A DNA stretch of 64,000 nt from Candidatus Bathyarchaeota archaeon (GTDB lineage: Archaea; Thermoproteota; Bathyarchaeia; Bathyarchaeales; Bathycorpusculaceae): NCBI GenBank assembly GCA_963715865.1, contig OY970280.1, positions 1,408,001 through 1,472,000 of the forward strand. Direction: 5' to 3'. This document shows, in pieces, positions 1 to 64,000 of this stretch. The notes beneath the pieces are model-generated. The model did not search any database. It was given only the letters and a program-made list of their open reading frames with translations, and was not told the origin of the DNA. Each line of letters starts with the position of its first letter. The stretch's first letter is position 1. A program made the translations under genes and the position numbers.

Positions 1-1
1 A

Positions 2-502
2 AGGTACAAGAATTAGGGGAGACTGGACGCTTTCTTTTGTTTCCAAGTCTACCCAGTTTAAGGTGCCGAAAGCGGCATGAAAAATGCGAACGCCCCGTTC
101 TCGGTAGTAAAGAAGCGAGCGCCATTGCAAGTTTTTGAGGCTTCTTTCAAGGTCTGCACGAGTTAAGCTTCCGCAGACCAGTTGATTTGCTGATGGGCGC
201 TTTGGTTCTTCTGGCATAGAGGCTGTTGCGTTGGCTTTGACTGTTTTAGCTTTAGTTTTGCCTTTTGCCTTCTCTGGCTTTTCAGGCGTCTTGGTTTCTT
301 CTGGAGGCAACCAGAATTCTAAACGACGCTTTTTCAATACTAGCGCATTGAAGACTGCTTGCGGGTCAGGCTGCGAAACGGGAAGGTTTCCTCGCCTTGT
401 TTTATGGAAATACAGGAGGTTGTTTCTTTTTGACAGGTCGATTAATCGAGACTTCCAATCTTCAACTCGTTTCATAGGTTGAGAGGTAACAGTTTGCGTC
501 AT
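2..502 (-). CDS. DUF4011-domain protein, N-terminal part (probably a DUF4011-SF1 helicase-nuclease; runs off the window start)
   Basis: Manual translation from ATG at 502: MTQTVTSQPMKRVEDWKSRLIDLSKRNNLLYFHK...RERGVRIFHAAFGTLNW...SPLILVP, matching the W..LLDLS.RN.LL and G...L..AFG.L.W...PLILVP motifs of DUF4011. Absent from the ORF track because it has no stop in the window. Confidence 0.75.
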   Translation of the reverse strand, partial: MTQTVTSQPMKRVEDWKSRLIDLSKRNNLLYFHKTRRGNLPVSQPDPQAVFNALVLKKRRLEFWLPPEETKTPEKPEKAKGKTKAKTVKANATASMPEEPKRPSANQLVCGSLTRADLERSLKNLQWRSLLYYRERGVRIFHAAFGTLNWVDLETKESVQSPLILVP

Positions 503-610
503 TAAACCACATCCACACCCAATAGTTTAGCATTATTGTGCGGATGTTTCTTTAATATTTACGGTTGTACCGCGGCAATTCAAGCAATGGATTGGCTTAG
601 TTAAAAGCAC

Positions 611-1228
611 TCAAGAGCTGGTTGCTTTTTCAATTGCTCCCAAAAGTACTCGCTTTACGTTTTCTAGCCCTATTTTTCTTGTTTCAAGAACTCTAAGGCC
701 AATCCCTGACTTTTCCAACTCATCTTTGCATTTATCGGCGTTGCCGCAAGTGTCTAAAAGAACGATACCTTTGATTCCGCTGAAAAGATTCGCAAAAGCT
801 GCCTCATCAACGCCTTCTTTTAGCATTTTTTCCTTCATGCGCTTGAAAAATCTTATCATTCCAGGACCCATAAACATCAAGTTATGCTCAGGGTCAGCCT
901 CTAAGAATTTTCCTTTGCCGCCGAGTTGGCAGTCAATACAGTTTACAGCGTCAACTTTGACTACGCCATATTCTTCGGCCAGTTTTTTCATCTCACCGTT
1001 TTGACCGAGGCAGAGGTCGCCGTAAACTAGCACTACTTTGCCATGGAAACGCTTTAGGGTTTGTTCTAGAACTTTACGCAGGTTTTTCTCTAGCACTTCG
1101 TAGTCAACATGGAAGTATTTGCTGACAAAAACTAACTCTGCATCAAGGCTTCCCTGTTTGATTAATTGTTCGATTTCCTCTTTTAGAACACTGCAAGAAA
1201 CAAGACAAACCTTAACTTTTTCGCCCAC
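611..1228 (-). CDS. DUF1638-domain protein
   Basis: CSVLKEEI start, LVYGDLC and VDAVNCIDCQLGG motifs. Confidence 0.65.
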   Translation of the reverse strand: MGEKVKVCLVSCSVLKEEIEQLIKQGSLDAELVFVSKYFHVDYEVLEKNLRKVLEQTLKRFHGKVVLVYGDLCLGQNGEMKKLAEEYGVVKVDAVNCIDCQLGGKGKFLEADPEHNLMFMGPGMIRFFKRMKEKMLKEGVDEAAFANLFSGIKGIVLLDTCGNADKCKDELEKSGIGLRVLETRKIGLENVKRVLLGAIEKATSS

Positions 1229-1370
1229 TGCCCAGTCAACTTCTATGGTTTAAAGCAAAGCTAGTTCTCCATTGACCAAAAAAACTTTTCTCCGCGCCTT
1301 ACATTCCCTTTTTTTCTTTTGTTTAATAAACGCTTCCTCTTAAGCCTTTTTTGATTAATGAAGCCAAATT

Positions 1371-2381
1371 TTGATTTGGGATAGATTTGGGAGTAAATTT
1401 GAAAAACCTTATTACCTTAAAGGGTCCCTTCATACTTTTATTATGTTTGGACGGAAGGGTAATTTGAAAAAGACGATAGTTGTTGTAATTCTTGCAGCCT
1501 TAACTTTAGCTGCGTTTAGTATGTTGTCGGGTCCGAGTGTGAGAGCGGCCGCTTCGGAAGCTCAGGTTCTAAGTTACAGTTGGTACGTTGCTCCTTCAAG
1601 CACTGTTATAGCAGCAGAAGTTGGCGATTTGATTGCGGTCGGTGAGGTACAGAATATAGGTTCAAACGTCATAGGTAACGTGACTATTGAAGGTACGGCT
1701 CTTAGTTCTACCGGACAGACTTTGGCTACCACTAGTAGCCCAGCATTTGTGTATCATATGCTTCCTGGGCAGAAGGCTCCTTTCTACTTGGATTTTACTG
1801 CTCAGAGTAGCACTAGCCAAGACCTAAGCTGGGTCTCTTCAGTTAGTACTGTTACCGTTTCAGTTAGTTCCGTTGAGGATACTAATGCGACTCAGTATTC
1901 AGGTTTGACGATTCCAAATCCTGGAGGTAACACTTCTTACATTGACAGCAATGGCACCTACACTGTTTATGGAACATTTGTGAACACCGGCAACCAAGCG
2001 GCTGTAGATCCTTGGGTTGTAGCAACATTTTATAACGCTTCCGGGAAGGTTATAGGTTTGAATTACACCGAGTACTTAACTGACTCACTTGCGCCTGGTG
2101 ACCCGGCAAGGTTTTTTGCAACACCCACGGATAACACAGCTCAATTATCAAGTGAAATAGCAAGTTACACATTACAAATTGACTCATTGACCATGACGAA
2201 TTCTACATCACCTACTTCTTCTCCGACCGCCTCACCTTCAACATCAACGGCACAATTGCCAACATTGCCCATAGTGGTCGTAGTAGTGGTCGTTGTAGTT
2301 GTCATCGCCGCTTTAATGTTACTAAGAAAGCGCCAAAAACTACCTCCACCGCCACCTCCGCCACCTCCTCCACCCGAATAA
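1371..2381 (+). CDS. Membrane-anchored surface protein with FxLYD-like Ig domains and a C-terminal polyproline tail (true start probably ~1440-1464)
   Basis: Signal peptide, repeated GEV.N.G / GT..N.G...V.ATFYN..G motifs, S/T/P linker, TM helix, then RKRQKLPPPPPPPPPPE. Confidence 0.7.
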   Translation: MIWDRFGSKFEKPYYLKGSLHTFIMFGRKGNLKKTIVVVILAALTLAAFSMLSGPSVRAAASEAQVLSYSWYVAPSSTVIAAEVGDLIAVGEVQNIGSNVIGNVTIEGTALSSTGQTLATTSSPAFVYHMLPGQKAPFYLDFTAQSSTSQDLSWVSSVSTVTVSVSSVEDTNATQYSGLTIPNPGGNTSYIDSNGTYTVYGTFVNTGNQAAVDPWVVATFYNASGKVIGLNYTEYLTDSLAPGDPARFFATPTDNTAQLSSEIASYTLQIDSLTMTNSTSPTSSPTASPSTSTAQLPTLPIVVVVVVVVVVIAALMLLRKRQKLPPPPPPPPPPPE

Positions 2382-2654
2382 TAAGAAGAATACAAGTCTT
2401 CAGACTATTCAATGCGGGCGAAAACCGAAGAAGGGTCTCTGAGATTATCGAAGGTGTAAAGTCTCTTATTCTTTGGCAGAAATGGATGGTCAGTAATTTC
2501 AGGTTCTATTTCGCGTAAACGTCACTGACTCGTCTAATTTCTGTTGGGCTGGAAAAAGTGTCGCCTTGCTAAAAAGTTCTTGCAACGAAATACAGATATG
2601 CTGAAGCACCAAAAGATACAGGAAGAGAAAATGAAAAAAGAGCCTAGATATTGC

Positions 2655-3062
2655 TTAAAGTGCCGAGGGTTTAAAGCAGTATCTTGTCCACTGCGGCCAC
2701 TGCTGCGTTGTACTGCACGAGCCGAAGTCTAATGTTAACTCCATGCCTATCTTTAGTTGCTCTTGCGTTAAGCCTTGGATCATTCCGGGGATTTTCAAGC
2801 CGTTTTCCAGTTGCACGATGCCCACGGCGTAGGGTGTTAATGCTTGGAATTGTTGTGGTGCAACGCTGATGACTGTGTAAGTGAGCAGTTTGCCCCTTCC
2901 AGAAACACTGACCCATTCGAACTCTTGTGAGAAGCAGTTGTCGCATAAGGGTCTTGGTGGCAAATGGATTTTTCCGCATTTGAGGCATTTTCCAGCCATA
3001 AGTTTCTCTTGGCGTAGAAACTTGTAGAACTGCTCAATTGTGAATGGTTCTTGTGTGCTCAT
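2655..3062 (-). CDS. DUF35 family Zn-ribbon/OB-fold protein (thiolase partner)
   Basis: CxxC...PPR..CxxC followed by an OB fold; immediately downstream of the thiolase. Confidence 0.9.
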   Translation of the reverse strand: MSTQEPFTIEQFYKFLRQEKLMAGKCLKCGKIHLPPRPLCDNCFSQEFEWVSVSGRGKLLTYTVISVAPQQFQALTPYAVGIVQLENGLKIPGMIQGLTQEQLKIGMELTLDFGSCSTTQQWPQWTRYCFKPSAL

Positions 3063-3064
3063 TT

Positions 3065-4237
3065 TTAAGCGCTCCTGTAAATGTGAACTGCCGCTGTAGC
3101 TCCTGACCCGCCAACATTATGTGTTAAGCCTAATTTTGCGTCTTTTACTTGGCGTTTTCCTGCTTGCCCTGTGAGTTGCAGGTATATTTCGTAGGCTTGC
3201 GCTGTGCCTGTAGCGCCGACAGGGTGACCTTTGGCTTTTAAGCCGCCGCTCATGTTAACTGGAATTCGTCCGCCGAGGCGGGTTTCGCCGCTTTCAATTA
3301 GCTTTCCGCCTTCGCCTACAGGGCAGAAGCCTAAGTCTTCATAAGCCATTAGCTCGGCAAATGTGAAGCAATCGTGGACTTCAGCTAAGTCTAGGTCTTC
3401 TGGTTTGGCGTTTGCCATTTCGTAGGCTGTTTTCGTCGCTAACCGCGTTGCTGAGAGTGATGTGAGGCTTTTGCGTTCATACAAGCCAATGGTGTCACTT
3501 GCTTGTCCACTGCCAACTATGTGCACTGGCATATCGGTGTATTTGCTGGCTAATTCTGGCTTGGTTAGGATTATGCAGCTTGCGCCGTCAGTTATCAATG
3601 AGCAATCGTAGAGTTTCAGCGGCCAAGCGACGTAGCGTGAAGCCATGGCGGCTTCGAGGGTGATTTCTTTTTGCATGTGAGCTTTAGGGTTGAGGCTTCC
3701 ATGATAATGGTTCTTGACGGCTGCTAAAGCCATCTGCTCCTGCGTTGTGCCATAAGCGTGCATGTGGGCGGTCGCCATCATTGCGAATAACGCTGGGAAG
3801 GTGATGCCGTGCCACTGTTCAAACGGGTAATCCGACGCCATAGCCAAGTACTCAGTAACCTCAGCCGTTGTGCGATGCGTCATTTTCTCAACGCCGCCAA
3901 CCAAAACCACGTCCGCAAGACCAGACATTGTAGCGTAAATTCCCGCTCGCAACGCTGCGCCTGAAGAAGCACAAGCCGCCTCAGTCCGCGTTGCTGGAAT
4001 ACCAGTGAGTCCTGCCCAATCCGCAACGGCTGCTCCCATGTGACCTTGGTGCTCGTAGGCTTCACCCATGTGCCCGATGAACATGGCTTTAATGTCGTTT
4101 TTCGGGTCTAGTTTGGGGCAGCGGCTGAACGCTTCTTTAGCCGCTTCGGAAAAGATTTCTCTTGCAAGTAAACCATCATGCTTGCCGAACTTGGACATGC
4201 CAGCGCTGACTATGCTGACGAGCGGTTTCCCATACAA
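3065..4237 (-). CDS. Archaeal thiolase (acetyl-CoA acetyltransferase, SCP-x type)
   Basis: EAACASSG catalytic Cys, EVHDCF, GGLKAKGHPVGATG, HNVGG. Confidence 0.93.
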   Translation of the reverse strand: MYGKPLVSIVSAGMSKFGKHDGLLAREIFSEAAKEAFSRCPKLDPKNDIKAMFIGHMGEAYEHQGHMGAAVADWAGLTGIPATRTEAACASSGAALRAGIYATMSGLADVVLVGGVEKMTHRTTAEVTEYLAMASDYPFEQWHGITFPALFAMMATAHMHAYGTTQEQMALAAVKNHYHGSLNPKAHMQKEITLEAAMASRYVAWPLKLYDCSLITDGASCIILTKPELASKYTDMPVHIVGSGQASDTIGLYERKSLTSLSATRLATKTAYEMANAKPEDLDLAEVHDCFTFAELMAYEDLGFCPVGEGGKLIESGETRLGGRIPVNMSGGLKAKGHPVGATGTAQAYEIYLQLTGQAGKRQVKDAKLGLTHNVGGSGATAAVHIYRSA

Positions 4238-4319
4238 ACGCGAAGCTCCCTCTTTAATGCCTATACATTGATGCTAACCCAGAATAAAAACATGCAACCA
4301 GAGTCGCTAGAGCAGGGAT

Positions 4320-4976
4320 ATGTTAACGTTATCTTTAAATGAAACGATTGTAGTATTATTACTACATATGTTGTATAAATACCACATTAATCAGACAACA
4401 CTCAAAATTTTAAGTCTTTTCAGAAGCAACTACAAAACCTCCCTTTATTTAAGGGAAATAGCGCGAGAGATACAAGTTGATGTAAAAGCTGTCAGTCTCC
4501 AACTAAATAGATTGGAAAAAACGAATATCCTAACAAGCATTCAGAAAGGAAAAAACAAGGAATACAGCCTAAACCTCGGCAATTACCTAACTTTATACTA
4601 CATAGTGCTCGCTGAAGATTTCGCGACCATAGAATATCTTGACAGAAATTTTGAAGTAAAGAAACTTGTAAGTGAAACAGCCGACAAGCTAGGAAAAATA
4701 GCTATGCTCTTCGGAAGTTTCGCTAAGGGAAACATGACGCAAGAAAGCGACATAGACATCTTAATCATAGATGATAAAAAACCCGACTTAAGCGTCTTTA
4801 AGGAAGTGGGCAGTCTTCTCAGCCGAGAGATAAGCATCAAATGCATGTCAGAAGAACAATTCTCAAACGGCTTGGCAAACAAGGACCCTCTTACACTCGA
4901 AGTTGCCGTCAATCACATTATTCTTAAAGGATTAGACAACCTATGTAACATGCTGTGGAAATACTATGCAAAATGA
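4320..4976 (+). CDS. wHTH + minimal nucleotidyltransferase (MNT) antitoxin; start may be ~4368
   Basis: LREIARE HTH, FGSFAKG...SDIDIL nucleotidyltransferase motif. Confidence 0.85.
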   Translation: MLTLSLNETIVVLLLHMLYKYHINQTTLKILSLFRSNYKTSLYLREIAREIQVDVKAVSLQLNRLEKTNILTSIQKGKNKEYSLNLGNYLTLYYIVLAEDFATIEYLDRNFEVKKLVSETADKLGKIAMLFGSFAKGNMTQESDIDILIIDDKKPDLSVFKEVGSLLSREISIKCMSEEQFSNGLANKDPLTLEVAVNHIILKGLDNLCNMLWKYYAK

Positions 4977-5457
4977 CGAAAGACACTTGCGGTGGTGCCT
5001 AAAACAGAGCAAAGGAATACGGGTGGACAAGCCTTCAGAGAACTTGGTCAAAGCTTACCTGCAAAAATCCAGAAATGCCTCAAAATCCATGGAGGTTAAT
5101 GCACAGGCGAGTCTTATTGAATGGGCTGTATCTGCCAGTTATTACGCTAAGTACTTTGCGGTTTATTCGTTGCTCTCTAAAATTGGGATTAAATGTGAAA
5201 TACACGACTGCACTATAGCTGTGTTTGAGTACCTCTTTAGCGATAGTATACCTAAAGAAATCCTCAAAGACTTGAGGGATTCCAAAGAAAACCGAGTTGA
5301 AGCCCAATATTACACACAAGAAATAAGCGTAAACTTAGAACAAGTGATTAAGAAAACCAAGCAGTTCGCGCTTGAAATAGAAAAGGTGATTGACGGTTTG
5401 AATGCTGAGAAAATTTCAAAATTGCAAATTAAATTGAAGACCTTAGCTTCTATGTGA
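4966..5457 (+). CDS. HEPN-domain protein (toxin partner of the MNT)
   Basis: AVSASYYAKYFA..LL, KCEIH, RVEAQYY; overlaps the MNT stop. Confidence 0.85.
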   Translation: MQNDERHLRWCLKQSKGIRVDKPSENLVKAYLQKSRNASKSMEVNAQASLIEWAVSASYYAKYFAVYSLLSKIGIKCEIHDCTIAVFEYLFSDSIPKEILKDLRDSKENRVEAQYYTQEISVNLEQVIKKTKQFALEIEKVIDGLNAEKISKLQIKLKTLASM

Positions 5458-5592
5458 AAAACCGAAAAGCGAACGTTTAGGCCTTTTACAATAAGGCAAC
5501 TTGCCTTTCGCAGCGTGATATTGAGTGCATTCGTCGCATTTGCCTCGCCTTACACATTTCTTCTTTGGGCAAGGACAATCTTCTCGAAGCAT
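5443..5592 (-). CDS. Small Cys-rich protein, 49 aa (DUF6485-like)
   Basis: Manual translation MLREDCPCPKKKCVRRGKCDECTQYHAAKGKLPYCKRPKRSLFGFSHRS; directly downstream of cbiB on the same strand; below the ORF-track cutoff. Confidence 0.6.
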   Translation of the reverse strand: MLREDCPCPKKKCVRRGKCDECTQYHAAKGKLPYCKRPKRSLFGFSHRS

Positions 5593-5636
5593 AATGCTGA
5601 GTTAGTAGCGATTCCTTATAGTTTTTTAGGCAACCG

Positions 5637-6605
5637 TTAGAGTCCTGCAACGTAGATTCTTAAAGCTAAAACTGGCAGAACCACCACTAAGCCGAACAGG
5701 ACAGCAGTTAACGCCATTACCCGCAAAGCCTTCGTAATATGTTCTGGCGAAATGCCGTGGTCGTCGCCTAAAACGTAGTAGCCCTGTTTTTCCAGTTGGG
5801 TGTTTAATGCTCCAGCCATGGCTGATATTGTCCAGCCGGCGTTTATGCTGGCGGTTTTTCCCTTGTCTCTTTGCAGGATGCGCCATGATTCATGCCAGTT
5901 TTCCCCTAAAAGGAATGATGCGGCAACCATTAGGTACGCTGTTAGTCTTGCGGGGATGTAGTTGGCTATGGTGTCGAGTTTTGCGCTGAACCAGCCGATA
6001 TTCTTGTTTTCAACGTTCTTGTAGCCAACCATGGAATCCAACGTGTTAACCACGCGATAAGCAAACGCGCCTGGAACACCGAGCAGGGCAAAGAAGAAGA
6101 ATGGTCCGGTTATTCCGTCCGTGGTGCTTTCTGCGATGGATTCCACTGCAGCAGAAATAATCTGCCTCTCATTAAGCGTGTTCGGGTCTCGCCTAACAAT
6201 GAAGGGCAGCCATTTTCGCGCTTCAGCTAAATCGTTTTTCTTCAATGCCGAAGCAATCGGCTTAGTGTATTGGCCCATGCCTTTTACTGCAAAAGTAGCC
6301 TTAAACAAAACCGCACCCACAACAATATACGGTATCGAACCGAAAGATTGCTTAAGCCAAAAAAGCAACAAAAACACAGGAACCGAAACAAGCAACATAA
6401 CACTTACGGCTAACAAGATGCCGTTTGCTTTTTCAATTTTAGGGTTTGCATTTTTCAATTTAGGTTTAAAGTACGCAATTACTTTGCCTATGCCAATTGT
6501 TGGGTGAATCCTGTCAGGGTACTCTCCGAAAACGGCATCAATCACGAAAGCTAACAGAAAAATCAGCGCAGAATCAACAAACAAGGAAAAATCAAATGAA
6601 AACAT
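5637..6605 (-). CDS. cbiB: Adenosylcobinamide-phosphate synthase CbiB
   Basis: GEYPDRIHP, IVRRD, ESIAESTTDG, YRVVNTLDSMVGYK, N.IPARL motifs. Confidence 0.93.
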   Translation of the reverse strand: MFSFDFSLFVDSALIFLLAFVIDAVFGEYPDRIHPTIGIGKVIAYFKPKLKNANPKIEKANGILLAVSVMLLVSVPVFLLLFWLKQSFGSIPYIVVGAVLFKATFAVKGMGQYTKPIASALKKNDLAEARKWLPFIVRRDPNTLNERQIISAAVESIAESTTDGITGPFFFFALLGVPGAFAYRVVNTLDSMVGYKNVENKNIGWFSAKLDTIANYIPARLTAYLMVAASFLLGENWHESWRILQRDKGKTASINAGWTISAMAGALNTQLEKQGYYVLGDDHGISPEHITKALRVMALTAVLFGLVVVLPVLALRIYVAGL

Positions 6606-6631
6606 GGTTCATTAATCAAACCTTGTCATTG

Positions 6632-7762
6632 CTAATTTTTCACTGTCCGCTTTAAAGCTTCAATCAACCGCTCATTCTCCACACGAGTTTTAACCGCCAC
6701 ACGAATAAAGTATGGGTCCAGCCCCCTAAAAGAAGTGCAGTCCCGAATCAAAATGCCTTGGCGCAAAAGTTTGTTCTTCAGTTCAGTAGCTGTTAAACCT
6801 GACTTGCGAATGTCAATAAAGAAAAAGTTGGCATCTGGCGGAAAAACCTTGAAAGATTTTATTTTTTCCAACTCGGTTGATAGGAAGGCTTTTTCGTTTT
6901 TGATAAGCTCACGCGTCACCCTCAGATGCTCCTCGTCCTTCAATGCGACAACAGCGGCAGCCTGCGCTAAACAATTAACGTTCCAAGGAATCTTGGCGCA
7001 CAACAGCACATTGATGATTTCTTCAGAGGCAATTCCATAGCCAATGCGCAAACCTGTTAAACCGAAAATTTTTGTAAAAGACCTCAAAATGAACAGGTTA
7101 GGATACGCTTTGATTTTGTTAATCATCGATAGGGCTTTTTCGTTTTCTACAAACTCCAAAAAATCCTCGTCAAGAAAAACAAGGCTATCCTGCTCCAAAG
7201 CCTCCTCAATTATTCCCGTCAAAGTTTCTGAGGGAATAAGAATGCTTGTTGGATTATTCGGATTACACAAGAAAACAATCTTCGCACCAGCCATCTCACG
7301 TGCAAAAACATCTGCGTCAACGTTGAAATTCTTGTCTAGCTTAACGAGTTTTGGTGTTTCACCTGTCTTTCTAACCGCACTCTCGTATTCGCCAAAAGTT
7401 GGCGCAGGGATAACGGCTGTGTCGCCTTTTTTCATAAAAGCCTCAGCAAACAAGTACATGAGTTCCGTAGAACCATTACCAACAACAACATTGCCTTTGC
7501 TTAATCCATTAAAGTGGTCAGCAATAGCCTGTCGTAACTCGTTAGAATTTGAATCTGGATAAGCAGGAATTTCTTTAAAGCTGTTTTTTGCTGCTCCGAG
7601 CGCTTTTTCTGATGGACCTAAAGGGTTCACGCTTGAACTAAAATCCAAAATCTCCTCTCGTTTGAATCCGCTCTTGCCTGCGGCATCCAAAATCTCTCCG
7701 CCATGGACGCATGGCTTAAGATTCTTTATGCTGTCTTTTACTAAATTTTCAACAGGCTTCAT
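6632..7762 (-). CDS. cobD: Threonine-phosphate decarboxylase CobD / HisC-like PLP aminotransferase
   Basis: HGG, DFSSSVNPLGP, CNPNNPT, DEDF, RSFTKIFGLTGLRIGY; adjacent to cbiB. Confidence 0.85.
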   Translation of the reverse strand: MKPVENLVKDSIKNLKPCVHGGEILDAAGKSGFKREEILDFSSSVNPLGPSEKALGAAKNSFKEIPAYPDSNSNELRQAIADHFNGLSKGNVVVGNGSTELMYLFAEAFMKKGDTAVIPAPTFGEYESAVRKTGETPKLVKLDKNFNVDADVFAREMAGAKIVFLCNPNNPTSILIPSETLTGIIEEALEQDSLVFLDEDFLEFVENEKALSMINKIKAYPNLFILRSFTKIFGLTGLRIGYGIASEEIINVLLCAKIPWNVNCLAQAAAVVALKDEEHLRVTRELIKNEKAFLSTELEKIKSFKVFPPDANFFFIDIRKSGLTATELKNKLLRQGILIRDCTSFRGLDPYFIRVAVKTRVENERLIEALKRTVKN

Positions 7763-7934
7763 TCAAGTTTCAATCCTTCAGCACGCCGCTGAAATGCTTA
7801 GGTTTCTTTTTGACGTAAATGATATAAATGTTTGGTTGGATGTTCCATCCAAAAACCAAAAACACGTTTTAGTCTTAAATTCCAAAAAGGTTTTGAGAGT
7901 GGCAAAACATTAGGCACTAATAGGCAAGGAAGAT

Positions 7935-8120
7935 GTGATGAGCGACAAAATGGATAAGCACAAGATTCAAGAATTAAAAGAAATGGTTAAAGAAAGAAAA
8001 CCTGACGAACCTATAGAGCAGGTTCTTGCCGTATTTTGCGAACGCCATGCAGTTTCCCTAAACACTTGCCGAGTTTATTATAATCGGTTGGTTGAAAAGG
8101 GCGAAATCAAAGAAAAATAA
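7935..8120 (+). CDS. Small hypothetical protein
   Basis: 61-aa ORF with plausible composition, co-oriented upstream of dph5. Confidence 0.6.
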   Translation: MMSDKMDKHKIQELKEMVKERKPDEPIEQVLAVFCERHAVSLNTCRVYYNRLVEKGEIKEK

Positions 8121-8162
8121 CGTTTAAGTTTAAACCCCTCAATTACTTACAAGGGCTCACAA

Positions 8163-8960
8163 TTGAATGAACTTGTCTTCATAGGCTTAGGATTAAACGA
8201 CGAAAAAGGCATCAGCATCAACGGTTTAGAAGAAACCAAAACTGCAGATTACGTTTTCATGGAACTCTACACAAGCCTCATGCCCGACTTCAACCTGCAA
8301 CGCTTCGAGACCTTATGCAGCAAAAAAGTCCAAGTGGTTTCAAGGCGTGAACTTGAAGAAGAAAACGGAACCGTAATTCTTGAAGCCGCCAGAAAAGGCA
8401 AGACAGTGTTTCTTGTTCCCGGTGACCCATTTATCGCTACAACACATGTCACATTGCGAATTGAAGCAGAAAAACATGGAATAAAAACTCGCGTTGTTCA
8501 TGGAGCATCCATAATATCAGCCATAATTAGTTTATCAGGATTACATAATTACAAGTTTGGAAAAACAGTTACCGTTCCCTTCCCGGAAAATTTTTCTGAA
8601 ACACCCTACAATGTTATCGCTCAAAACAAAAAGCTCGGCTTGCACACTCTTTGCCTTTTAGATTTGAAAGCAAACGAAAAACACTTCTTAACCATCAACC
8701 AAGCCATCGCAATGCTATTAAAGGTTGAACAGAAAAACAAAAAACGCGTAATCACCCCAAACACAGCTGCAGTCGGCATTGCACGAGCAGGAAGCAACAA
8801 TCCAACCCTGAAAGCTGACTTCCTCAAAAATTTAGCGAATTATGATTTCGGTGAACCGCCTTACAGTTTGATTTTTCCCGGCGACATGCACTTTATGGAA
8901 ACTGAATCCTTAATCGCTTTTGCTGGTGCACCAGCGGAGTTTAGGAGGCTTGCCAAATGA
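8163..8960 (+). CDS. dph5: Diphthine synthase
   Basis: LVFIGLGL, GDPFIATTH, YKFGKTVT, LHTLCLLD. Confidence 0.95.
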   Translation: MNELVFIGLGLNDEKGISINGLEETKTADYVFMELYTSLMPDFNLQRFETLCSKKVQVVSRRELEEENGTVILEAARKGKTVFLVPGDPFIATTHVTLRIEAEKHGIKTRVVHGASIISAIISLSGLHNYKFGKTVTVPFPENFSETPYNVIAQNKKLGLHTLCLLDLKANEKHFLTINQAIAMLLKVEQKNKKRVITPNTAAVGIARAGSNNPTLKADFLKNLANYDFGEPPYSLIFPGDMHFMETESLIAFAGAPAEFRRLAK

Positions 8961-9244
8961 GCCTAGAAGCGCTCACGTCAAAGTATATTTCTTCAGCGGA
9001 AAAAGTCCTAAAAGAACTGCAACAAACAAAAATACCCATTAGCCTAACAGAGGAATCTGTGGCTAACATTTTGCGTTGGGCTGCTGATTACTTGGAGGAC
9101 GCAAAGTATTATAAGGCTCAAGGAAAGTTTGAAACCAGCTTAACCTCAGTAGCCTACTGTGAAGGGCTCCTTGACGCTTTAAGACTGTTAGGCGCTGTGA
9201 AATTCGAATGGCCAACAAATCAAGAAAGAAAAAAGTCGTCTTAG
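8957..9244 (+). CDS. DUF357-domain protein
   Basis: A.DYLEDAKYY...LTSVAYCEGLLDALR. Confidence 0.85.
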   Translation: MSLEALTSKYISSAEKVLKELQQTKIPISLTEESVANILRWAADYLEDAKYYKAQGKFETSLTSVAYCEGLLDALRLLGAVKFEWPTNQERKKSS

Positions 9245-9669
9245 CATCAGGCGTGTTCGATCTGCTCCATTTGGGACATGTCAAATTTTTAGAGGATGCC
9301 AAAAAAGCAGGCGGAGAAAACGCTAAACTAGTAGTTATCATCGCAAGAGACAGCACAGTAGAAAAAACTAAAGGCAAAAAACCAATAATGTCTGAGGACC
9401 AACGCCGTGCACTGGTTGAATCGTTGAAAGTAGTTGATAAAGCAGTGCTTGGTTACGAGAAACTTGACATTGGCGAAGTCATTGAGAACGTTAAGCCAGA
9501 CATAATTGCTTTAGGATACGACCAAGCGGATATGGAGAGAGAAGTGCGGAATTACGTAGACAAGCATAAAGTGAATGTTAAGATTGTTAGAATCGGCAAG
9601 TTTGGAGAGAATACTTTAGATAGTTCATCAAAGATTAAACAGAAAATAATTGACAAATTTGCCGGTTAA
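9208..9669 (+). CDS. ribL: FAD synthase (cytidylyltransferase family)
   Basis: GVFDLLHLGH, IARD, KPDIIALGYDQ, SSSKIK. Confidence 0.9.
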   Translation: MANKSRKKKVVLASGVFDLLHLGHVKFLEDAKKAGGENAKLVVIIARDSTVEKTKGKKPIMSEDQRRALVESLKVVDKAVLGYEKLDIGEVIENVKPDIIALGYDQADMEREVRNYVDKHKVNVKIVRIGKFGENTLDSSSKIKQKIIDKFAG

Positions 9670-9683
9670 TTCGGTCGTGTAGT

Positions 9684-10289
9684 ATGAATTCAGTGAAGTA
9701 TAAGCCCACGTACATTCTAATTGCCGTAAACGTGCTTATTTACATTTATACTTCTGTTGTTGGCGGGAATTGGCTAAATACAAACAACAATCTCATTCTT
9801 CAATGGGGTCAATATAATTATCTTGTGTTCCATGGTTGGTATTACCAGCTTTTTACATCCATGTTCATACACGCCACAATAGCGCACATTGCTGGCAACA
9901 TGCTTTTCCTACTCATCTTTGGTTTAAGGGGAGAAGAAATGTTCTCGCTGCCCGAGTACCTTGGAATCTACTTCGTTGGAGGATTAGCAGGCAACATTCT
10001 TTCCTTAGCATTTGGACCAAACCTAATTTCCGTTGGGGCATCAGGCGCCATTTTCTCATTGTTCGGTGCATGCATAATTTATGCAAGGCGCTCTGTGCGG
10101 CAATCCATCCTGGGAGCGTTGGTTTACGCGTTCTTTCTATTGTTCATCAGTGCAGGACCAGAAGTGAACGATTTAGCTCATATAGGCGGGTTAGTTTTCG
10201 GTTTGCTTATAGGTTATTTGATAGCTACAAGCCGTAAACCACATGAGCAGCATTCAGTTAAGTACTCGTATTCTACTGGGCCATTTTAG
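9684..10289 (+). CDS. Rhomboid family intramembrane serine protease
   Basis: TSMFIH, HIAGNM, GASG, AHIGG. Confidence 0.93.
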   Translation: MNSVKYKPTYILIAVNVLIYIYTSVVGGNWLNTNNNLILQWGQYNYLVFHGWYYQLFTSMFIHATIAHIAGNMLFLLIFGLRGEEMFSLPEYLGIYFVGGLAGNILSLAFGPNLISVGASGAIFSLFGACIIYARRSVRQSILGALVYAFFLLFISAGPEVNDLAHIGGLVFGLLIGYLIATSRKPHEQHSVKYSYSTGPF

Positions 10290-10979
10290 TTAGGGCAGAG
10301 TTAAAATTTCCACTTTCACTTTGTACCCGTCTTTGAGGTTTAATTGTTTTCTCAGGCATACAGGCGCAATTATTTCAAGTACAGAAACGTCATAGTGACT
10401 GCGCAGCGCCGTTATCAATGCGCCTTTAATCTTGTTATCAATGATTGCAGGGTAACATTTTACAAGCCCAAAGGTACGGTCTTCATTCTTGAACCCTTTA
10501 ATCTCGATTGCTGGGTACGCTTCTATTTCCATTCGAGTTTTAATGTCGTAGTCTGTTGATATCTTAAGGTTAAGCGTGCCAGGGTAAGGATCAAAACCTA
10601 ACTTTTCAGCAAACTGTTTTCGATAATACTCTTTTGAGATGTAATAAGCGCCTTCACCTAAACCCGTGAAAACTGTTCCCTCCAAAGTTACCGAAGGAGG
10701 ATACGATTTTTCAATCAGAAATTTCAAGTTAGAATAAAGCCTTTGCAGTTCTCTAGTTCCTTGCTCCTCAATTTTAATCAAGCTCCCTTCCGGAGTTATA
10801 TTCCTCTGTATCCATCCTTTGCGCTCAAGCTCTATTAGATAGCGTGACGCGGTTTGCTGGGAAATCCCAAGTTTCCTAGCTAAATATTCAGTTGAAATTT
10901 TGGCGATTCTGCGGTAAGCACCCATTTCCGCCAGTTTAAGGAGCATGTAAAGATGCTGCCAATCGTGCTTTTCAGTCAA
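10290..10979 (-). CDS. ribK: CTP-dependent riboflavin kinase with N-terminal wHTH
   Basis: SQQTASR HTH; GLGEGAYY, PYPGTLN, LEIIAP..LR. Confidence 0.92.
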   Translation of the reverse strand: MTEKHDWQHLYMLLKLAEMGAYRRIAKISTEYLARKLGISQQTASRYLIELERKGWIQRNITPEGSLIKIEEQGTRELQRLYSNLKFLIEKSYPPSVTLEGTVFTGLGEGAYYISKEYYRKQFAEKLGFDPYPGTLNLKISTDYDIKTRMEIEAYPAIEIKGFKNEDRTFGLVKCYPAIIDNKIKGALITALRSHYDVSVLEIIAPVCLRKQLNLKDGYKVKVEILTLP

Positions 10980-11136
10980 TACTTGATACTCCAGTAGATA
11001 AGAAAGTAAGTGCTATTGATATTTAAGCGGCTCGAAAAAATTTTAAGCTAAAGCCAAGCAGGTAAAGTGCGAACAGCTAAATCTTTGCTAACAATAATAT
11101 TAACGCATAAGAGTTATAAGCGTCCATAGAAAAACA

Positions 11137-12129
11137 TTGGAGAATGACAGTGACCGATGCATGAACGCTTGGAAACTTAGGCTTTCTATGGCTGGAACTT
11201 TAGCCATAATCTTTGGTTTATCCACACTTATATTCGCAGTCATCTTAACCGTGGCTGGAATAGGCTTTGACTTAATAACCATAGGAGTCCTCGTAGTAGT
11301 CCTCAACATAGCCCAATGGCTACTGGCACCTTACCTTATAGGTGCAATATACAAAGTTCGAGAACTTACACAAAATGAAAACCCGCAACTGCACCAGATG
11401 GTTGATGACCTAAGCAAGAAAAGCGGAATATCCAAACCAAAACTCATGTTATCACAGATTCCGCTTCCAAACGCGTTCGCTTACGGCTCACCCTTAACAG
11501 GTAACCGCGTCGCCGTAACACAAGGGCTTTTAAAATCTCTTGACGATGGCGAAGTTGAAGCTGTCCTAGGACATGAACTTGGCCATTTAAAGCACCATGA
11601 CGTGCAGGCCATGATGGTAGTTTCTTTCCTACCCGCATTGTTCTATTACATTGGTTACACGTTTATGCTTTCAGGCATTTTCGGCGGAGGCCAACGCAAA
11701 AGCCAGGGCAACAACGCGTTAATAGGCTTGGGCTTTATGGCTTTCTCTTGGATACTAACCTTATTCACACTATACCTAAGCAGACTGCGCGAATACTATG
11801 CTGACAGGCACAGCGTTTCAGTGGTTGATAACGGCGCAGAAAAGCTCTCAACTGGTCTAGTAACAATAGTTGACGAAAGCCGACACGCTGGCAAACCAAA
11901 CAAACAACAACAAAAAAATAACAGTGCCTTTAAAGCGTTATTTATCGCTGACCCTGACAGAGCAAACGCTGATTCTGCAGAGTTACACGCAACCCATGCT
12001 GCAAACAAAAAAGATTTGCTTCAAGAAACACTCTCAAGAGAACCCACAAAAGCGGACAGGTTCCTTGAAATCTTCTCAACTCATCCTAACATTATCAAGC
12101 GTCTGCGTGCACTGCAAGAAATAAGCTAA
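11137..12129 (+). CDS. htpX: HtpX-like M48 zinc metalloprotease (start probably ~11161)
   Basis: PNAFAYG, HELGH, SRLREYYAD, STHP. Confidence 0.9.
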   Translation: MENDSDRCMNAWKLRLSMAGTLAIIFGLSTLIFAVILTVAGIGFDLITIGVLVVVLNIAQWLLAPYLIGAIYKVRELTQNENPQLHQMVDDLSKKSGISKPKLMLSQIPLPNAFAYGSPLTGNRVAVTQGLLKSLDDGEVEAVLGHELGHLKHHDVQAMMVVSFLPALFYYIGYTFMLSGIFGGGQRKSQGNNALIGLGFMAFSWILTLFTLYLSRLREYYADRHSVSVVDNGAEKLSTGLVTIVDESRHAGKPNKQQQKNNSAFKALFIADPDRANADSAELHATHAANKKDLLQETLSREPTKADRFLEIFSTHPNIIKRLRALQEIS

Positions 12130-12145
12130 TCCAGCAAAAAATCGA

Positions 12146-12793
12146 TCAAAAAGCATCCTCGCTGTTTAGAAATGGATTAACCCTTTTTTCTTCACCCATT
12201 ATAGATGTAGCGCCATGCCCAGGGTAAACTAAAAAATAATCAGGCAAACGGACCAACTTTTGCAAAGACATCCGCATGTCAGCGTCTGAGCCTCCGGGGA
12301 AATCTGTTCTGCCAATCCCACCAGCAAACAATGTGTCGCCGGTGAAAACAAGTCTTTCTCCAAGAAGGCATATGCTGCCAGGTGTATGTCCAGACGTATG
12401 CATAACCTTCAAAGATTCATTGCCAAACGTGATTAAGCTATCATCCTCTAACAGGACAGTAGCAGGAAACTCGCCTTTTTCCAACCCTTCAATAAAAGGG
12501 GCATCATACTTGTGAATGCAGATGGGCACATTGTACTTTTTTTGGAAAATGGCGTCGCCGTTGATGTGGTCTTGGTGACCATGAGTGTTCACGATTAACT
12601 TTACTTTTAATGTGCCTTGAGTTATGTAATCGAAAATTTGTTCAGCTTCAGAAGAAAATTCCACTCCTGGGTCTATTATAATCGCCTCTTTAGTTTGTTG
12701 GGAGTTAACGACGTAGCAGTTTGTTGATAACATGCCAACAATGAACGTCTCAATCAGCATACAAATCAACATTCGAGTAATGTTGATAGACAA
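12146..12793 (-). CDS. MBL-fold metallo-hydrolase (glyoxalase II-like)
   Basis: THGHQDH, GHTPGS, FTGDTLF, PGHG. Confidence 0.92.
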   Translation of the reverse strand: MSINITRMLICMLIETFIVGMLSTNCYVVNSQQTKEAIIIDPGVEFSSEAEQIFDYITQGTLKVKLIVNTHGHQDHINGDAIFQKKYNVPICIHKYDAPFIEGLEKGEFPATVLLEDDSLITFGNESLKVMHTSGHTPGSICLLGERLVFTGDTLFAGGIGRTDFPGGSDADMRMSLQKLVRLPDYFLVYPGHGATSIMGEEKRVNPFLNSEDAF

Positions 12794-12949
12794 AATAAAC
12801 TATTTGCCTGCAAACCAAACGCGTTGCATCCAAACTAGCCTGCCTGATGTTAATTGTTTTCTTTATCTTATCTTTCCCCATTAACGCCTAAGTGACCTGC
12901 GCTTCAATGGTAAAATGAAAAATAAAGTTAAAAAAAACTTCTTGCCAAG

Positions 12950-13198
12950 CTAAGCGTCAAAGTCCTGTTGAAAACCGGTAAGTTTTATGGTGCTTCGGCA
13001 TTTGCCACAAACGATTACTAATTCAGCAAGTTTATCTTTGGCAACTTTAGTATCTACGATTCTATAGTTCTCCTCTGACTCGTCTTCAGGTGAGATTACC
13101 ATTCCGCATTCGGGGCATGGGAAAGAACCGTCGCCTTCGATAATGGCCAAATTTATCGTGTATGCCGAATCTTTTTTGTCCGGCTTTTTCATCATCAT
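12950..13198 (-). CDS. Small Zn-finger protein
   Basis: CPECG...CGKC. Confidence 0.65.
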   Translation of the reverse strand: MMMKKPDKKDSAYTINLAIIEGDGSFPCPECGMVISPEDESEENYRIVDTKVAKDKLAELVIVCGKCRSTIKLTGFQQDFDA

Positions 13199-13341
13199 TC
13201 TTCTTCACTCCGTTTTCTTTGAATTTTCATTAATTGCTATTATTTAATTAACGGTTATGAATTTCTAGTCAGTATACAAGATACATTTAAAAATTTGACC
13301 CAAAGAAAGTGTTGTTTTTCCACGTTTTCCATCTTGAATTG

Positions 13342-15246
13342 CTACGCTCCTTTTTCTTTCTCAAAGTTCTCAGGTGCAATGTAATCACCATATTTTTCTT
13401 TGGCTTCCAGCAGGCGAGCGCGTTGCAAGTATAGTATGCCGAATAGTTCTAGTGGCGTGTCAGTGACGTTTTCTTGATAGAACCGTTGTACCCGTTCAAT
13501 CTTTGCTAGGTTTTCTGGAACGCGGATAGTGAATTGCTTAATGTAGTCTTCTTTAGCGTAGTTTTTGCGTAACACTTGTTTGAATAGCCTGCGTAAGTCC
13601 TCGTATTTTGGAATGTAGCCTGTTGGAGTTTCTAAGGCGTCTACTTCGTTGTGTACTCTTAGTTCCATCCATTTTAACCAAACATGCTTGTCTTGTGGAC
13701 TGTTTAGGTATTTGCCGTTGTCTACTTCTTTGAGGAAATAGTTCACTCCAAAGATGACTGGTTGCTTCTTGAGTTTCCTTCCGAAATTCAAGTTGTTGTG
13801 AACGTTTTTGCCTAATGGGATTGAGATGAAGTCTTGGATGCTCATCATGTTAATTTCGGGAACGCCCTCTTCACCGATGGTAGCGAAAGTGGTTTCAGTC
13901 TCAAGTGATGCACCATAAGCGATGATGCCGTGCTCCCAACTGAAGCTCTGCTGAACAGGCACGTAAGCCTTAGTATCCCGTCCGCCGTACATTATGCCGC
14001 CTAATTCAACACCCATAGGATTGGCAAGTTCAGGGTCACAGTTTTCCAATTCTTTTAGGGATACTGTATAACGAGCGTTTTTGCTGGCAGGCGGAATCTC
14101 GTTGCCATTCTCATCTTTTTTGCCTTCATACCATGCTCCAGTATAGTTTAAGCCGTTTTTAGGGAGCTCTTGCCCCATGCCAAGCCAGTATGGTTTACCA
14201 TCCTTAACTAGCACGTTGGAGAATATTATTTCTCCCGGGCGAGTTAGCACCTTGTAAATTAATGCGTCATCCTTTGGGTTAACGTCTTGTATGATGCCGA
14301 ATATGCCTGATTCAACATTCACCGCTCGAGCCGCAGAATCAATGTCTCGAATGTAAGCTATATCGTCGCCAATTATTGTTTCGCCTGGAAGCATAGCGGT
14401 TGAGGTTTTTCCGCAGGCACTTGGGAAAGCTCCAGCAAAATACGTTTTGCGTCCACCTGGACCAAAGACGCCCATGAGTAGCATGTGTTCTGCTAGCCAT
14501 CCTTCACTGCTTGCTTTACGAATAGCCAAGCGGAAGGCTAGTTTTTTGAAGCCTACGGAGTTTCCAGCGTATTGGGTGTTGACGCTGTAGATGGTGCTGT
14601 CCATGTGGTCGATGTAGATGCATTTTTTATTGTATTCTACGCTGACCATGTCCCCGTTTAATTTTCCTGCAGAGTGTAGGACACGTAGGAAGTCGCTTTT
14701 TGGTCCTGCTTTTACAAATTGCTCATAGCCAGGGCGATAAAGCAGGTCTTCTGAATGTGCGACGTACCATGAGTCTGTGCATTGCAAGCCAAGAATAGTG
14801 AAGATGGAATCTGGTGGACCCAGTGAGATGAAGCGGACAATCATTGTTTTTCCCTGCATGGAATCCCGAAGGAAACCTCTGACCTCAGCCAAGCCTTCTT
14901 GTCGGTCGATTTGGTTGAGGGCTTTGCTTAGGGAAATTCCTTTGGGTACAAGGTACTTGGTGGCTTGGCGGTCTCGTCCTTGGTCATATTCGCCGTCAAA
15001 ATGGATAGCGTGTCCTGGAAGGGTTAAGATTGCTTGTTCTTCCCCTGAGGCGAATGCTTGTTTGCGTACGTGTGCGATGTCTTCGGCTGAGTCGCTGCAG
15101 ATAAAGATTTTCTCGGGGTGGCAGAGGTCACTTTCTTTAGCTATAAACTCATGGACATTAGGGTTGTCCATGGCGCTTAGTTTTTTGAAGTCCGATTCGC
15201 TAAGTTTTGGTTGTAGAGCCTCAAGGTATGGATTCATTATAGCCAT
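13342..15246 (-). CDS. pckG: Phosphoenolpyruvate carboxykinase (GTP)
   Basis: YAGNSVGFKK, WLAEHM, AFPSACGKT, IGDDIAY, NARY. Confidence 0.95.
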   Translation of the reverse strand: MAIMNPYLEALQPKLSESDFKKLSAMDNPNVHEFIAKESDLCHPEKIFICSDSAEDIAHVRKQAFASGEEQAILTLPGHAIHFDGEYDQGRDRQATKYLVPKGISLSKALNQIDRQEGLAEVRGFLRDSMQGKTMIVRFISLGPPDSIFTILGLQCTDSWYVAHSEDLLYRPGYEQFVKAGPKSDFLRVLHSAGKLNGDMVSVEYNKKCIYIDHMDSTIYSVNTQYAGNSVGFKKLAFRLAIRKASSEGWLAEHMLLMGVFGPGGRKTYFAGAFPSACGKTSTAMLPGETIIGDDIAYIRDIDSAARAVNVESGIFGIIQDVNPKDDALIYKVLTRPGEIIFSNVLVKDGKPYWLGMGQELPKNGLNYTGAWYEGKKDENGNEIPPASKNARYTVSLKELENCDPELANPMGVELGGIMYGGRDTKAYVPVQQSFSWEHGIIAYGASLETETTFATIGEEGVPEINMMSIQDFISIPLGKNVHNNLNFGRKLKKQPVIFGVNYFLKEVDNGKYLNSPQDKHVWLKWMELRVHNEVDALETPTGYIPKYEDLRRLFKQVLRKNYAKEDYIKQFTIRVPENLAKIERVQRFYQENVTDTPLELFGILYLQRARLLEAKEKYGDYIAPENFEKEKGA

Positions 15247-15437
15247 TTCTTTACACCTTTAACAGTGCCCTCTCTGTGATTCAGAGAAAACTTTGGTTTT
15301 CAGCGTAAATCCAGATTTGTTAGGCATTTTTAATCGCTTTTCCTTTCAGTGAGTTGAATAAGTAAATGATAAACTTTGTGCAAGACAAAGAAAAGTTGAG
15401 GATTGTATTAATCACCAGCATGTTTCTTTACACAGTA

Positions 15438-16415
15438 TCAGAGTTCATTTACAGTTCCAGGCACACGTGGAAAGGGCTGTGTTTCAGCTACGTGTTTGAC
15501 GCCTGCAATCCAGCCTACTAAGCGTTCCATGCCGATGCCTCCGCCAGCAGTGGGTTTTAATCGGCCTTCTTTTGCCATTTTCAGCACTAATGCATAGTTT
15601 TCTTTTTTGACTTGGTCGCGCTCAATTTTCTTTGAGATTTTCGCGTATTCCCATTCGCGTTTAGCGCCCGATAGCACTTCGCCGTACTGTGGCAGGAACA
15701 GGTCGTAGTTGTCCCATTTGCCTGTTTTGAAGTCTTCGTAATCATAGAATTCTCTAGGGATGTTTGTTACCCAAACGGGCTGGGTTGTTTCTTTGGCTAA
15801 GCCAGCTTCCCAACCGTCTGCGCCGTATTTAGCTTCAAGTTCAACGCGGTCGTAGATTTTGAATGGCGCCTTGAGTGCCTTAAGAGTGTCGCAGCGGCAG
15901 AGAGTGGTTAATTCTCCTTTCATGTCAAGTTTTAAGTCCTTAATTAGAGTGCATATGGCGTCTTCTACAAGAGTGATGATGTCTTTTGAGGTGGCGTCTC
16001 TTGCTTCAAAGTCTAGCTGTGTGAACTCGTAGATGTGTTTGCCTGTTGCGGCGCGTTCTGCTTTCTCGATGCGTATGTTGGGTGAAAGTATGAAAAGTTT
16101 CGGATAAGCGGTTGATGCGGCGACGAGTTTGTGGATAATCATGCTTGCTGTTGTGCGTACTGGTTTGCCGTAAATGTCTACTTCTATTCTTTTATCTATG
16201 GATGCGCCTGGGTCTGGCCACAGCGGATCAGTGCATTGGCTTAGAGCTACTGGAAGCAGCCATTGGAAGCCTTGATCTACGAATGTGGAAGTGAGGCTTT
16301 TTAGCGTGTAAGTCATTATTTTGCCTATGCAGGCTTTTCTTTCTATTTCGCTTGGTGAAAGTTGGTCTAAGGGTTTTGGGATTTCGATTTGAATGGTTTC
16401 TTGTTTGCTTTTCAA
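15438..16415 (-). CDS. asnA: Archaeal asparagine synthetase A (AspRS catalytic-domain-like, no anticodon-binding domain)
   Basis: TDPLWPDP, SMIIHK, SPNIRIE, H.YEFTQLDFE, EVLSGA.RE, GGGIGMERL. Confidence 0.85.
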   Translation of the reverse strand: MKSKQETIQIEIPKPLDQLSPSEIERKACIGKIMTYTLKSLTSTFVDQGFQWLLPVALSQCTDPLWPDPGASIDKRIEVDIYGKPVRTTASMIIHKLVAASTAYPKLFILSPNIRIEKAERAATGKHIYEFTQLDFEARDATSKDIITLVEDAICTLIKDLKLDMKGELTTLCRCDTLKALKAPFKIYDRVELEAKYGADGWEAGLAKETTQPVWVTNIPREFYDYEDFKTGKWDNYDLFLPQYGEVLSGAKREWEYAKISKKIERDQVKKENYALVLKMAKEGRLKPTAGGGIGMERLVGWIAGVKHVAETQPFPRVPGTVNEL

Positions 16416-16543
16416 CTGTGTTCACTTTATGTTAATTATTGGAAATTACACTATGCAAAGTAGATAATAAATTTTTTATAATAAAACATGGATAAATTAC
16501 AATAAACACAAGCTTTTATACTTGAAGCTTGTAATATTTACAT

Positions 16544-17059
16544 ATGAGCGCTAAACTTGACGAAAAAGACCTAGCCATACTCCTACTGATACAAGAAAAC
16601 AGCAAACTCACAGCCAAACAAATCTCCAAAAAAATCAATTCGCCAATAACCACAGTTTTCGCCAAAACAAAACGCATGGAAGAACTAGGCATAATAAAAC
16701 AGTACAGGGCAATCCTGTCTCCCGAAAAGCTGAATTTAGGCACAGCAGCCTTCATCTTAGCTTCCGTCTCATACAGGGCAAAAACCGACGATGCCCCAGT
16801 TTCTCAAAGAGCCGTTGCCGAGGAGATAGCGCGGTTTCCTGAAGTTCAGGAAGTGCATATCATCACTGGCGACTGGGACCTGCTTGTGAAACTTCGTGCT
16901 GAAAACGTTGACGCAATCGGCAAGTTTGTAGTTGACAAGTTACGATTGATTAAGGGTTTAGAGAAGACGTTGACGTGCATGGTTTTTGAAACTGTAAAAG
17001 AAACTACAAGCCTGCCTCAATCATTTAAGAGAAATGAAAAGAAATCAGTTAAGCCTTAA
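16544..17059 (+). CDS. Lrp/AsnC family regulator, divergent from asnA
   Basis: LDEKDLAILLLIQEN HTH, EVHIITGDWDLLVK. Confidence 0.92.
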   Translation: MSAKLDEKDLAILLLIQENSKLTAKQISKKINSPITTVFAKTKRMEELGIIKQYRAILSPEKLNLGTAAFILASVSYRAKTDDAPVSQRAVAEEIARFPEVQEVHIITGDWDLLVKLRAENVDAIGKFVVDKLRLIKGLEKTLTCMVFETVKETTSLPQSFKRNEKKSVKP

Positions 17060-17522
17060 CTTCGGAAGAGCTTGAATAATACAGAAGCGGTAATGCAAGC
17101 AGTACAGTGTTTTTTCCCTTAGAAGTTAGAGCATACTCCACTCTTAATGGCGGACCAGCAATAACATTTCTTGTTATGTAACCGTGTTTCTGAAGCATCT
17201 TCAGCTTGTCCGACAGCGTGCGGGAATTGACGGTTAAGATTTTTTTGATTTCGCCAAAGCCAATTGCGTCTTTAAGCAGTAGCGTATAGAGGATTTCAAG
17301 GCTCCATTTCTGGAACAAGAGGTTGAAGCTTCCTTGTAGGCTTTCAAGTTCGTCCTTGAGTTCGGTGGGCGTTATCTTCTGAGTCTCTATTATTTGATTA
17401 AACGTTTCCTCTATGCCCTTCAACACTTGATCCATACGTGCTTCTACGATTTTGCGGAATTCAGCGCTTAAAGTTAATGGTGGAACACTCATCTGGTTTA
17501 CACTCGGTGTAACTTGGCTCAC
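17049..17522 (-). CDS. HxlR family winged-helix regulator
   Basis: KWSLEIL, RTLSDKLK, PLRVEYALT.KG. Confidence 0.88.
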   Translation of the reverse strand: MSQVTPSVNQMSVPPLTLSAEFRKIVEARMDQVLKGIEETFNQIIETQKITPTELKDELESLQGSFNLLFQKWSLEILYTLLLKDAIGFGEIKKILTVNSRTLSDKLKMLQKHGYITRNVIAGPPLRVEYALTSKGKNTVLLALPLLYYSSSSEVKA

Positions 17523-18959
17523 TTCATAGTTTATAAGGGTTTACTAATACAACAAGGTATACAAAGTACATCAAGAAGGTCACGGAGGAGAGAACTCTTG
17601 GAAAAATATGACGCCATAGTTGTTGGCGCAGGAACAGCAGGCTGCTTAGCTGCAAAAACCATCGCTGAATCAGGCTTAAAAGTTTGCATAGTTGAAAAGA
17701 AAAAGCGCGAGCAGATTGGAGAAAAAATCTGCGGCGACGCTCTCGGAGAGCATCATCTAAAGTTTCTGGGTTTAGAAAAACCTTCAGGCGGCGAGTTGGA
17801 AACACGAATTGACGGCATCAAAATCTATTCACCTGACGAAAACACGGTTTTCACCATAGCGGACAAGGACTTTGTCGGTTACTTGCTTAACAGGCGGCTG
17901 TTCGGACAATGGCTACTGAAAAAAGCAACCGACAGAGGCGCTGTTCTTGAGGATAACATGAATTTCCGCTCGCCAATAATTGAGAAAGGCGCAGTAGCTG
18001 GCGTAGTGGCAAAAAACATGAAAACAGGCCAAACCTTGCAGTTGAAGAGCAAGGTTGTTGTTGATGCTAGCGGCTTTTTCGGCGTTGTCAGACACCAGCT
18101 TCCCGCGGAAATGGGCATAGACCGTGAAGTAGAGAACGAGGATGTGGAAGCATGTTATCGGGAAATCCGCCAGCTAAAACAGGAAACCGAGAACACCCGT
18201 TACTGCGAAATTTACCTCAACCAAAAAGTTGCTCCGGGCGGTTACGTGTGGATTTTTCCCAAAGGCGGAGCCAGAGTCAACGTTGGCTTAGGCATATGCA
18301 TGCGCGGCAAATATCCCAGTCCAAAAAAGCAGCTATATGATAACACTTTTACTAAGCCTGCTTTTGAAGGGTCACTTGTTTTGAATGGGGGTGCATGGTT
18401 TGATCCGACACGGAGACCATTGGATAACATGGTTGCTGACGGTGTAATGTTGGTTGGGGATGCTGCCTCTCTGGTAAATCCGATTCATGGCGGCGGCATT
18501 GGTCCGTCGATGCTTAGCGGGTACTTTGCTGGGCAAACAATCGTTGAAGCATTAGCCAAAGGTGAGCCTACCAAAGAAGCCTTGTGGGGACACAACAAGA
18601 AATATATTGAGACATATGGAAAGAAACAGGCAAGTTTAGACGTATTCCGCATGTTCCTATTATCTTGTAGCGACGAAGACCTAAACTACGGCATGAACCA
18701 GAAACTCATGACCGAAGATGACGTGTTAAAGGCAGGCATGGGCGACGACTTCCACCTAAACATAACTGAAACCGCCAAACGAGTATTCCGAGGCATAAGG
18801 CGAGTAGGCTTCCTCAACAAACTTCGGTTAACGGTTACAATGATGAGGCAGGTCGGCGCACACTACAACACTTACCCAGCAACGCCGCAGAACTTTGAGC
18901 CATGGCGATTGCAGACGGTTAAACTTATTGAAGAGGCAAAACAAAAGCTCACAGATTAA
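17514..18959 (+). CDS. Geranylgeranyl reductase family FAD oxidoreductase (start probably ~17597)
   Basis: VGAGTAG, KICGD, GYVWIFPK, GDAA..VNPIHGGGI. Confidence 0.9.
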   Translation: MAHFIVYKGLLIQQGIQSTSRRSRRRELLEKYDAIVVGAGTAGCLAAKTIAESGLKVCIVEKKKREQIGEKICGDALGEHHLKFLGLEKPSGGELETRIDGIKIYSPDENTVFTIADKDFVGYLLNRRLFGQWLLKKATDRGAVLEDNMNFRSPIIEKGAVAGVVAKNMKTGQTLQLKSKVVVDASGFFGVVRHQLPAEMGIDREVENEDVEACYREIRQLKQETENTRYCEIYLNQKVAPGGYVWIFPKGGARVNVGLGICMRGKYPSPKKQLYDNTFTKPAFEGSLVLNGGAWFDPTRRPLDNMVADGVMLVGDAASLVNPIHGGGIGPSMLSGYFAGQTIVEALAKGEPTKEALWGHNKKYIETYGKKQASLDVFRMFLLSCSDEDLNYGMNQKLMTEDDVLKAGMGDDFHLNITETAKRVFRGIRRVGFLNKLRLTVTMMRQVGAHYNTYPATPQNFEPWRLQTVKLIEEAKQKLTD

Positions 18960-19062
18960 TCGATTCTGAGCCAGTTTTTTCTTATGCTATTTTTGTCTTT
19001 ATTTTGAAACTCAGTAAAGGCTTAAATTCGCAGTATATGATGCATACATATGGTGAAAAAAT

Positions 19063-19413
19063 TTGGTTTACTGTTCTAAGTGCGGTGAAAAAATCCCAGA
19101 TGACGCTTATTTTTGCCCTAAATGCGGCACTAAAACCGAGAAGGGTAAAGCTGCAAACGCGGCTTATCCTTCTGATGAGCTGCGGGATGCTTTTTATAAG
19201 GTTGGAATAGAGCTTGAGAGAGCATTCAACATTGCAGCGCATGAAACGCACGCAGCCATCCAAAGAGCAGGAAAGAACATGCAGCAAAAATCTGCACAAC
19301 GAGAAAACATTGTTTGTCCTAACTGTAAAACAAAGAACCCGTATGGCTCAATTTTCTGTCATAGCTGCGGCACAAGGATAGCGCCAACTGAAGAGTCACA
19401 TGGCAGTGCTTAG
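19063..19413 (+). CDS. Double zinc-ribbon protein
   Basis: CSKCG/CPKCG at the N-terminus, CPNC/CHSCG at the C-terminus. Confidence 0.8.
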   Translation: MVYCSKCGEKIPDDAYFCPKCGTKTEKGKAANAAYPSDELRDAFYKVGIELERAFNIAAHETHAAIQRAGKNMQQKSAQRENIVCPNCKTKNPYGSIFCHSCGTRIAPTEESHGSA

Positions 19414-19415
19414 AG

Positions 19416-19889
19416 ATGGATGGAAACAAGGCTCTAATAGCTTATGAAACTAAGGGCGGAGCCACTGAAGAGGCAGCACAGAAAATAGCAGAAATCCTAC
19501 GTTCCAAATATCAATTAGAAGTTGACTTAGTTGACTTGAAAGAGCAAAAAGTGCCTGACCTTTCACAGTACAGAAATTTGGTTATCGGCGGAGGCGTCAG
19601 GGCTGGCAGAGTTTATGATAAAGTGTTAAAGTTTCTTGAAAATGACCTCAGTGGCAAACGTGTGGCTTTTTTTGTTTCCTCGGCTGAGGCTGGGTCGCTT
19701 GGAAGCTATGAGAAAGCAAAAATCAAATTCGTAGAAAACACGTTAGCTAAGTATCCTAAGATTAATCCTGTAGCTACGGAAGCCTTCGGCGGGCGCATAA
19801 AAATCCTTGGAAAAACCGTCACCGACAACAGAGACATGGTTAAGGTAGAAGCTTGGGCAGAAGAGCTTGGAAAAAAATTCACAGCATAA
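19416..19889 (+). CDS. Flavodoxin-domain protein (HemG/Flavodoxin_5-like)
   Basis: YETKGGATEEAAQKIA flavodoxin loop, FGGRI. Confidence 0.8.
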   Translation: MDGNKALIAYETKGGATEEAAQKIAEILRSKYQLEVDLVDLKEQKVPDLSQYRNLVIGGGVRAGRVYDKVLKFLENDLSGKRVAFFVSSAEAGSLGSYEKAKIKFVENTLAKYPKINPVATEAFGGRIKILGKTVTDNRDMVKVEAWAEELGKKFTA

Positions 19890-19890
19890 A

Positions 19891-20796
19891 CTAATGTCTG
19901 TTTTTTCTTAAGTATAGGAGTATACCTACGCAGGCAACAGCTACTATTACCATGGAAGCAACGGCGACAGGGACTGTTGGGAAAGGCTCTGGCTTAGTTA
20001 TGGTGAAATTGATGGTTTGTGAAGTGCCAACGTTTCCAGCCTCATCAGTTGCGTAAACCGTCACGTTATGTGCTCCATCAGATAACTGAGTCAACGTCAT
20101 ATTCCCTGTAGTAGTAATGTTCTCATGTCCGTCAAGGCTATACGAGATTTGCGAAACCGTCTTGTTAACCGTGAAATCCAGCGGCACGTCAGATGTGTTG
20201 TAAGCTTTGGTTTCTGGAGATAGGATTGAGATGTTTGGCGGGATGGAGTCAATGTTGAATGAAACTGTTGCGAAAATAGACCACACATAACAACTATAAG
20301 ACAACCAAAATGAATCAGCTCTTATCCAGACTGTTACGTTGTGGGGTCCTTGGGATAAATCAGTTAGGGTCGCGTTGCCCACATAACTATTTCCTATATC
20401 CGAGAGAGCTACGGAAACGTTTTCTGGGAATTCATCAAGGAGGTTAGTGTTTACGATTAGGTCAACAAGTTTAGATGTGTCATAATCCAAAGCACAGCCA
20501 TGCCTTAAAAAAAGGTCAAAAAGACCCCCGCTAAAATTTTCCATTGGTACAACATCGGATTCTATTGTAAAAGCTAATGTAACATTGTTTTCGTTATAGG
20601 TCTTATTATTTTCTGGGGACTGTATGGTGACGTTTGCGTTTGTATTCCCGTTAATGATTGTGTTATTATTAGAGGTTATGTCCCCCTGAACGATGAATGT
20701 CCTTGCTCCATTTTGGATTAACAGTGTTCCAGCTAACACAGAGACAAGAAGTGACAAGATGAGTGTCAATGCTATTGCTTTTTTACTCATGCTCAT
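19891..20796 (-). CDS. Secreted, C-terminally anchored Ig-like surface protein
   Basis: Signal peptide; two I.SP.NK.YN...V.L.FT repeats; LSDGAHNVTVYA; PEPFP linker + TM + KNRH. Confidence 0.75.
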   Translation of the reverse strand: MSMSKKAIALTLILSLLVSVLAGTLLIQNGARTFIVQGDITSNNNTIINGNTNANVTIQSPENNKTYNENNVTLAFTIESDVVPMENFSGGLFDLFLRHGCALDYDTSKLVDLIVNTNLLDEFPENVSVALSDIGNSYVGNATLTDLSQGPHNVTVWIRADSFWLSYSCYVWSIFATVSFNIDSIPPNISILSPETKAYNTSDVPLDFTVNKTVSQISYSLDGHENITTTGNMTLTQLSDGAHNVTVYATDEAGNVGTSQTINFTITKPEPFPTVPVAVASMVIVAVACVGILLYLRKNRH

Positions 20797-20837
20797 CCAA
20801 ATTTACCTAAAAAATGGTTAGCAATAAAAGGGTTTTT

Positions 20838-20886
20838 GTCAAGGTTTCTGGACTAAGCGCCTATGATTTAGTCAAGGTTTCTTGAC
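20838..20886. promoter_or_regulatory. Tandem palindromic sites GTCAAG-GTTT-CTGGAC (20838) and GTCAAG-GTTT-CTTGAC (20871)
   Basis: Read directly; upstream of the surface-protein gene; the same tandem motif occurs at 52666-52713. Confidence 0.5.
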
Positions 20887-21333
20887 AAAAACAAGTTTGC
20901 TATAAGTTTGGTAAATTTTGGGTAGGGGGAGGGGGTATACTATTTGTTTTGTTGTTTGGGTAGCAAATAGCGGGAGGGGGGAGGCAGGTACTGGTACCTC
21001 TTCGTCTGTTCCGTTATCTTCTCTAAAGCCTGTTACATTTCGTCTGCTCAACGGGATTGCTATCGGGATTGGTTTTCTTGGTACAACCTCAAAAGTATAG
21101 AGTACGCCATCTGTTCCCCAACCAGTCATTAATTTCTTGTTTTTGTAGGAGTCATCACAGAAATAGATAACCTCTATTCTTTTACATTCTTTTAATTCCA
21201 GATTGCATTTATGTGCTTCAAAATTTTCAGAGGATAAAATTGTATTACAATGTGAGCATTTAACAATTGCAGAATTAGGGTTTGCTGACATCTCCAATTT
21301 CGGTTCCCCACTGCCCCTTGTTTTTATTAGCAT
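20872..21333 (-). CDS. Zn-finger cargo protein that reads out through the left TIR
   Basis: CSHC...H.C motif; codons EEVPVP lie in the TIR and the stop is in flanking DNA. Confidence 0.6.
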   Translation of the reverse strand: MLIKTRGSGEPKLEMSANPNSAIVKCSHCNTILSSENFEAHKCNLELKECKRIEVIYFCDDSYKNKKLMTGWGTDGVLYTFEVVPRKPIPIAIPLSRRNVTGFREDNGTDEEVPVPASPLPLFATQTTKQIVYPLPLPKIYQTYSKLVFVKKP

Positions 21334-21769
21334 CTACGATATTGTGCAATCTTTTGTTATCAATGACTAATTTATCATTCAACTTTTGCAAGGAATCTAA
21401 TCTTTGTTTTAGCCGTTCAATTTCTTGCTCATAGTCTTTCTGCTGTTGGTTTTTATCTTTAATTGCTTCATAGGCACGCGCTTTCTGTACCAATGCTGTG
21501 AGGTCAAATGCTGATTCAACAAGTTCGCGGTCACTTCCAAAGTCTTTTTGAAACTGATATGTAGCTATTTTAAAACCTAATTCGTTAGGGAAAGATGTAG
21601 TGTGCTTCTTAGCTCTTCTAAAAATATCTTTTCCGTCAACATAGGTATATGTTAAAGTTTTGACTCTTTCAGCTATTATAACTATGTCGCCTTTTGACCA
21701 TTGGTCAATGAATTTCTCTGCTTCGTCAATTATCGCACCTTTTGGCATCAATCTTCGCTCACTATACAT
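21275..21769 (-). CDS. Hypothetical cargo protein with C-terminal coiled coil
   Basis: 164-aa ORF, YEQEIERLKQRLDSLQKLNDKL heptads. Confidence 0.6.
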   Translation of the reverse strand: MYSERRLMPKGAIIDEAEKFIDQWSKGDIVIIAERVKTLTYTYVDGKDIFRRAKKHTTSFPNELGFKIATYQFQKDFGSDRELVESAFDLTALVQKARAYEAIKDKNQQQKDYEQEIERLKQRLDSLQKLNDKLVIDNKRLHNIVDANKNKGQWGTEIGDVSKP

Positions 21770-22045
21770 CTAACTTCCTCACAATGGCAACCCTGCAGCC
21801 GTTTATTATCTCCATTTTCCACTCAAGTTTATCGCTTTCTTTTAGGTCAAGAAAAGCTACTATTCCTTCTGGAACTGTAGCTCGCAAAGATGGCGAGCCT
21901 GGTCTTGCTTCAGTTAATTTACTTTTCAAACTCATTTTAGTTACCTTCTAAAGACATATACCTACAGGTAGTATTTAAGTTTAATTATTGGTTTGCCAAT
22001 ATGTTTAAATATGTAGTTATATATACTATGTGTAGGTAGATTAAC

Positions 22046-23175
22046 ATGGCAACAAAACTAACCTCAAGAGAAGAACGCGGTCAAGCAATAGCAGAACTTG
22101 GCGGACAAGTAAAACGAATAGACGGTTGCACTTACACCGTTAAGTCACAGTCTCATAACGGAGAGTACACCGTAAGAAAGTTGACAATGAATGGATATGT
22201 GAATGCCCAGATAACAAGTACCGACACCTAATTTGCAAACATATCTTTGCGGTTGATTTCTCTAGCCAATTAAGAAGTGAGGTGGCAGTTAACCGAGTTA
22301 TTCAAGAAGTTAATGTTAGCAACTGTCAATTTTGCGGTTCAAATAACCTCAAAAAAGACGGCTTGAGAAAAAACAAGTCAGGAACAATTCAAAAATTCTA
22401 TTGCCGAGAATGCCAACACTACTTCACCATTAACATTGGCTTTGAACGTATGAAGCATAATCCTCAAGCCATAACAACCGCTATGCAACTTTATTTTAGC
22501 GGTGAAAGTCTAAGGAATACTCAAAAGTCTCTGAAACTGTTAGGCGTTGACGTTACTCATAAAACGGTTTTCATGTGGATTAAGAAGTACGTTGCTTTGA
22601 TGAAAGATTATGCTGACAGAATAACTCCCAATGTTAGCGATACATGGAGAGCAGATGAAATCTATGTTAAGGTTAGGGGCAATCTGAAATATTTATTTGC
22701 CATAATGGACGATGAAACCCGTTTCCTCATAAGTCAAGAAGTCGCTGAAACCAAAGAAAAGCATGACGCAAGAAACCTATTCATGATGGCAAAACGGTTA
22801 ATGGAAAAACAGCCAAAAACCCTCATAACAGATGGTTTATCCTCTTACTTTGTAGCATCAAAAGAAGTTTTTGATGAAGCCCAACATATACGCAAAATAA
22901 CGCTTGATGGAAAACTGCATAACAATAACAAAATGGAGCGCATGAATGGAGAAATCCGTGACCGAGAAAAGACGATGCGCGGATTAAAAACTAACGATAC
23001 AGCAATCCTAACGGGTTATCAGATATTTCATAACTACATTCGACCGCACCAAGGCTTAGACGGAAAAACGCCTAGTGAAGCATGCGGAATAATGATAGAG
23101 GGAGAAAACAAGTGGAAAACTCTGATTCAGAACGCTTCAAAAGTCCAAGATTTACCGAACCCAAAAGGCATCTAA
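22046..23175 (+). CDS. IS6-family DDE transposase with N-terminal SWIM finger and Zn ribbon, split by a -1 frameshift near 22175
   Basis: Joining ORF 22046 to the -1 frame gives ...EYTVR-KVDNEWICECPDNKYRHLICKHIFAV (SWIM), CQFC/CREC ribbon, WRADEIYVKV, LITDGL, NNKMERMNGEIRDR; about 376 aa. Confidence 0.88.
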
Positions 23176-23227
23176 TTAATACGGAAAAACAAGCGGAAAA
23201 TCCTAATACAAAACGCAAGTAGAAAAA

Positions 23228-23434
23228 TTATGCACGAGGTTTAATATACCAATTTTGGTCAATCAAGCAATAGCCATCTTCAACCTTTGCCATTTGGGTT
23301 CTGTGTGAACTTGACCCTTTAACAGGTTTGTTATTCTTTTCAATGGTTCTTGCATATACTGTTGCTGAAACAAAATAAACTTTACACCCAGCCGAAGGAA
23401 ATATATCACTTTTGTTCTGATTTTGATTGGGCAT
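23228..23434 (-). CDS. Small hypothetical cargo protein
   Basis: 68-aa ORF overlapping the upstream gene, operon-like. Confidence 0.45.
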   Translation of the reverse strand: MPNQNQNKSDIFPSAGCKVYFVSATVYARTIEKNNKPVKGSSSHRTQMAKVEDGYCLIDQNWYIKPRA

Positions 23435-23858
23435 CCTTGCACTCTACCTTGTTTTCTGTACCTAATTCATTCAAGGCTTTTAGCACAATCTCGGGGTCTA
23501 AGCATAGGTCAAAAATTATGTCGCTTGTTCTTGCGCCATTATGTTGCTCTATATAATTAAATACAAGTTTTTTAGCTTCATCTATTGGAATGTCACCTTT
23601 TAACTCGATTAATTTTGTATTATCGTCAACAACTAAGTAACCACTAACAGGTTGCTTAAGGTCTGGAATAACCCAATTTGAACAAGAAGTTAAATCACCG
23701 CGCATTCTAAAGTCTGCGGTTCCTGTAATAGTTATAGCTGCATTTTCAGTTGTAATCGACTGAATCTGAGCCCCAGTAAGTACTAAAGAATAATTTTTGC
23801 AATCTAAGGAATAGCTTTTTGTTGCTTCTTCTTTTATTTTTTGAAGCGTCACTAACAC
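23406..23858 (-). CDS. Hypothetical cargo protein with C-terminal winged helix
   Basis: GARTSDIIFDLCLDPEIVLKALNEL...KVE wHTH pattern. Confidence 0.6.
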   Translation of the reverse strand: MLVTLQKIKEEATKSYSLDCKNYSLVLTGAQIQSITTENAAITITGTADFRMRGDLTSCSNWVIPDLKQPVSGYLVVDDNTKLIELKGDIPIDEAKKLVFNYIEQHNGARTSDIIFDLCLDPEIVLKALNELGTENKVECKDAQSKSEQK

Positions 23859-23865
23859 CTAACCG

Positions 23866-24081
23866 CTAAGCTACACTAACTACTTGTGCAGATTTTATTA
23901 GGTAGTTGGGTTTACCTGTTAAAGGGTCTGTCTGTTCTAAGCGATATACCTCTGTGAGTATAACATGAACTTTTATTGTGTTGCCATCGGACAATGTATA
24001 TTCGCTAAAATTTTCACCTTTAATTGTAAACTGAACTTGTTCGGCATCTAAAGTTTGCCCATTGGGTAATGTTAATTTCAT
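23866..24081 (-). CDS. Small beta-rich hypothetical cargo protein
   Basis: 71 aa; RBS-like AGGTG; shares L.DGN..KVHV.L..V...P.G.P.Y with the next ORF. Confidence 0.6.
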   Translation of the reverse strand: MKLTLPNGQTLDAEQVQFTIKGENFSEYTLSDGNTIKVHVILTEVYRLEQTDPLTGKPNYLIKSAQVVSVA

Positions 24082-24225
24082 CTAGCCACACCTTAATTTC
24101 TTCTAGAAGTAAATCATTATATCTTTTATGAATTATTAAAGATTATTCCAAAAACTACTTAAGACCGCGTGAAAGCTTGAATAGAAAAAACCCTGCTTGG
24201 TTTTGCCTTAAGTTTTTGCTAGTAA

Positions 24226-24513
24226 TTAGGTTGTGTAAGCCTGTTCACTTTTTTTGTTGACTGTACTCTGAGTTGGTATAGGCGGTGCTGGAGCATAAAA
24301 CGTCTTGTCCTTTGTCTCAATTTCAACTCTTGGATTCAATATAAAGTTGTAAATAGGCGTACCATCAGGTGCTTTTCTATCTATAGCAACACCTACTCTT
24401 GCCAGTTCTACATGAACTTTTAGCAGGTTACCATCTTCTAAACGGAAATTTACCACGTTGCTGCCAACAAGCTTTGCGGAAATTTGCTTAAACTTTATTT
24501 GTTCCTGAGTCAC
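24226..24513 (-). CDS. Small hypothetical cargo protein, probable paralog of 23866-24081
   Basis: FRLEDGNLLKVHVELARV...PDGTPIY. Confidence 0.6.
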   Translation of the reverse strand: MTQEQIKFKQISAKLVGSNVVNFRLEDGNLLKVHVELARVGVAIDRKAPDGTPIYNFILNPRVEIETKDKTFYAPAPPIPTQSTVNKKSEQAYTT

Positions 24514-24915
24514 AAGACATCACTAGTTTCTTATTGAGAGCACGATGTATAATAAACTTTGGAACTGTTTGAGATTCTTGCTTTCGAGTCAAGTCAAATA
24601 ACTTTACGCAAATTAGCAGACGAAAAGTAACATGGAGATGAAACAGTCGGAGAGGTAACAGAGCCGGGAGGCAGGTACTTTTTAGCTGGTAAATATAGGT
24701 CTAAAAAGCAGGCAGGTAGAGGGCAGGGTCATTTTTGTTTGCAAATCTGCTTTTCAAAAAATTAGGTACCGATGAGGATAGGCGCAGTATTCTCTTGGAA
24801 TTTACGCTTTAGCTTTGTTTTGTGCGTCGATAGGTTTTTATCTTACTCGGGGTGGCGAAATCTCCCGCAACCCTCTCTCTTTTTCTTTTTTTAATAGCCT
24901 AAGGAGGGTTTTATT

Positions 24916-25068
24916 TTGAATCAGAAGCAGATTGAAGCGGTTTCGGTTATGGTGCGGATTTTCCTTGCTGGTTTGGCGTTAAATTTTGATGCTAATTTTC
25001 ATGAGCTTGAGGAGATTACGAAGAGGGCTTTGTTTGAAATTGAGAATGCTGAGCAGGGGGTGTCTTGA
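24916..25068 (+). CDS. Small hypothetical protein, 50 aa
   Basis: AAGGAGG RBS then TTG; MNQKQIEAVSVMVRIFLAGLALNFDANFHELEEITKRALFEIENAEQGVS. Confidence 0.45.
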   Translation: MNQKQIEAVSVMVRIFLAGLALNFDANFHELEEITKRALFEIENAEQGVS

Positions 25069-25223
25069 ATGGCTGGGGCAAGACTGAGAGGGATCTATTA
25101 AATTTTAACTTCCTTCCTTAAAATAGGCAAATGTTTCATCATCAAAAAAATTGCAAGGATTTTGAGTGACAGAGGTTGAAGATTTGTGCGATTTAGTGCT
25201 CGACAAAGATTATTGTGATGCCT

Positions 25224-25544
25224 TTAGTTCAACATTTTTGCGTCCAGCTTTTTCTCTAATTGCCGAATTGCCGCACTACCCACCATATCGGTCATGCCCA
25301 TTCCCAAGAAAACGCCTGACCATACGGAAGTTACAGCATTAGGAATGGTTGCAAGAATTGCATTCGCGCTTAAAATGAATCCAACAAAAGTTAACACGAC
25401 TCCAATAAAGAAAACCTGAAACCAGTCTCGCTTATACAAAGGCTTAGTTATAGTCATATATGACGCCAAACTAATTTTGTTTAGTGGAGATATAAGTAGT
25501 TTGATTATGTTTGAGTTGGGTAAGAATCTTTTATGACAGCTCAA
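25224..25544 (-). CDS. Small two-TM membrane protein
   Basis: Two hydrophobic segments; true start probably internal (MTITKP). Confidence 0.5.
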   Translation of the reverse strand: MSCHKRFLPNSNIIKLLISPLNKISLASYMTITKPLYKRDWFQVFFIGVVLTFVGFILSANAILATIPNAVTSVWSGVFLGMGMTDMVGSAAIRQLEKKLDAKMLN

Positions 25545-25657
25545 AAAACTAGACGATAAGCCTGAAAAATGCGTCGATAGGTTTTTATGTTCCGCTTAAA
25601 TCTCTAAGGTGTCACCAACATATATAAAACGGCAAAAGAATGGATTGATGGACCAAA

Positions 25658-25966
25658 ATGGTTAGAAAAGCACGAATACGCCTCACAAGCACAGATTACG
25701 GCAAACTAGAAGAGGTATGCGGAGAACTGAAAAGCATAGCTCAAAAGACAGGCGTAAAAATCAATGGTCCAGTGCCATTACCCACAAAACGATTGCGAGT
25801 GCCAGTTTTAAAAGCGCCTTCAGGTGAAGGAACCGCAACGTGGGACAGGTGGGAAATGCGCATTCACAAACGCTTAATCGACATTGACTCTGAAGAACGA
25901 GTTATGCGTAGAATCATGCGCATCCGTGTGCCAGAAGAAGTCCACGTGACAATCGAACTAATCTAA
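25658..25966 (+). CDS. rpsJ: 30S ribosomal protein S10 (uS10)
   Basis: [27 protein letters not shown]. Confidence 0.97.
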
Positions 25967-26249
25967 AAACACGGTTTTTGCAAGCAATCTCCTGCTCTAA
26001 ATTTACATTTTTTGCTGACTGGATTGTTTGAACAAAACTTTTACGCGATCGAACAAATCTAGCCTACTCCCCAATTGTCTCGACAAAAGCTTTCTGCCCC
26101 GACACCGCAAATTTATCTATGTTAAGCTGTTTTCTTACGGCTTCACAGGTTTTGTTTTAGATGCGTGCTGCTTGCGGCGCTCGCTGTTAGGATGTACGTG
26201 GTAAACCTTTTCTAGCTTTAACGCTTATTATCTTTTCACTGGTGCTTTC

Positions 26250-26735
26250 ATGTCAGGTGAAATCGAAAGAGAACTTGAAAACTGGTTTGCTGACGCAAAG
26301 AAAGTTGTTGTAGCTGGGATAGGGAACCCCATACGCTCAGACGATTATGTAGGATTAAACATTGTTGAAAAACTAAAAGGCAAATTGCCAGAAACCGTTT
26401 GCCTGCTGGAATGCGAGACGGTTCCAGAAAGCTACCTATTAGACATAGAAGAGTTCAACCCCACGCATGTGCTGTTGATTGATGCTGCTTTTTTAGGGTT
26501 AAATCCCGGGGAAGCCAGCCTTGTTGACGCTGAAAAGATTGCCAGTTTTTCGGCAATTACGACGCATCTGTTGCCTCTGCGGATTTTTTGTGAGTACGTT
26601 AAGCAGGCGACTGGCGCAAAAATCGCTTTGCTTTTAATTGAGCCGAAGAGTATGGAGTTTGGTGAAGGTTTAACCGCTGAAGTCCAAGCGGCAGCAGAAC
26701 GGATAACGAAAATATTGCTTGAACTGCTTGGTTAG
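26250..26735 (+). CDS. Hydrogenase maturation endopeptidase (HycI-like)
   Basis: GIGNPIRSDD.VG, ETVPE, IDAA, TTHLLP. Confidence 0.9.
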   Translation: MSGEIERELENWFADAKKVVVAGIGNPIRSDDYVGLNIVEKLKGKLPETVCLLECETVPESYLLDIEEFNPTHVLLIDAAFLGLNPGEASLVDAEKIASFSAITTHLLPLRIFCEYVKQATGAKIALLLIEPKSMEFGEGLTAEVQAAAERITKILLELLG

Positions 26736-26865
26736 GCTTCTTTTGAAAACAAGCATAAACAGCGAAAATTGGATAATAAAGGAATGTGGTTGATATGGCG
26801 CAACAACTGTTTAGACAGGTTAGTTAATTAGCCAGTTTTTAGTTAGCAAATATTGTGAAACAGTC

Positions 26866-27345
26866 ATGCCTGGAAAAGCAATAATAGTTATGGGTTCAGA
26901 GCGGGATTTGGATTTTTCTAGGGAAATAGCCAAGTACCTTAAACTTTTAGGAGTAAGCTACGAGTTTCGGGTTGCGTCTGCTCATAAAACTCCGGAGAAA
27001 GTGCTTGAAATAATAAAAGACTTCGAAAACGAAAAAGTAGTTTACGTTACTGTTGCTGGCCGCTCGAATGCACTCAGCGCTTTTGTTGATGGCAATTCAT
27101 CTAAGCCTGTGATTGCATGTCCACCGTACTCCGAAAAATACAGCGGAGTAGACATTTACTCTTCGCTTAGAGTGCCAAGCGGCATAGGTTCTGTTGTAAC
27201 TATTGAGCCTGAAGGTGCAGCGATTGCTGTAGCGAAAATTTTCGCTTTAGATGACAGCGCGATGGCGGAGAGCGTTAAGAATTATCAAGCATCCAAGAAG
27301 AAAGAGCTTGATAAAGCTAATGAATCAGTAAAGAAACTAAAGTAA
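26866..27345 (+). CDS. purE: AIR carboxylase / N5-CAIR mutase
   Basis: MGSERD, SAHKTP, AGRSNALS, SSLRVPSG. Confidence 0.93.
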   Translation: MPGKAIIVMGSERDLDFSREIAKYLKLLGVSYEFRVASAHKTPEKVLEIIKDFENEKVVYVTVAGRSNALSAFVDGNSSKPVIACPPYSEKYSGVDIYSSLRVPSGIGSVVTIEPEGAAIAVAKIFALDDSAMAESVKNYQASKKKELDKANESVKKLK

Positions 27346-27479
27346 ACATAACCGCATTCTATTTTTAATCGATTCAGAAACCCTTGTCAATGGCTAAACA
27401 TAGCGAATGCCAAGACTAAAGCGATATAAGCTAAAATAGAATATTCTGCTAGAACTAAAGATAACATAGGGATAACAGC

Positions 27480-28532
27480 ATGGGCAGCGTGAAAGACCTC
27501 GAAGTAATCAAGAAGCCAACCCGAGACATAATGGGCATTGGCAGGTTCCATTTTTCAGACCGTTATAGCGTTTTTGACTGGGGAGAAATGCCTGACCACA
27601 TTGACGGCAAAGGCGAAGCGCTCTGCATTATGGGAGCTTACTGCTTTGAACGCTTAGAGGAAAAAGGCATCAACACTCACTATAGAGGTCTAGTTGATGC
27701 AAACGGCAAAGTAGTCAAATTCAAGGAGCTAAAACAGCCTTCAAGCATCATGGAAGTTTGTTTGGTTAACGTTTACAAACCGCAAACAAGCGTAGTTAAC
27801 GGCAAAATCGTGCATGACTACAGCGTTTACACGCCTAACCTGAAAAACTGCCTAATTCCGCTCGAAATAATTTACAGAAACGGCTTGCCAGAAGGCTCAT
27901 CAGTTTTCAAACGGCTTCAACAAAGAAAAATCACAATAGAAGATTTAGGCTTAGACCACTACCCGAAGCCAGGTGAACAGTTGGCTAAGCCTATTTTTGA
28001 TGTTAGCACTAAACTTGAAGAGACCGACCGATACTTGTCATGGGCTGAAGCGCAGAGAATCGCTGGCTTAACTGACCAAGAACTAAACAACGTAAAGGCT
28101 ACGCTACTTAAAGCGGATGCAACCATAACCGAAGTGGCTTCTCATGCAAATTTGAAGAATGAGGATGGAAAAATCGAGTTAGCCTTCGACAACAAAAGAA
28201 AACTAATGATAGTCGATGTGGTTGGAACCTTAGACGAGTGCAGATTCACCTACGATGGCGTGCATGTGAGCAAGGAAGTTGCAAGGCAATTCTACAAGAA
28301 AACAAGCTGGTACAAGGATCTGGAGCAAGCCAAAAAAGCCACTGAAGTCAAAGGCATACAAGACTGGAAAGCACTCTGCAAATCGCAGCCTCCCAAACTT
28401 GACCCGCGGCTTAAGGCAATCATTAGCGAAATGTACATGGCAGCGGCAAATGAAATGACGACCCGTAAACTGTTTGATGCACCCAAGCTCAAAGAGGTAA
28501 TAGCGAAGTATAAGGATTACATGAAGGAATAA
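27480..28532 (+). CDS. purC: SAICAR synthetase
   Basis: GSVKD, FSDRYSVFD, IPLEIIYRN, STK.E..DR, DGKIE, DECR. Confidence 0.92.
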   Translation: MGSVKDLEVIKKPTRDIMGIGRFHFSDRYSVFDWGEMPDHIDGKGEALCIMGAYCFERLEEKGINTHYRGLVDANGKVVKFKELKQPSSIMEVCLVNVYKPQTSVVNGKIVHDYSVYTPNLKNCLIPLEIIYRNGLPEGSSVFKRLQQRKITIEDLGLDHYPKPGEQLAKPIFDVSTKLEETDRYLSWAEAQRIAGLTDQELNNVKATLLKADATITEVASHANLKNEDGKIELAFDNKRKLMIVDVVGTLDECRFTYDGVHVSKEVARQFYKKTSWYKDLEQAKKATEVKGIQDWKALCKSQPPKLDPRLKAIISEMYMAAANEMTTRKLFDAPKLKEVIAKYKDYMKE

Positions 28533-28535
28533 ACA

Positions 28536-29633
28536 ATGTTAAGCGAAAAAATTAGGCAAGTAACAAAAAAATACAATCCTAAAGAGATTCGAATAGGCGT
28601 TTTAGGTTCACACTCAGCACTTGAAATAGCTTCAGGCGCAAAACAAGAAGGTTTTGAAACTGTAGTCGTGTGCCAGAAGGGCAGAGAAAAAACCTACACC
28701 AAATATTACAAAAACATCTTTGATCATGTGCTGATGCTGGATAAATTCTCTAAAATGACAAGCCAGAGCAACGTGAAAAAACTCACCGATTTAAACACGA
28801 TTTTTGTTCCAAACCGCTCATTCTCAGTCTACGCTGGCTACGAGGCAATAGAGAACCAGTTCGCTGTGCCCTTGATGGGTAACAGGTCAATGCTCCGAAC
28901 AGAAGAACGCAACACACCAAGAAACCAGCTGTACCTGCTCCAGAAAGCTGGAATAGCAACACCGAAAACCTTCAAGTCACCTAGCGAAATTGACCGCTTA
29001 GCAATCATAAAAGTTCCAGAAAAAGAACGGGCAATTGAGCGAGCCTTTTTCTATGCTTCTTCGCCTGAAGAGTATGAGAAGACGGCGCAAAAACGCATAA
29101 AACAAGGCATAATTACCCCTGAAGCCCTGAAAAACTCAGTAATAGAAGAATACGTTATCGGCGCCAAATTCAACGCTAACCTGTTTTGGTCACCCTTAAC
29201 CGACGAAATCGATTTGCTCGGTTTTGACAGGCGCATCCAAACAGACCTTGACGGCGTCTTAGACCTGCCAGCTCAAGAGCAATTAGAGCTAAGCATTCCG
29301 ACGCAGAACATTGAAATCGGCCACATGGGAGCAACCATGCGTGAGAGCCAAATAGAAAAAATCTTTGAAGCCGCAGAAAAATTCGTCAACACATGCAAAA
29401 AAGAGTACCCGCCAGGAATGATAGGTCTATTCGCATTGCAAGGTGCAGTTACTAAGGACTTGGAATTCTACGTTTTCGATGTTAGCCCACGTGTTCCCGG
29501 TTGTCCATGCGTTGAACCCACTTCGCCTTACATGAAATACAAGTATGGAATGGAAGTTGGTCCAGGCAGACGCGTTGCTATGGAAGTTAAGCGTGCGGTT
29601 AAGGAAGGCAGGCTTGCGGAAGTGGTAACGTGA
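28536..29633 (+). CDS. purP: PurP-family ATP-grasp protein (DUF1246/DUF1297)
   Basis: GSHSALEI, FVPNRSF, GNR.MLR.EER, GFDRRIQT, EIGH, DVSPR. Confidence 0.85.
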   Translation: MLSEKIRQVTKKYNPKEIRIGVLGSHSALEIASGAKQEGFETVVVCQKGREKTYTKYYKNIFDHVLMLDKFSKMTSQSNVKKLTDLNTIFVPNRSFSVYAGYEAIENQFAVPLMGNRSMLRTEERNTPRNQLYLLQKAGIATPKTFKSPSEIDRLAIIKVPEKERAIERAFFYASSPEEYEKTAQKRIKQGIITPEALKNSVIEEYVIGAKFNANLFWSPLTDEIDLLGFDRRIQTDLDGVLDLPAQEQLELSIPTQNIEIGHMGATMRESQIEKIFEAAEKFVNTCKKEYPPGMIGLFALQGAVTKDLEFYVFDVSPRVPGCPCVEPTSPYMKYKYGMEVGPGRRVAMEVKRAVKEGRLAEVVT

Positions 29634-30715
29634 TAACCAGCACGAACATCGCCAAAATACTTGAAAAATACGACCAGAAAAAGCTAGCTATCGGCACTTT
29701 AGGCTCCCACAGCTCACTCAACATTTTCAAGGGCGCCAAAGAAGAAGGCTTCCGCACAGTATGCATCTGCAAAGAAAAAGACGCCATAATGTACAAGAAA
29801 TACCCGCTTGTTGACGAGTTAATCATCGTCAAAGACTTCACCGAACTCTTAAACGAGGCATTACAGGAAAGATTACGTAAGCTAAACGTTGTTTTGGTTC
29901 CGCATGGCTCATTTACCGCTTATTTGAGCACTGAAGAGTTAACAGACAGCCTTTTTGTGCCCATGTTTGGAAACCGCCAGTTGCTCCATTGGGAAGCAAA
30001 CCGCAAATCACAGGAAGAATGGCTAAGAAAAGCGGGACTACGCTTACCAGCAACATTCAAAACTCCCGAAGACATCGACCGCTTAATCATCGCTAAGCTA
30101 CCAGGTGCAAAAGGTGGCAGAGGCTACTTTTTGGCTAACTCGCCTAAGAGCTTTCATCAGAAATTTGATTTAATGGTTAAACGTGGCTTGCTTGCAAAAG
30201 ATGATTTAGGTAAGATTCACCTTCAAGAGTACGCTTTAGGCGTAAACGTTTATCCCAGCTACTTCAGTTCAATCCTAAACGATGACGTGGAGTTGCTCTG
30301 TGTTGACAGGCGTTATGAATCAGCCGTGGATTCCATTGGCAAAATTCCCGCAAGCGAACAACTTGAGATAGATGTTAATCCCACGTACACTATAGTAGGC
30401 AATTTTCCCATTGTACTCCGAGAATCATTGCTACCTGAACTGATGCGCATGGGAGACAACGTTCACAAAAAAGCCAGAGAGCTTGCTCCACCCGGAATTA
30501 TTGGACCATTCTGCCTTGAAACCGTAATAACAGACGACTTGAAAATTTTCACGTTCGAAATTTCAGCACGCATTGTTGCTGGAACTAACGTTGGCATCGG
30601 CACTTCACCCTACGCTTACCTAAAGTATGGCGAAAACATGTACATGGGCAGACGCATAGCTAAAGAAATAAAAGAAGCTAAAGAACAGAAAAGACTGAAG
30701 GACATTTTAGCTTAA
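29630..30715 (+). CDS. purP: Formate-phosphoribosylaminoimidazolecarboxamide ligase, PurP paralog
   Basis: GSHSSL, PHGSF, GAKGGRGYF, DRRYES, GPFCLE, FEISARIVAG. Confidence 0.9.
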   Translation: MITSTNIAKILEKYDQKKLAIGTLGSHSSLNIFKGAKEEGFRTVCICKEKDAIMYKKYPLVDELIIVKDFTELLNEALQERLRKLNVVLVPHGSFTAYLSTEELTDSLFVPMFGNRQLLHWEANRKSQEEWLRKAGLRLPATFKTPEDIDRLIIAKLPGAKGGRGYFLANSPKSFHQKFDLMVKRGLLAKDDLGKIHLQEYALGVNVYPSYFSSILNDDVELLCVDRRYESAVDSIGKIPASEQLEIDVNPTYTIVGNFPIVLRESLLPELMRMGDNVHKKARELAPPGIIGPFCLETVITDDLKIFTFEISARIVAGTNVGIGTSPYAYLKYGENMYMGRRIAKEIKEAKEQKRLKDILA

Positions 30716-30759
30716 AACTATATGCTGAGAAACTTATTACCTACCATTTTATAAAAGGG

Positions 30760-30972
30760 TTAGAGTGCGGTTATGTCTGTGATTTCGATGGCTGCTATTT
30801 TGCCTTTTTTGTCATAGTGGATTATTGTTTTTCCGTCGTTTGTCGGTTCGCCTTCAGTTGTGTCAGCGTTTTTGAATCGTATGTAGAGGTCGCCTATGTC
30901 CTCGTCGTAGTCGATGGTTATCACTGTCCGCGGCAGCTTCAAGCCGTATTTTGCTTCAATCTGCTCAAGCAC
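30760..30972 (-). CDS. DUF2283-domain protein (may start upstream at ATT 31014)
   Basis: IDYDEDIGDLYIRF...IIHYDKKGKIAAIEI. Confidence 0.75.
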   Translation of the reverse strand: MLEQIEAKYGLKLPRTVITIDYDEDIGDLYIRFKNADTTEGEPTNDGKTIIHYDKKGKIAAIEITDITAL

Positions 30973-31077
30973 TTTTCGGACATCAACATCTAGGAGGGTT
31001 CTAATTTTCTGAATGCCTTAGACCTCCTCATTTTTCTTATGGTACTCGTATAGTATTCGGTTCTTATATAGACTAAA

Positions 31078-31846
31078 CTAAGAAAGGCAAAACTCAACCA
31101 AACCCTCAAAGCATCGTCTGGTTTTGTTTTTCTTGTAAGCCTTCAACACGTCAATCAATTCCGACCTATTTCTTTCTCCAAAAATTTCAGCCAAAATCTT
31201 CGATGCGGTGCTGTTGCCTGCAAAAAGGTACTGGCAAACCGCTGTAACATTCGCCACTCTCCGCTCTACGCTGGCTGTTTCAAAATCAACAATAAAGGGC
31301 TTCTGTGTCTTGTCCACAAGCAAGTGTTTAGGTGCTTTGCTGAGTTCGCCATGGTCCAAGCCGACTTGGTCGAGTCTGAAGCATTGTTCTAAGACTTCCA
31401 TCAAAACTTGTTTCACTGCTGTTGTATCTTTGTTTGTTTTTAGCCAATTGGGAAGCAGGTCGCCGTCTATTAGCTGCATGAGAAGAAAGTTTTTGCTTGA
31501 TGCTATCAGTTTGGGAGCCACGTTTACTGTGTTCGCTTTAGATATCATTCTTGCTTCATGAAGCAGGTCGGCTCGGTCTGCGTCTGCCCTGCGAATTTTG
31601 ACAGCCACTCTCTTCCCATTCAGGTGCGCGATTACTACGATGCCGACAAAGCCCTTGCCCAAGACTGGAACCGCAACGCCAAACACGCTGGCTGTCCCCG
31701 AAAACTCAAGAGCCGTGACGCCGTGGCTGCGCAGTTCTTGGAGGCGACTTTGCAGTTCAGCTTCGCTGGGGTTCGGGAAGCAAAGAACCGAACGCGTAAG
31801 GTTCTTGGATCAGTTGGTCAACTGGGATGATTATGGGCTCTTTCAC
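31078..31846 (-). pseudogene. RIO-like archaeal Ser/Thr kinase with a +1 frameshift at ~31791
   Basis: GTG 31846 gives MKEPIIIPVDQLIQEPYA; removing one base continues SVLCFPNPSEAELQSRL...LGKGFVGIVV, VAVKIRR, HGELS, IVDFE. Confidence 0.75.
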
Positions 31847-31939
31847 CTGTCGCTTCCTTCTAGGCTGATGACTACTACGTCGGCGAGATTATAAATTTAA
31901 TAGGGCGACAACATTATTGGGATTCTGTTTGGTATAGCT

Positions 31940-34069
31940 ATGCCGAGATTCAAGCAGATACCACAGATTCAAGAGCTCATGGGTAGAAAAGAGCTTGTCC
32001 GAAACATAGGCATAATTGCTCATATTGACCATGGAAAAACCACGCTTGCCGACTCGCTCTTGGCGGGTGCTGGTTTGCTGTCTCCAGTGATGGCTGGTTC
32101 AGCTAGGGTGCTTGATTTTCTTGAGGAAGAGCAGAAACGCAAAATCACCATAAAAACAGCCAACATAACCCTGCTCATCAAAAACGAGGGCAACCCGTAC
32201 ATTATCAACCTTGTGGATACTCCAGGGCACGTGGATTTCACAGGCAAAGTCACCAGAGCCCTGCGGGTTATTGATGGTGCAGTGGTGGTTGTAGATGCTG
32301 TGGAGGAGATTATGGCTCAAACCGAAATTGTAACAAGGCAAGCGCTTGAGGAACGAGTTCAACCAGTACTTTTCATCAACAAGGTTGACCGGCTGATAAC
32401 CGAGTTGCAGCTAAACGAGGAGCAAATCCAAAAGAAACTTGACCGCATAATCAGCAGTTTCAATGACCTCATAGAACTTTATGGTGAAGATCCCTTCAAG
32501 AGCCAGTGGAAAGTTGGCGCTTCATTGGGCAATGTGGTTTTTGGGGCAGCGTTGCATGGTTGGGGCTTCACGTTAAATATGGCAAAGCAGAAGGGCATAA
32601 AGTTTTCAGACATAATAAAAGCTTACGCAAAACGTGAAGAGGAGAAACTGAAAAAAACTCTGCCAGTTTACGAAGCAGTTTTTGAAATGGCAATCAAGAA
32701 GATTCCAAATCCACGACAAGCGCAAGCGTACCGAATCGAGAAGATTTGGGATGGGCATATCAACTCGCAGATTGGCAAAGCGCTGGTTAAATGTGGTGAT
32801 GATGGGCCAACTGTTTTTTGTGTAACCAACGTGCATTCTGAAGCGAACGGCGGCACTGTTGCCACAGGCAGACTGTTTTCAGGCAAAGTTCAGAAAGGTG
32901 ATAGGCTGCATCTTGTCGATGCTTTAGCTGAAACAGTGGTTAATCAAGTCGCTATTGACATGGGCTCATTCAGAGAAGAAGTCAACTCGGTTCCAGCGGG
33001 TAATTTAGCTTCTTTAACTTTGACTGGTACGGTTAAGGCTGGCGAAACCCTCGTTGACTTAGCGCATAAAGAGGGCATGGTTCCTTTTGAAGGCATAAGC
33101 TACGTCTCAGAACCCGTGGTAACTTTGGCAATTGAACCAAAAAACCCCAAGGATATCCCAGTTTTGCTTGAGGGATTGGAGAAACTTGCAAGTGAAGACC
33201 CAAATCTTAAGGTGACGGCGGATAGGGAAACTGGCGAGTACCTGCTAAGCGGGATGGGTGAATTGCATCTAGAAGTCGCCATCAACCAGCTAAAAAGTTG
33301 TTGCGGCTTGGAGGTTGGGGTTTCTTCGCCTAGGGTCGTTTACATGGAAAGCGTTGAGAAAAAGGGAATTGTTGCTCTGGCGAAGAGTCCAAATAAACTG
33401 GATAGTTTTTGGGTGCAGGTTGAGCCTGAGCAAGAGGAACAAGCAAAGCGAACAAAGAAAAGTGAAGAATCAGGCAGTATTCTTTCGGTTGATGAGTATC
33501 GAAACGTGCTTTTAGATTGCAGTGGAAAAACTCAGCAAGTCTCTGAAGAGGTTTTGGAGGCTATTATTGCAGGGTTTGAATTTGCTTGCAAGGCTGGCCC
33601 GTTGTGTGGTGAACCAGTTCGGCATTTGAAGGTGAACTTGGTTGATTTCCAACTAAGCGAGGAATTTAATTCTGTTGAAGTTATGCGTGGAGTGGGCAAG
33701 GCAGTTTTTGGTTCTTTCTTGACGGCTAAGCCTTTTTTGTTGGAGCCTGTTTATAAGACGATTATTTCTGTTGCATCCGAATTGGCAGGTGAAGGCTCAA
33801 GAATATTGAGTAGCAGGCGTGGGAAAGTCAGTTCGTTTGAACAGAAAGGACTTCTAACAGTTATCAGCGGCTTTATTCCAGTTTCTGAAACCTTCGGGTT
33901 CTCAAAGGAACTGCGGTCTGCAACGTCTGGCAGGGCTTTTTGGCAATCTTTTTTTGATCATTGGGAAAAAATGCCCCAAAAATTGGCTTTGCAGGTCATA
34001 AGTGATTTGCGCCAGAGTAAAGGTCTTGCAGCGCAAGTGCCTAAGCCAGAAAAGTTTCTGGAGCAGTAG
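31940..34069 (+). CDS. Elongation factor 2 paralog (aEF-2p type, no diphthamide loop)
   Basis: AHIDHGKTT, DTPGHVDF, NKVD, GMGELHLE, LRSATSGRA; domain IV reads VDFQLSEEFNSVEV with no HRG motif. Confidence 0.88.
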   Translation: MPRFKQIPQIQELMGRKELVRNIGIIAHIDHGKTTLADSLLAGAGLLSPVMAGSARVLDFLEEEQKRKITIKTANITLLIKNEGNPYIINLVDTPGHVDFTGKVTRALRVIDGAVVVVDAVEEIMAQTEIVTRQALEERVQPVLFINKVDRLITELQLNEEQIQKKLDRIISSFNDLIELYGEDPFKSQWKVGASLGNVVFGAALHGWGFTLNMAKQKGIKFSDIIKAYAKREEEKLKKTLPVYEAVFEMAIKKIPNPRQAQAYRIEKIWDGHINSQIGKALVKCGDDGPTVFCVTNVHSEANGGTVATGRLFSGKVQKGDRLHLVDALAETVVNQVAIDMGSFREEVNSVPAGNLASLTLTGTVKAGETLVDLAHKEGMVPFEGISYVSEPVVTLAIEPKNPKDIPVLLEGLEKLASEDPNLKVTADRETGEYLLSGMGELHLEVAINQLKSCCGLEVGVSSPRVVYMESVEKKGIVALAKSPNKLDSFWVQVEPEQEEQAKRTKKSEESGSILSVDEYRNVLLDCSGKTQQVSEEVLEAIIAGFEFACKAGPLCGEPVRHLKVNLVDFQLSEEFNSVEVMRGVGKAVFGSFLTAKPFLLEPVYKTIISVASELAGEGSRILSSRRGKVSSFEQKGLLTVISGFIPVSETFGFSKELRSATSGRAFWQSFFDHWEKMPQKLALQVISDLRQSKGLAAQVPKPEKFLEQ

Positions 34070-34074
34070 CATCT

Positions 34075-34935
34075 ATGCGGCTTGATGTTTCGTTTGATTT
34101 GGATTTTTCGCTTTGTTGTGGGCAGGTTTTCAGGTGGAAGAAGATCGGCGGATGGTGGTATGGCGTTGTCGGCGAAAGCGTGTTTAAGATTCGCCAACTT
34201 GGCGCTGAGTTGGATTTTGAGAACGTAAGCGAGAAGTTTGTGACATGTTATTTTGGTTTAAATGATGATTTGGAACAAATCAGTTGTTGCATTGGCAGGG
34301 ATGATTACATCAGGAAGGCTTTGCGCAGGTTTGTGGGGTTGCGGATTGTTCGGCAGGATCCTTGGGAATGCCTTATCAGCTTTATCTGCGCAACCTACAA
34401 GAGTATTGCCGCTATCGAACTGATGCTTAGTAAGCTTTCCTTGAAGTTTGGGGAAAGGAAGATTTTTGACGGATTAGATTTTTACACTTTCCCAACCGAT
34501 GGCAAACTGGCTTTTGCAAGCGAGAACGGATTGCGAGAGTGCGGTTTAGGCTACAGGGCGAAGTACGTGCAGGCAACAGCCAAAAAAATCTACGAGAGCA
34601 AAATTGAACTTGAAAGCTTGAAGACCCTGCCCTATCTAGAAGCTAGGAAAACGCTTGTTGAGTTTCCAGGGGTTGGCTTAAAAGTGGCTGATTGCGTGCT
34701 GCTGTTTTCGCTTGAAAAACTGGAAGCTTTCCCAGTGGACGTTTGGGTTAAACGTGTAATCCTGAACCATTATGCAAACCTGTTTCCAGAAGCCCTTGTA
34801 AAAAAATTATCAGCCCACGAATCCCTAAGCAACAGCGAATACGAAAAGCTTAACGCTTTTGGCAGAAGCTATTTTGGAAAATACGCTGGTTACGCTCAAG
34901 AATATCTATATCATTACGAAAGAACACAGCGTTGA
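34075..34935 (+). CDS. ogg: 8-oxoguanine DNA glycosylase/AP lyase (OGG1-like)
   Basis: CGQVFRW, RQDPWECLISFI, GLGYRAKY, HhH-GPD PGVGLKVADC...FPVDVW. Confidence 0.92.
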   Translation: MRLDVSFDLDFSLCCGQVFRWKKIGGWWYGVVGESVFKIRQLGAELDFENVSEKFVTCYFGLNDDLEQISCCIGRDDYIRKALRRFVGLRIVRQDPWECLISFICATYKSIAAIELMLSKLSLKFGERKIFDGLDFYTFPTDGKLAFASENGLRECGLGYRAKYVQATAKKIYESKIELESLKTLPYLEARKTLVEFPGVGLKVADCVLLFSLEKLEAFPVDVWVKRVILNHYANLFPEALVKKLSAHESLSNSEYEKLNAFGRSYFGKYAGYAQEYLYHYERTQR

Positions 34936-35014
34936 ACCGTTCGGTTGCTTAGTGAAAATGTCGGAAAATGTTTAAATCTGGTATGAAACGCAATATTAAG
35001 GAGAATAGCATGGC

Positions 35015-35116
35015 GGGCCCGTAGCTCAGTCAGGTCAGAGCGCCAGGCTCATAAGCTCCTAAACAGGGGAATGAGAAACCTGTTGGTCGGGAGTCCGAAT
35101 CTCCCCGGGCCCACCA
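35015..35116 (+). tRNA. tRNA with CAU anticodon (probably Ile2, possibly Met) and a 24-nt canonical intron at 35054-35077
   Basis: Acceptor stem GGGCCCG/CGGGCCC, A73, encoded CCA; CAT at 35050-35052; CTCA pairs with intron TGAG (BHB-like); the GGGCCC acceptor resembles archaeal Ile tRNAs. Confidence 0.88.
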
Positions 35117-35140
35117 CTACGCATTAGAGAGCTATTACGC

Positions 35141-35653
35141 ATGGGTGAAGCTAACTCGCAAGCAAATTACGCTTACCAGATGGTTAAATTTGTTAAAAAC
35201 CATCAGTTATCAATCGGGCTATTGCTGACTATTTTCGGGGTAGCTGACTTATGGTTTATTATGCCAAACATTTGGAGCAGCGCAGCAAATTGGCAGGGCT
35301 TCTACTTTTTAATGCCCCAGTGGAGTGTTACTATTCCTTTCCTTTTCATAATAAGCCTCATCGGAATCATAATATTATGCGTGTATAGCATAAGGGACAT
35401 ACAACCGGAAAAAACGGATAATAAAGAACACACCGCAATACTAGTAACAGCTCTCGGATTCACCTATCAAGTGATTGGAGCATGGCCTCTATGGAATCAA
35501 CTATATCCATGGCCATGGCAACAAGAAATCGCAAAATATGGGAATCTTCTTGTCTTGCCACTTTTCATCGGTAGCCTCTTAGCACTAATAATCGGAGCCG
35601 CCTCACTATACATTCACAGCAAAATAAACCATGAAAAACACCCTGAACTTTAA
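35141..35653 (+). CDS. Hypothetical multi-TM membrane protein
   Basis: Four hydrophobic segments. Confidence 0.65.
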   Translation: MGEANSQANYAYQMVKFVKNHQLSIGLLLTIFGVADLWFIMPNIWSSAANWQGFYFLMPQWSVTIPFLFIISLIGIIILCVYSIRDIQPEKTDNKEHTAILVTALGFTYQVIGAWPLWNQLYPWPWQQEIAKYGNLLVLPLFIGSLLALIIGAASLYIHSKINHEKHPEL

Positions 35654-35792
35654 AACGAAAAACGTAAAGCAACACTAGTTATCAAACATGCAACTCTTAT
35701 CCTAAAAAACAGAATACCACGTACATCCTAAGCCTTAATGTACGTAGTAATCAATCGGAATTTTCTGTGTAAGCTTATTCTTAGTGTATAGT

Positions 35793-36548
35793 TTAACTTG
35801 ATGGTTGTTTAGTGAGTGCTGGAATTTTCCACAGCCTATTGAATAGTACTGTACCGATTATCCATGCCAGTGCTATTCCTGCGATTTCGTCTGCGATATA
35901 GTGCTGTTTAATGAACAATGCTGATAGAATTACGCCTGCGGCAATAACGAGTGCTGCAACCGTCACTGCTTTAGTGATTTTGCCTGGCTTAATTTTCGCA
36001 TATTGGAACCATGTGAAGAAGCAAATCGTTGATACGGCTGCGTGCAAGCTGGGGAAGCAGTTGAAAGAAGTGTCGCCTGCGAATACATTGTATACTTGGG
36101 TTGCCCAAAAGTTGCCCACCATTGGATTAGCTAGGAGGTTTTGACGGTACCAATATGTTGAAACTGGGAAAACGATGTAAATCAGTACAGCGATGGCGTT
36201 TATTGCGACCAGTGACCAGCCTAACGCGTAACCCTTTCTGTATTCAACGAAAGCGAAGTAAAGCATGGTCAGAATAACCAGCGGATAGAACAGGTAAACA
36301 TAAAAGATTACCATTTGAGGCACAAAGGGGATTGCGTTATCTAAGCCAGTGTCTAATCGGAAGCCTGAGCCAGCAGGGTACAATTGCCCAGTCCAGTCAT
36401 ACGTAAAATTGTTAAGCAACAGGTAAAACAGCACAAGCATCAAAACAACATTGCCAATTACAAAGGTTAGATACACGCTTTTTCTGCTGGATTTGCCATG
36501 GAAGAACGTTTTTTCAAATGCGGTTTGGAATCTGTCGTGAAGCCCCAA
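35793..36548 (-). CDS. PAP2-superfamily membrane protein (Aur1/IPC-synthase-like)
   Basis: NCFPSLHAA and KQHYIAD motifs. Confidence 0.85.
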   Translation of the reverse strand: MGLHDRFQTAFEKTFFHGKSSRKSVYLTFVIGNVVLMLVLFYLLLNNFTYDWTGQLYPAGSGFRLDTGLDNAIPFVPQMVIFYVYLFYPLVILTMLYFAFVEYRKGYALGWSLVAINAIAVLIYIVFPVSTYWYRQNLLANPMVGNFWATQVYNVFAGDTSFNCFPSLHAAVSTICFFTWFQYAKIKPGKITKAVTVAALVIAAGVILSALFIKQHYIADEIAGIALAWIIGTVLFNRLWKIPALTKQPSS

Positions 36549-36634
36549 GACTGGCGTTCCCCTTAGGCACGGCTTATGTTAAGGCTAAATATAAAAACGT
36601 AATTATGCTTGAAACTGCAAGCGTTTTAGGAAAT

Positions 36635-37117
36635 TTAACTTGGGTTTAACTTTAAAACTAACGCTGCAACCCTTTTTCCGAGTTTCTCGCATTCTGCAAG
36701 GTCTCTTTTCTTAGGTGCACCCGTGACGGCGACGCCGTAATGCTTATCGTCTGCTCTGCCTTGAACAATCATCCCGTGAATAAGCATCGCCTGCACAATG
36801 GACAGCAACGTGGTTTCGGCACCTGAAGCTGTTCCGCCGCTGCTTGTGAAGGCGCCGCCAACTTTGCCTGTTAGTTCTTTATGAACTTTCACCGACTCGT
36901 CAATGAGCGCTTTAAGTTTGGCGGACATTTGCCCAAAATACGTTGGCGACCCCATAATTATGCCGTCCGCAGCAAGAAGGTCGCTGTTTTTTGTTTCCTC
37001 AGCCCTCTTCACCGTAATCTCCAAATCGCCTGCTTGTTCAGCGCCTTTTGCCACAGCTAAAGCCATAGTTTCAGTGTTACCAGAATTTGAATCATAAACA
37101 ACCAAAATCTTAGGCAT
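36635..37117 (-). CDS. WrbA/flavodoxin family NAD(P)H-dependent oxidoreductase
   Basis: YDSNSGNTETMA, GSPTYFG, GKVGGAF, GAETTL. Confidence 0.9.
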   Translation of the reverse strand: MPKILVVYDSNSGNTETMALAVAKGAEQAGDLEITVKRAEETKNSDLLAADGIIMGSPTYFGQMSAKLKALIDESVKVHKELTGKVGGAFTSSGGTASGAETTLLSIVQAMLIHGMIVQGRADDKHYGVAVTGAPKKRDLAECEKLGKRVAALVLKLNPS

Positions 37118-37124
37118 AACTTTT

Positions 37125-37712
37125 TCACCTTACAATTTCCCTGATTATTTCATCAACCATCATTATCTTAGCATTATAAACATATTCCAGGTATTTTAGA
37201 CCCTGTTCCTGATCCTCTTGGGTGAATGCTTCTACTCCGTCTTTAGCGATAACTATGTGGTATCCTCTGAAGAAAGCGTCAGCAGCCGTATGGCGCACGC
37301 ACATATGTGTATGCAAACCTCCGAGCACCACTGTTTTTACGCCTTCACCCTTGTAAAGGCTCCGCAGAAGCGGATCTAGGCCTGTCTCGTAGAAGCCGCT
37401 GTAAGTTCGCTTCTCCACAATGTAATCCTTGGCTTTGTCAGGCTCAAGTTCAGGAATAACCTGCGCACCCAGTGTGCCTTTTATGGCGTGGTTACCCCAT
37501 TTTCGCGTAACCTCAACGTCCTGAGGGTAATGAGCATCATTACTGTAGATAACTGGGACGTCGTTTTTGCGTGCCGCAGTAACAAGCCTTTGCAGCGGCG
37601 AGATGATAGTTTTTGCACGCTTAACTTCAAGCGCTCCGGTGACGAAGTCATTTAACATGTCAACGAGTATAATGACTGGTCTATCCAAAACGTTCACTCT
37701 CAACAAAAACAA
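37125..37712 (-). CDS. Isochorismatase-family cysteine hydrolase
   Basis: VDMLNDF, EKRTYSGF, THMCVRHTA. Confidence 0.92.
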   Translation of the reverse strand: MFLLRVNVLDRPVIILVDMLNDFVTGALEVKRAKTIISPLQRLVTAARKNDVPVIYSNDAHYPQDVEVTRKWGNHAIKGTLGAQVIPELEPDKAKDYIVEKRTYSGFYETGLDPLLRSLYKGEGVKTVVLGGLHTHMCVRHTAADAFFRGYHIVIAKDGVEAFTQEDQEQGLKYLEYVYNAKIMMVDEIIREIVR

Positions 37713-37742
37713 ATCATGTTTTACAGTCTATTTAGTTTTGCC

Positions 37743-38816
37743 TTAGGGTGCGGTTGCCAAAGTGTAAGGTCCAACGGTGAGTTTCTCAGCGCCATTCTGA
37801 GTGATTAAAACGGTGTCTTCTATTCTAACTCCGCCGTAACCTGGTAGGTAAATTCCAGGCTCATCCGTCACCACATTGCCAGCAGCTAGCACATCTTTGC
37901 TGTCAGGGCTCAAGATGGGCGCCTCATGAATCTCTAAGCCTACGCCGTGTCCAAGGTTGTGAACGAAAAACTCGCCATAACCAGCCGCTTCAATTACCTG
38001 CCTAGCTGCAGCATCAACTTCTCTTGCTGAAATGTTGGGTTTTATGGTTTCGAAGGCTTTTTGATGCGCAAGTTTGACGGTTTCATAGATTTTTCTCTGT
38101 TTTTCAGAAGACTTCCCAGCTGTGAAGGTTCGGGTCATGTCTGAGCGGTAAAACTCGTAGGTAGCGCCTAAATCAACCACCACTAAGTCGCCTTCACGAA
38201 TTATTCTGTTTGAGCAAGCGCCATGGGGAAAAGCCGAGTTGGCTCCTGAAGCAATTATTGTGTCAAAGCCTGTTCCGTCTGAACCTTTCTTGCGCATGGC
38301 ATACTCAACTTCAGCTGCTACTTCCTTCTCTTTTATGCCTGGCTTGATGGTTTCAAACGCTACTCGCATACCTTCACTTGTCAAATTGCAGGCTTTGCGT
38401 ACAAGTTCGATTTCTTGTCGGTCTTTGATTTTGCGCATTTCCCGAATTAGATTGCTGGCAGGTTCGAGTTTTTCTTCTCCATCGACTGATTTGGCAAGGG
38501 CACGCCAACTTTCAATGGGCAGTATGTCCACAGCGAACTTGTCTCGTTTGTTGTGGGTTGTGTGGTTGGCGATTTTTTCCATTAGGTTTTCTTCCCGTTT
38601 TAAAAGTTCTACTGTTAAGCCGCTGGTTTCTGCTTTTGCCTGCTCATAATTGACTGCCGAAACGTATAGTATGCTTTCGCCTTGTTCGGGGATCAGCAGT
38701 GCGGTTGCTCCGGAGAAGCCTGTGAAGTAGGTTAAGTTGGCGCTGTTAAAAATTAGGAAATAATCAAACTTATCTTCTTTAAACGCTGATTGCTTTAGGG
38801 CGCTTATTCTGTTCAA
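37743..38816 (-). CDS. pepQ: Xaa-Pro peptidase (M24B)
   Basis: DLGA, SDMTRT, HNLGHGVGLEIHE, EPGIY, GVRIED. Confidence 0.9.
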   Translation of the reverse strand: MNRISALKQSAFKEDKFDYFLIFNSANLTYFTGFSGATALLIPEQGESILYVSAVNYEQAKAETSGLTVELLKREENLMEKIANHTTHNKRDKFAVDILPIESWRALAKSVDGEEKLEPASNLIREMRKIKDRQEIELVRKACNLTSEGMRVAFETIKPGIKEKEVAAEVEYAMRKKGSDGTGFDTIIASGANSAFPHGACSNRIIREGDLVVVDLGATYEFYRSDMTRTFTAGKSSEKQRKIYETVKLAHQKAFETIKPNISAREVDAAARQVIEAAGYGEFFVHNLGHGVGLEIHEAPILSPDSKDVLAAGNVVTDEPGIYLPGYGGVRIEDTVLITQNGAEKLTVGPYTLATAP

Positions 38817-38981
38817 GGTTTTCGCCTGTTAGGAAAAGGAGATGTTTTTTGGTCGGTTTAAGTTTTCGCTTTCCTTTTTGCGTTATGTATTAAAAAACAG
38901 GTCGATTCTAAACGTGAAATTTTAAACAAATCAGCCATTAACTTAATATACTTTTCAATTGACTTCCCTAAACAATAAGAA

Positions 38982-40868
38982 ATGAGGGGAAAAAGCATGT
39001 TTGCTTACGCAGGAAAAATTTTACATGTTAACCTCACAACCGGAGAAATGAAAACAGAGCCATTAACAGAAGAAATGGCTAAACAATACATCGGCGGAAT
39101 AGGATTAGGCATACGCTTACTTATGGACAATTCAAAACCAGGCACAGACGCCTTTGACCCAGATAACCCGTTAATCTACTGCGCTGGTCCACTCAGCGGC
39201 ACCATGGGTCCAACAGCCGGAAACGGTTACGCTGTTGTATCCAAATCACCTGCCACTGGAGGAGTAGGCGAAGGCAAAGCACACGGTTTCTTTGGCCCAG
39301 ACCTAAAACGTGCAGGATACGACGCAGTTATCATCACTGGCAAAGCACCCAAACTCTCTTACTTGTGGATCGACGATGACAAAGTTGAAATCCGAAACGC
39401 TGAACACCTAAAAGGCGCTACACCTAACGATACCGACCATAAAATCCGAGATGAACTCGGCGACTTTTACATCCGTGTTTCAGCCATCGGTGAAGCCGGC
39501 GAAAAACTTTGCCGTTTTGCGGCAATCATAAATGACGAGTTCCGTGCCATTGGAAGAAGCGGCATGGGCGCAGTCATGGGCTCCAAAAACCTCAAGGCAG
39601 TTGCTGTCCGCGGAACACACGACGTTAACGTGGCAAACCTTGAGGGATTTAAAGAATTTATCAAAATGATTCATGAACGCATGAAGGGTCCAGCAACCAA
39701 GAAATACAAAACATTGGGAACACCCGAGAACGTTCTTGTCCTCAATTCACTTTTTGCGTTAGCTACAAGGAACTTTACTAATGCCAGTTTTGAGGGCGCA
39801 GACAAAGTTAGTGGTGAACACTTAAACGAGCATTATGTTAAGAAAATTGTTGGTTGCGCAACCTGCGGCATGCGTTGTGACCACATTGCTGTTGTTCCAG
39901 AAGGACCATACAAGGGTTCAACTTCAAGGCTTGAGTTCGAATGCCTCTGGAGCATGGGACCATTATGCGGTATTGACCGATTAGACGCTATCATCGAAGC
40001 TATGCGAATCGTTAACGAGTATGGCATGGACGGCATATCCATCGGCGTCGTCGTCGCATTCGCCATGGACCTCTATGAGCACGGCATAATTACAAAGGAA
40101 CAAACTGACGGAATTGACCTTCGCTTCGGAAATGCTGAAGCATTAATCGCCATAATCCACAAGATTGGTAAGCGTGAAGGCTGGCTTGGCAATATACTCG
40201 CTGAAGGTGTTGCGAAAGCTGCTGAATTAATCGGCGGAGACGCATACAAGTATGCTTGCCACATTAAAGGCTTAGAACTTCCAGGCTATGACCTTAGAAC
40301 GCTAAAGACTGCGGCACTTGGCTTTAGTGTCTCGTTCCGTGGTGCATGCCACCTAAGAAACGGTGCCTACTCGCCCGACGTGAAGGGCAAGGTGAACCGT
40401 TTCAAGATTGAGAAAGGCAGGGGCAAAATGATTGCGGACGAAGGCAACATGTACAACATCATTGACTCACTTATCGTTTGCAAGTTCAGCAGAGGCACAT
40501 ACTACGACGGTTGGAAGGACTTGGCAAACTATTACACATTAGCCACAGGCATACCGATGACTCCCGAAGAAATGACTAAAGACGGCGAACGCATCGAAAA
40601 CCTCGCAAGACTCTTCAACATCCGAGAAGGCAAAGGCACACGCAAATACGACGATGTACCATACAAGATAAAGAATTATCCAGTTCCAGACGAAGGAGTA
40701 GCCAAAGGCGCTTGTGTCAACGACGAAGAAATGGCAATAGGCTTAGACGATTACTACGCAGTCCGCGGATGGACAGCAAACGGCGTTCCAACAGTTGAGA
40801 AACTCAAAGCGCTAGGCCTCGACGACTTAGCATATATTGCTGAGAAAGCAACTGCAGGAGGCGCATAG
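38982..40868 (+). CDS. aor: Tungsten aldehyde:ferredoxin oxidoreductase family protein
   Basis: KSPATG, GRSGMGAVMGSKNLKA, C..C...C, YGMDGIS, GACH, DSLIVC. Confidence 0.93.
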   Translation: MRGKSMFAYAGKILHVNLTTGEMKTEPLTEEMAKQYIGGIGLGIRLLMDNSKPGTDAFDPDNPLIYCAGPLSGTMGPTAGNGYAVVSKSPATGGVGEGKAHGFFGPDLKRAGYDAVIITGKAPKLSYLWIDDDKVEIRNAEHLKGATPNDTDHKIRDELGDFYIRVSAIGEAGEKLCRFAAIINDEFRAIGRSGMGAVMGSKNLKAVAVRGTHDVNVANLEGFKEFIKMIHERMKGPATKKYKTLGTPENVLVLNSLFALATRNFTNASFEGADKVSGEHLNEHYVKKIVGCATCGMRCDHIAVVPEGPYKGSTSRLEFECLWSMGPLCGIDRLDAIIEAMRIVNEYGMDGISIGVVVAFAMDLYEHGIITKEQTDGIDLRFGNAEALIAIIHKIGKREGWLGNILAEGVAKAAELIGGDAYKYACHIKGLELPGYDLRTLKTAALGFSVSFRGACHLRNGAYSPDVKGKVNRFKIEKGRGKMIADEGNMYNIIDSLIVCKFSRGTYYDGWKDLANYYTLATGIPMTPEEMTKDGERIENLARLFNIREGKGTRKYDDVPYKIKNYPVPDEGVAKGACVNDEEMAIGLDDYYAVRGWTANGVPTVEKLKALGLDDLAYIAEKATAGGA

Positions 40869-40871
40869 AAA

Positions 40872-41381
40872 ATGGTGCGACCACAGGACAGAAAATTCGT
40901 AACAGCAGACCCAGAGAAATGCATAGGCTGCTGTACCTGCGAGTACGCTTGCTCGATGGTTAACGAGAAAACCTTCAACCCGACTAAATCACGAATTCGC
41001 GCTATGCGCATGGGACCACTCGTGAACCTTGCTATCACCTGCAGGCACTGCGAGGAACCAGCATGCGTAGCCGCGTGCCCAAGAGACGCACTCTCACAAG
41101 AAGAGAACACTGGAATAATCCGCGTTGACGAGAACGCTTGCAACGGTTGCGGATGGTGCATCAGCGCATGCCAATTCGGCGCCATGAACATGCATCCCGA
41201 AAAGAAAGTCGTGTTCACATGCAACAGCTGCACAGACAACGAAACAAAAGAGCCGCAATGCGTCAAATGGTGCCCAGAAGAAGCATTAACATACGTTACC
41301 GCTGAAACATTGGCGCAGAAGTACAGGCAGAAAGCTGTCAAGAACCTGTTCCAAACAGCAGAAGCCAACAAACCAAAATAA
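40872..41381 (+). CDS. 4Fe-4S dicluster protein (AOR partner)
   Basis: Four Cys clusters: CIGCCTCEYAC, CRHC...C...CP, CNGCGWCISAC, CNSC...C...CP. Confidence 0.92.
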   Translation: MVRPQDRKFVTADPEKCIGCCTCEYACSMVNEKTFNPTKSRIRAMRMGPLVNLAITCRHCEEPACVAACPRDALSQEENTGIIRVDENACNGCGWCISACQFGAMNMHPEKKVVFTCNSCTDNETKEPQCVKWCPEEALTYVTAETLAQKYRQKAVKNLFQTAEANKPK

Positions 41382-41648
41382 GCATCAATATCCATTAGCG
41401 CTTTTTTTAGCGCTTCCTCTTTTTAGCTCATTTTCCGATATTGAATTCGTCTAGAGAATCTTCTCTTTTAGCAACCTAATTCGGACTTTCCGAACTATGG
41501 TTTTAACTATTTGTTTGAGCCAAGCCTTTTGCTGAAAAAGCGGTGATTATTTTACATACTGCCTAAAAAGGTTAATGGTAGCTTGCGCAAGTTTTATTAA
41601 TAAAGTCCTAACACAATTAGTTTTATCAATTTTTAGGAGAAAAGAAAA

Positions 41649-44318
41649 ATGCAAATTGCTAAAAACAAAACTGCAGCTATTGCGATTTCTATATTCTTGG
41701 CATTTTCAATGATCGCTTCAATATTACTCGTACCAACTGCTAATGCTCATACCCCAGCTTGGACTATTTCAACCTACGCCTATCTCTCTGTTAACCCTAA
41801 TCCAGTAGGGGTCGGCCAAACGGTCTCCGTTAACTTTTGGCTTGATAAGGTTCCACCAACAGCAATGCAACAGTACGGTGAGAGATGGAACAATTTTACA
41901 GTGACGGTCACAAAGCCTGATGGAACCACTGAAACCTTAGGACCATTTTCCTCTGATGATACGGGAGGAGCATACACTACATATTCCCCCACCCAACTTG
42001 GCAATTACACTTTCGTGTTTAACTTCGGTGGACAAACAGCAGCTAACGTCAATCCCAGCCCACTCACCGGCACTCAAAATCCTCAGAACGTTGGTGACTA
42101 CTATCAACCCAGCACCAGCAGTAAAGTTATGTTGACCGTACAGCAGGCAGCAGTACTACCTTATCCGTCAACTCCGCTTCCAACAAACTATTGGACACGC
42201 CCCATATTTGCTACGAATACGAATTGGTACGATATCAGCGGAAACTGGCTTGGACTGGCACCAACGTCATTCGCCGCAACGGGGATGTATAATGCTACTG
42301 AAAACTTTGCTCCATACACCACAGCGCCAAACACTGCTCACATCATGTGGACAAAGCCCTATGCGTTCGGAGGTCTTATCGGAGGGGAATTTGGTAACAG
42401 CGAATTCGGCAGCAACTTCGTGTCAACTTCCCAGTACGAACCCAAATTTGCACCAATAATCATGGACGGTGTACTTTACTATACTTGGTACCCAAACAGT
42501 AATCAGAATCCAGCTGGTTGGGTCGCCGTAGATTTGCAAACTGGACAAACTCTATGGACTAAGAATACCACTTCGGTGCTAAGGTGTGGTGAGCTACTCG
42601 ATTACATCTCGCCTAACCAGTACGGAGCCCTCGCGTACCTGTGGGCTTCGCCTATAGCAAATGTAACGAGGAGTTCATCAGGGGGACAAATGCTCGGTAG
42701 TTCGTTCGAGATGTATGACGCAATGACAGGAAACTGGATACTTAGCTTCAGCATGCCTTTTGGCAACCAGTACGTCAACGGATTTGCTTATACGCTTGCG
42801 GAAGGTCCTGACGGGAGTCTACTAGCATACTATCTTACCTATGTTAACTCAACATATGCCACATTGAATTTATGGAACTCAACCCTAGCTATCACGCAAT
42901 ACAGCCTCACTTCTGGACAGAATACTAACACTTGGGCCTGGAGACCTCCACAAGGAGCAACCATTCCATGGAGCACAGGATTACAATGGTCAGTACCGAT
43001 CGTTTTGAATATGACGGCAGACAATGGAACCGTAGTAAACATTAATACGGCTTATTCTCAATCAGCTGGGCTAACGACAAATCTGGGCATATCTATAATT
43101 TCCGACACAATAATTGTAACTGACATACAAGGACCTACTACAGCGTTTAACCAGCCAGGCTACATTATTACCGAAGGGTACAGCCTAAGTACAGGACAAC
43201 TTGTGTGGGGTCCGATCAACCAAACGGAAACACCATTTAGCTATCTGATGTTGACTTCTGCTGGCGACGGAGTATATACTATATTTACAAAGGAAACCAT
43301 GTCGTGGAGTGGATACAGCACTACAACAGGGAAGCAATTATGGGGTCCAGTTACGGGGACTACCAATCCTTGGAGTTTCTATGAAGGTTTCTCAATTACC
43401 GCTTATGGCAACCTTTACTCAGCTGACTTAGGAGGAAATGTGAATGCTTTTGACGTGCAAACAGGGAAGCTCTTGTGGAACTGGACCACTGGAAGCAGCG
43501 GAACTGAAACACCCTATGGTATATGGCCTATTTGGCACATGGATGCTGTTGCTGACGGAAAGATATACATCATGGGAGGACACAACTACAGTCCACCCCT
43601 ATTCCGTGGAGCACAGCTATACTGCCTCAACGCTACTTCAGGAAAGGAACTATGGAGCATAAACGATTTCCCCATTACGAATGGTGCCACTGTTGCTATT
43701 TCCGACGGCTATTTGGTAGAACCAAACGCGTATGACAACCAAATATACTCTTTTGGCATGGGACCGAGCAAAGTAACCGTTACAGCACCTAGCGTAGGCG
43801 TGACAACTTCGACACCAATAACGATAACCGGAACTGTAACTGATACCTGTGCCGGCGCACAGCAGGCAGCAGTAGTCGCGAACTTTCCAAACGGTTTGCC
43901 ATGTGTTTCAGATGCTAGCATGACTCAGTGGATGGAGTACGTTTATCAGCAGCAACCAATGCCAACCAATGCAACCGGAGTTCCAGTAACCATATCAGTT
44001 CTTGACTCTAACGGCAACTACAGGCAAATCGGCACTGCAACAAGTGACTCAAGCGGCACGTTCGCTCTAACCTGGACACCTGACATTCCAGGCAATTTCA
44101 CTGTCGTCGCTAACTTTGCGGGTTCCAATTCGTACTATCCATCGTACGCTGAAACACATTTCAATGCCGCCACTCCAGCGCCAACAGCACCTCCTGCCGC
44201 AACACCTGCGCCAGCATCTATGGCTGATTTGTACTTCATTCCAGCAGTTGTAGCCATAATCGTCGTCATCATCATTGTCGGCGCTCTGATTATGCTGATG
44301 CTCAGAAAAAAGCCGTAA
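41649..44318 (+). CDS. Large surface protein with PQQ-like beta-propeller repeats, copy 1
   Basis: Signal peptide, Trp-docking repeats (A.D..TG..LW), C-terminal Ig-like domain, PT linker, TM + RKKP. Confidence 0.85.
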   Translation: MQIAKNKTAAIAISIFLAFSMIASILLVPTANAHTPAWTISTYAYLSVNPNPVGVGQTVSVNFWLDKVPPTAMQQYGERWNNFTVTVTKPDGTTETLGPFSSDDTGGAYTTYSPTQLGNYTFVFNFGGQTAANVNPSPLTGTQNPQNVGDYYQPSTSSKVMLTVQQAAVLPYPSTPLPTNYWTRPIFATNTNWYDISGNWLGLAPTSFAATGMYNATENFAPYTTAPNTAHIMWTKPYAFGGLIGGEFGNSEFGSNFVSTSQYEPKFAPIIMDGVLYYTWYPNSNQNPAGWVAVDLQTGQTLWTKNTTSVLRCGELLDYISPNQYGALAYLWASPIANVTRSSSGGQMLGSSFEMYDAMTGNWILSFSMPFGNQYVNGFAYTLAEGPDGSLLAYYLTYVNSTYATLNLWNSTLAITQYSLTSGQNTNTWAWRPPQGATIPWSTGLQWSVPIVLNMTADNGTVVNINTAYSQSAGLTTNLGISIISDTIIVTDIQGPTTAFNQPGYIITEGYSLSTGQLVWGPINQTETPFSYLMLTSAGDGVYTIFTKETMSWSGYSTTTGKQLWGPVTGTTNPWSFYEGFSITAYGNLYSADLGGNVNAFDVQTGKLLWNWTTGSSGTETPYGIWPIWHMDAVADGKIYIMGGHNYSPPLFRGAQLYCLNATSGKELWSINDFPITNGATVAISDGYLVEPNAYDNQIYSFGMGPSKVTVTAPSVGVTTSTPITITGTVTDTCAGAQQAAVVANFPNGLPCVSDASMTQWMEYVYQQQPMPTNATGVPVTISVLDSNGNYRQIGTATSDSSGTFALTWTPDIPGNFTVVANFAGSNSYYPSYAETHFNAATPAPTAPPAATPAPASMADLYFIPAVVAIIVVIIIVGALIMLMLRKKP

Positions 44319-44319
44319 G

Positions 44320-44500
44320 ACACTAAATAACCAAAAAATCTCCTTCCCCTTTTTTTGGTCTTAAAAATAATGGAGAATAGATATGGGCTGAGAAGGCTCT
44401 GGTTAAAATTCACGATGTTAGCCATAGTAATCGTGATCAGCATTTGATTTGATTCTCCTATAGCAATGTTCAGGGAAGGTTCCAGAGCCTCAGCAAACCA
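44320..44500. repeat. Conserved non-coding trailer with nested inverted repeats, copy 1
   Basis: GCTGAGAAGGCTCTGG (44387) ... CCAGAGCCTCAGC (44482); similar to 48230-48392. Confidence 0.75.
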
Positions 44501-44514
44501 AATAACGCCTGAAC

Positions 44515-44580
44515 AAGCATTAACATGCGTTACCGCTGAAACGTTGACGCAGAAGTACAGGCAGAAAGCTGTCAAGAACC
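44515..44580 (+). repeat. Duplicated 3' end of the 4Fe-4S gene
   Basis: 63/66 nt identical to 41281-41346. Confidence 0.9.
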
Positions 44581-44640
44581 TTCCAAATAAAAGAAAATTT
44601 GGCTATCAGCTGTCATCTATTCGAAGGGATAACCAACCGG

Positions 44641-45504
44641 CTAATTACTAACGTAGTCGCTTACAACCTTAACATTCTTGCTAGAATAACGATTTAGAGA
44701 CGAAGCCGCTTGTTTCCATAGTTTGTTGAAATAAATCTGGACTGCCGCTATGAGGGCAGAGTTATTCGTCCACAGCATAGGCGAATCACCTATGAGTTTT
44801 TCAGGCGACGTGTAGACAAGCAGTTCTTTTTTGTCATATATACCAAGTATCGCTGGTAGCGAAGATGAAACAAACTTGATCTCGACATTCCGAGACGCAA
44901 TGGAGTATTCAAAGATTTCCTGAGCGGACTGTTCCTCAGGAAGCTTCGCTGCCACAAGTCGGATTTTTACATGTCTTTTTAGCGCTTGGATACTTTGCTC
45001 TCTGAAAAGGAAGCTGGCGTAACCTACATTTTTCCATAAACCATTGATAAGGTCGCATGACTCTTTTGTTCTATCAACCACCATTCTTGACTTTCTTATG
45101 ATAGCTTCCTTCCCGCTTGTAATAACAAATTGAGCCATCTTTTCTTCATCTAGACTTTCTACTTGATTGTTTGCGAAGTTCTTGAGCAGCATGTTTGCCT
45201 TCTGCTCAAGCTCCAAAGATACCTTTTCTCTACGTTCAAGCAGAAACGTAACAGCGTCGTTTATGGGAAGTGGCTCAAACTCTGTTGGATTGACAAGCAA
45301 TTTTTCTACTAAACCTATACTTTGCAGTTCAGCAGCGACTCGCTGGACTTCTTGCCTGGCTATATTTGCCTTTTCTGCAATCTTTCTAACTGTACTATTG
45401 CCCGTTCTAACTAAGGTTAGGTAAACCTTTGCTTGGAGAAATGTGAGCCCAAATCCTGTGAGAGTCTGAACATCTTCATCCTGAAGCATAATCCCCCTCC
45501 CCAA
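44641..45504 (-). CDS. TrmB-family transcriptional regulator
   Basis: GLT..QAKVYLTL, IARQEVQRV HTH, C-terminal PLD-like sensor (IYDKKELLV, WTNN). Confidence 0.85.
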   Translation of the reverse strand: MGRGIMLQDEDVQTLTGFGLTFLQAKVYLTLVRTGNSTVRKIAEKANIARQEVQRVAAELQSIGLVEKLLVNPTEFEPLPINDAVTFLLERREKVSLELEQKANMLLKNFANNQVESLDEEKMAQFVITSGKEAIIRKSRMVVDRTKESCDLINGLWKNVGYASFLFREQSIQALKRHVKIRLVAAKLPEEQSAQEIFEYSIASRNVEIKFVSSSLPAILGIYDKKELLVYTSPEKLIGDSPMLWTNNSALIAAVQIYFNKLWKQAASSLNRYSSKNVKVVSDYVSN

Positions 45505-45640
45505 TATGCCCCATATTGCCTATACACACTTAAGAATGTTGCAGTTTTAAATTTTTCTGAAAGCAAGTGACTTTCTTGCCACTTTTTAAATGCAAAAACC
45601 TACAACTCGATGCTTACAAGAATAAAGGAGAAAAAAGAAA

Positions 45641-48229
45641 ATGTCTAACAATTTCATTAGAAAGAATGCTAAAATTCATGGAAAACAGACGCTATCTGTA
45701 ATTGCTTTGATTCTGCTGTTGACATTTTCCGGAATAATGACGATGATGCCAACTTCAAAAGCGCAGACTGCAGCTTCTCCTCTTCCCACAAATGCCTATC
45801 TAGCTGTTTCGCCAAACCCTGTGGGACTCGGTCAGCAGGCAACACTAGAAATGTGGCTGGGTCAACCCAACCCAACTGCATCCGGTTTAGTCGGTAGCAG
45901 GTGGACAAACTTTACCATAGCGGTCACAAAACCTGATGGAACAACCGAAACGCTGGGACCTTTCACGGCCAATGACGCGTCATTCTCAATCGCATATTAC
46001 ACGCCAAACCAAATAGGTAATTACACTTTTAAGTTCACTTTTTCAGGGCAACACGTAACCGGTGTATCACCAATGACCATGGCACCAGTTGACAATTATT
46101 ATGCAGCAAGCAGTTTCACAGCAGTACTTACAGTACAGCAGCAACCAGCGGCAACAACGCCACAAGCTTCGCTTCCAACGAGCTTTTGGACTCGCCCAAT
46201 AAACTCTCTTAATCAAGACTGGTATTCAATTTCAGGAAACTGGCTGGCGTTAGGTGCATCCACTTTTGGATCAACAAACTACAATGTGACTGGAAACTTT
46301 AACGCGTTCACAACCGCGCCTAATAGTGCTCATGTCCTGTGGACTAAGCCATTAGAGGCTGGAGGCTTAATCGGAGGAGAGTTCGGCGGAACAAGTACAA
46401 GTAACTACTTTACTGGAAAGACATATCAAACAGAGTTCCAACCACCAATAATCATCAATGGCGTACTCTATTATAATGCTCCTACGAATCCCAGAGAAGG
46501 ATTCTATGCTGTAGATTTGCGTACAGGACAAACGTTATGGTGGCAAAACAGCACTGAACCAGTGTACCAACCAATGGGCGGTTTAGTGACAGGTTGGGCT
46601 TATCCAGGGATTTCTCTAGGTCAAGTGTATAACTATCTGTCGCCTAACATGGAAGGAGGCTTTCCCTACTTGTGGTTTACTGGCACAACTATGTGGGATA
46701 TGTATGACGCTAATACAGGAAACCGGATATTACAAATTGCAAATGCAACAACTGGCGGCACAAATGTCGAAGGACCTAGTGGCGAACTGCTAAACTACGT
46801 CATGGGAAATAATTGGATAGCTATGTGGAACTCGTCACTTTGCATCGGAACGTTCGCAAAATATACCCCGCCGATCCCACTTTTTAGTTCAAATGGTTGG
46901 GTCTGGAGTCCGCCTATTGGAGCCGTTCTTAATTGGAATACAGGCGTGCAATGGAATGTTACGGTTCAAACTTACCCAGGTGAGGCAATAGCAAGCGTCA
47001 ATTCAGGAATAATACTTGCAAGTACGCTAACTAGTGTAATGAGCTATTTTGGAACGCAAAGCTCCACAGTAGAAATAGGGTATAGCTCGACAACAGGGCA
47101 ACAACTATGGATTCAAAATCGAACGCTACCTTCTGGCCCTACAACTGGATTTCTTTACAGTTTGGGACCGATGGTCAACGGCATATACACAGCATACGAC
47201 GCCTTAGGTGAGCAATGGTATGCCTTCGACGTTAACACTGGCAATAAGGTCTGGGGTCCGACAGTAGCTGATCCTGACCCATGGGGTTCAGAAGGAAGCG
47301 CTTCGGGATCGCAGATCGCTTATGGGATTCTATACGGATTTTCCTCAGACGGTGTTCATGCTTTTGATCTCGCCACAGGCAAGAAATTATGGGATTTTAA
47401 AGGAATTAACAGCGGAGCAGATTTCCCCGGTTTCACTTACTACCCGTTTGAAGGCGCTTCAATGACCGTTGCTGACGGAAAAATCTACTTGCAAACTGGT
47501 GACACTCATGGTGACCCCTTGTTCAGAGGCGCACAACTTTACTGTGTAAACGCTACTTCCGGAACAGAAATCTGGAGAACAACTTCATTCTACGAAGGAG
47601 TTATGCCTGTTTCAGATGGCATCCTCATGGCTCTAAACGGGTACGACAACCAAATATACGCCTATGGCATGGGACCCAGCAAAACAACGGTTACAGCACC
47701 TAGCGTTGGCGTGTCAACCTCCACACCAATTACGATAAGCGGTACAGTAACGGACATTTCTGCCGGCGCTCAGCAGCAAGCAGTTGCGGCGAACTTCCCC
47801 AGCGGTCTTCCTGCGGTTTCTGACTCAAGCATGACCCAGTGGATGGAGTACGTTTACCAGCAGCAGTCATTCCCATCAAACGCGACTGGTGTTCCAGTAT
47901 CAATTGATGTCCTTGACTCTAACGGCAACTATAGAAACATCGGCACAACGACAAGCGACGTAAGCGGTTCGTTCAGTCTAACTTGGACTCCTGACATTCC
48001 AGGCAACTACACTGTCATCGCCAGCTTCCATGGTTCAGAATCATACTATTCATCGTACGCTGAAGCACATTTCTATGCTAGCGCTGCACCAACAGTAACA
48101 CCGACCGCTACACCTCAAGCAAACCTTGCAACAACAGCAGACCTAATGACGTACATGGTCGCTGTAGCAATCGCTATAATCATTGCAATAGCCATAGCCA
48201 CAGTACTAATCCTCAGGAAACACCCATAA
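45641..48229 (+). CDS. Large surface protein with PQQ-like beta-propeller repeats, copy 2
   Basis: Same architecture as 41649-44318; C-terminal third strongly similar (MTQWMEYVYQQQ). Confidence 0.85.
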   Translation: MSNNFIRKNAKIHGKQTLSVIALILLLTFSGIMTMMPTSKAQTAASPLPTNAYLAVSPNPVGLGQQATLEMWLGQPNPTASGLVGSRWTNFTIAVTKPDGTTETLGPFTANDASFSIAYYTPNQIGNYTFKFTFSGQHVTGVSPMTMAPVDNYYAASSFTAVLTVQQQPAATTPQASLPTSFWTRPINSLNQDWYSISGNWLALGASTFGSTNYNVTGNFNAFTTAPNSAHVLWTKPLEAGGLIGGEFGGTSTSNYFTGKTYQTEFQPPIIINGVLYYNAPTNPREGFYAVDLRTGQTLWWQNSTEPVYQPMGGLVTGWAYPGISLGQVYNYLSPNMEGGFPYLWFTGTTMWDMYDANTGNRILQIANATTGGTNVEGPSGELLNYVMGNNWIAMWNSSLCIGTFAKYTPPIPLFSSNGWVWSPPIGAVLNWNTGVQWNVTVQTYPGEAIASVNSGIILASTLTSVMSYFGTQSSTVEIGYSSTTGQQLWIQNRTLPSGPTTGFLYSLGPMVNGIYTAYDALGEQWYAFDVNTGNKVWGPTVADPDPWGSEGSASGSQIAYGILYGFSSDGVHAFDLATGKKLWDFKGINSGADFPGFTYYPFEGASMTVADGKIYLQTGDTHGDPLFRGAQLYCVNATSGTEIWRTTSFYEGVMPVSDGILMALNGYDNQIYAYGMGPSKTTVTAPSVGVSTSTPITISGTVTDISAGAQQQAVAANFPSGLPAVSDSSMTQWMEYVYQQQSFPSNATGVPVSIDVLDSNGNYRNIGTTTSDVSGSFSLTWTPDIPGNYTVIASFHGSESYYSSYAEAHFYASAAPTVTPTATPQANLATTADLMTYMVAVAIAIIIAIAIATVLILRKHP

Positions 48230-48392
48230 AAACAGCACAACCAAAAAATCCACTTTCCCCTTTTTTAGTCTTAAACGCAACGGAGAAGAGATAAGGGCTG
48301 AGAAGGCTCTGGTAAAATTAACGATTGAATCGTGATAGAGCATTTGCATTTGCTCTTTTCTTCCTTTCGATTTCCAGAGCCTCAGCAAACCA
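48230..48392. repeat. Conserved non-coding trailer with nested inverted repeats, copy 2
   Basis: GCTGAGAAGGCTCTGG (48297) ... CCAGAGCCTCAGC (48374). Confidence 0.75.
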
Positions 48393-48453
48393 CATTCAAG
48401 TGCATGTACGTTTTAGGCTGCAATTTTTTTATTGGCAATTTAAGGCTAAAGTC

Positions 48454-50538
48454 TCAAGTATACTGTTGGGCTGTTTTCTCAGTTATAGTACCTTTAGTAT
48501 ACGGTACAAATTCCCTGATCTGTTCAATCGACGTTTTTCCAGTTTTCTCCCGTTGCTCCTTCGGTAGCTTCAACATTAGAGACTTGAGAATTTGTTTCAA
48601 AAGCTCCTTTCCTGCTAAATCGCCAGGCACAAGGACAACGTAAGTTTTGGTTTTTGCTTTCACTGCATCCACAGGTCCACCAACAAAACATGTTTCCTCA
48701 TCAACAATTGTTCCAACGGCAAGTTTAAGCGGCACACTTCGCATCCAGTTGCGTTTGCCAACAACCGCGAAAGCACCATGAGGAACAGATTCTCCTGAAG
48801 GACCACTTTTGCTTAACTGGTCCAGTTTGACCCAGTAAACATCGGCTGAACCAGCATTTTCACGCCAAGCCCGCGAAAAAGACGCCGCAAACTCGCCAGC
48901 TTCACGAAGCGTTTGCTCACTTATGGTTTTGCCTTCAGATTTAACAACCACAAATGGTGCGCCTGAGATTTCAGCGTGAAAAACCACGTCTTCTTGCTTA
49001 GTGTACTTTTTTATGAGCACTTCGTTGCTGACTGTGTCTTTGCCAGCAACCACCAAAAAGTCGTCAGAAGAGGTAAACCAACGGAATTTTTCGTACCACT
49101 CCTTACTCTCCCTCTCCAGCTTACGTTTAGAGAGCGCTTCAATAATTTCCGCTGGCTTGAGACTTTTCAACTCTTCCGCTTCACGTAACTCTTTCTCAAT
49201 TTTAGCTAACTTTTTCTTTGAATCCTCAAGCGCTGTTAATGCGCCAGCGGATTTTTGCTTCGCCTTTTTTCCGCGTTCATAATATTCTGAAGCATTATCG
49301 AAAAGCGAATGCCGCAAGGTAATGCTAAACTGCAAGTCCTCTATGAAAAGGTTAAGCGCGAGGTTGCGTCCATCAAACGATTCAATGTAAACTTCAGGTA
49401 TTTTGCCAGTTTTTTTAGCAGCTAAGGTTTCAGCGATGAGACTGTTCCAGTCTTTGCCTGCCATGTTTGCATTCAGAAGCTTGTCTTGGAATGTTTGAAG
49501 TTCGTTGAAGTGAGCATAAATGGTATCGCCAATTAGTTTGTCGCGTTCTGCTTTGGCTTCATCCTCATGTATGGATTTTTCTTGTTCAGCAATAACTCTT
49601 TTTAGCCGTTCTGCTTCCTGCTTTAACTTGTCAACTTCAACGCTGGCAAGTGCACTTTCAGCCGCCGTTACCCGAAGGTAAAACTCGTCTAACGCTTGAT
49701 TAAAACTGCTGTAACCTTGAGTTTTGAAGCCTTCATAACGCTTAAGCTTGAAAGGCACAACATCCAAGAAGCTTCCATCTTCGTCGAGAATTATACTTGG
49801 TTCCAAATTGCCCGTTGCAACTTTTGAAAGCAGACTTTGAAGAGCATCAAAAATCCCCTTAATTTCCATATCTGTTAAGTTTTTGCACGGCTTAGCTTTA
49901 TCCACGTTAGCTCTAAGCAAAACTTCTTCAGCGTAAACTCCACCGATGCCTAAGAAACGCGCTGTTACCCTGACAACCTCAACTTCACCCGCATTTTTCA
50001 AGGCTTCCTCCAATTCAGGTAGGGAAACTTTGAAGGGGTTTTTGCCGCTTGGAGGGGGAAATGCTAAGACTTCATTGCGCAAAATGTTGCGGTCACGCAT
50101 GCGCTTAAAGAATAAAGCCTGCAAAATCATGTTTTTCTCGTTTGTTAAGATTATGTTGCCTTCGCCGAAAAGCTCCACAACAAGCTTTAGCAACCCTTCT
50201 TTGGTCTTAAAACTCAACGTTACAATTCTTTCAAACTCATATTGCTCAATGCCACTTACCCATGCTCCTCGCAAATACTTTCTTAATGCCATGCAAAATG
50301 CTGGCGGGACATTTGGGTTTTCCTGCGCATAAACGGTTAAGTGTATTCTTCTGCCGGCTTCTGTAACTAGTCTTATTGGCGGTAGGTCAATTTTGTGAAG
50401 CTTGAAAATCAGCGTTTTCTCGTTGAGCTGGTAGATGTTGTTCACTCTGGAATCAGCGATTGTTGCTTTTAATTCTTGGATTGCTGCGGTAATGTCGAAG
50501 CTTGTGAATTCTTTTTTGCGCAATGCTTGCACCGTCAT
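48454..50538 (-). CDS. rqcH: Ribosome rescue factor Rqc2/RqcH (NFACT family)
   Basis: F.M.LRKYL, ERI, ELFGEGNIIL, WYEKFRWF, GKD..SNE, FHAE..GAP. Confidence 0.9.
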   Translation of the reverse strand: MTVQALRKKEFTSFDITAAIQELKATIADSRVNNIYQLNEKTLIFKLHKIDLPPIRLVTEAGRRIHLTVYAQENPNVPPAFCMALRKYLRGAWVSGIEQYEFERIVTLSFKTKEGLLKLVVELFGEGNIILTNEKNMILQALFFKRMRDRNILRNEVLAFPPPSGKNPFKVSLPELEEALKNAGEVEVVRVTARFLGIGGVYAEEVLLRANVDKAKPCKNLTDMEIKGIFDALQSLLSKVATGNLEPSIILDEDGSFLDVVPFKLKRYEGFKTQGYSSFNQALDEFYLRVTAAESALASVEVDKLKQEAERLKRVIAEQEKSIHEDEAKAERDKLIGDTIYAHFNELQTFQDKLLNANMAGKDWNSLIAETLAAKKTGKIPEVYIESFDGRNLALNLFIEDLQFSITLRHSLFDNASEYYERGKKAKQKSAGALTALEDSKKKLAKIEKELREAEELKSLKPAEIIEALSKRKLERESKEWYEKFRWFTSSDDFLVVAGKDTVSNEVLIKKYTKQEDVVFHAEISGAPFVVVKSEGKTISEQTLREAGEFAASFSRAWRENAGSADVYWVKLDQLSKSGPSGESVPHGAFAVVGKRNWMRSVPLKLAVGTIVDEETCFVGGPVDAVKAKTKTYVVLVPGDLAGKELLKQILKSLMLKLPKEQREKTGKTSIEQIREFVPYTKGTITEKTAQQYT

Positions 50539-50694
50539 ACATTGAATCTATTATGGACTTGACTATAAAATAACCCTTTCACTAAAACATCGCAAAGGGC
50601 TAATGAATAGGATTTGGAAGGCAGAAACGATTAATATCTAGGCATCTTTTTTAAGTAAGAAGAAAAATATAATCTGCCAAGGATTAGATACGAC

Positions 50695-50991
50695 ATGACA
50701 CCAGTGAAACAGCTATACATCATAAGAATCGTGTTAGGCATAATTGCAGCGGCTTTAAGTGCAGTGGTAGCTTTTCTGATGGGTACTGCGGGTGGTATTG
50801 ACATTTTTGTTGATAGTTTAACGGTAGCCTTAATGGTTTACTTAGTATCCTATTATATTCTGAAAGCAGCATACAAAAACAAGATAGAAAAGCAATCAAA
50901 AATCTTGAGCACAGCCATAGGGATGTACTTTTTCACTTGGATAACATTCTTAATCCTATTCTACACAACAATAATAAAAGTATTCGTGTGA
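50695..50991 (+). CDS. Small three-TM hypothetical protein
   Basis: Hydrophobic segments. Confidence 0.6.
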   Translation: MTPVKQLYIIRIVLGIIAAALSAVVAFLMGTAGGIDIFVDSLTVALMVYLVSYYILKAAYKNKIEKQSKILSTAIGMYFFTWITFLILFYTTIIKVFV

Positions 50992-51000
50992 GCTTAAAAT

Positions 51001-51459
51001 TTATTCATCTTCGCTTTTCTGCAGAAAATTCGCGATTGTAGCTTGGCTCTTGTCGCTTCTCAGGGTTTCTATTTTTTCCTCTTCAGCAGCTTTGTCATTA
51101 CCGTTTTGTGTGCTTGGAATGTCCATGCGTGTTACAATGCGCATGCAGTCTGCCCAAGCTGAGAAGTATCCGCGGTCAAAATCTCCATGCAAGCCGTTGC
51201 GCATGTGTTCGAGAAATTCTTTTCTGTAAGCATGCAAAGTTACTTTATCGCTTAAGTCTAGTTTTGAAAATAATGCGTAGTCATCAGTATTATTTCTGCG
51301 TGAAAGAAGCATTCCGTATAATGCTCGGAAGTATCCTCTGTTCCACTCTGTTTTTTGCATTTTTTGCTTAAGTCGTTCCAACTCCCGCTCAGCTTCCGTG
51401 AATTGTCTGTTAACTATGAGTTGGAAGTACCGTGTGACTAAGACTTGTGGTATTGGCAT
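51001..51459 (-). CDS. Hypothetical protein downstream of radA
   Basis: 152-aa ORF, co-oriented with radA. Confidence 0.6.
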   Translation of the reverse strand: MPIPQVLVTRYFQLIVNRQFTEAERELERLKQKMQKTEWNRGYFRALYGMLLSRRNNTDDYALFSKLDLSDKVTLHAYRKEFLEHMRNGLHGDFDRGYFSAWADCMRIVTRMDIPSTQNGNDKAAEEEKIETLRSDKSQATIANFLQKSEDE

Positions 51460-51462
51460 GTT

Positions 51463-52521
51463 TTAGCGTCCACGAGATTTAGTTGCTTTCTCTTCCTCAG
51501 AGACATCTTCTATTCCGTTTTCGGTTACTTTAAGTATTTCCTCTCCTTCAGGCAAATATGGGCTTGAAACTAGCCTTGCAATTCGTATTGGTCCATGAGG
51601 TGCTTTTCGGAGGTAGATGCGTGTGTGGCTTGTGTGGCCGACGATGTTTCCACCGATTGGGTGGATTGCGTCGCCGAAGAATTGGTCTGGTTTAGCCATT
51701 ACTTGGTTGGTTACGACTGCTACAGCGTTGAATGCTCTGGCTAAACCGATTAGTTTGTGCATGTGCTTGTTGAGTTTCTGTTGTCTTGGTGCTAACATTT
51801 CTCTTCCAATGTATTCGCTTCTGAAGTGCCCAGTTAAGGAATCTACTATGATTAGTTTAATGTTGTTTGCTTTGATTATTTCATCAGCTCTCTCTAAAAG
51901 GAACATTTGGTGGTCTGAAGTGTATGCTTCAGCGTAAATGATGTTTCTTACAACTTGTTCAGGGTCTAAGCCTAAGTGTTTAGACATTTGCACTATGCGC
52001 TCAAGCCTGAAAGTGTTTTCTGTGTCCACGTATAATGCTGCACCGTTGAGTCCACCTCGTTCCGGAGGTAACTGGACGTTTACGCAAAGTTGATGGCATA
52101 TTTGGCTTTTTCCACTGCCATACTCACCGTAAAATTCTGTAATGGTTTGGGTTTCTAAGCCACCGTCAACGATTTTGTCTAAGGCTTTGCTGCCTGTGCT
52201 TAATCGTAAAACGGTTTGGCGCATTTTGAAAAGTTCATCTGCTCGGACGAAGGAAATTCCAATGGATGAGCGTGCTGCTTCTATGATTTGGAAAGCCTTT
52301 TTTTCGCTTACTCCAACTGGTTCTAGTTCTCGCGCTGTCGCCATGGCTAATGATTCCACAGCGTGATAGCCGAGTTCTCGGAGTTTTTGGGCTGTGGCTG
52401 GTCCAACTCCTGGGAGGTCTTCTATGAACTCGTATTTTTTCTTGCCTGATTCAGTTTCAGGTTCTGTTTCGGTTTCTGTTTCTGTTTCTTTTTGGTTTTC
52501 AACGTCTGCAGCGTCAGTCAT
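51463..52521 (-). CDS. radA: DNA repair and recombination protein RadA
   Basis: LPGVGPAT HhH, GEYGSGKSQ, YVDTENTFR.ER, IVDSLT.HFRSEY.GR, TNQV. Confidence 0.97.
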   Translation of the reverse strand: MTDAADVENQKETETETETEPETESGKKKYEFIEDLPGVGPATAQKLRELGYHAVESLAMATARELEPVGVSEKKAFQIIEAARSSIGISFVRADELFKMRQTVLRLSTGSKALDKIVDGGLETQTITEFYGEYGSGKSQICHQLCVNVQLPPERGGLNGAALYVDTENTFRLERIVQMSKHLGLDPEQVVRNIIYAEAYTSDHQMFLLERADEIIKANNIKLIIVDSLTGHFRSEYIGREMLAPRQQKLNKHMHKLIGLARAFNAVAVVTNQVMAKPDQFFGDAIHPIGGNIVGHTSHTRIYLRKAPHGPIRIARLVSSPYLPEGEEILKVTENGIEDVSEEEKATKSRGR

Positions 52522-52665
52522 TACGTTTCACACTTTAAAGATGATGTGATATTTGGGCTATTTAAAACAAGCGAAAAACAGGATTATTTGCTAAGTGGAG
52601 GGGTAAGTGAAAGTGAACCAGTTTTAAGTTTGAATTCGCAAAGAATTAGCGTTGAAGAATTGTTA

Positions 52666-52713
52666 GTCAAGAAATCTTGACTAAAAATTCACGTTTAGTC
52701 AAGGAATGTTGAC
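52666..52713. promoter_or_regulatory. Tandem palindromic sites GTCAAG-AAAT-CTTGAC (52666) and GTCAAG-GAAT-GTTGAC (52698)
   Basis: Read directly; upstream of the small surface-protein gene. Confidence 0.5.
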
Positions 52714-52761
52714 AAGAAGTCTTTTATCCGTGAAATCAGCCCAGTAAAAAACGGTGAAAAA

Positions 52762-53172
52762 ATGAGGGAAATTGCCACTCTGCTGCTTGTTTTAGTCTTG
52801 GTTATGACGTCTTGCGTAGCCTTGCCTTCATCGGTTAAAGCTATTTCCGGAACCATTACTGTTCCTGAAGAAACGCTTACCACAAGTTCACCAGCAAATC
52901 CCGCTCCCAACCTTACACCAAGCCCAACACCGAATTCGTCACAGTCCCCACAGCTGACTCCCCAGCAAGGAACACAGCAGTCACAGCCCACCCCAACTGT
53001 AAAGCCATCTCCCTTTCCATCACCATTCATAATAGCTGCCTCTATAGTAGCTTTGGTGGCGGTGTTTGGCATAATTCTGTCGCTCTGCCTTAGAAAACGG
53101 GGCAAAACTAAAACTGTGAGAAACACAACTGGCGAACGCTTCTGGGTCATCGACTGTTATGGTCACCGCTAG
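52762..53172 (+). CDS. Small surface protein: signal peptide, P/S/T/Q linker and TM anchor only
   Basis: Composition of the translated ORF. Confidence 0.6.
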   Translation: MREIATLLLVLVLVMTSCVALPSSVKAISGTITVPEETLTTSSPANPAPNLTPSPTPNSSQSPQLTPQQGTQQSQPTPTVKPSPFPSPFIIAASIVALVAVFGIILSLCLRKRGKTKTVRNTTGERFWVIDCYGHR

Positions 53173-53206
53173 TTTGCTGGTTTATTTTAAGAAACGTAAA
53201 AATTAG

Positions 53207-53488
53207 TTATTCTTTACATTCTTTGAGGCTACGAAGTTCATCCACTGTCTTGTTCAGTAAGGCTGTGTCCTTAAACGATTTAATGGCAGAAACTGGCAAA
53301 CAAACTACCACTTTGCCGAGATAAGGCCTTTTGAACCCCAGCTTCTTCGTAGCTTCATCAGTTAAACCAACATAAAAATTCGTTACCTGCCAAGTATTCA
53401 TGTCCAGTTCAGCACTTTCCACTTCGCCCAGCAAAACCGCGTCAGAAGTGAAAGCTTTTTTCCAAAATAACCTGCTAATTTCAACCAT
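53207..53488 (-). CDS. PRC-barrel domain protein
   Basis: AFTSDAVLLGEV...LD..TWQV...V pattern. Confidence 0.75.
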   Translation of the reverse strand: MVEISRLFWKKAFTSDAVLLGEVESAELDMNTWQVTNFYVGLTDEATKKLGFKRPYLGKVVVCLPVSAIKSFKDTALLNKTVDELRSLKECKE

Positions 53489-53596
53489 ACATAAACCTCA
53501 CCAGTAAATTAGCAAGCGCATCTTATATTTGTTTATTGGAAGAGCTTGCAGAATCCTTTTTAACATTCCAAAAGCAATAGTTATAATGGTAAATTT

Positions 53597-53974
53597 ATGA
53601 CTACTTCGCAAAAAGAAACAACCTACAAGAAACTAACTCCCGAAGAGGAACGCGTCATTGTTCGCAAAAGCACAGAAATGCCCTTCACCGGCAAATACTA
53701 CGCGTTTTGGGAAAAAGGCATCTACGTATGCAAACGCTGCAGAGCACCACTTTACCGCTCAGAAAACAAGTTTGAAGCAAACTGCGGGTGGCCAAGCTTT
53801 GATGAGGAAATTCCAGGCGCAGTTAAACGATTACCTGACCCTGATGGAGTGCGAACTGAAATTCAATGCGCAAACTGCGGCGCCCACTTAGGGCACGTTT
53901 TCATCGGTGAACAATTCACGGAAAAAAACACTCGGCACTGCGTTAACTCAATATCAATGGATTTTCTGAAATAA
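53597..53974 (+). CDS. msrB: Peptide methionine-R-sulfoxide reductase (C-terminus altered by integration)
   Basis: TEMPFTG, CKRC, CGWPSF, CANCGAHLGHVF, RHCVNS. Confidence 0.95.
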   Translation: MTTSQKETTYKKLTPEEERVIVRKSTEMPFTGKYYAFWEKGIYVCKRCRAPLYRSENKFEANCGWPSFDEEIPGAVKRLPDPDGVRTEIQCANCGAHLGHVFIGEQFTEKNTRHCVNSISMDFLK

Positions 53975-54045
53975 ATTCGGAATATACGCATCCGTTTATA
54001 TCAAGCAAACGACATTGTAACAATCAAAAACGGAGGTAAAGAAAA

Positions 54046-55188
54046 ATGAAAAATGAATTTAAAAAAGACAAGGAGTTAGAAAAATGGATTGGACAGCCAA
54101 CAGAGGAATGGCTGAAGAGTTACAGCAAAAAAGCTGTGATCGGGATAGAAAAACGGAACATAGCTTATTATTGTAAATGGATGCAGAAAACAGACGCGAC
54201 GTTAGTGCAGGAATACAAGGACGCAGCGGACAAGGATGAATGGTCGAAAAAGACAGGGGAAAAGCTGATTGAATGGCTTAATCATCTAAAAGCGGAGGGC
54301 TACAGCGTTAACACTGTTCGCGCGTACGTTGCCAGCGTGCGGGCATTCTTCACCAATCAATGTCGATCAGTAAAGATTCAACGCGGTAAAGTTCCGAAGC
54401 AGCAGGTCGCCACAGGCGAACACGAGTTCAGCGTGTTAGAGTTGAGAAAAATGTTCCATTACGCGGACACGCGCGGAAAAGCGATATTGTCAACGGCTGT
54501 TAGTTTAGGTTGGGCAGCAGATGATTTCTTGAATTTCACACGCGTGGAGATGGAAGGTTACGTTAACAAGGCATTAGCGGAGAAAGAGCAGTTTATCGGC
54601 TTCACGCATGTAAGAGGCAAAACAGGCGCAGTCAGCAGAAGTCACTTGACGCCAGAAGCGATTGAAAGTTTAAAGGCTTACCTGGACATCACGGAAAAAA
54701 GCGCAAAGTTTCTCTGGGCGAACGGATCACTCGAAGATCATCTCACAGGCGACACGATCAACAACATCTTACGCGATCTAACGGAGAAAGCGGGAATTGT
54801 AACGATCGGAACAGTTCACTTTCATCTGATACGCAAGTTCACGATGTCCGCGCTGTCAAGTGCAGGGATTGGAGATTGGGACGTTAAGTTTATGATCGGA
54901 AAAGAAGTGCCTGCTGACATACAAACGTATCTCATCAATCGCAAAGAAGTCTTAATGGAAGAGTTTCAGAAAGCTTATCCTAAAATGTCGCTGACAGGCT
55001 ACGCAAACCGCAACCACGACCGAGTAAGCGAGTTAGAAGAGGAAAACAAGAAACTCAAGGAAAACAACGCTTTAATCTGGGCGACGTTAGCGCAGATAGT
55101 CGGAAACAACCCGAAGATGGCTGAAATTCGGAAGGTTATCGAGAGGCAAATTAAAGCGCCAACACCTAAACCTGAAAGAGAGGAATAA
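54046..55188 (+). CDS. Tyrosine recombinase/integrase
   Basis: SAM-like N-domain (YSVNTVRAYVASVRAFF), RGKTG Lys, HLIR, MIGK, TY; GGAGGT RBS. Confidence 0.85.
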   Translation: MKNEFKKDKELEKWIGQPTEEWLKSYSKKAVIGIEKRNIAYYCKWMQKTDATLVQEYKDAADKDEWSKKTGEKLIEWLNHLKAEGYSVNTVRAYVASVRAFFTNQCRSVKIQRGKVPKQQVATGEHEFSVLELRKMFHYADTRGKAILSTAVSLGWAADDFLNFTRVEMEGYVNKALAEKEQFIGFTHVRGKTGAVSRSHLTPEAIESLKAYLDITEKSAKFLWANGSLEDHLTGDTINNILRDLTEKAGIVTIGTVHFHLIRKFTMSALSSAGIGDWDVKFMIGKEVPADIQTYLINRKEVLMEEFQKAYPKMSLTGYANRNHDRVSELEEENKKLKENNALIWATLAQIVGNNPKMAEIRKVIERQIKAPTPKPEREE

Positions 55189-55205
55189 GCCTCTCATCCA
55201 GTTTT

Positions 55206-55412
55206 TTATGCCACACTAATGTGCATTTTTGGTCTGTACCAGTAAAGAGTAATTGGAATGTGGCACTCTACGCAATCGACAATTCTTTCATAAATGGTTC
55301 CTTCAGCTTCTTTAGGTTTCTCTAACGACATGGTTGTATGTTGAGGGTCAGGTGGATAGATTTCGTTCCGATGACCCTCTTGGCAACTAAAAATTATTTT
55401 CTTGGAGGACAT
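55206..55412 (-). CDS. Small Zn-finger protein
   Basis: CQEGH...CVEC. Confidence 0.6.
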   Translation of the reverse strand: MSSKKIIFSCQEGHRNEIYPPDPQHTTMSLEKPKEAEGTIYERIVDCVECHIPITLYWYRPKMHISVA

Positions 55413-56113
55413 ATTTGTTCAACCTGACCATTCTCTTTGTAGCTTTCTCCTTAATTAATTCTATACAACAACTGGGCAGCGTCTGGGCTTCGAACTGGTT
55501 GCGACCCAGCAAGCATGTTAGTGAAAGTCAAGTGAAATTCACTATGGATTCATTATGGAAACGCATGGAAGAAACAGTCGATTCCAGACGCTTTTTCGAC
55601 CTTCGCTTTTCGGACTTGCATGGGAAAACAATGGGAAAATTCAGTCGAAGTAGCGAATCTTCGAAAAAGAGTATCAAACCGACTGGAGCGGAGCGACCTA
55701 CCAAAGGTATTAATGGCGCTTCCTCCAAGATTTTTACGGAACAGTTTGTATCGCCATTCACTATGGAAACTGCTGGTTCGTTTCACTTTCGCTGTTTTGC
55801 ATGGGAAATGCTCATGTCTGTTCGCTGTTTCGACTGGTGTGCTGCCATAGTGTAAGCCATGCTATTATACTGTACGCTGAATACGTCACTCATTACTTTA
55901 GTCGCTTAGACACTACGTTTGCATGTTGAACATGTATGAACCCTTCGCTGCTTCGAACGGAATTAATACGTATTGATGAGAGGTTCGAAGGGAAGTGAGT
56001 AGATTTGCAGAATTGTAGCGATATTTTCGCGTAGTCTGCCACGGATAGGGGGGTCTGTTGTTGAAAAATAATATTTCAAAAACGTTCCCTATCAAGCCAG
56101 CAAACACATAAAA

Positions 56114-57418
56114 TTATCTGTGAAATTCTGCAATGCTGACAATCCATTTACCGTGTTCCGCACGCTTACGCTTAACGTAGCCGTTGTCTTCTAAAGTCGG
56201 CATTATTCGACCGACAGTTGAAGGGTCAACATCCAACGCTTCTGCTATCATTTCCTGATCAGTTTCCCCTCTCTCCTTGAGAAACGACAACATTTTAACC
56301 GCTACGCGCTTTCGACTTTCGCTCTTGAACATCTCTGCGAATTCTAACTCTGCATCCTGCATAAGAACAGCGTCAGTGATCACGGCTTTAACGTCTTCCA
56401 CCGTTACTGTTTCCTTGCCTCTTCGCACCATGTTTAAAACGATCATGTTAACGTAGCGCATGAAGCGACGGAAAATGCCCCTGCTATATTGTGCAACCAA
56501 CGTTAAAGACTCAGCAGCGAACGGATCAAGAGAACCTGCACCGAGCGCTTTCCTGTAAACCTCCAGCATCTCTTCAGGCTTCAAAGGCGTTAACTCCATG
56601 AGCGGGTACATTTTCAGTAAAAAGAACTGCTGCCGCGCTTTAACCAGCTCTTTCTGCAAGAAAACTATAACGTTTGCCTTGTAACCGAAGGCTCGCAGAT
56701 CAGTCCAAAACTCACTAAGCTGGGTTAAATCACGGTTGATTAAACGGACGTCCTTGCGTCCGTAGTCGGGTGTATCGATCAAAAAGGCTTTGCGGTAGTT
56801 CATACGGAACGAATCCTTCATCTCTTCCTTCCAAAACTTGTAAACGCCTGTGTCCCATTTTGGGATTGAAACGTTAAAATCAGGTCTTGTTTCTGTTGTT
56901 GTTATTGTTGAATTCCCGTCTTTCTCAACTTTCTCAACTGTTTTCGGTTCCTGCTTATCATAGAAGCGTCTTAATGCGCTGCTAAAGGCGAACTTTAACG
57001 CTGTTTTTCCCTGCCCCGAGTAGCCCATCACGCCGACAAGCAAGCCTTCAGGAACAGTCTTCAGCAAGGAGAGAAGCTCCTTAGCCTGCCCTGTCCAATA
57101 ATAGCCGTAAACGCCGTCTTCCGCGCGGTTTTTCGATGACCATTCTAATGCAAGCCTCACCTGCTTCTGCACGGCTGTTTCCGCTTTGACTGACCTTCTG
57201 ATAAATCTTCCAACAAATTTTGTCGCTTCCATTCGACCGTTCTTGCATGGAACAGGTTTGAAACAGAGAAGCTTAATGACGCCTCTTTTGCTTGGCACAA
57301 GCGCGTATTGTTCAAGGTAGTCTTTTAAAGGCATCAGAATCCTGCCTTTGTACATGCAAGGAGAGCAATATTTAAGGTAAGAATCGAAAGGGACTTCTAT
57401 AACGCTTTCCTTGCTCAT
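56114..57418 (-). CDS. P-loop AAA+-like ATPase with C-terminal wHTH (candidate replication protein)
   Basis: GYSGQGKT Walker A, AFLID Walker B-like, SRGIFRR lid, QEMIAEALDVDPSTVGRIM..LE..GYV. Confidence 0.75.
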   Translation of the reverse strand: MSKESVIEVPFDSYLKYCSPCMYKGRILMPLKDYLEQYALVPSKRGVIKLLCFKPVPCKNGRMEATKFVGRFIRRSVKAETAVQKQVRLALEWSSKNRAEDGVYGYYWTGQAKELLSLLKTVPEGLLVGVMGYSGQGKTALKFAFSSALRRFYDKQEPKTVEKVEKDGNSTITTTETRPDFNVSIPKWDTGVYKFWKEEMKDSFRMNYRKAFLIDTPDYGRKDVRLINRDLTQLSEFWTDLRAFGYKANVIVFLQKELVKARQQFFLLKMYPLMELTPLKPEEMLEVYRKALGAGSLDPFAAESLTLVAQYSRGIFRRFMRYVNMIVLNMVRRGKETVTVEDVKAVITDAVLMQDAELEFAEMFKSESRKRVAVKMLSFLKERGETDQEMIAEALDVDPSTVGRIMPTLEDNGYVKRKRAEHGKWIVSIAEFHR

Positions 57419-57726
57419 GTCGCTTGTCCCTTCACCGTTACGATCATGCTCGGCAACGTTTTTAACGCTTCCAGCTTCTGTACGTATTCTTTTGCAGCCG
57501 TCGTTAGCAACGCATTAACTAACTGCTCAACGCTTACGCCTGCAAGCTCTGCTAACCGCGCGTACGGCTTGTATAAGGAAGAGGGCAGATCAAGGACAGG
57601 CACAAGCGGAACAAGAATAGCGTCAGGATTTGAACAAACGCAAGCAGCAGCGTCGGCTGGAGGCTTACGCTGGTATTCCTTACCGCACCTGGGACATCGC
57701 CCGAACATTATTATTTTAACCTTCAT
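57415..57726 (-). CDS. Zn finger + ribbon-helix-helix-like protein
   Basis: CPRCG...CVC, then ARLAELAGVSVEQLVNALL; AGGAG RBS; overlaps the ATPase start. Confidence 0.65.
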   Translation of the reverse strand: MKVKIIMFGRCPRCGKEYQRKPPADAAACVCSNPDAILVPLVPVLDLPSSLYKPYARLAELAGVSVEQLVNALLTTAAKEYVQKLEALKTLPSMIVTVKGQAT

Positions 57727-58319
57727 TTCAAATCTCCTAAAGTTTTAAAGTTTCCCAAAGATTCACAGACAGGCAAGCGGGGACTTCGAGCGCACGTTAG
57801 CAACAAAGCCTCCAACAATGACAGGAGAGGAGGTGAGTCCGACTCTTGTTTGTTGTTTTTCACCTGCCCGTCTTTTGTGCCTTTTTTACTTTGGGACGCC
57901 TCGATGCAGAAGGCAGCGGGGGACTGATGAAACCGCACCGAAGCGCCCCTGTTGCTTGGGGAATCGGAAGACCGAATCGGGGAACCATGAACCCCTCCGT
58001 GCCGTCACCAGCATGGAAATCTTCCAGCTCCCTGTTGTGGGAAGTAGGAATTGGGAAATGGCGATTTGCCTGCCTTGCAAAAACCAGTGGTTGTGTTGGG
58101 GGATAAAAAAAAATGAAAAGCTCTTATCACGGAATGCTGTTGTTCCTGCATGGCTTTAGGCTCGCTGTTCCCGTTGCCGTCCTCGTAATTCATGCTGTTG
58201 GTGTCTCCTCTGTTGCTGTCACCTTCTCAAGCTCCGCCTCTTTCTCAGGTTTTGCCTCCTCTGTTGCTGGCTGTTCAACTGCGTGTTCTGGTGTCGCTGT
58301 GACGGTTTCAACTGCGGGC

Positions 58320-58577
58320 TCAACGATCGGCATTTCCTCCGTTGCTGTCGGTTGCGGTGCTGTAACGGTTTCCTTTTTCTAATCCAACTTTAGGCTCTTC
58401 CTCTCGTAAATCGACGGTTTCTCCTCGCCTCTTTCTAATTTCAGGAGGAGCCATCTTCCAAGTATTCTCAACCATTTTGGTCAAAACTGCCGTTTCATCT
58501 TTGTTTGTTGTGCATAACATTTTGAATTTCTGCCATGTTTCCGCTGATACATCAACTTTTATTTCCAATTCATTCAC
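58320..58577 (-). CDS. Hypothetical protein (possibly frameshifted into an acidic A/T/E/P-rich tail ending at 58190)
   Basis: GGAGGTG RBS; the +1 frame encodes KETVTAPQPTATEE...TATEETPTA. Confidence 0.55.
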   Translation of the reverse strand: MNELEIKVDVSAETWQKFKMLCTTNKDETAVLTKMVENTWKMAPPEIRKRRGETVDLREEEPKVGLEKGNRYSTATDSNGGNADR

Positions 58578-58583
58578 CTCCGT

Positions 58584-59372
58584 TTAACTCAAAAGAAGTC
58601 CTGTCCTACCGTGCAGTCGATCGTTTACGTCCTGCACTTTCGCCGTGATTTTTTCGTAAAGCGTCGGTGGCAGACCGCTGACTGCCATCTGCTTCGCTAT
58701 TTTTTCTATTGCAGTATAGAAGCGTGCGTATCTCTCCCCTTTTACCTGTTGAATCCAAGCGGTATGCTCCTGCAAGAACGTGTTAAATTGATCAGTTAGA
58801 TACGGGTCGATGCTTAACGCTAACAGTTCCGCACGAGTTTTCTCCTCGAACTCCACGAGTTTCTTAGACTGCTCCTCATCGATCTTCGCTAAATTGCTTT
58901 CCACGGTTCCGTCTAATTCCTCTAACGCGCGAGCTATGATTTCTCGTGGCGGAGACGGAAGTGTTTTAAGATAAAAGTAGATTTCGCCAGGCATTTCGCT
59001 TAGGGTTTTAGCTACCGCGTTTATGTCCGCGCTAACATTCTTACCGCAATCCACGCAAGAGCCAGTAAGGTGAAGTTGAGCGTCCGATGTCCCGCCTCGC
59101 TTTAGAAACGGATCAGCTTCGCTTTTGCGCCGTAGTATTTCCAGCTTGTACAGGGCAGTGAACAAGTCGATCCTTTTATCGCTGATTTCTTCCCAGACCT
59201 TGTTCCGTTCGCTGTTAAGCTGCGACTGCGCTTCAATCGTGGCGAGGATTTCCTCTGTGGCTTTCGGGCTTTGATTGAAAAGTCGTTCAACCGTGTTTTT
59301 TTCACTGCCACACCAACCGCATTTAGGCTTGGCAATTACGGTAACGCTGACGTGCGGATAATTATCGAACAT
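58584..59372 (-). CDS. Hypothetical protein with split CxxC/CxxC and coiled-coil segments
   Basis: CGWC and CVDC; helical composition; coupled to the upstream protease gene. Confidence 0.6.
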   Translation of the reverse strand: MFDNYPHVSVTVIAKPKCGWCGSEKNTVERLFNQSPKATEEILATIEAQSQLNSERNKVWEEISDKRIDLFTALYKLEILRRKSEADPFLKRGGTSDAQLHLTGSCVDCGKNVSADINAVAKTLSEMPGEIYFYLKTLPSPPREIIARALEELDGTVESNLAKIDEEQSKKLVEFEEKTRAELLALSIDPYLTDQFNTFLQEHTAWIQQVKGERYARFYTAIEKIAKQMAVSGLPPTLYEKITAKVQDVNDRLHGRTGLLLS

Positions 59373-59979
59373 GTCTGTTTTTCCTCCAATGTTGAAGTGG
59401 CGTTAGCGGTACAGGTTTTTCCTTTTCATCAGAGGTCGTAACTTGTTCTAATCCTATGCCTTCGTTTATCGGAACCGCTTGCTGTCTGATGCCCTCCATT
59501 AAACCTTCCCATAAATGAACTGTTGCCTGCGGGTTACCAGCATCCATGTTTTGCAGAAAAGAGAATTCATTAAAGTCAAAGGCGTACGGGATTAACTGTC
59601 CTTCCTCCCCTACGATCACGCCTCCACCTGGCTTTGTCCAATCGACGCCTACCGAAACGTGCTTGATGATGCCTTTCCTAATCTTGTCGGCAATGTCGGC
59701 TGTCACGTACCCCTCATAAATCAACTCCCCATCCTTCCAAACGCTGACAGTAATTCGGTTGCCTTCTGGAAGCGGATATGAGTGGTCAATCGTTACACGT
59801 GCCTTAGTCAACGTCGGCGCTGCACGTTCCAGATAAGGCTCGACGTACTGCCGTACTTTAGCCCATTCATTAGGATGGAAGGTTTTGCACGGATGAATTG
59901 CGGAACCTGGGATTTTGAAAAGTTTTCCATCGACGCTTTCAAGAAGCGTTAAGCCATCGCTGTAGAATTCGAGTTTCAT
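59362..59979 (-). CDS. HK97-type prohead (head maturation) protease-like protein
   Basis: G.AIHP..T, AA..L....V.IDH (His), I.KG.I.HVSVG (Ser), F.FNEFSFL...AG.P.A pattern of caudovirus prohead proteases. Confidence 0.72.
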   Translation of the reverse strand: MKLEFYSDGLTLLESVDGKLFKIPGSAIHPCKTFHPNEWAKVRQYVEPYLERAAPTLTKARVTIDHSYPLPEGNRITVSVWKDGELIYEGYVTADIADKIRKGIIKHVSVGVDWTKPGGGVIVGEEGQLIPYAFDFNEFSFLQNMDAGNPQATVHLWEGLMEGIRQQAVPINEGIGLEQVTTSDEKEKPVPLTPLQHWRKNRHVR

Positions 59980-60119
59980 GTCCTTTCCTCCTTTGCTGCC
60001 TGTTCAATTACGTACTCCAAACAATCGCTTTGATTTTTAAAACCGTGCTTCTTCTGAATGGCGCAGAACTTTTCAAAGGCAGGGTCACTTACAGGAATTG
60101 AAAGATTTTTCAAATTCAA
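59976..60119 (-). CDS. CopG/RHH-like DNA-binding protein, 47 aa
   Basis: MNLKNLSIPVSDPAFEKFCAIQKKHGFKNQSDCLEYVIEQAAKEERT; ATGA overlap with the protease start. Confidence 0.65.
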   Translation of the reverse strand: MNLKNLSIPVSDPAFEKFCAIQKKHGFKNQSDCLEYVIEQAAKEERT

Positions 60120-60202
60120 CACGACGCGATTTGTATTTATTGTATGAACAAACATTTATATAACAAAATCGGTTATTATTTAACGCGAAATACACAAAAA
60201 TT

Positions 60203-60625
60203 GTGAAAGAAGGAAAACCCATGTTAACCAAACCAATGAGGAAATACGTTGAAAGCAAAACAAAGGTAGGTTACGACAAACACATGCAAGACGTTTATGA
60301 TGATAGACTTCGAAAATACGCAACCGACGCCCTTAAAGACCTTAAGCTGCTCGCTGAAAAACTGCCTGAAGAACAATTAGAAAAGATTTTCAACGTCGAG
60401 AACACGCAACCGTTTATCGGGGCATTATTAGCCTTGAAAAGCGACAACGAAGCGAAAAGGCGTGAAAGGATTATCGAATTGTGGGACGCCATATTCAAGA
60501 GCATATCGCCCGAATACGGTTTAAAGCTGGTCAGCAGAGACGTTTGGCGTGCCTTAACAATGAGGGAAGACAGGACGCTGCAAGCCATCTACTACGCTGC
60601 ACGGTTCCACGAGCCGAAACCTTAG
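60203..60625 (+). CDS. Hypothetical protein, divergent from the RHH gene (possible regulator)
   Basis: 140-aa helical ORF. Confidence 0.6.
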   Translation: MKEGKPMLTKPMRKYVESKTKVGYDKHMQDVYDDRLRKYATDALKDLKLLAEKLPEEQLEKIFNVENTQPFIGALLALKSDNEAKRRERIIELWDAIFKSISPEYGLKLVSRDVWRALTMREDRTLQAIYYAARFHEPKP

Positions 60626-60777
60626 CCTAAACACTCCGACAATACTATGCAAACGATGTCTAAACACTTCGTACACATCCACTCTTCAAACTCGGGGACG
60701 TAAGTGCATTTACGCTCCTGCTTGCATCTATCACACTTGCAGAGTAACACAAGCGGTTTAAGAAGCGTTACCAGCAT
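60622..60777 (-). CDS. Small Zn-finger protein, 51 aa
   Basis: CDRC...CTKC; overlaps the upstream small ORF. Confidence 0.45.
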   Translation of the reverse strand: MLVTLLKPLVLLCKCDRCKQERKCTYVPEFEEWMCTKCLDIVCIVLSECLG

Positions 60778-60895
60778 AATAACAAACCCAGCCTACCAGC
60801 CACAAAGCGACAACAACAAAAAGAAAAGGGGGAAAGAGAAGTAGTAATGTTCGATTTTTCACCTTCGGTCGGGGTCTATATTGTAATTTATTCAT
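60758..60895 (-). CDS. Small single-TM protein, 45 aa
   Basis: MNKLQYRPRPKVKNRTLLLLFPPFLFVVVALWLVGWVCYYAGNAS; ATGA overlap. Confidence 0.5.
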   Translation of the reverse strand: MNKLQYRPRPKVKNRTLLLLFPPFLFVVVALWLVGWVCYYAGNAS

Positions 60896-61056
60896 TTCGC
60901 TAATCTCCTCGTTAACGCTTGCTTGATCGCTCGGAAGCATTGGTATATGGCGTAAACGCCACCGATCATAAAGCAGCCGACAAGCGCGCAGAAGGCAAGT
61001 GTAATTGTCAGAACAACAGAAAAAAAGAGGAGTTTGTGTTTCCTTTCGGTTTGCAC
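60892..61056 (-). CDS. Small single-TM protein, 54 aa
   Basis: MQTERKHKLLFFSVVLTITLAFCALVGCFMIGGVYAIYQCFRAIKQALTRRLAK. Confidence 0.5.
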   Translation of the reverse strand: MQTERKHKLLFFSVVLTITLAFCALVGCFMIGGVYAIYQCFRAIKQALTRRLAK

Positions 61057-61066
61057 GTTAATCGCC

Positions 61067-61543
61067 TTATCCGCTTGAGCTGTCAGCGCAGCTAAAGGTT
61101 ATCTGAATGTTCGTAGTCCCAGCAGGAGCGTTAGAGGTGGCTGTAAGCGTGAAGCGGAATAGAAACGAATAATCGCCTGTTATTTTAGAGTACGGTCCGA
61201 TGCAGGTGTTCTGCGCCCAAGGATTATCCGTTATTCCCCAAGTGCAGGTCAAGGTGAAACCAGTCGGAACAACCGCCGACCATTCCACGTAAATGGGATC
61301 TCCGCCTATGTTCTTCGCGTATTTGACCTCTGATTGAACACTCTCGCCTCTCGCTAATGTCCCCCAGTTTTGCGCCGTCCAGACGTTTGTGCATGAGATA
61401 TCCGTGTAGAGTTGGAAGTCCCAATTTCCTTGTACGAATACTGTCGTATTTATCTGTCTTGTCTGATAGACCGCTGCGACCGCGACGCCTGCCAACAGAG
61501 CAAGCAACAGCGTTACCGAAACTAACTTCAATTTCCTGTTCAT
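61067..61543 (-). CDS. Secreted beta-sandwich protein (pilin/TasA-like)
   Basis: Signal peptide, extended first strand QTRQINTTVFVQ, NWGTLARGE, KNIG, APAG...I.F. Confidence 0.55.
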   Translation of the reverse strand: MNRKLKLVSVTLLLALLAGVAVAAVYQTRQINTTVFVQGNWDFQLYTDISCTNVWTAQNWGTLARGESVQSEVKYAKNIGGDPIYVEWSAVVPTGFTLTCTWGITDNPWAQNTCIGPYSKITGDYSFLFRFTLTATSNAPAGTTNIQITFSCADSSSG

Positions 61544-61830
61544 CTGTGTTTTTTCTCCTTTTAATCTCGGCTATTCCAAGCCGCAAAATACAATTCGCGG
61601 ATGTTGTTTATTCCGTTTGCTACTCGGCGCGAGAATTAGGTCGGGTTTGGCTAACGGAGGCTAAAGGAACGCCTATTAAAACGGAGTGACATCGTATTTC
61701 TATGATTAACTGAATACGCATGGAGGACTGTAAAAATGAACATAGTTACGAGGTTTCACCTGAAGAAAAACGCATCTTTGCAGGAATACGTGAATTGGGC
61801 TTTAAAGAAACGTAAGGAGGTGAGCGAGAA

Positions 61831-62211
61831 ATGGCAAAGGAATTAGTGAAAAAAGGGAAAAAAACCGTCGTGGTAAGCAGCGATGTTAAACCCGACGCTG
61901 AAACCGCTATTAAACCTGCTGAAACCATTAAGACCGAACAACCGAAAGCTGAAGTGAAAGCGGAAGTGAAAGCAAAGGAAAACGAGAAGCTGCTGGAGGA
62001 ACGAGTGTTAGGGCAGATGAAGCTGCTGGCTGCAAACGGCATTAAAGAATTCACTTCCACCGTTTTAAGGGATAAGTTGAATTTAGACAAGGAAAATGGC
62101 AGGGACATCATACGCAAGGTAATGAAACGGTTGAAAAAAGACGGCAAGATCATTACGGGTGAAAAGACGGTTGGCAAGCTGAAGCGGTACGTTTACAGTT
62201 TAAAGGAGTAA
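61831..62211 (+). CDS. Protein with low-complexity N-terminus and C-terminal wHTH
   Basis: GGAGGTG RBS; TSTVLRDKL...GRDIIRKVMKRLKKDGKI. Confidence 0.6.
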   Translation: MAKELVKKGKKTVVVSSDVKPDAETAIKPAETIKTEQPKAEVKAEVKAKENEKLLEERVLGQMKLLAANGIKEFTSTVLRDKLNLDKENGRDIIRKVMKRLKKDGKIITGEKTVGKLKRYVYSLKE

Positions 62212-62235
62212 GCGGAGTAAAGGAGGTGAGTACGC

Positions 62236-62385
62236 ATGTCAGTTAAAAGTCAGAAGAAGAAACGGGAAAAGCGACAGCGATTCCTTCAACTTGTCAAATG
62301 TCCCTGCTGTCACGCGGAAATAGTGTTCGAGTGGGAAGCCGTCGGCAGCACGACGGTGCAAGAAGAGAGTACGAAAGAACCGTAA
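62236..62385 (+). CDS. Small basic Zn-ribbon protein, 49 aa
   Basis: AGGAGGTG RBS; MSVKSQKKKREKRQRFLQLVKCPCCHAEIVFEWE... Confidence 0.55.
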   Translation: MSVKSQKKKREKRQRFLQLVKCPCCHAEIVFEWEAVGSTTVQEESTKEP

Positions 62386-62565
62386 AAACGCTCGCGCGTT
62401 TTAATGTCTCTTTTTTCTTTTGATTCAGTTTTCTCCGTTATTTGAATTGTATAATCCGAAATTAATTCGGAATATCAATGGATTTTATCCCTGACAAAAA
62501 AGAATAAGCACCCCAGCAATCCTCATGTAAGCGTGAAATAATAAAAAGACTATAGGGCTTAAGCT

Positions 62566-62904
62566 ATGGATAAAAAAGAAGCATCTAAACAACTCGTCGC
62601 AAAAGCCTCAAATCTTGAGGGCTTAATTGATTATCAAGAAGGCTCAGTTGTAAGCCGCACAATAATTGACAAGAAAACAGGAACCATCACGCTGTTTGCG
62701 TTTGATGAAAATCAAGGCTTAAGCGAGCACACTGCACCCTACGATGCAATGGTTTATGTTCTTGACGGCGAAGTGGACGTTACCATATCAGGCAAGCCTA
62801 TCAGGCTAAAGCAGGGTGAAATGACCATTATGCCTGCTAACGAGCCGCATGCTTTAACCGCAAAAACAAAGTTCAAAATGCTTCTAACAATGATAAAATC
62901 TTAA
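62566..62904 (+). CDS. Cupin-domain protein
   Basis: FAFDENQGLSEHTAP, MPANEPHAL. Confidence 0.9.
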   Translation: MDKKEASKQLVAKASNLEGLIDYQEGSVVSRTIIDKKTGTITLFAFDENQGLSEHTAPYDAMVYVLDGEVDVTISGKPIRLKQGEMTIMPANEPHALTAKTKFKMLLTMIKS

Positions 62905-63520
62905 CCAAACTTCCAACCCCACTTATTCTTGAAACAATAATCGCCAAGCAGTTTTTTAGGCGGCACAGGCGGTTTCTCAGCGGGATAACCCATAGCAATC
63001 AACGCCTCAGGCTCAACCTCATCAGGAATTTTCAGCACTCTCCTAACGGTTTCTTTACAAAAACTCGGCGCACAAAACCAGCATGCACCCAAACCCTTTG
63101 CATGCGCCGCCAACAGCAGGTTTTGCAAGGCTGCCCCTAAACTTTGCATTGCCAAATCTCGCTCGCTGTTTTGCCTCTTTTTATCGGAAAATTTCATCAT
63201 TCCATCCATGGTTAAGCAAGCAAGTATAAGCACGGGCGCGGTTGCGAACCGTTCGACCCTAACCTTGAATTTTTCTGGCTTCAATTTTTAAGCCGTCTTT
63301 AGCCATGTCAGCAGCCCAAGATTCAGCCATAGCCTCTGCCAATTCCCGCTTAACCGACTCGTCAGCTAAAACTATGAATCGCCATGGTTGAGCGTTATGC
63401 GCTGAAGGCGCCCAACCTGCAGCCTCCAAAAATTCTTTAATCAGCTTCTTGTGGAACAGGGTGGGCTTGATATTTTCTGATGCTTCGCCGCTCTTTAATC
63501 GCGTCAAACAGGTTTGACAT
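62901..63520 (-). pseudogene. Nitroreductase family protein (FbiB C-terminal-like) with two frameshifts
   Basis: ATG 63520 gives MSNLFDAIKERRSIRKY; shifts near 63450 and at the T5 run 63285-63289; WAPSAHNAQPWRF, QNLLLAAHAKGLGACW. Confidence 0.8.
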
Positions 63521-63553
63521 GATAATAGTGTATGTTTGCTTTCTTTTTATCTC

Positions 63554-64000
63554 TTAAATGCTTAAAGCTCGGTTAGGCTCTAAAATAACCTTCAAGGATT
63601 GCCCTGCTTCAGCCATCAACCTGAAGCCTTCCTGCGCCTCGCCTAAACTGAGCCTATGCGTTATCATGTCTTTAACATTCAAGTTTTGTTGCTAAAACAG
63701 GATCGAATCTTCCAAGTCGTTTGGTGCGGCTCCATAGCTGGTTCGCATGGTTATTTCGTTTCTCCAGAACTGGTTAATCGGAACTGGAAGCTTCACGCTT
63801 GGGTCAGGCACTGCAAAAAACAGGATGGTTCCGCCATTATCCACGCAGTCCAACGCTGATAACGCCGCTGAAGTGGCACCCGTGCAGACAATCACTTGGT
63901 CTGCTAAGCTGTCCCTCGTTTACTTCTTTAAGTTTTCTGGGGCAAGTTATCTTTTGCGTCTAAGGCGTGTGATTGCGCCGAATTTCTTGGCAAGCTTCAG
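63554..64000 (-). pseudogene. C-terminal part of a Zn-dependent alcohol/threonine dehydrogenase-like gene, multiply frameshifted
   Basis: AKKFGA, VIVCTGA, GGTILFFA, DMITHRLSL.EAQEGF...SLKVIL occur in shifting frames. Confidence 0.7.

What the first reader, a model, noticed from the sequence alone, without database searches (positions are those of the whole stretch)
20979..24673. IS6-family unit transposon with exact ends and six unknown passenger genes
Seen: imperfect 28-bp TIRs (21/28) starting GGTACTGG and GGCTCTGT, a perfect 8-bp duplication GGGAGGCA, a central transposase, two divergent cargo ORFs on the left and four convergent ones on the right. Established: IS6-family ends start GG (IS26 GGCACTGTTG, IS6100 GGCTCTGTTG) and generate 8-bp TSDs, but typical members are ~0.8 kb and carry only the transposase. 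Inference: a 3.7-kb single-transposase cargo element, possibly an undescribed archaeal IS6 subgroup that moves small accessory or defence genes.
Basis: partly seen in the sequence, partly recalled or inferred. Interest (0 to 1): 0.8.

Follow-up and report, generated by a model that had tools for sequence, protein, structure and literature searches.

The report
Archaeal IS6-type transposon carrying passenger genes
This 3.7-kb stretch is a real jumping-gene insertion in a soil Bathyarchaeia genome, from a widespread and apparently undescribed archaeal branch of the IS6 family whose members always carry extra genes between unusually complex ends; this copy looks disabled.

Summary
Window 20987-24665 (3,679 bp) has inverted ends, an exact 8-bp target duplication (GGGAGGCA) and one IS6-family DDE transposase, which scores above NCBIfam's curated IS6 cutoff.

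- **Insertion:** a related species (G025) has the unoccupied site.
- **Cargo moves with the ends:** a 91-97% identical copy with the same four right-arm genes sits at another site, inside a viral terminase gene.
- **Family trait:** 24 further transposase-bearing insertions in Bathyarchaeia and one Nitrosopumilus genome have exact 8-bp duplications and are 2.4-8.1 kb long. None is a bare IS.
- **Ends:** each end has two transposase-type boxes. The inner box co-varies with the element's own tip (35/50 ends versus 1% for foreign tips).

- There are three left-arm genes, not two.
- The transposase has a copy-specific 1-nt deletion, and no intact family transposase was found in this genome, so this copy is probably immobile.
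- Its cargo has no recognisable function and no match in defence libraries, although relatives carry RM, HEPN, NYN and toxin-antitoxin-like genes.

I found no published description. This scan had already noted a transposase-less relative elsewhere in this genome, which I re-found.

The parts
20979..20986 (.). Left copy of the 8-bp target-site duplication, GGGAGGCA
   Evidence: A single copy (GGAGGGTA) is present at the empty site in G025.
20987..21048 (+). Left end (IRL). Terminal box 20987-21008 (GGTACTGGTACCTCTTCGTCTG) and subterminal box 21031-21048 (TGTTACATTTCGTCTGCT), which starts at offset 45.
   Evidence: (I5, I6). The tip deviates from the family consensus GGTTCTGT at positions 4 and 8.
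20872..21333 (-). F8 ORF, with a conserved C-x2-C...H-x-C zinc-finger-like N-terminus. It has no stop codon inside the IRL and ends 115 nt into the flank.
   Evidence: Homologues lie at the same position in 5 other elements. No Pfam or PDB match.
21275..21769 (-). F9 ORF, 164 aa, with a C-terminal coiled coil. Function unknown.
   Evidence: It occurs in 6 of 19 elements, has only 2 other database relatives, and matches only coiled-coil structures.
21762..21935 (-). F2 ORF, 57 aa. A small AbrB/SpoVT-like putative DNA-binding regulator, divergent from the transposase.
   Evidence: Present in 11 of 19 elements. Invariant SLR-T-P...L-D-L-W motif. The AbrB-type matches are only sub-threshold, so this is an inference.
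21936..22045 (.). Divergent control region between F2 and the transposase, with a 22-nt inverted repeat at 21956-21977 and 22020-22041
   Evidence: I3, 82% complementary. An operator role is inferred, not tested.
22046..23175 (+). IS6-family transposase gene (SWIM finger, zinc finger, HTH, DDE), interrupted by a 1-nt deletion at about 22172-22185. The downstream reading frame starts at 22282.
   Evidence: NF033587 131.6 bits against a cutoff of 125, and PF13610 at 5.9e-21. SWIM is significant in the intact relative. Catalytic D, D, E and R are retained. The deletion is relative to 8 intact relatives.
23186..23226 (+). Remnant of a second transposase 3' end, 81 nt after the first, in direct orientation
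   Evidence: D3. 88% identical to the 3' end of the 624-kb transposase remnant. It suggests the right arm came from a fused second element; this is an inference.
23228..23434 (-). Passenger ORF, 68 aa, unknown function
   Evidence: Conserved next to the 150-aa ORF in L074, L075 and L076.
23406..23858 (-). Passenger ORF, 150 aa. The N-terminal part is predicted as beta strands and the C-terminal part as three helices (HTH-like). Function unknown.
   Evidence: Four database relatives. The model has pLDDT 48.5 overall and about 66-77 over residues 91-130.
23866..24081 (-). Passenger ORF, 71 aa, a paralogue of the 95-aa ORF
   Evidence: 26% identity in the alignment.
24226..24513 (-). Passenger ORF, 95 aa. 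A small all-beta protein from a rare family of 37 representatives, with no structural match.
   Evidence: pLDDT 86.7; best Z 2.8.
24604..24665 (-). Right end (IRR). Subterminal box 24615-24632 (offset 34 from the tip) and terminal box 24644-24665 (tip GGCTCTGTTACCTCTCCGACTG).
   Evidence: Similarity to L074 and L075 stops at 24661.
24666..24673 (.). Right copy of the 8-bp target-site duplication, GGGAGGCA

Best explanation
Window 20987-24665 is one insertion of a family of archaeal IS6-type DDE transposons, found in Bathyarchaeia and reaching Nitrososphaeria. These are unit transposons, not bare insertion sequences. Each has one transposase of about 380 aa (SWIM finger, zinc finger, HTH, DDE/R core), usually a small divergently transcribed DNA-binding-type gene, and 1-7 kb of passenger DNA. 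All of this lies between ends that each hold two transposase-type boxes.

Shown here:
- The element inserted into an intergenic site and duplicated 8 bp.
- A related species has that site empty.
- The same element with the same right-arm genes lies at a second site, in a viral terminase gene, so the cargo moves with the ends.
- The architecture is family-wide.
- The inner box co-varies with the element's own tip.

Inferred:
- The transposase binds both boxes at each end and pairs the ends. It then transfers the GG tips to a target cut with an 8-bp stagger.
- By analogy with IS26, insertion proceeds by copy-in cointegrate formation, followed by resolution through host homologous recombination.
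- The AbrB-like protein regulates the divergent promoter region.
- Cargo accumulates when elements land exactly beside resident ends and outer ends are then used.

This copy has a frameshifted transposase and a degenerate left tip, and no intact family transposase was found in this genome. It is most likely a fixed, immobile relic. What its seven accessory ORFs do is unknown.
For: - **Ends and TSD:**. Only 2 such structures exist in the whole genome.
- **Transposase family:** NF033587 IS6 equivalog at 131.6 bits (window) and 141.6 bits (intact relative), cutoff 125. PF13610 and SWIM PF04434 are significant. D208, D267, E301 and R308 are invariant. tblastn hits to annotated IS257/IS26-type IS6 transposases at 24-28% identity.
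- **Empty site:** G025:C150 is collinear across the junction.
- **Second site, same cargo:** L074 and L075 are 91.5% and 97.3% identical up to the IRR tip and then continue into a terminase 3' end.
- **Family architecture:** 18 of 20 genus loci plus 6 more have exact 8-bp TSDs and lengths of 2,434-8,093 bp, including a Nitrosopumilus chromosome. L029 and L030 are the same element at two sites in one genome.
- **Box co-variation:** 35/50 ends score at least 11/12 against their own tip, versus 1.1% for foreign tips. Offsets are 34, about 45, 54 and 63 nt. The TGGTGC end type maps to one 100/100 transposase clade.
- **Composition:** GC 36.9% against 42.8% for the genome, the 1st percentile of 3.7-kb windows.
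- **Frameshift:** a 1-nt gap relative to 8 intact relatives.
- **Other copies in this genome:** only truncated transposase copies were found.
Against: - No experiment or read-level data shows movement. The mechanism (cointegrate versus cut-and-paste) is taken from IS26 by analogy.
- Harmer and Hall (PMC6807381) argue that archaeal and long zinc-finger-bearing transposases should not be placed in IS6/IS26 sensu stricto, and identity to bacterial IS6 is only 24-28%.
- For 2 of 20 genus loci and 7 of 17 loci in the wider scan, no TSD-flanked pair was found.
- The empty-site relative is a different species, with about 70-80% identity in the intergenic flank. The allele is therefore orthologous, not identical.
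- The frameshift could be a long-read assembly error, in which case the copy might still be active.
- The AbrB-like and regulator assignments rest on sub-threshold matches.
Confidence: 0.88

Rival explanations
1. A genomic islet integrated by site-specific recombination. The 14-bp direct repeat GGGAGGCAGGTACT would be attL/attR, and the IS6-like transposase would be an incidental resident.
For: The direct identity at the two borders is 14 bp, longer than the 8-bp TSD (D13). An empty site cannot by itself tell an 8-bp TSD from a 14-bp att.
Against: - The element encodes no integrase or recombinase.
- The other 25 family insertions have exact 8-bp repeats abutting GG tips.
- The extra GGTACT is the element's own tip on the left and native flank on the right, where G025 has GGCTACT.
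Confidence: 0.02
2. An ordinary short IS (transposase only) nested inside, or placed next to, unrelated DNA. The outer inverted repeats would be fortuitous or belong to a different non-autonomous element, so the 3.7 kb would not move as one unit.
For: - IS6 members are normally 0.7-1.8 kb (PMC7986276).
- A second transposase 3' remnant at 23186-23226 shows that the right arm has a separate history.
Against: - No tip motif lies closer to the transposase.
- The same right arm with the same IRR is found at a second site.
- All 25 delimited transposase-bearing insertions are at least 2.4 kb.
- The TSD flanks the outer ends.
Confidence: 0.04
3. The ends belong to a transposon system driven in trans by some other transposase, and the IS6-like gene is itself cargo.
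For: Transposase-less elements with the same type of ends exist: G000 668080-673019 and the 1,276-bp element X in L038.
Against: - The transposase lies between such ends in 25 of 26 delimited insertions.
- The tips carry the IS6 signature, GG plus CTGT at positions 5-8 (PMC7986276).
- The most divergent end type tracks one transposase clade.
- The transposase-less copies fit non-autonomous derivatives.
Confidence: 0.03
4. The transposase is expressed through a programmed -1 ribosomal frameshift at A-AAG, so the element is active.
Against: All 8 aligned relatives, and most of the 20 full-length hits, have one continuous frame of 369-383 aa. The window simply lacks one base there. There is no canonical heptamer and no conserved frameshift in the family.
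Confidence: 0.05

Closest known systems
IS6/IS26 family insertion sequences (IS26, IS257/IS431, IS6100)
   Same: - DDE transposase recognised by the curated IS6 model.
- 8-bp target duplication.
- Tips begin GG, with CTGT at positions 5-8 and G at position 7.
   Different: - Those are 0.79-0.88 kb, carry only the transposase, and have one 14-20 bp IR.
- Here the elements are 2.4-8.1 kb with 1-7 kb of extra genes, and each end spans about 50-80 bp and holds two co-varying boxes.
- The transposase has SWIM and zinc-finger N-terminal domains.
- Identity is only 24-28%.
- Cointegrate chemistry was not tested.
Long clostridial IS6-like elements (ISCpe7 group, clade VII/h; ISTet2 group, clade VIII/i) and ISDsp3
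   Same: The N-terminal zinc-finger extension of the transposase. ISDsp3 is the only listed IS6 member with a passenger gene (PMC7986276, PMC6807381).
   Different: - Those are 1.2-1.76 kb and bacterial, with at most one passenger gene. The extra N-terminal domain of clade VIII is described as unknown, with a signal peptide.
- Here the extra domain is a SWIM finger, the hosts are archaea, and multi-gene cargo is the rule.
- I made no direct sequence comparison with these IS.
Archaeal IS6-assigned IS (ISC774, ISH14/ISH29 and ISPfu groups)
   Same: Archaeal hosts, and a DDE core assigned to IS6.
   Different: - Those are about 0.7-0.9 kb and carry only the transposase.
- The window protein scores only 21.8 bits on the ISC774 model (cutoff 200), against 131.6 bits on the general IS6 model. 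It is therefore not of that archaeal clade.
Tn3-family unit transposons
   Same: The concept is the same: one transposase, terminal inverted repeats, passenger genes and often toxin-antitoxin or regulator genes inside, with replicative copy-in as the presumed route.
   Different: Tn3 has a TnpA of about 1,000 aa, 38-bp IRs, a 5-bp TSD and a dedicated resolvase with a res site. None of these is present here.
Transposons with multi-site ends (Tn7, Mu)
   Same: Several transposase-binding sites per end, at set spacings.
   Different: Unrelated transposition proteins, different TSD lengths, and multi-protein machineries. Here there is a single IS6-type protein.

Membership tests
IS6 family (ISfinder / NCBIfam sense) | Transposase matches the family model above the curated threshold | tested here: met
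   NF033587: 131.6 bits (window) and 141.6 bits (intact relative P0001), cutoff 125. PF13610 DDE_Tnp_IS240 at 5.9e-21.
IS6 family (ISfinder / NCBIfam sense) | DDE catalytic triad followed by K/R seven residues after the E | tested here: met
   D208, D267, E301 and R308 are invariant in 12 sequences and present in the window copy.
IS6 family (ISfinder / NCBIfam sense) | 8-bp target-site duplication | tested here: met
   Exact 8-bp TSD in the window and in 25 other delimited insertions.
IS6 family (ISfinder / NCBIfam sense) | Tips begin GG with an internal cTGTt motif (PMC7986276) | tested here: met
   Family consensus is GGTTCTGTnA. The window IRR is GGCTCTGTTAC, and the window IRL is degenerate (GGTACTGGTAC).
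IS6 family (ISfinder / NCBIfam sense) | Short single IR of 15-20 bp | tested here: not met
   Each end has a second box 34-63 nt in, matching the element's own tip in 35/50 ends.
IS6 family (ISfinder / NCBIfam sense) | Compact IS of 0.7-1.8 kb carrying only the transposase | tested here: not met
   All 25 transposase-bearing insertions are 2,434-8,093 bp, with additional ORFs on one or both sides.
IS6 family (ISfinder / NCBIfam sense) | Transposition exclusively through cointegrates (replicon fusion) | not testable with these tools
   Sequence alone cannot show this. Identical copies at two sites in G036 are compatible with it but not diagnostic.
IS6/IS26 family sensu stricto (Harmer and Hall 2019, PMC6807381) | Short transposase of about 234 aa with an H-HTH, closely related to Tnp26, and a 14-bp TIR with G at positions 1, 2 and 7 | tested here: inconclusive
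   G at positions 1, 2 and 7 is met. The transposase is about 380 aa with two extra N-terminal domains and only 24-28% identity to bacterial members. Those authors would exclude such elements.
Tn3 family | Large TnpA, 38-bp IRs, 5-bp TSD, resolvase and res site | tested here: not met
   The TSD is 8 bp. No Tn3-type transposase or resolvase appears among the ORFs.
Anti-phage defence island cargo (PADLOC families) | Cargo proteins match known defence-system models | tested here: not met
   There is no credible PADLOC hit for the 7 window ORFs. The only hit is a coiled-coil match to LmuB at E 0.001. Some relatives carry N6_Mtase/Eco57I, HEPN and NYN proteins, a borderline Panacea match (25.2 bits, cutoff 25.7), and a DUF3368-UPF0175 pair with a faint PIN-family mark.

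The most novel reading that the evidence does not exclude
Bathyarchaeia and Nitrososphaeria host a large, undescribed family of IS6-derived unit transposons. These would be the first archaeal DDE transposons that routinely carry passenger genes, including restriction-modification, HEPN, NYN and toxin-antitoxin-like genes. Their ends hold two co-varying transposase boxes at offsets about one helical turn apart. They also tend to insert exactly one 8-bp target away from resident ends, which gives a built-in route to fuse elements and accumulate cargo.
Probability: 0.55. Interest if true: 0.8.

Novelty: new variant of a known kind. Interest (0 to 1): 0.65.

Why it matters
IS6/IS26 elements are the textbook case of transposons that move cargo only as pairs (pseudo-compound transposons). 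The IS6 review lists a single member with one passenger gene (PMC7986276). The main survey of thaumarchaeal mobile elements states that DNA transposons carrying passenger genes had not been detected in archaea (PMC6563490).

A family in which one IS6-type transposase moves 1-7 kb of varied genes would add a missing class to the archaeal mobilome. It occurs in abundant soil and marine archaea, and one copy sits inside a provirus or virus. The family would be a vehicle for gene flow between archaeal chromosomes and viruses.

The two-box, co-varying ends give a natural system for studying how IS6-type transposases recognise ends and choose targets. The transposase family is large, with 5,238 database proteins at E <= 1e-10, so a systematic census is feasible.

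Tried and rejected
**Cargo function**
- Pfam, PHROGs and PADLOC gave nothing credible for the seven accessory ORFs.
- The 150-aa protein folded poorly (pLDDT 48.5), so I ran no fold search on it.
- The 95-aa protein folded well (pLDDT 86.7) but had no match in Foldseek PDB (best E 0.24), BFVD (best E 0.08) or VIA-align wide (best Z 2.8). The weak NAC-domain rows are not evidence.
- Its hits to giant proteins are Gram-positive MucBP/LPXTG-type repeat proteins and are probably spurious.

**Left-arm proteins**
- The F2 profile against PDB gave only sub-threshold AbrB-type rows: C56 at E 0.71 and VapX at E 1.1.
- F8 had no match.
- F9 matched only coiled coils.

**Analyses that failed or misled**
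- The ungapped test of box similarity was uninformative, because the half-site spacing differs by 1 nt between the terminal and subterminal boxes. A half-site test replaced it.
- End-box type against the transposase tree: only the TGGTGC type is clustered. Single-base variants are not, and two rows (L041, L048) were mis-extracted cargo ORFs.

**First impressions corrected**
- The four-gene module beside a terminase first looked like viral genes. The alignment showed that the element is inserted into the terminase gene.

**Gaps**
- No TSD pair was found for L027, L032, L047, L049, L052, L055, L057, L058 and L067. These may be decayed, recombined or truncated by contig ends.
- The contig carrying P0123 returned no DNA.
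- Solo ends at 547 kb and 612 kb and the transposase remnants at 624 kb and 765 kb have no partners.

**Readings rejected**
- Programmed frameshift.
- A 14-bp att site.


Full report
**1. The observation**

An 8-bp direct repeat, GGGAGGCA, brackets a segment whose left end reads GGTACTGGTACC. The reverse complement of its right end reads GGCTCTGTTACC, and the two ends match at 21 of 28 positions.

The ends are longer than reported. A second 18-nt block, TGTTAC(A/T)TTTCGTCTGCT, lies 45 nt in on the left and 34 nt in on the right, and is 94% complementary between the ends (I6).

A genome-wide scan of the 2.35-Mb single-contig genome looked for GG..CTG tips, an exact 8-bp duplication and at least 14/20 end identity within 10 kb. 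It returns only this element and one other at 668080-673019. My arithmetic expects about 0.001 such structures by chance.

The direct identity at the borders runs 14 bp, because the right flank also begins GGTACT. The unoccupied site in a relative shows that this flank sequence is native.

**2. The transposase**

ORF 22282-23175 matches Pfam DDE_Tnp_IS240 (E 5.9e-21) and NCBIfam's IS6 equivalog NF033587 at 131.6 bits, above the cutoff of 125.

Relatives in the same genus have one continuous frame of 369-383 aa. An intact example, P0001, has these features:
- It scores 141.6 bits on the IS6 model.
- It carries a Pfam-significant N-terminal SWIM finger, followed by a CxxC...CxxC zinc finger.
- D208, D267, E301 and R308 are invariant in the family and kept in the window copy.

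tblastn against annotated phage and plasmid records hits IS257/IS26-type IS6 transposases at 24-28% identity.

In the window, the SWIM part (22046-22231) is out of frame with the rest. Aligned with eight intact relatives, the window lacks a single base at ACCGT-AAGAAAGTT. This is a copy-specific deletion or an assembly error, not a family-wide programmed frameshift.

The genome has no other intact copy. There is an N-terminally truncated one at 623565-624296 and a scrap at 764708-764779.

**3. It is an insertion, and the cargo moved with it**

In most genus members the flavodoxin-like gene and the S10 gene that flank this region lie about 230-480 bp apart.

In G025 (contig C150) the sequence is collinear with the window's left flank, one copy of the target, and the right flank. 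It reads ...GGAGGGTA GGCTACTTTTTAGC... without the 3.7 kb.

Independently, two metagenome contigs, L074 and L075, carry the same right arm. All four ORFs, plus part of the transposase in L074, are 91.5% and 97.3% identical at the nucleotide level. Similarity stops at the IRR tip, and the DNA beyond it is the 3' end of a large-terminase gene whose reading frame now runs into the IRR. The two contigs share the same flank, so they represent one further site. That site is in a virus or provirus.

The element is also AT-rich relative to the genome: 36.9% GC against 42.8%, the 1st percentile of 3.7-kb windows.

**4. The architecture is a family trait**

| Test | Result |
|---|---|
| 20 genus loci with full-length transposases, ±5.5 kb | 18 have a family-type end pair with an exact 8-bp TSD; lengths 2,434-6,051 bp |
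| Motif-free finder (any 13/16 TIR plus exact 8-bp TSD around the transposase) on loci from a separate collection | Re-found four of these; added six more of 2,570-8,093 bp, including a 2,680-bp element in a Nitrosopumilus chromosome |
| Same element at two sites | L029 and L030 in G036 are one 2,434-bp element at two sites with different TSDs |

No delimited transposase-bearing element is shorter than 2.4 kb, although the transposase gene is only about 1.13 kb.

ORF clustering shows:
- A small AbrB-like gene (F2) lies divergent from the transposase in 11 of 19 insertions. Others have small ORFs there that look ribbon-helix-helix-like by eye; I did not test that call.
- The window's whole left arm (F2, F9, F8) recurs in 6 of 19 insertions.
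- The window's four right-arm ORFs occur in none of the other delimited elements.

Passengers elsewhere in the family include:
- an 891-aa N6-methylase/Eco57I-type protein (L051)
- a HEPN protein (L039)
- a NYN RNase (L040)
- a methyltransferase (L042)
- a borderline Panacea-type protein (L026)
- a DUF3368-UPF0175 pair with a faint PIN-family mark (L076)
- HTH regulators and many unassigned proteins

**5. The ends**

Each tip contains two half-sites, such as TGTAAA and CGTCTG. I searched 22-75 nt inboard for the element's own half-sites with 3-5 nt spacing. This gives at least 11/12 matches in 35 of 50 ends. Tips from elements differing at 3 or more of the 12 positions reach that score in only 1.1% of comparisons.

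The inner box starts at offset 34 (22 ends), 43-45 (12 ends), 54 (2 ends) or 63 (1 end). These steps are about one helical turn.

The most divergent end type (TGGTGC...CGGGTG; L040, L043, L056) corresponds to one transposase clade with 100/100 support. Single-base variants do not track the tree.

These results argue that both boxes are read by the cognate transposase. Published IS6 members have a single 14-20 bp IR (PMC7986276, PMC6807381).

**6. How cargo may be gained (inference from structures seen)**

- **Abutting insertions.** Three of the 26 insertions sit so that their TSD directly abuts the tip of another family element (L025, L038, L048). L048 is flanked this way on both sides. In this genome, two solo ends lie 8 bp apart near 547173-547182.
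- **Outer-end recruitment.** L044 keeps an inner left end homologous to the window's IRL. It has a second left end 548 bp further out that nearly mirrors its IRR, and the exact TSD flanks the outer end.
- **Remnant in the window.** A 41-bp remnant of a second transposase 3' end at 23186-23226 sits at the start of the right arm.

Together these suggest a route. Elements insert beside resident ends, the outer ends are then used, and redundant internal parts decay.

Transposase-less derivatives also exist: G000 668080-673019 (4,940 bp, TSD TTAATTCA, no transposase hit) and the 1,276-bp element X in L038.

**7. The window's accessory genes**

None has a credible family assignment.

| ORF | What was found |
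|---|---|
| F2 (57 aa) | Invariant SLR-T-P...D-L-W motif; only sub-threshold AbrB-type matches |
| F9 (164 aa) | C-terminal coiled coil |
| F8 (153 aa) | Conserved C-x2-C...H-x-C motif; in every copy it reads through the IRL, so its stop codon comes from the flank |
| 150 aa | Four database relatives; folded poorly, apart from a three-helix C-terminal part |
| 95 aa and 71 aa | Paralogues from a rare family of 37 representatives; confident all-beta model with no structural match |

I therefore cannot say what the cargo does. A defence role for this copy is unsupported.

**8. Comparison with what is known**

By transposase model, catalytic residues, TSD length and tip motif, this is an IS6-family element. 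By size, gene content and end structure it is not a typical member.

- The IS6 review lists lengths up to about 1.76 kb and one member with one passenger gene (PMC7986276).
- Harmer and Hall would exclude long zinc-finger-bearing and archaeal transposases from IS6/IS26 sensu stricto (PMC6807381).
- Krupovic et al. state that passenger-carrying DNA transposons had not been detected in archaea, and that thaumarchaeal IS have 1-2 genes (PMC6563490).
- A 2026 survey of archaeal IS does not mention such elements (PMC13343696).
- NCBI already labels some of these proteins 'IS6 family transposase', so the protein is known but the element is not.

My literature search covers open-access text only.

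This scan had already noted a transposase-less relative in this genome (e1-5475317), which I re-found independently. A withheld report exists on this same stretch.

**9. Verdict**

The finding is a real and well-delimited insertion. It belongs to a new architectural variant of IS6-type transposons, with strong comparative support. This particular copy is probably dead, and the function of its cargo is unknown.

Noticed in passing
L025:7795-7810 region (oriented 4185-4215); L038; L048; own genome G000:547160-547195: Family elements are repeatedly found exactly one 8-bp target away from the tip of a different family element. L048 is flanked by foreign tips on both sides, and two solo ends in this genome are 8 bp apart. 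This suggests that resident ends attract new insertions.
   Followed up: partly
G000:C1:668080-673019 (outside the window): A 4,940-bp element with family-type two-box ends (GGTTCTGTTAAG...), an exact TSD (TTAATTCA) and no transposase hit. It is a non-autonomous cargo element in the same genome.
   Followed up: partly
G000:C1:547016, 547173, 612772 (solo ends); 623565-624296 and 764708-764779 (transposase remnants): The genome holds only decayed traces of further family members. The 612-kb end and the 624-kb remnant each lie next to sequence that looks like a tRNA gene by eye (no tRNA scan was run).
   Followed up: partly
L074:702-2138 and 2067-2140: A copy of the window's element is inserted into the 3' end of a large-terminase gene (Terminase_6N/6C). 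A presumed Bathyarchaeia virus or provirus therefore carries this transposon.
   Followed up: partly
L044 oriented 3787-4400: The element has two left ends 548 bp apart. The exact TSD flanks the outer end, which nearly mirrors the IRR. The inner end is homologous to the window's IRL. This appears to be a direct example of end recruitment adding cargo.
   Followed up: partly
L051:2582-10674: The largest family element is 8,093 bp. It carries an 891-aa N6-methylase/Eco57I/HSDR_N protein (type IIG-like restriction-modification) and two winged-helix regulators.
   Followed up: partly
window 19416-25966: In most genus members the flavodoxin-like gene and the S10 gene lie about 230-480 bp apart. Here they are 5.8 kb apart, separated by a 301-aa N-glycosylation-motif-rich membrane-anchored protein gene, the transposon and other intergenic DNA. 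The spot is a local hotspot of gene gain.
   Followed up: partly
window 20872-21048 and equivalents in L026, L034, L036, L037: The F8 reading frame stays open through the whole left end in every copy. The last residues, ...TDE(D/E)xT(E/K), are encoded by the transposase boxes, and the stop codon is supplied by whatever flank the element lands in.
   Followed up: partly
window 20832-20892: A 25-nt inverted repeat (80% complementary, 11-nt loop) in the left flank just downstream of the 301-aa gene. A similar sequence occurs at G000:1042058-1042123. It may be a terminator or a small repeat family.
   Followed up: no

Follow-up and report, generated by a model that had tools for sequence, protein, structure and literature searches.

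Introduction

The known satellites of tailed phages encode homologues of the assembly genes of their helpers (bioRxiv 10.1101/2025.08.03.668216). These satellites, among them the SaPIs with CpmA/B, P4 with Sid, PLE with TcaP and the cf-PICIs, rely either on homologues of scaffold and capsid proteins or on a full set of head genes. To our knowledge, no satellite has been described that carries a maturation protease alone. In the Archaea, the satellites described so far are those of spindle-shaped viruses only; such parasites, pSSVx/pSSVi and the SRCEs, have virus morphogenesis genes joined to a backbone of the plasmid type (bioRxiv 10.1101/2025.02.15.638363).

The proteases most pertinent to the present locus are HK97 gp4 and the other members of Peptidase_S78 (U35), T4 gp21 and the herpesvirus assemblins, which in the UL26-type arrangement are fused to a scaffold. 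In the herpesvirus proteases the third catalytic residue is a His. The triad of T4 gp21 is composed of His, Ser and Asp (PMC5694885).

Here, we analyze a protease gene situated in the window, by which we mean the whole 64,000-nucleotide stretch of DNA from a Candidatus Bathyarchaeota archaeon. A sequence-only reading of this DNA had pointed to an orphan prohead protease and had speculated that it could cleave or redirect the procapsids of a helper virus. We find that the gene is the only head-morphogenesis gene on an integrative element of 8.5 kb bounded by att sites. If the speculation were true, an element that has kept just the head protease of a tailed virus would point to a new way to exploit or to block capsid assembly, and a mechanism of hijacking or interference that has not been described for any satellite.

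Results

The integrative element

The element is delimited by an exact direct repeat of 16 bp with a spacing of 8,521 bp, and it is inserted at the 3' end of a gene identified as msrB (NF004036, E 6.9e-62). Its features, in the coordinates of the window, are the following.

53950..53965, no strand: left att core, AATATCAATGGATTTT, within the 3' end of msrB (53597-53974)
54046..55188, plus strand: tyrosine recombinase (integrase), PF00589 at E 8.4e-7 and phrog_1, with a XerA-like match below the curated cut-off
56114..57418, minus strand: 434-aa P-loop/AAA-like protein with a C-terminal winged helix (MarR/Csa3-like), from library matches
57415..57726, minus strand: 103-aa Zn-ribbon protein, N-terminal CPxCG...C.C domain
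58320..58577, minus strand: 85-aa ORF, RHH-like at its N-terminus, with an acidic/basic tail, no library match
58584..59372, minus strand: 262-aa ORF with two CxxC pairs and long helical stretches
59362..59979, minus strand: 205-aa ORF with a predicted prohead-protease fold, ATG at 59979 and stop at 59362, a short form without a scaffold domain
59976..60155, minus strand: 59-aa ORF, putative ribbon-helix-helix regulator (sequence pattern only; no library match), preceded by a TTATATAA box
62471..62486, no strand: right att core, a 16-mer identical to the left att core

The protease ATG has a GGAGG, a strong ribosome-binding site, about 8 nt on its 5' side; the gene shares 4 nt with the end of the 59-aa ORF upstream of it and 11 nt with the beginning of the 262-aa ORF downstream. 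The protease is thus a member of a compact minus-strand operon, which continues beyond it through small ORFs to the Zn-ribbon protein and the 434-aa protein. The latter is likely to be the replication or control protein of the element, and in PADLOC its winged helix resembles the HTH domains of Csa3/CasR. A secreted protein of 158 aa and small membrane ORFs are also encoded by the element.

Searches of Pfam, PHROGs, NCBIfam and PADLOC gave no match to the 205-aa protease, and phmmer and profile searches of the PDB sequences returned nothing meaningful for it. Neither the protease nor its neighbors were matched by the defense-system models of PADLOC.

Fold and active site of the protease

An exhaustive phmmer search yielded 116 cluster representatives at 50% identity, 112 of which were used as an alignment for AlphaFold. 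The resulting model of the protease has a pLDDT of 86.8, and residues 20-160 are mostly above 95. When the model was compared by Foldseek with the PDB and BFVD, the kind of check that the sequence-only reading had called for, prohead and assemblin proteases came out on top, and no other fold was matched: T4 gp21 (5JBL) was first in the PDB, followed by the herpesvirus proteases, and BFVD gave 187 matches at E <= 0.001, the best of which (E 7e-9 to 1e-6) are annotated prohead proteases, including those of haloarchaeal and other archaeal viruses. In VIA-align, the protease of VZV (1VZV) reached Z 10.0 and T4 gp21 reached Z 9.3 (121 residues, 20% identity); ranks 1-37 are all assemblin-type proteases, and unrelated MCE-domain proteins start at Z 6. 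T4 gp21 and the herpesvirus assemblins are accordingly the best matches among solved structures. These comparisons of the model argue strongly that the ORF encodes a serine protease of the assemblin/HK97 prohead-protease fold, for which catalysis is predicted. This is the fold of MEROPS clan SH, with its families S78, S77, S21 and S80.

The IDH and VSVG motifs noted in the sequence-only reading are real. They contain His66 and Ser109, which are retained in 111 of the 112 members and in 109 of the 112, respectively, and are the most conserved positions of the family alignment. In profile alignments, His66 falls on His65 of HK97 gp4 and Ser109 falls both on Ser114 of HK97 and on Ser140 of T4 gp21; these active-site alignments are low in probability, yet they are consistent with each other and with the fold. 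The family shares with HK97 gp4 and S78 the same order of motifs (E-x-S ... P-[AG]-[ND]), its own E-x-S ... P-G-D block pairing in the profile alignment with the E-x-S ... P-A-N block of S78. The other highly conserved polar residues are Asp149 (108/112), His29 (107/112) and His35 (106/112), and these three are the candidates for the third residue of the triad.

The proposed match to the HK97-type proteases therefore stands as regards the fold, on which AlphaFold, Foldseek and VIA-align agree; in sequence and profile comparisons with S78, it failed to reach significance. The Peptidase_S78 HMM of Pfam (PF04586) does not match the protease at E <= 0.1, profile-profile comparison with S78 and HK97 gp4 gave a probability of only 1-2%, and a single one of the 53 long relatives matches the Pfam model, weakly (E 6.7e-4). 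The family also differs from S78 in having a block near its N-terminus, AIHPxKTxHPxEW, with two more near-invariant His, and an Asp where S78 has Asn or Tyr. In size, the window protein (205 aa) is close to HK97 gp4 (225 aa), and both have a short tail C-terminal of the catalytic domain. It belongs to a distinct protease family that is absent from the current libraries and lies outside S78 in the strict sense of Pfam.

Viral context of the protease family

The gene context of the family was surveyed in 40 loci from IMG/VR, the JGI metagenomes and the GTDB genomes, all of which contain relatives of 28-41% identity. Their neighboring ORFs were clustered, and HMMs were made from the clusters. The gene order in these loci is nearly always the same: a divergent portal gene, the protease gene, a gene for a protein of about 140 aa and the major capsid gene, which corresponds to Phage_capsid_4 in Pfam and to the major head protein in PHROGs. 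A small Zn-ribbon gene often comes next after the capsid gene. The premise that such proteases normally lie between portal and capsid genes is borne out, the capsid gene being present in all 15 loci that have at least 2 kb of downstream sequence and the portal gene in 19 of the 20 that have at least 1.5 kb upstream. At least one head gene is found in 36 of the 40 loci, and the remaining four have very short flanks.

Most relatives of known context are proteins of 260-690 aa in which a long stretch of low complexity or coiled coil separates the protease domain from a conserved C-terminal LP..W.GP motif. The layout of protease, scaffold and C-terminal tail in these long members recalls the UL26-type fusion of the herpesviruses, from which the window protein differs in having no scaffold part. 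A ClpP-type head protease domain comes after the protease domain in 13 of the 53 long members, and these fusions also keep both His66 and Ser109. The family appears to be the head-maturation protease of uncultivated tailed viruses; its gene lies between those for the portal and the capsid, and its product usually has a coiled-coil scaffold as a fusion partner.

The phylogenetic tree of the protease domain places the window protein in a clade of 16 rows (SH-aLRT 94), of which 15 have 190-326 aa and one has 487 aa; no member of this short clade is among the loci with gene context. A basic C-terminal tail (LT..E.WR.R) recurs in the clade and in a few other short members; that it is common to members with only about 30-80% identity suggests that it is under selection. 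In the window protease, the C-terminus is likewise basic and ends in ...LTPLQHWRKNRHVR, and the AlphaFold model predicts a basic helix at residues 194-204.

The protease is the only head gene of the element

The suggestion that the protease stands alone was upheld by a six-frame HMM search, in which it proved to be the only head-morphogenesis gene of the 8.5-kb element: neither the portal and capsid HMMs nor that of the ~140-aa protein found a match there (best E 0.09-0.6). Unlike its relatives, the window protease is thus, by genomic position, not situated between portal and scaffold or capsid genes. Pfam and PHROGs recognized nothing in the element as a structural protein of a known virus type, and with Pfam, PHROGs and NCBIfam no small terminase or other packaging gene was recognized.

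The two ORFs downstream of the protease had been read as something other than capsid genes, and this judgment probably holds, for neither the 262-aa nor the 85-aa ORF has capsid similarity in six frames. A divergent capsid protein in the 262-aa ORF was considered as a candidate and is rejected on present evidence, the hhalign probability against the capsid profile being 0.1%; as a scaffold protein, the same ORF again obtained 0.1%, against the profile of the long protease-scaffold forms. The 262-aa protein has no match in Pfam or PHROGs and no usable match in the ESM Atlas.

The Zn-ribbon protein is matched, in its N-terminal domain only, by the HMM of the Zn-ribbon cluster that follows the capsid gene in the viral loci (E 1.4e-6), and so the element has two genes in common with these viruses.

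With the tailed-phage satellites, the element shares a small size and an integrative habit (tyrosine recombinase, 16-bp att repeat and insertion in the 3' end of msrB), replication or control genes of its own, and an incomplete head module that contains a homologue of a virus assembly gene, that is, the protease and perhaps the Zn-ribbon protein. It differs from them in that it carries only a maturation protease where they have scaffold or capsid homologues or a full head set, in that it has no recognized packaging gene, and in that its host is archaeal. The resemblance to pSSVx/pSSVi and the SRCEs is that of small archaeal elements with a plasmid-type backbone and one or two virus morphogenesis genes; those of the latter are an AAA+ ATPase and/or a helical capsid protein, whereas that of the window element is the protease of a tailed virus.

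Distribution of the element and the change at position 149

A protease identical in 203 of 205 residues (99%) is encoded in a Logan/ENA assembly, where it occurs together with a near-identical 262-aa protein on a contig of 8,565 bp. The length of this contig is close to that of the 8,521-bp unit, which fits either a free circular form of the element or an assembly break at the att sites. When the contigs that carry homologues of the protease, the 262-aa protein and the AAA/wHTH protein were compared by length, this one was the sole coincidence. The 262-aa protein has a single other cluster of homologues; the AAA/wHTH protein has 13, all of them on contigs of 10.8 kb or less.

Scans of metagenomes, IMG/VR and GTDB with the protease gave only relatives of 28-41% identity, and no close relative was present in about 400 genomes sampled from the phylum or in IMG/VR. 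In 400 genomes of the phylum, the AAA/wHTH protein was found in the window's own genome only, and queries of IMG/VR with either the single sequence or an alignment did not find it. A tblastn search of the records of isolated phages and plasmids produced no match.

The two residues that distinguish the window copy from its sibling are Pro24 (Ser24 in the sibling) and Asn149 (Asp149 in the sibling). Position 24 is variable in the family; at position 149, the window copy is alone among the 112 members in having Asn. The active site had been described as looking intact, which is correct for the His and the Ser and has to be amended for this near-invariant Asp. The change from Asp to Asn may weaken catalysis, and if Asp149 is the acid of the triad the window copy may be much weaker. 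The S78 residue aligned with position 149, in an alignment of low confidence, is usually Asn or Tyr, and so Asn149 may be tolerated.

Head modules resident in the host genome

The host genome is a single contig of 2.35 Mb with a full-length archaeal 16S gene. Elsewhere in it are two head modules of the same general kind, each with a divergent protease of its own.

~1.7066-1.7143 Mb: first head module, encoding a large terminase, a portal that is intact, a protease-like protein of 384 aa, a protein of ~167 aa and a capsid protein of 313 aa
~0.590-0.594 Mb: second head module, with the portal split into two ORFs and a shorter capsid ORF

In the proteases of both modules, the DH and VSV motifs are retained and an S78-like block (E-L-S-I-V..P-A-Y) is present; against the family profile, these proteases show only about 24% identity over about 95 residues. 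No tail genes were recognized next to the first module and the portal of the second is split, and for these reasons the resident modules are only putative as parts of a living helper. They could be the targets or the helpers of the element.

Apart from an integrase paralogue and one small ORF, nothing of the element, whether DNA or protein, recurs in the rest of the genome, and no DNA is common to the element and the regions of the head modules. No CRISPR array was found in the genome; its sole regular repeat is a coding tandem repeat of 36 nt.

Discussion

That the gene encodes a protease of the capsid-maturation type, viral in origin, we regard as well supported. Our leading interpretation, which we put forward tentatively and by analogy with known satellites, is that the protease acts on the procapsids of a co-resident or infecting tailed virus, in the manner of a satellite or as a means of interference. 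We prefer it because satellites carry homologues of helper assembly genes and because the host of the element contains related head modules. A tailed virus of the related group would replicate in a cell carrying the element, and the element's protease would process the scaffold or the capsid proteins of this virus; as an outcome, either the element would exploit the capsids as a satellite or the assembly of the virus would be disturbed. This interpretation sets out from what is established, namely the protease fold, the conservation of the His and the Ser, the fact that no other head gene accompanies this one, the occurrence of its relatives in viral head modules and the related modules resident in the genome. 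Its further parts, namely the catalytic activity, the target and the benefit to the element, we infer. The satellite idea is favored by the resident head modules, by the near-identical element on the 8,565-bp contig, which is the sole hint of a helper-dependent transfer in virus particles, and by the Zn-ribbon gene shared with the viruses. We count against an action on procapsids the lack of a recognized packaging gene, Asn149, the divergence of the resident proteases (~24% identity), the want of recognized tail genes near the resident modules and the split portal of one of them, the fact that neither close relatives of the protease nor the AAA/wHTH backbone protein were found in IMG/VR or, beyond the window's own genome, in the roughly 400 sampled genomes of the phylum, and the fact that no protease-only satellite is known to us. 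A bolder version, in which archaeal head-tailed viruses would have their first satellite in this element, and in which its one captured tool, the scaffold-less maturation protease, would enter or attack the procapsids of a helper and retime or redirect their maturation, seems to us doubtful. Since the same genome carries related head modules, the element constitutes a testable system.

A rather less probable explanation is that the protease works for the element. Captured from a virus, its gene would be used to process proteins that the element encodes, such as the 262-aa protein, to which it is translationally coupled, or others of the operon; the element would then have nothing to do with the capsids of tailed viruses and would be either a plasmid-like integrative element or a small virus of another type. 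The position of the gene is in keeping with this, in a tight minus-strand operon that also encodes regulators, the 262-aa protein and the AAA/wHTH protein, as are the presence of the 158-aa secreted protein and the small membrane ORFs and the confinement of the backbone protein family to contigs of at most 10.8 kb. However, the 262-aa protein, with its one other homologue cluster as against about 16 for the short protease clade, does not form a fixed pair with the protease, the relatives of known context all belong to head modules, and Pfam and PHROGs recognize no structural protein of a known virus type in the element.

The protease gene might also be a mere passenger or be in decay: recombination would have brought in part of a viral head module, which in the integrated copy would be neutral or be losing its function. 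The main argument for this is Asn149, found in the window copy alone while its 99% identical sibling keeps the Asp; in addition, the long forms have a scaffold domain and, at the C-terminus, an LP..W.GP motif, both of which are missing here, and one of the resident head modules is visibly degraded. We nevertheless think this explanation unlikely: the reading frame is unbroken, its ribosome-binding site is good and its neighbors are coupled to it, only 2 of the 205 residues differ from the sibling, the short clade retains the His, the Ser and the basic C-terminal tail down to about 30% identity, and the usual Asn or Tyr of S78 at this position, if the low-confidence alignment is correct, means that the Asn itself may be tolerated.

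It is quite improbable that the protein is a decoy or an assembly factor that binds capsid or scaffold through its protease fold and basic tail and does not cut, for although the change from Asp149 to Asn, the conserved basic helix predicted at residues 194-204 and the ClpP-type protease that could do the cutting in 13 of the 53 long relatives would suit such a role, nearly every member, the ClpP fusions included, retains His66 and Ser109, which is the pattern expected from catalysis.

Apart from the element itself, the analysis has defined a family of proteases with the assemblin fold that is large, with 116 clusters at 50% identity, and that had been missed by four annotation libraries. Its members seem to serve as the standard head protease in one group of uncultivated tailed viruses, some of which at least occur in archaeal genomes, and odd fusions to a second protease, of the ClpP type, are among them.

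Protease fusions and added domains in the family

Within the protease's family, which appears to supply the head protease of a group of uncultivated tailed viruses, the catalytic-type His and Ser are invariant in all 53 long members. The domains that accompany the assemblin-fold domain vary among them, and the following two IMG/VR contigs illustrate one such layout:

L003:9728-11560, + strand, assemblin-fold + ClpP-type fusion protein
L002:9581-11644, + strand, assemblin-fold + ClpP-type fusion protein

In both proteins an assemblin-fold domain (approximately residues 92-246) is followed by a head-maturation protease domain of the ClpP type and by a tail resembling a scaffold, and thus two protease folds are combined within a single head protein. 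This layout recurs in 13 of the 53 long members. Other extra domains are carried by some members (among P0044, P0010, P0017, P0021 and P0014): several of these have a '...GW(T/N)..KI..WL.DNPQY' block, and one a ChaB-like N-terminal stretch. A match to DUF6582 was found in 6/53 long members.

Head modules elsewhere in the archaeal genome

Two head modules are present in the archaeon's own genome, both outside the window:

~1,706,600-1,714,250 (L037:16600-19224, L038:1346-4252), head module 1
~590,300-594,100 (L052:8318-12076), head module 2

The first encodes a large terminase, a portal, a 384-aa S78-like protease, a scaffold-like protein of ~167 aa and a 313-aa capsid protein; the genes recognised downstream of it include those of glycosyltransferases, but no tail genes. 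The second looks degraded: its portal is divided between two ORFs (267 and ~208 aa), and its capsid ORF is short, at 258 aa. This module also contains a protease-like ORF of 359 aa and another ORF of 149 aa.

A search of this genome for CRISPR arrays returned, as its sole regular repeat, a tandem repeat at 1,685,130-1,685,570, in which a 36-nt unit (CCACTTGGCATCGACAGCATCGCGCTCAGGCTT-like) occurs approximately 12 times and which is probably coding sequence.

Relatives of the other genes of the element

The integrative element that carries the protease gene encodes additional proteins with relatives elsewhere. The product of 57415-57726 (- strand) has an N-terminal Zn-ribbon (G.CP.CG...PAD...C.C) resembling small viral proteins (E = 1.4e-6), whose genes lie directly 3' of the capsid gene in at least six related viral loci; its C-terminal half is unlike these proteins. 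The adjacent gene (56114-57418, - strand) encodes a 434-aa P-loop and winged-helix protein, with a wHTH similar to the HTH domains of Csa3/CasR. Its 13 homologue clusters are all located on contigs of 2.8-10.8 kb, which points to a family of small elements.

A single Logan/ENA contig of 8,565 bp encodes 99%-identical counterparts of both the protease and its downstream neighbour, the 262-aa ORF. The att cores delimit a unit of 8,521 bp; since the contig is of nearly this length, it may represent the element (53950-62486) in excised or free form. The integrase, moreover, has a paralogue (33% identity over 297 aa) at 997,492-998,358 of the archaeon's genome, which may mark another integrated element.
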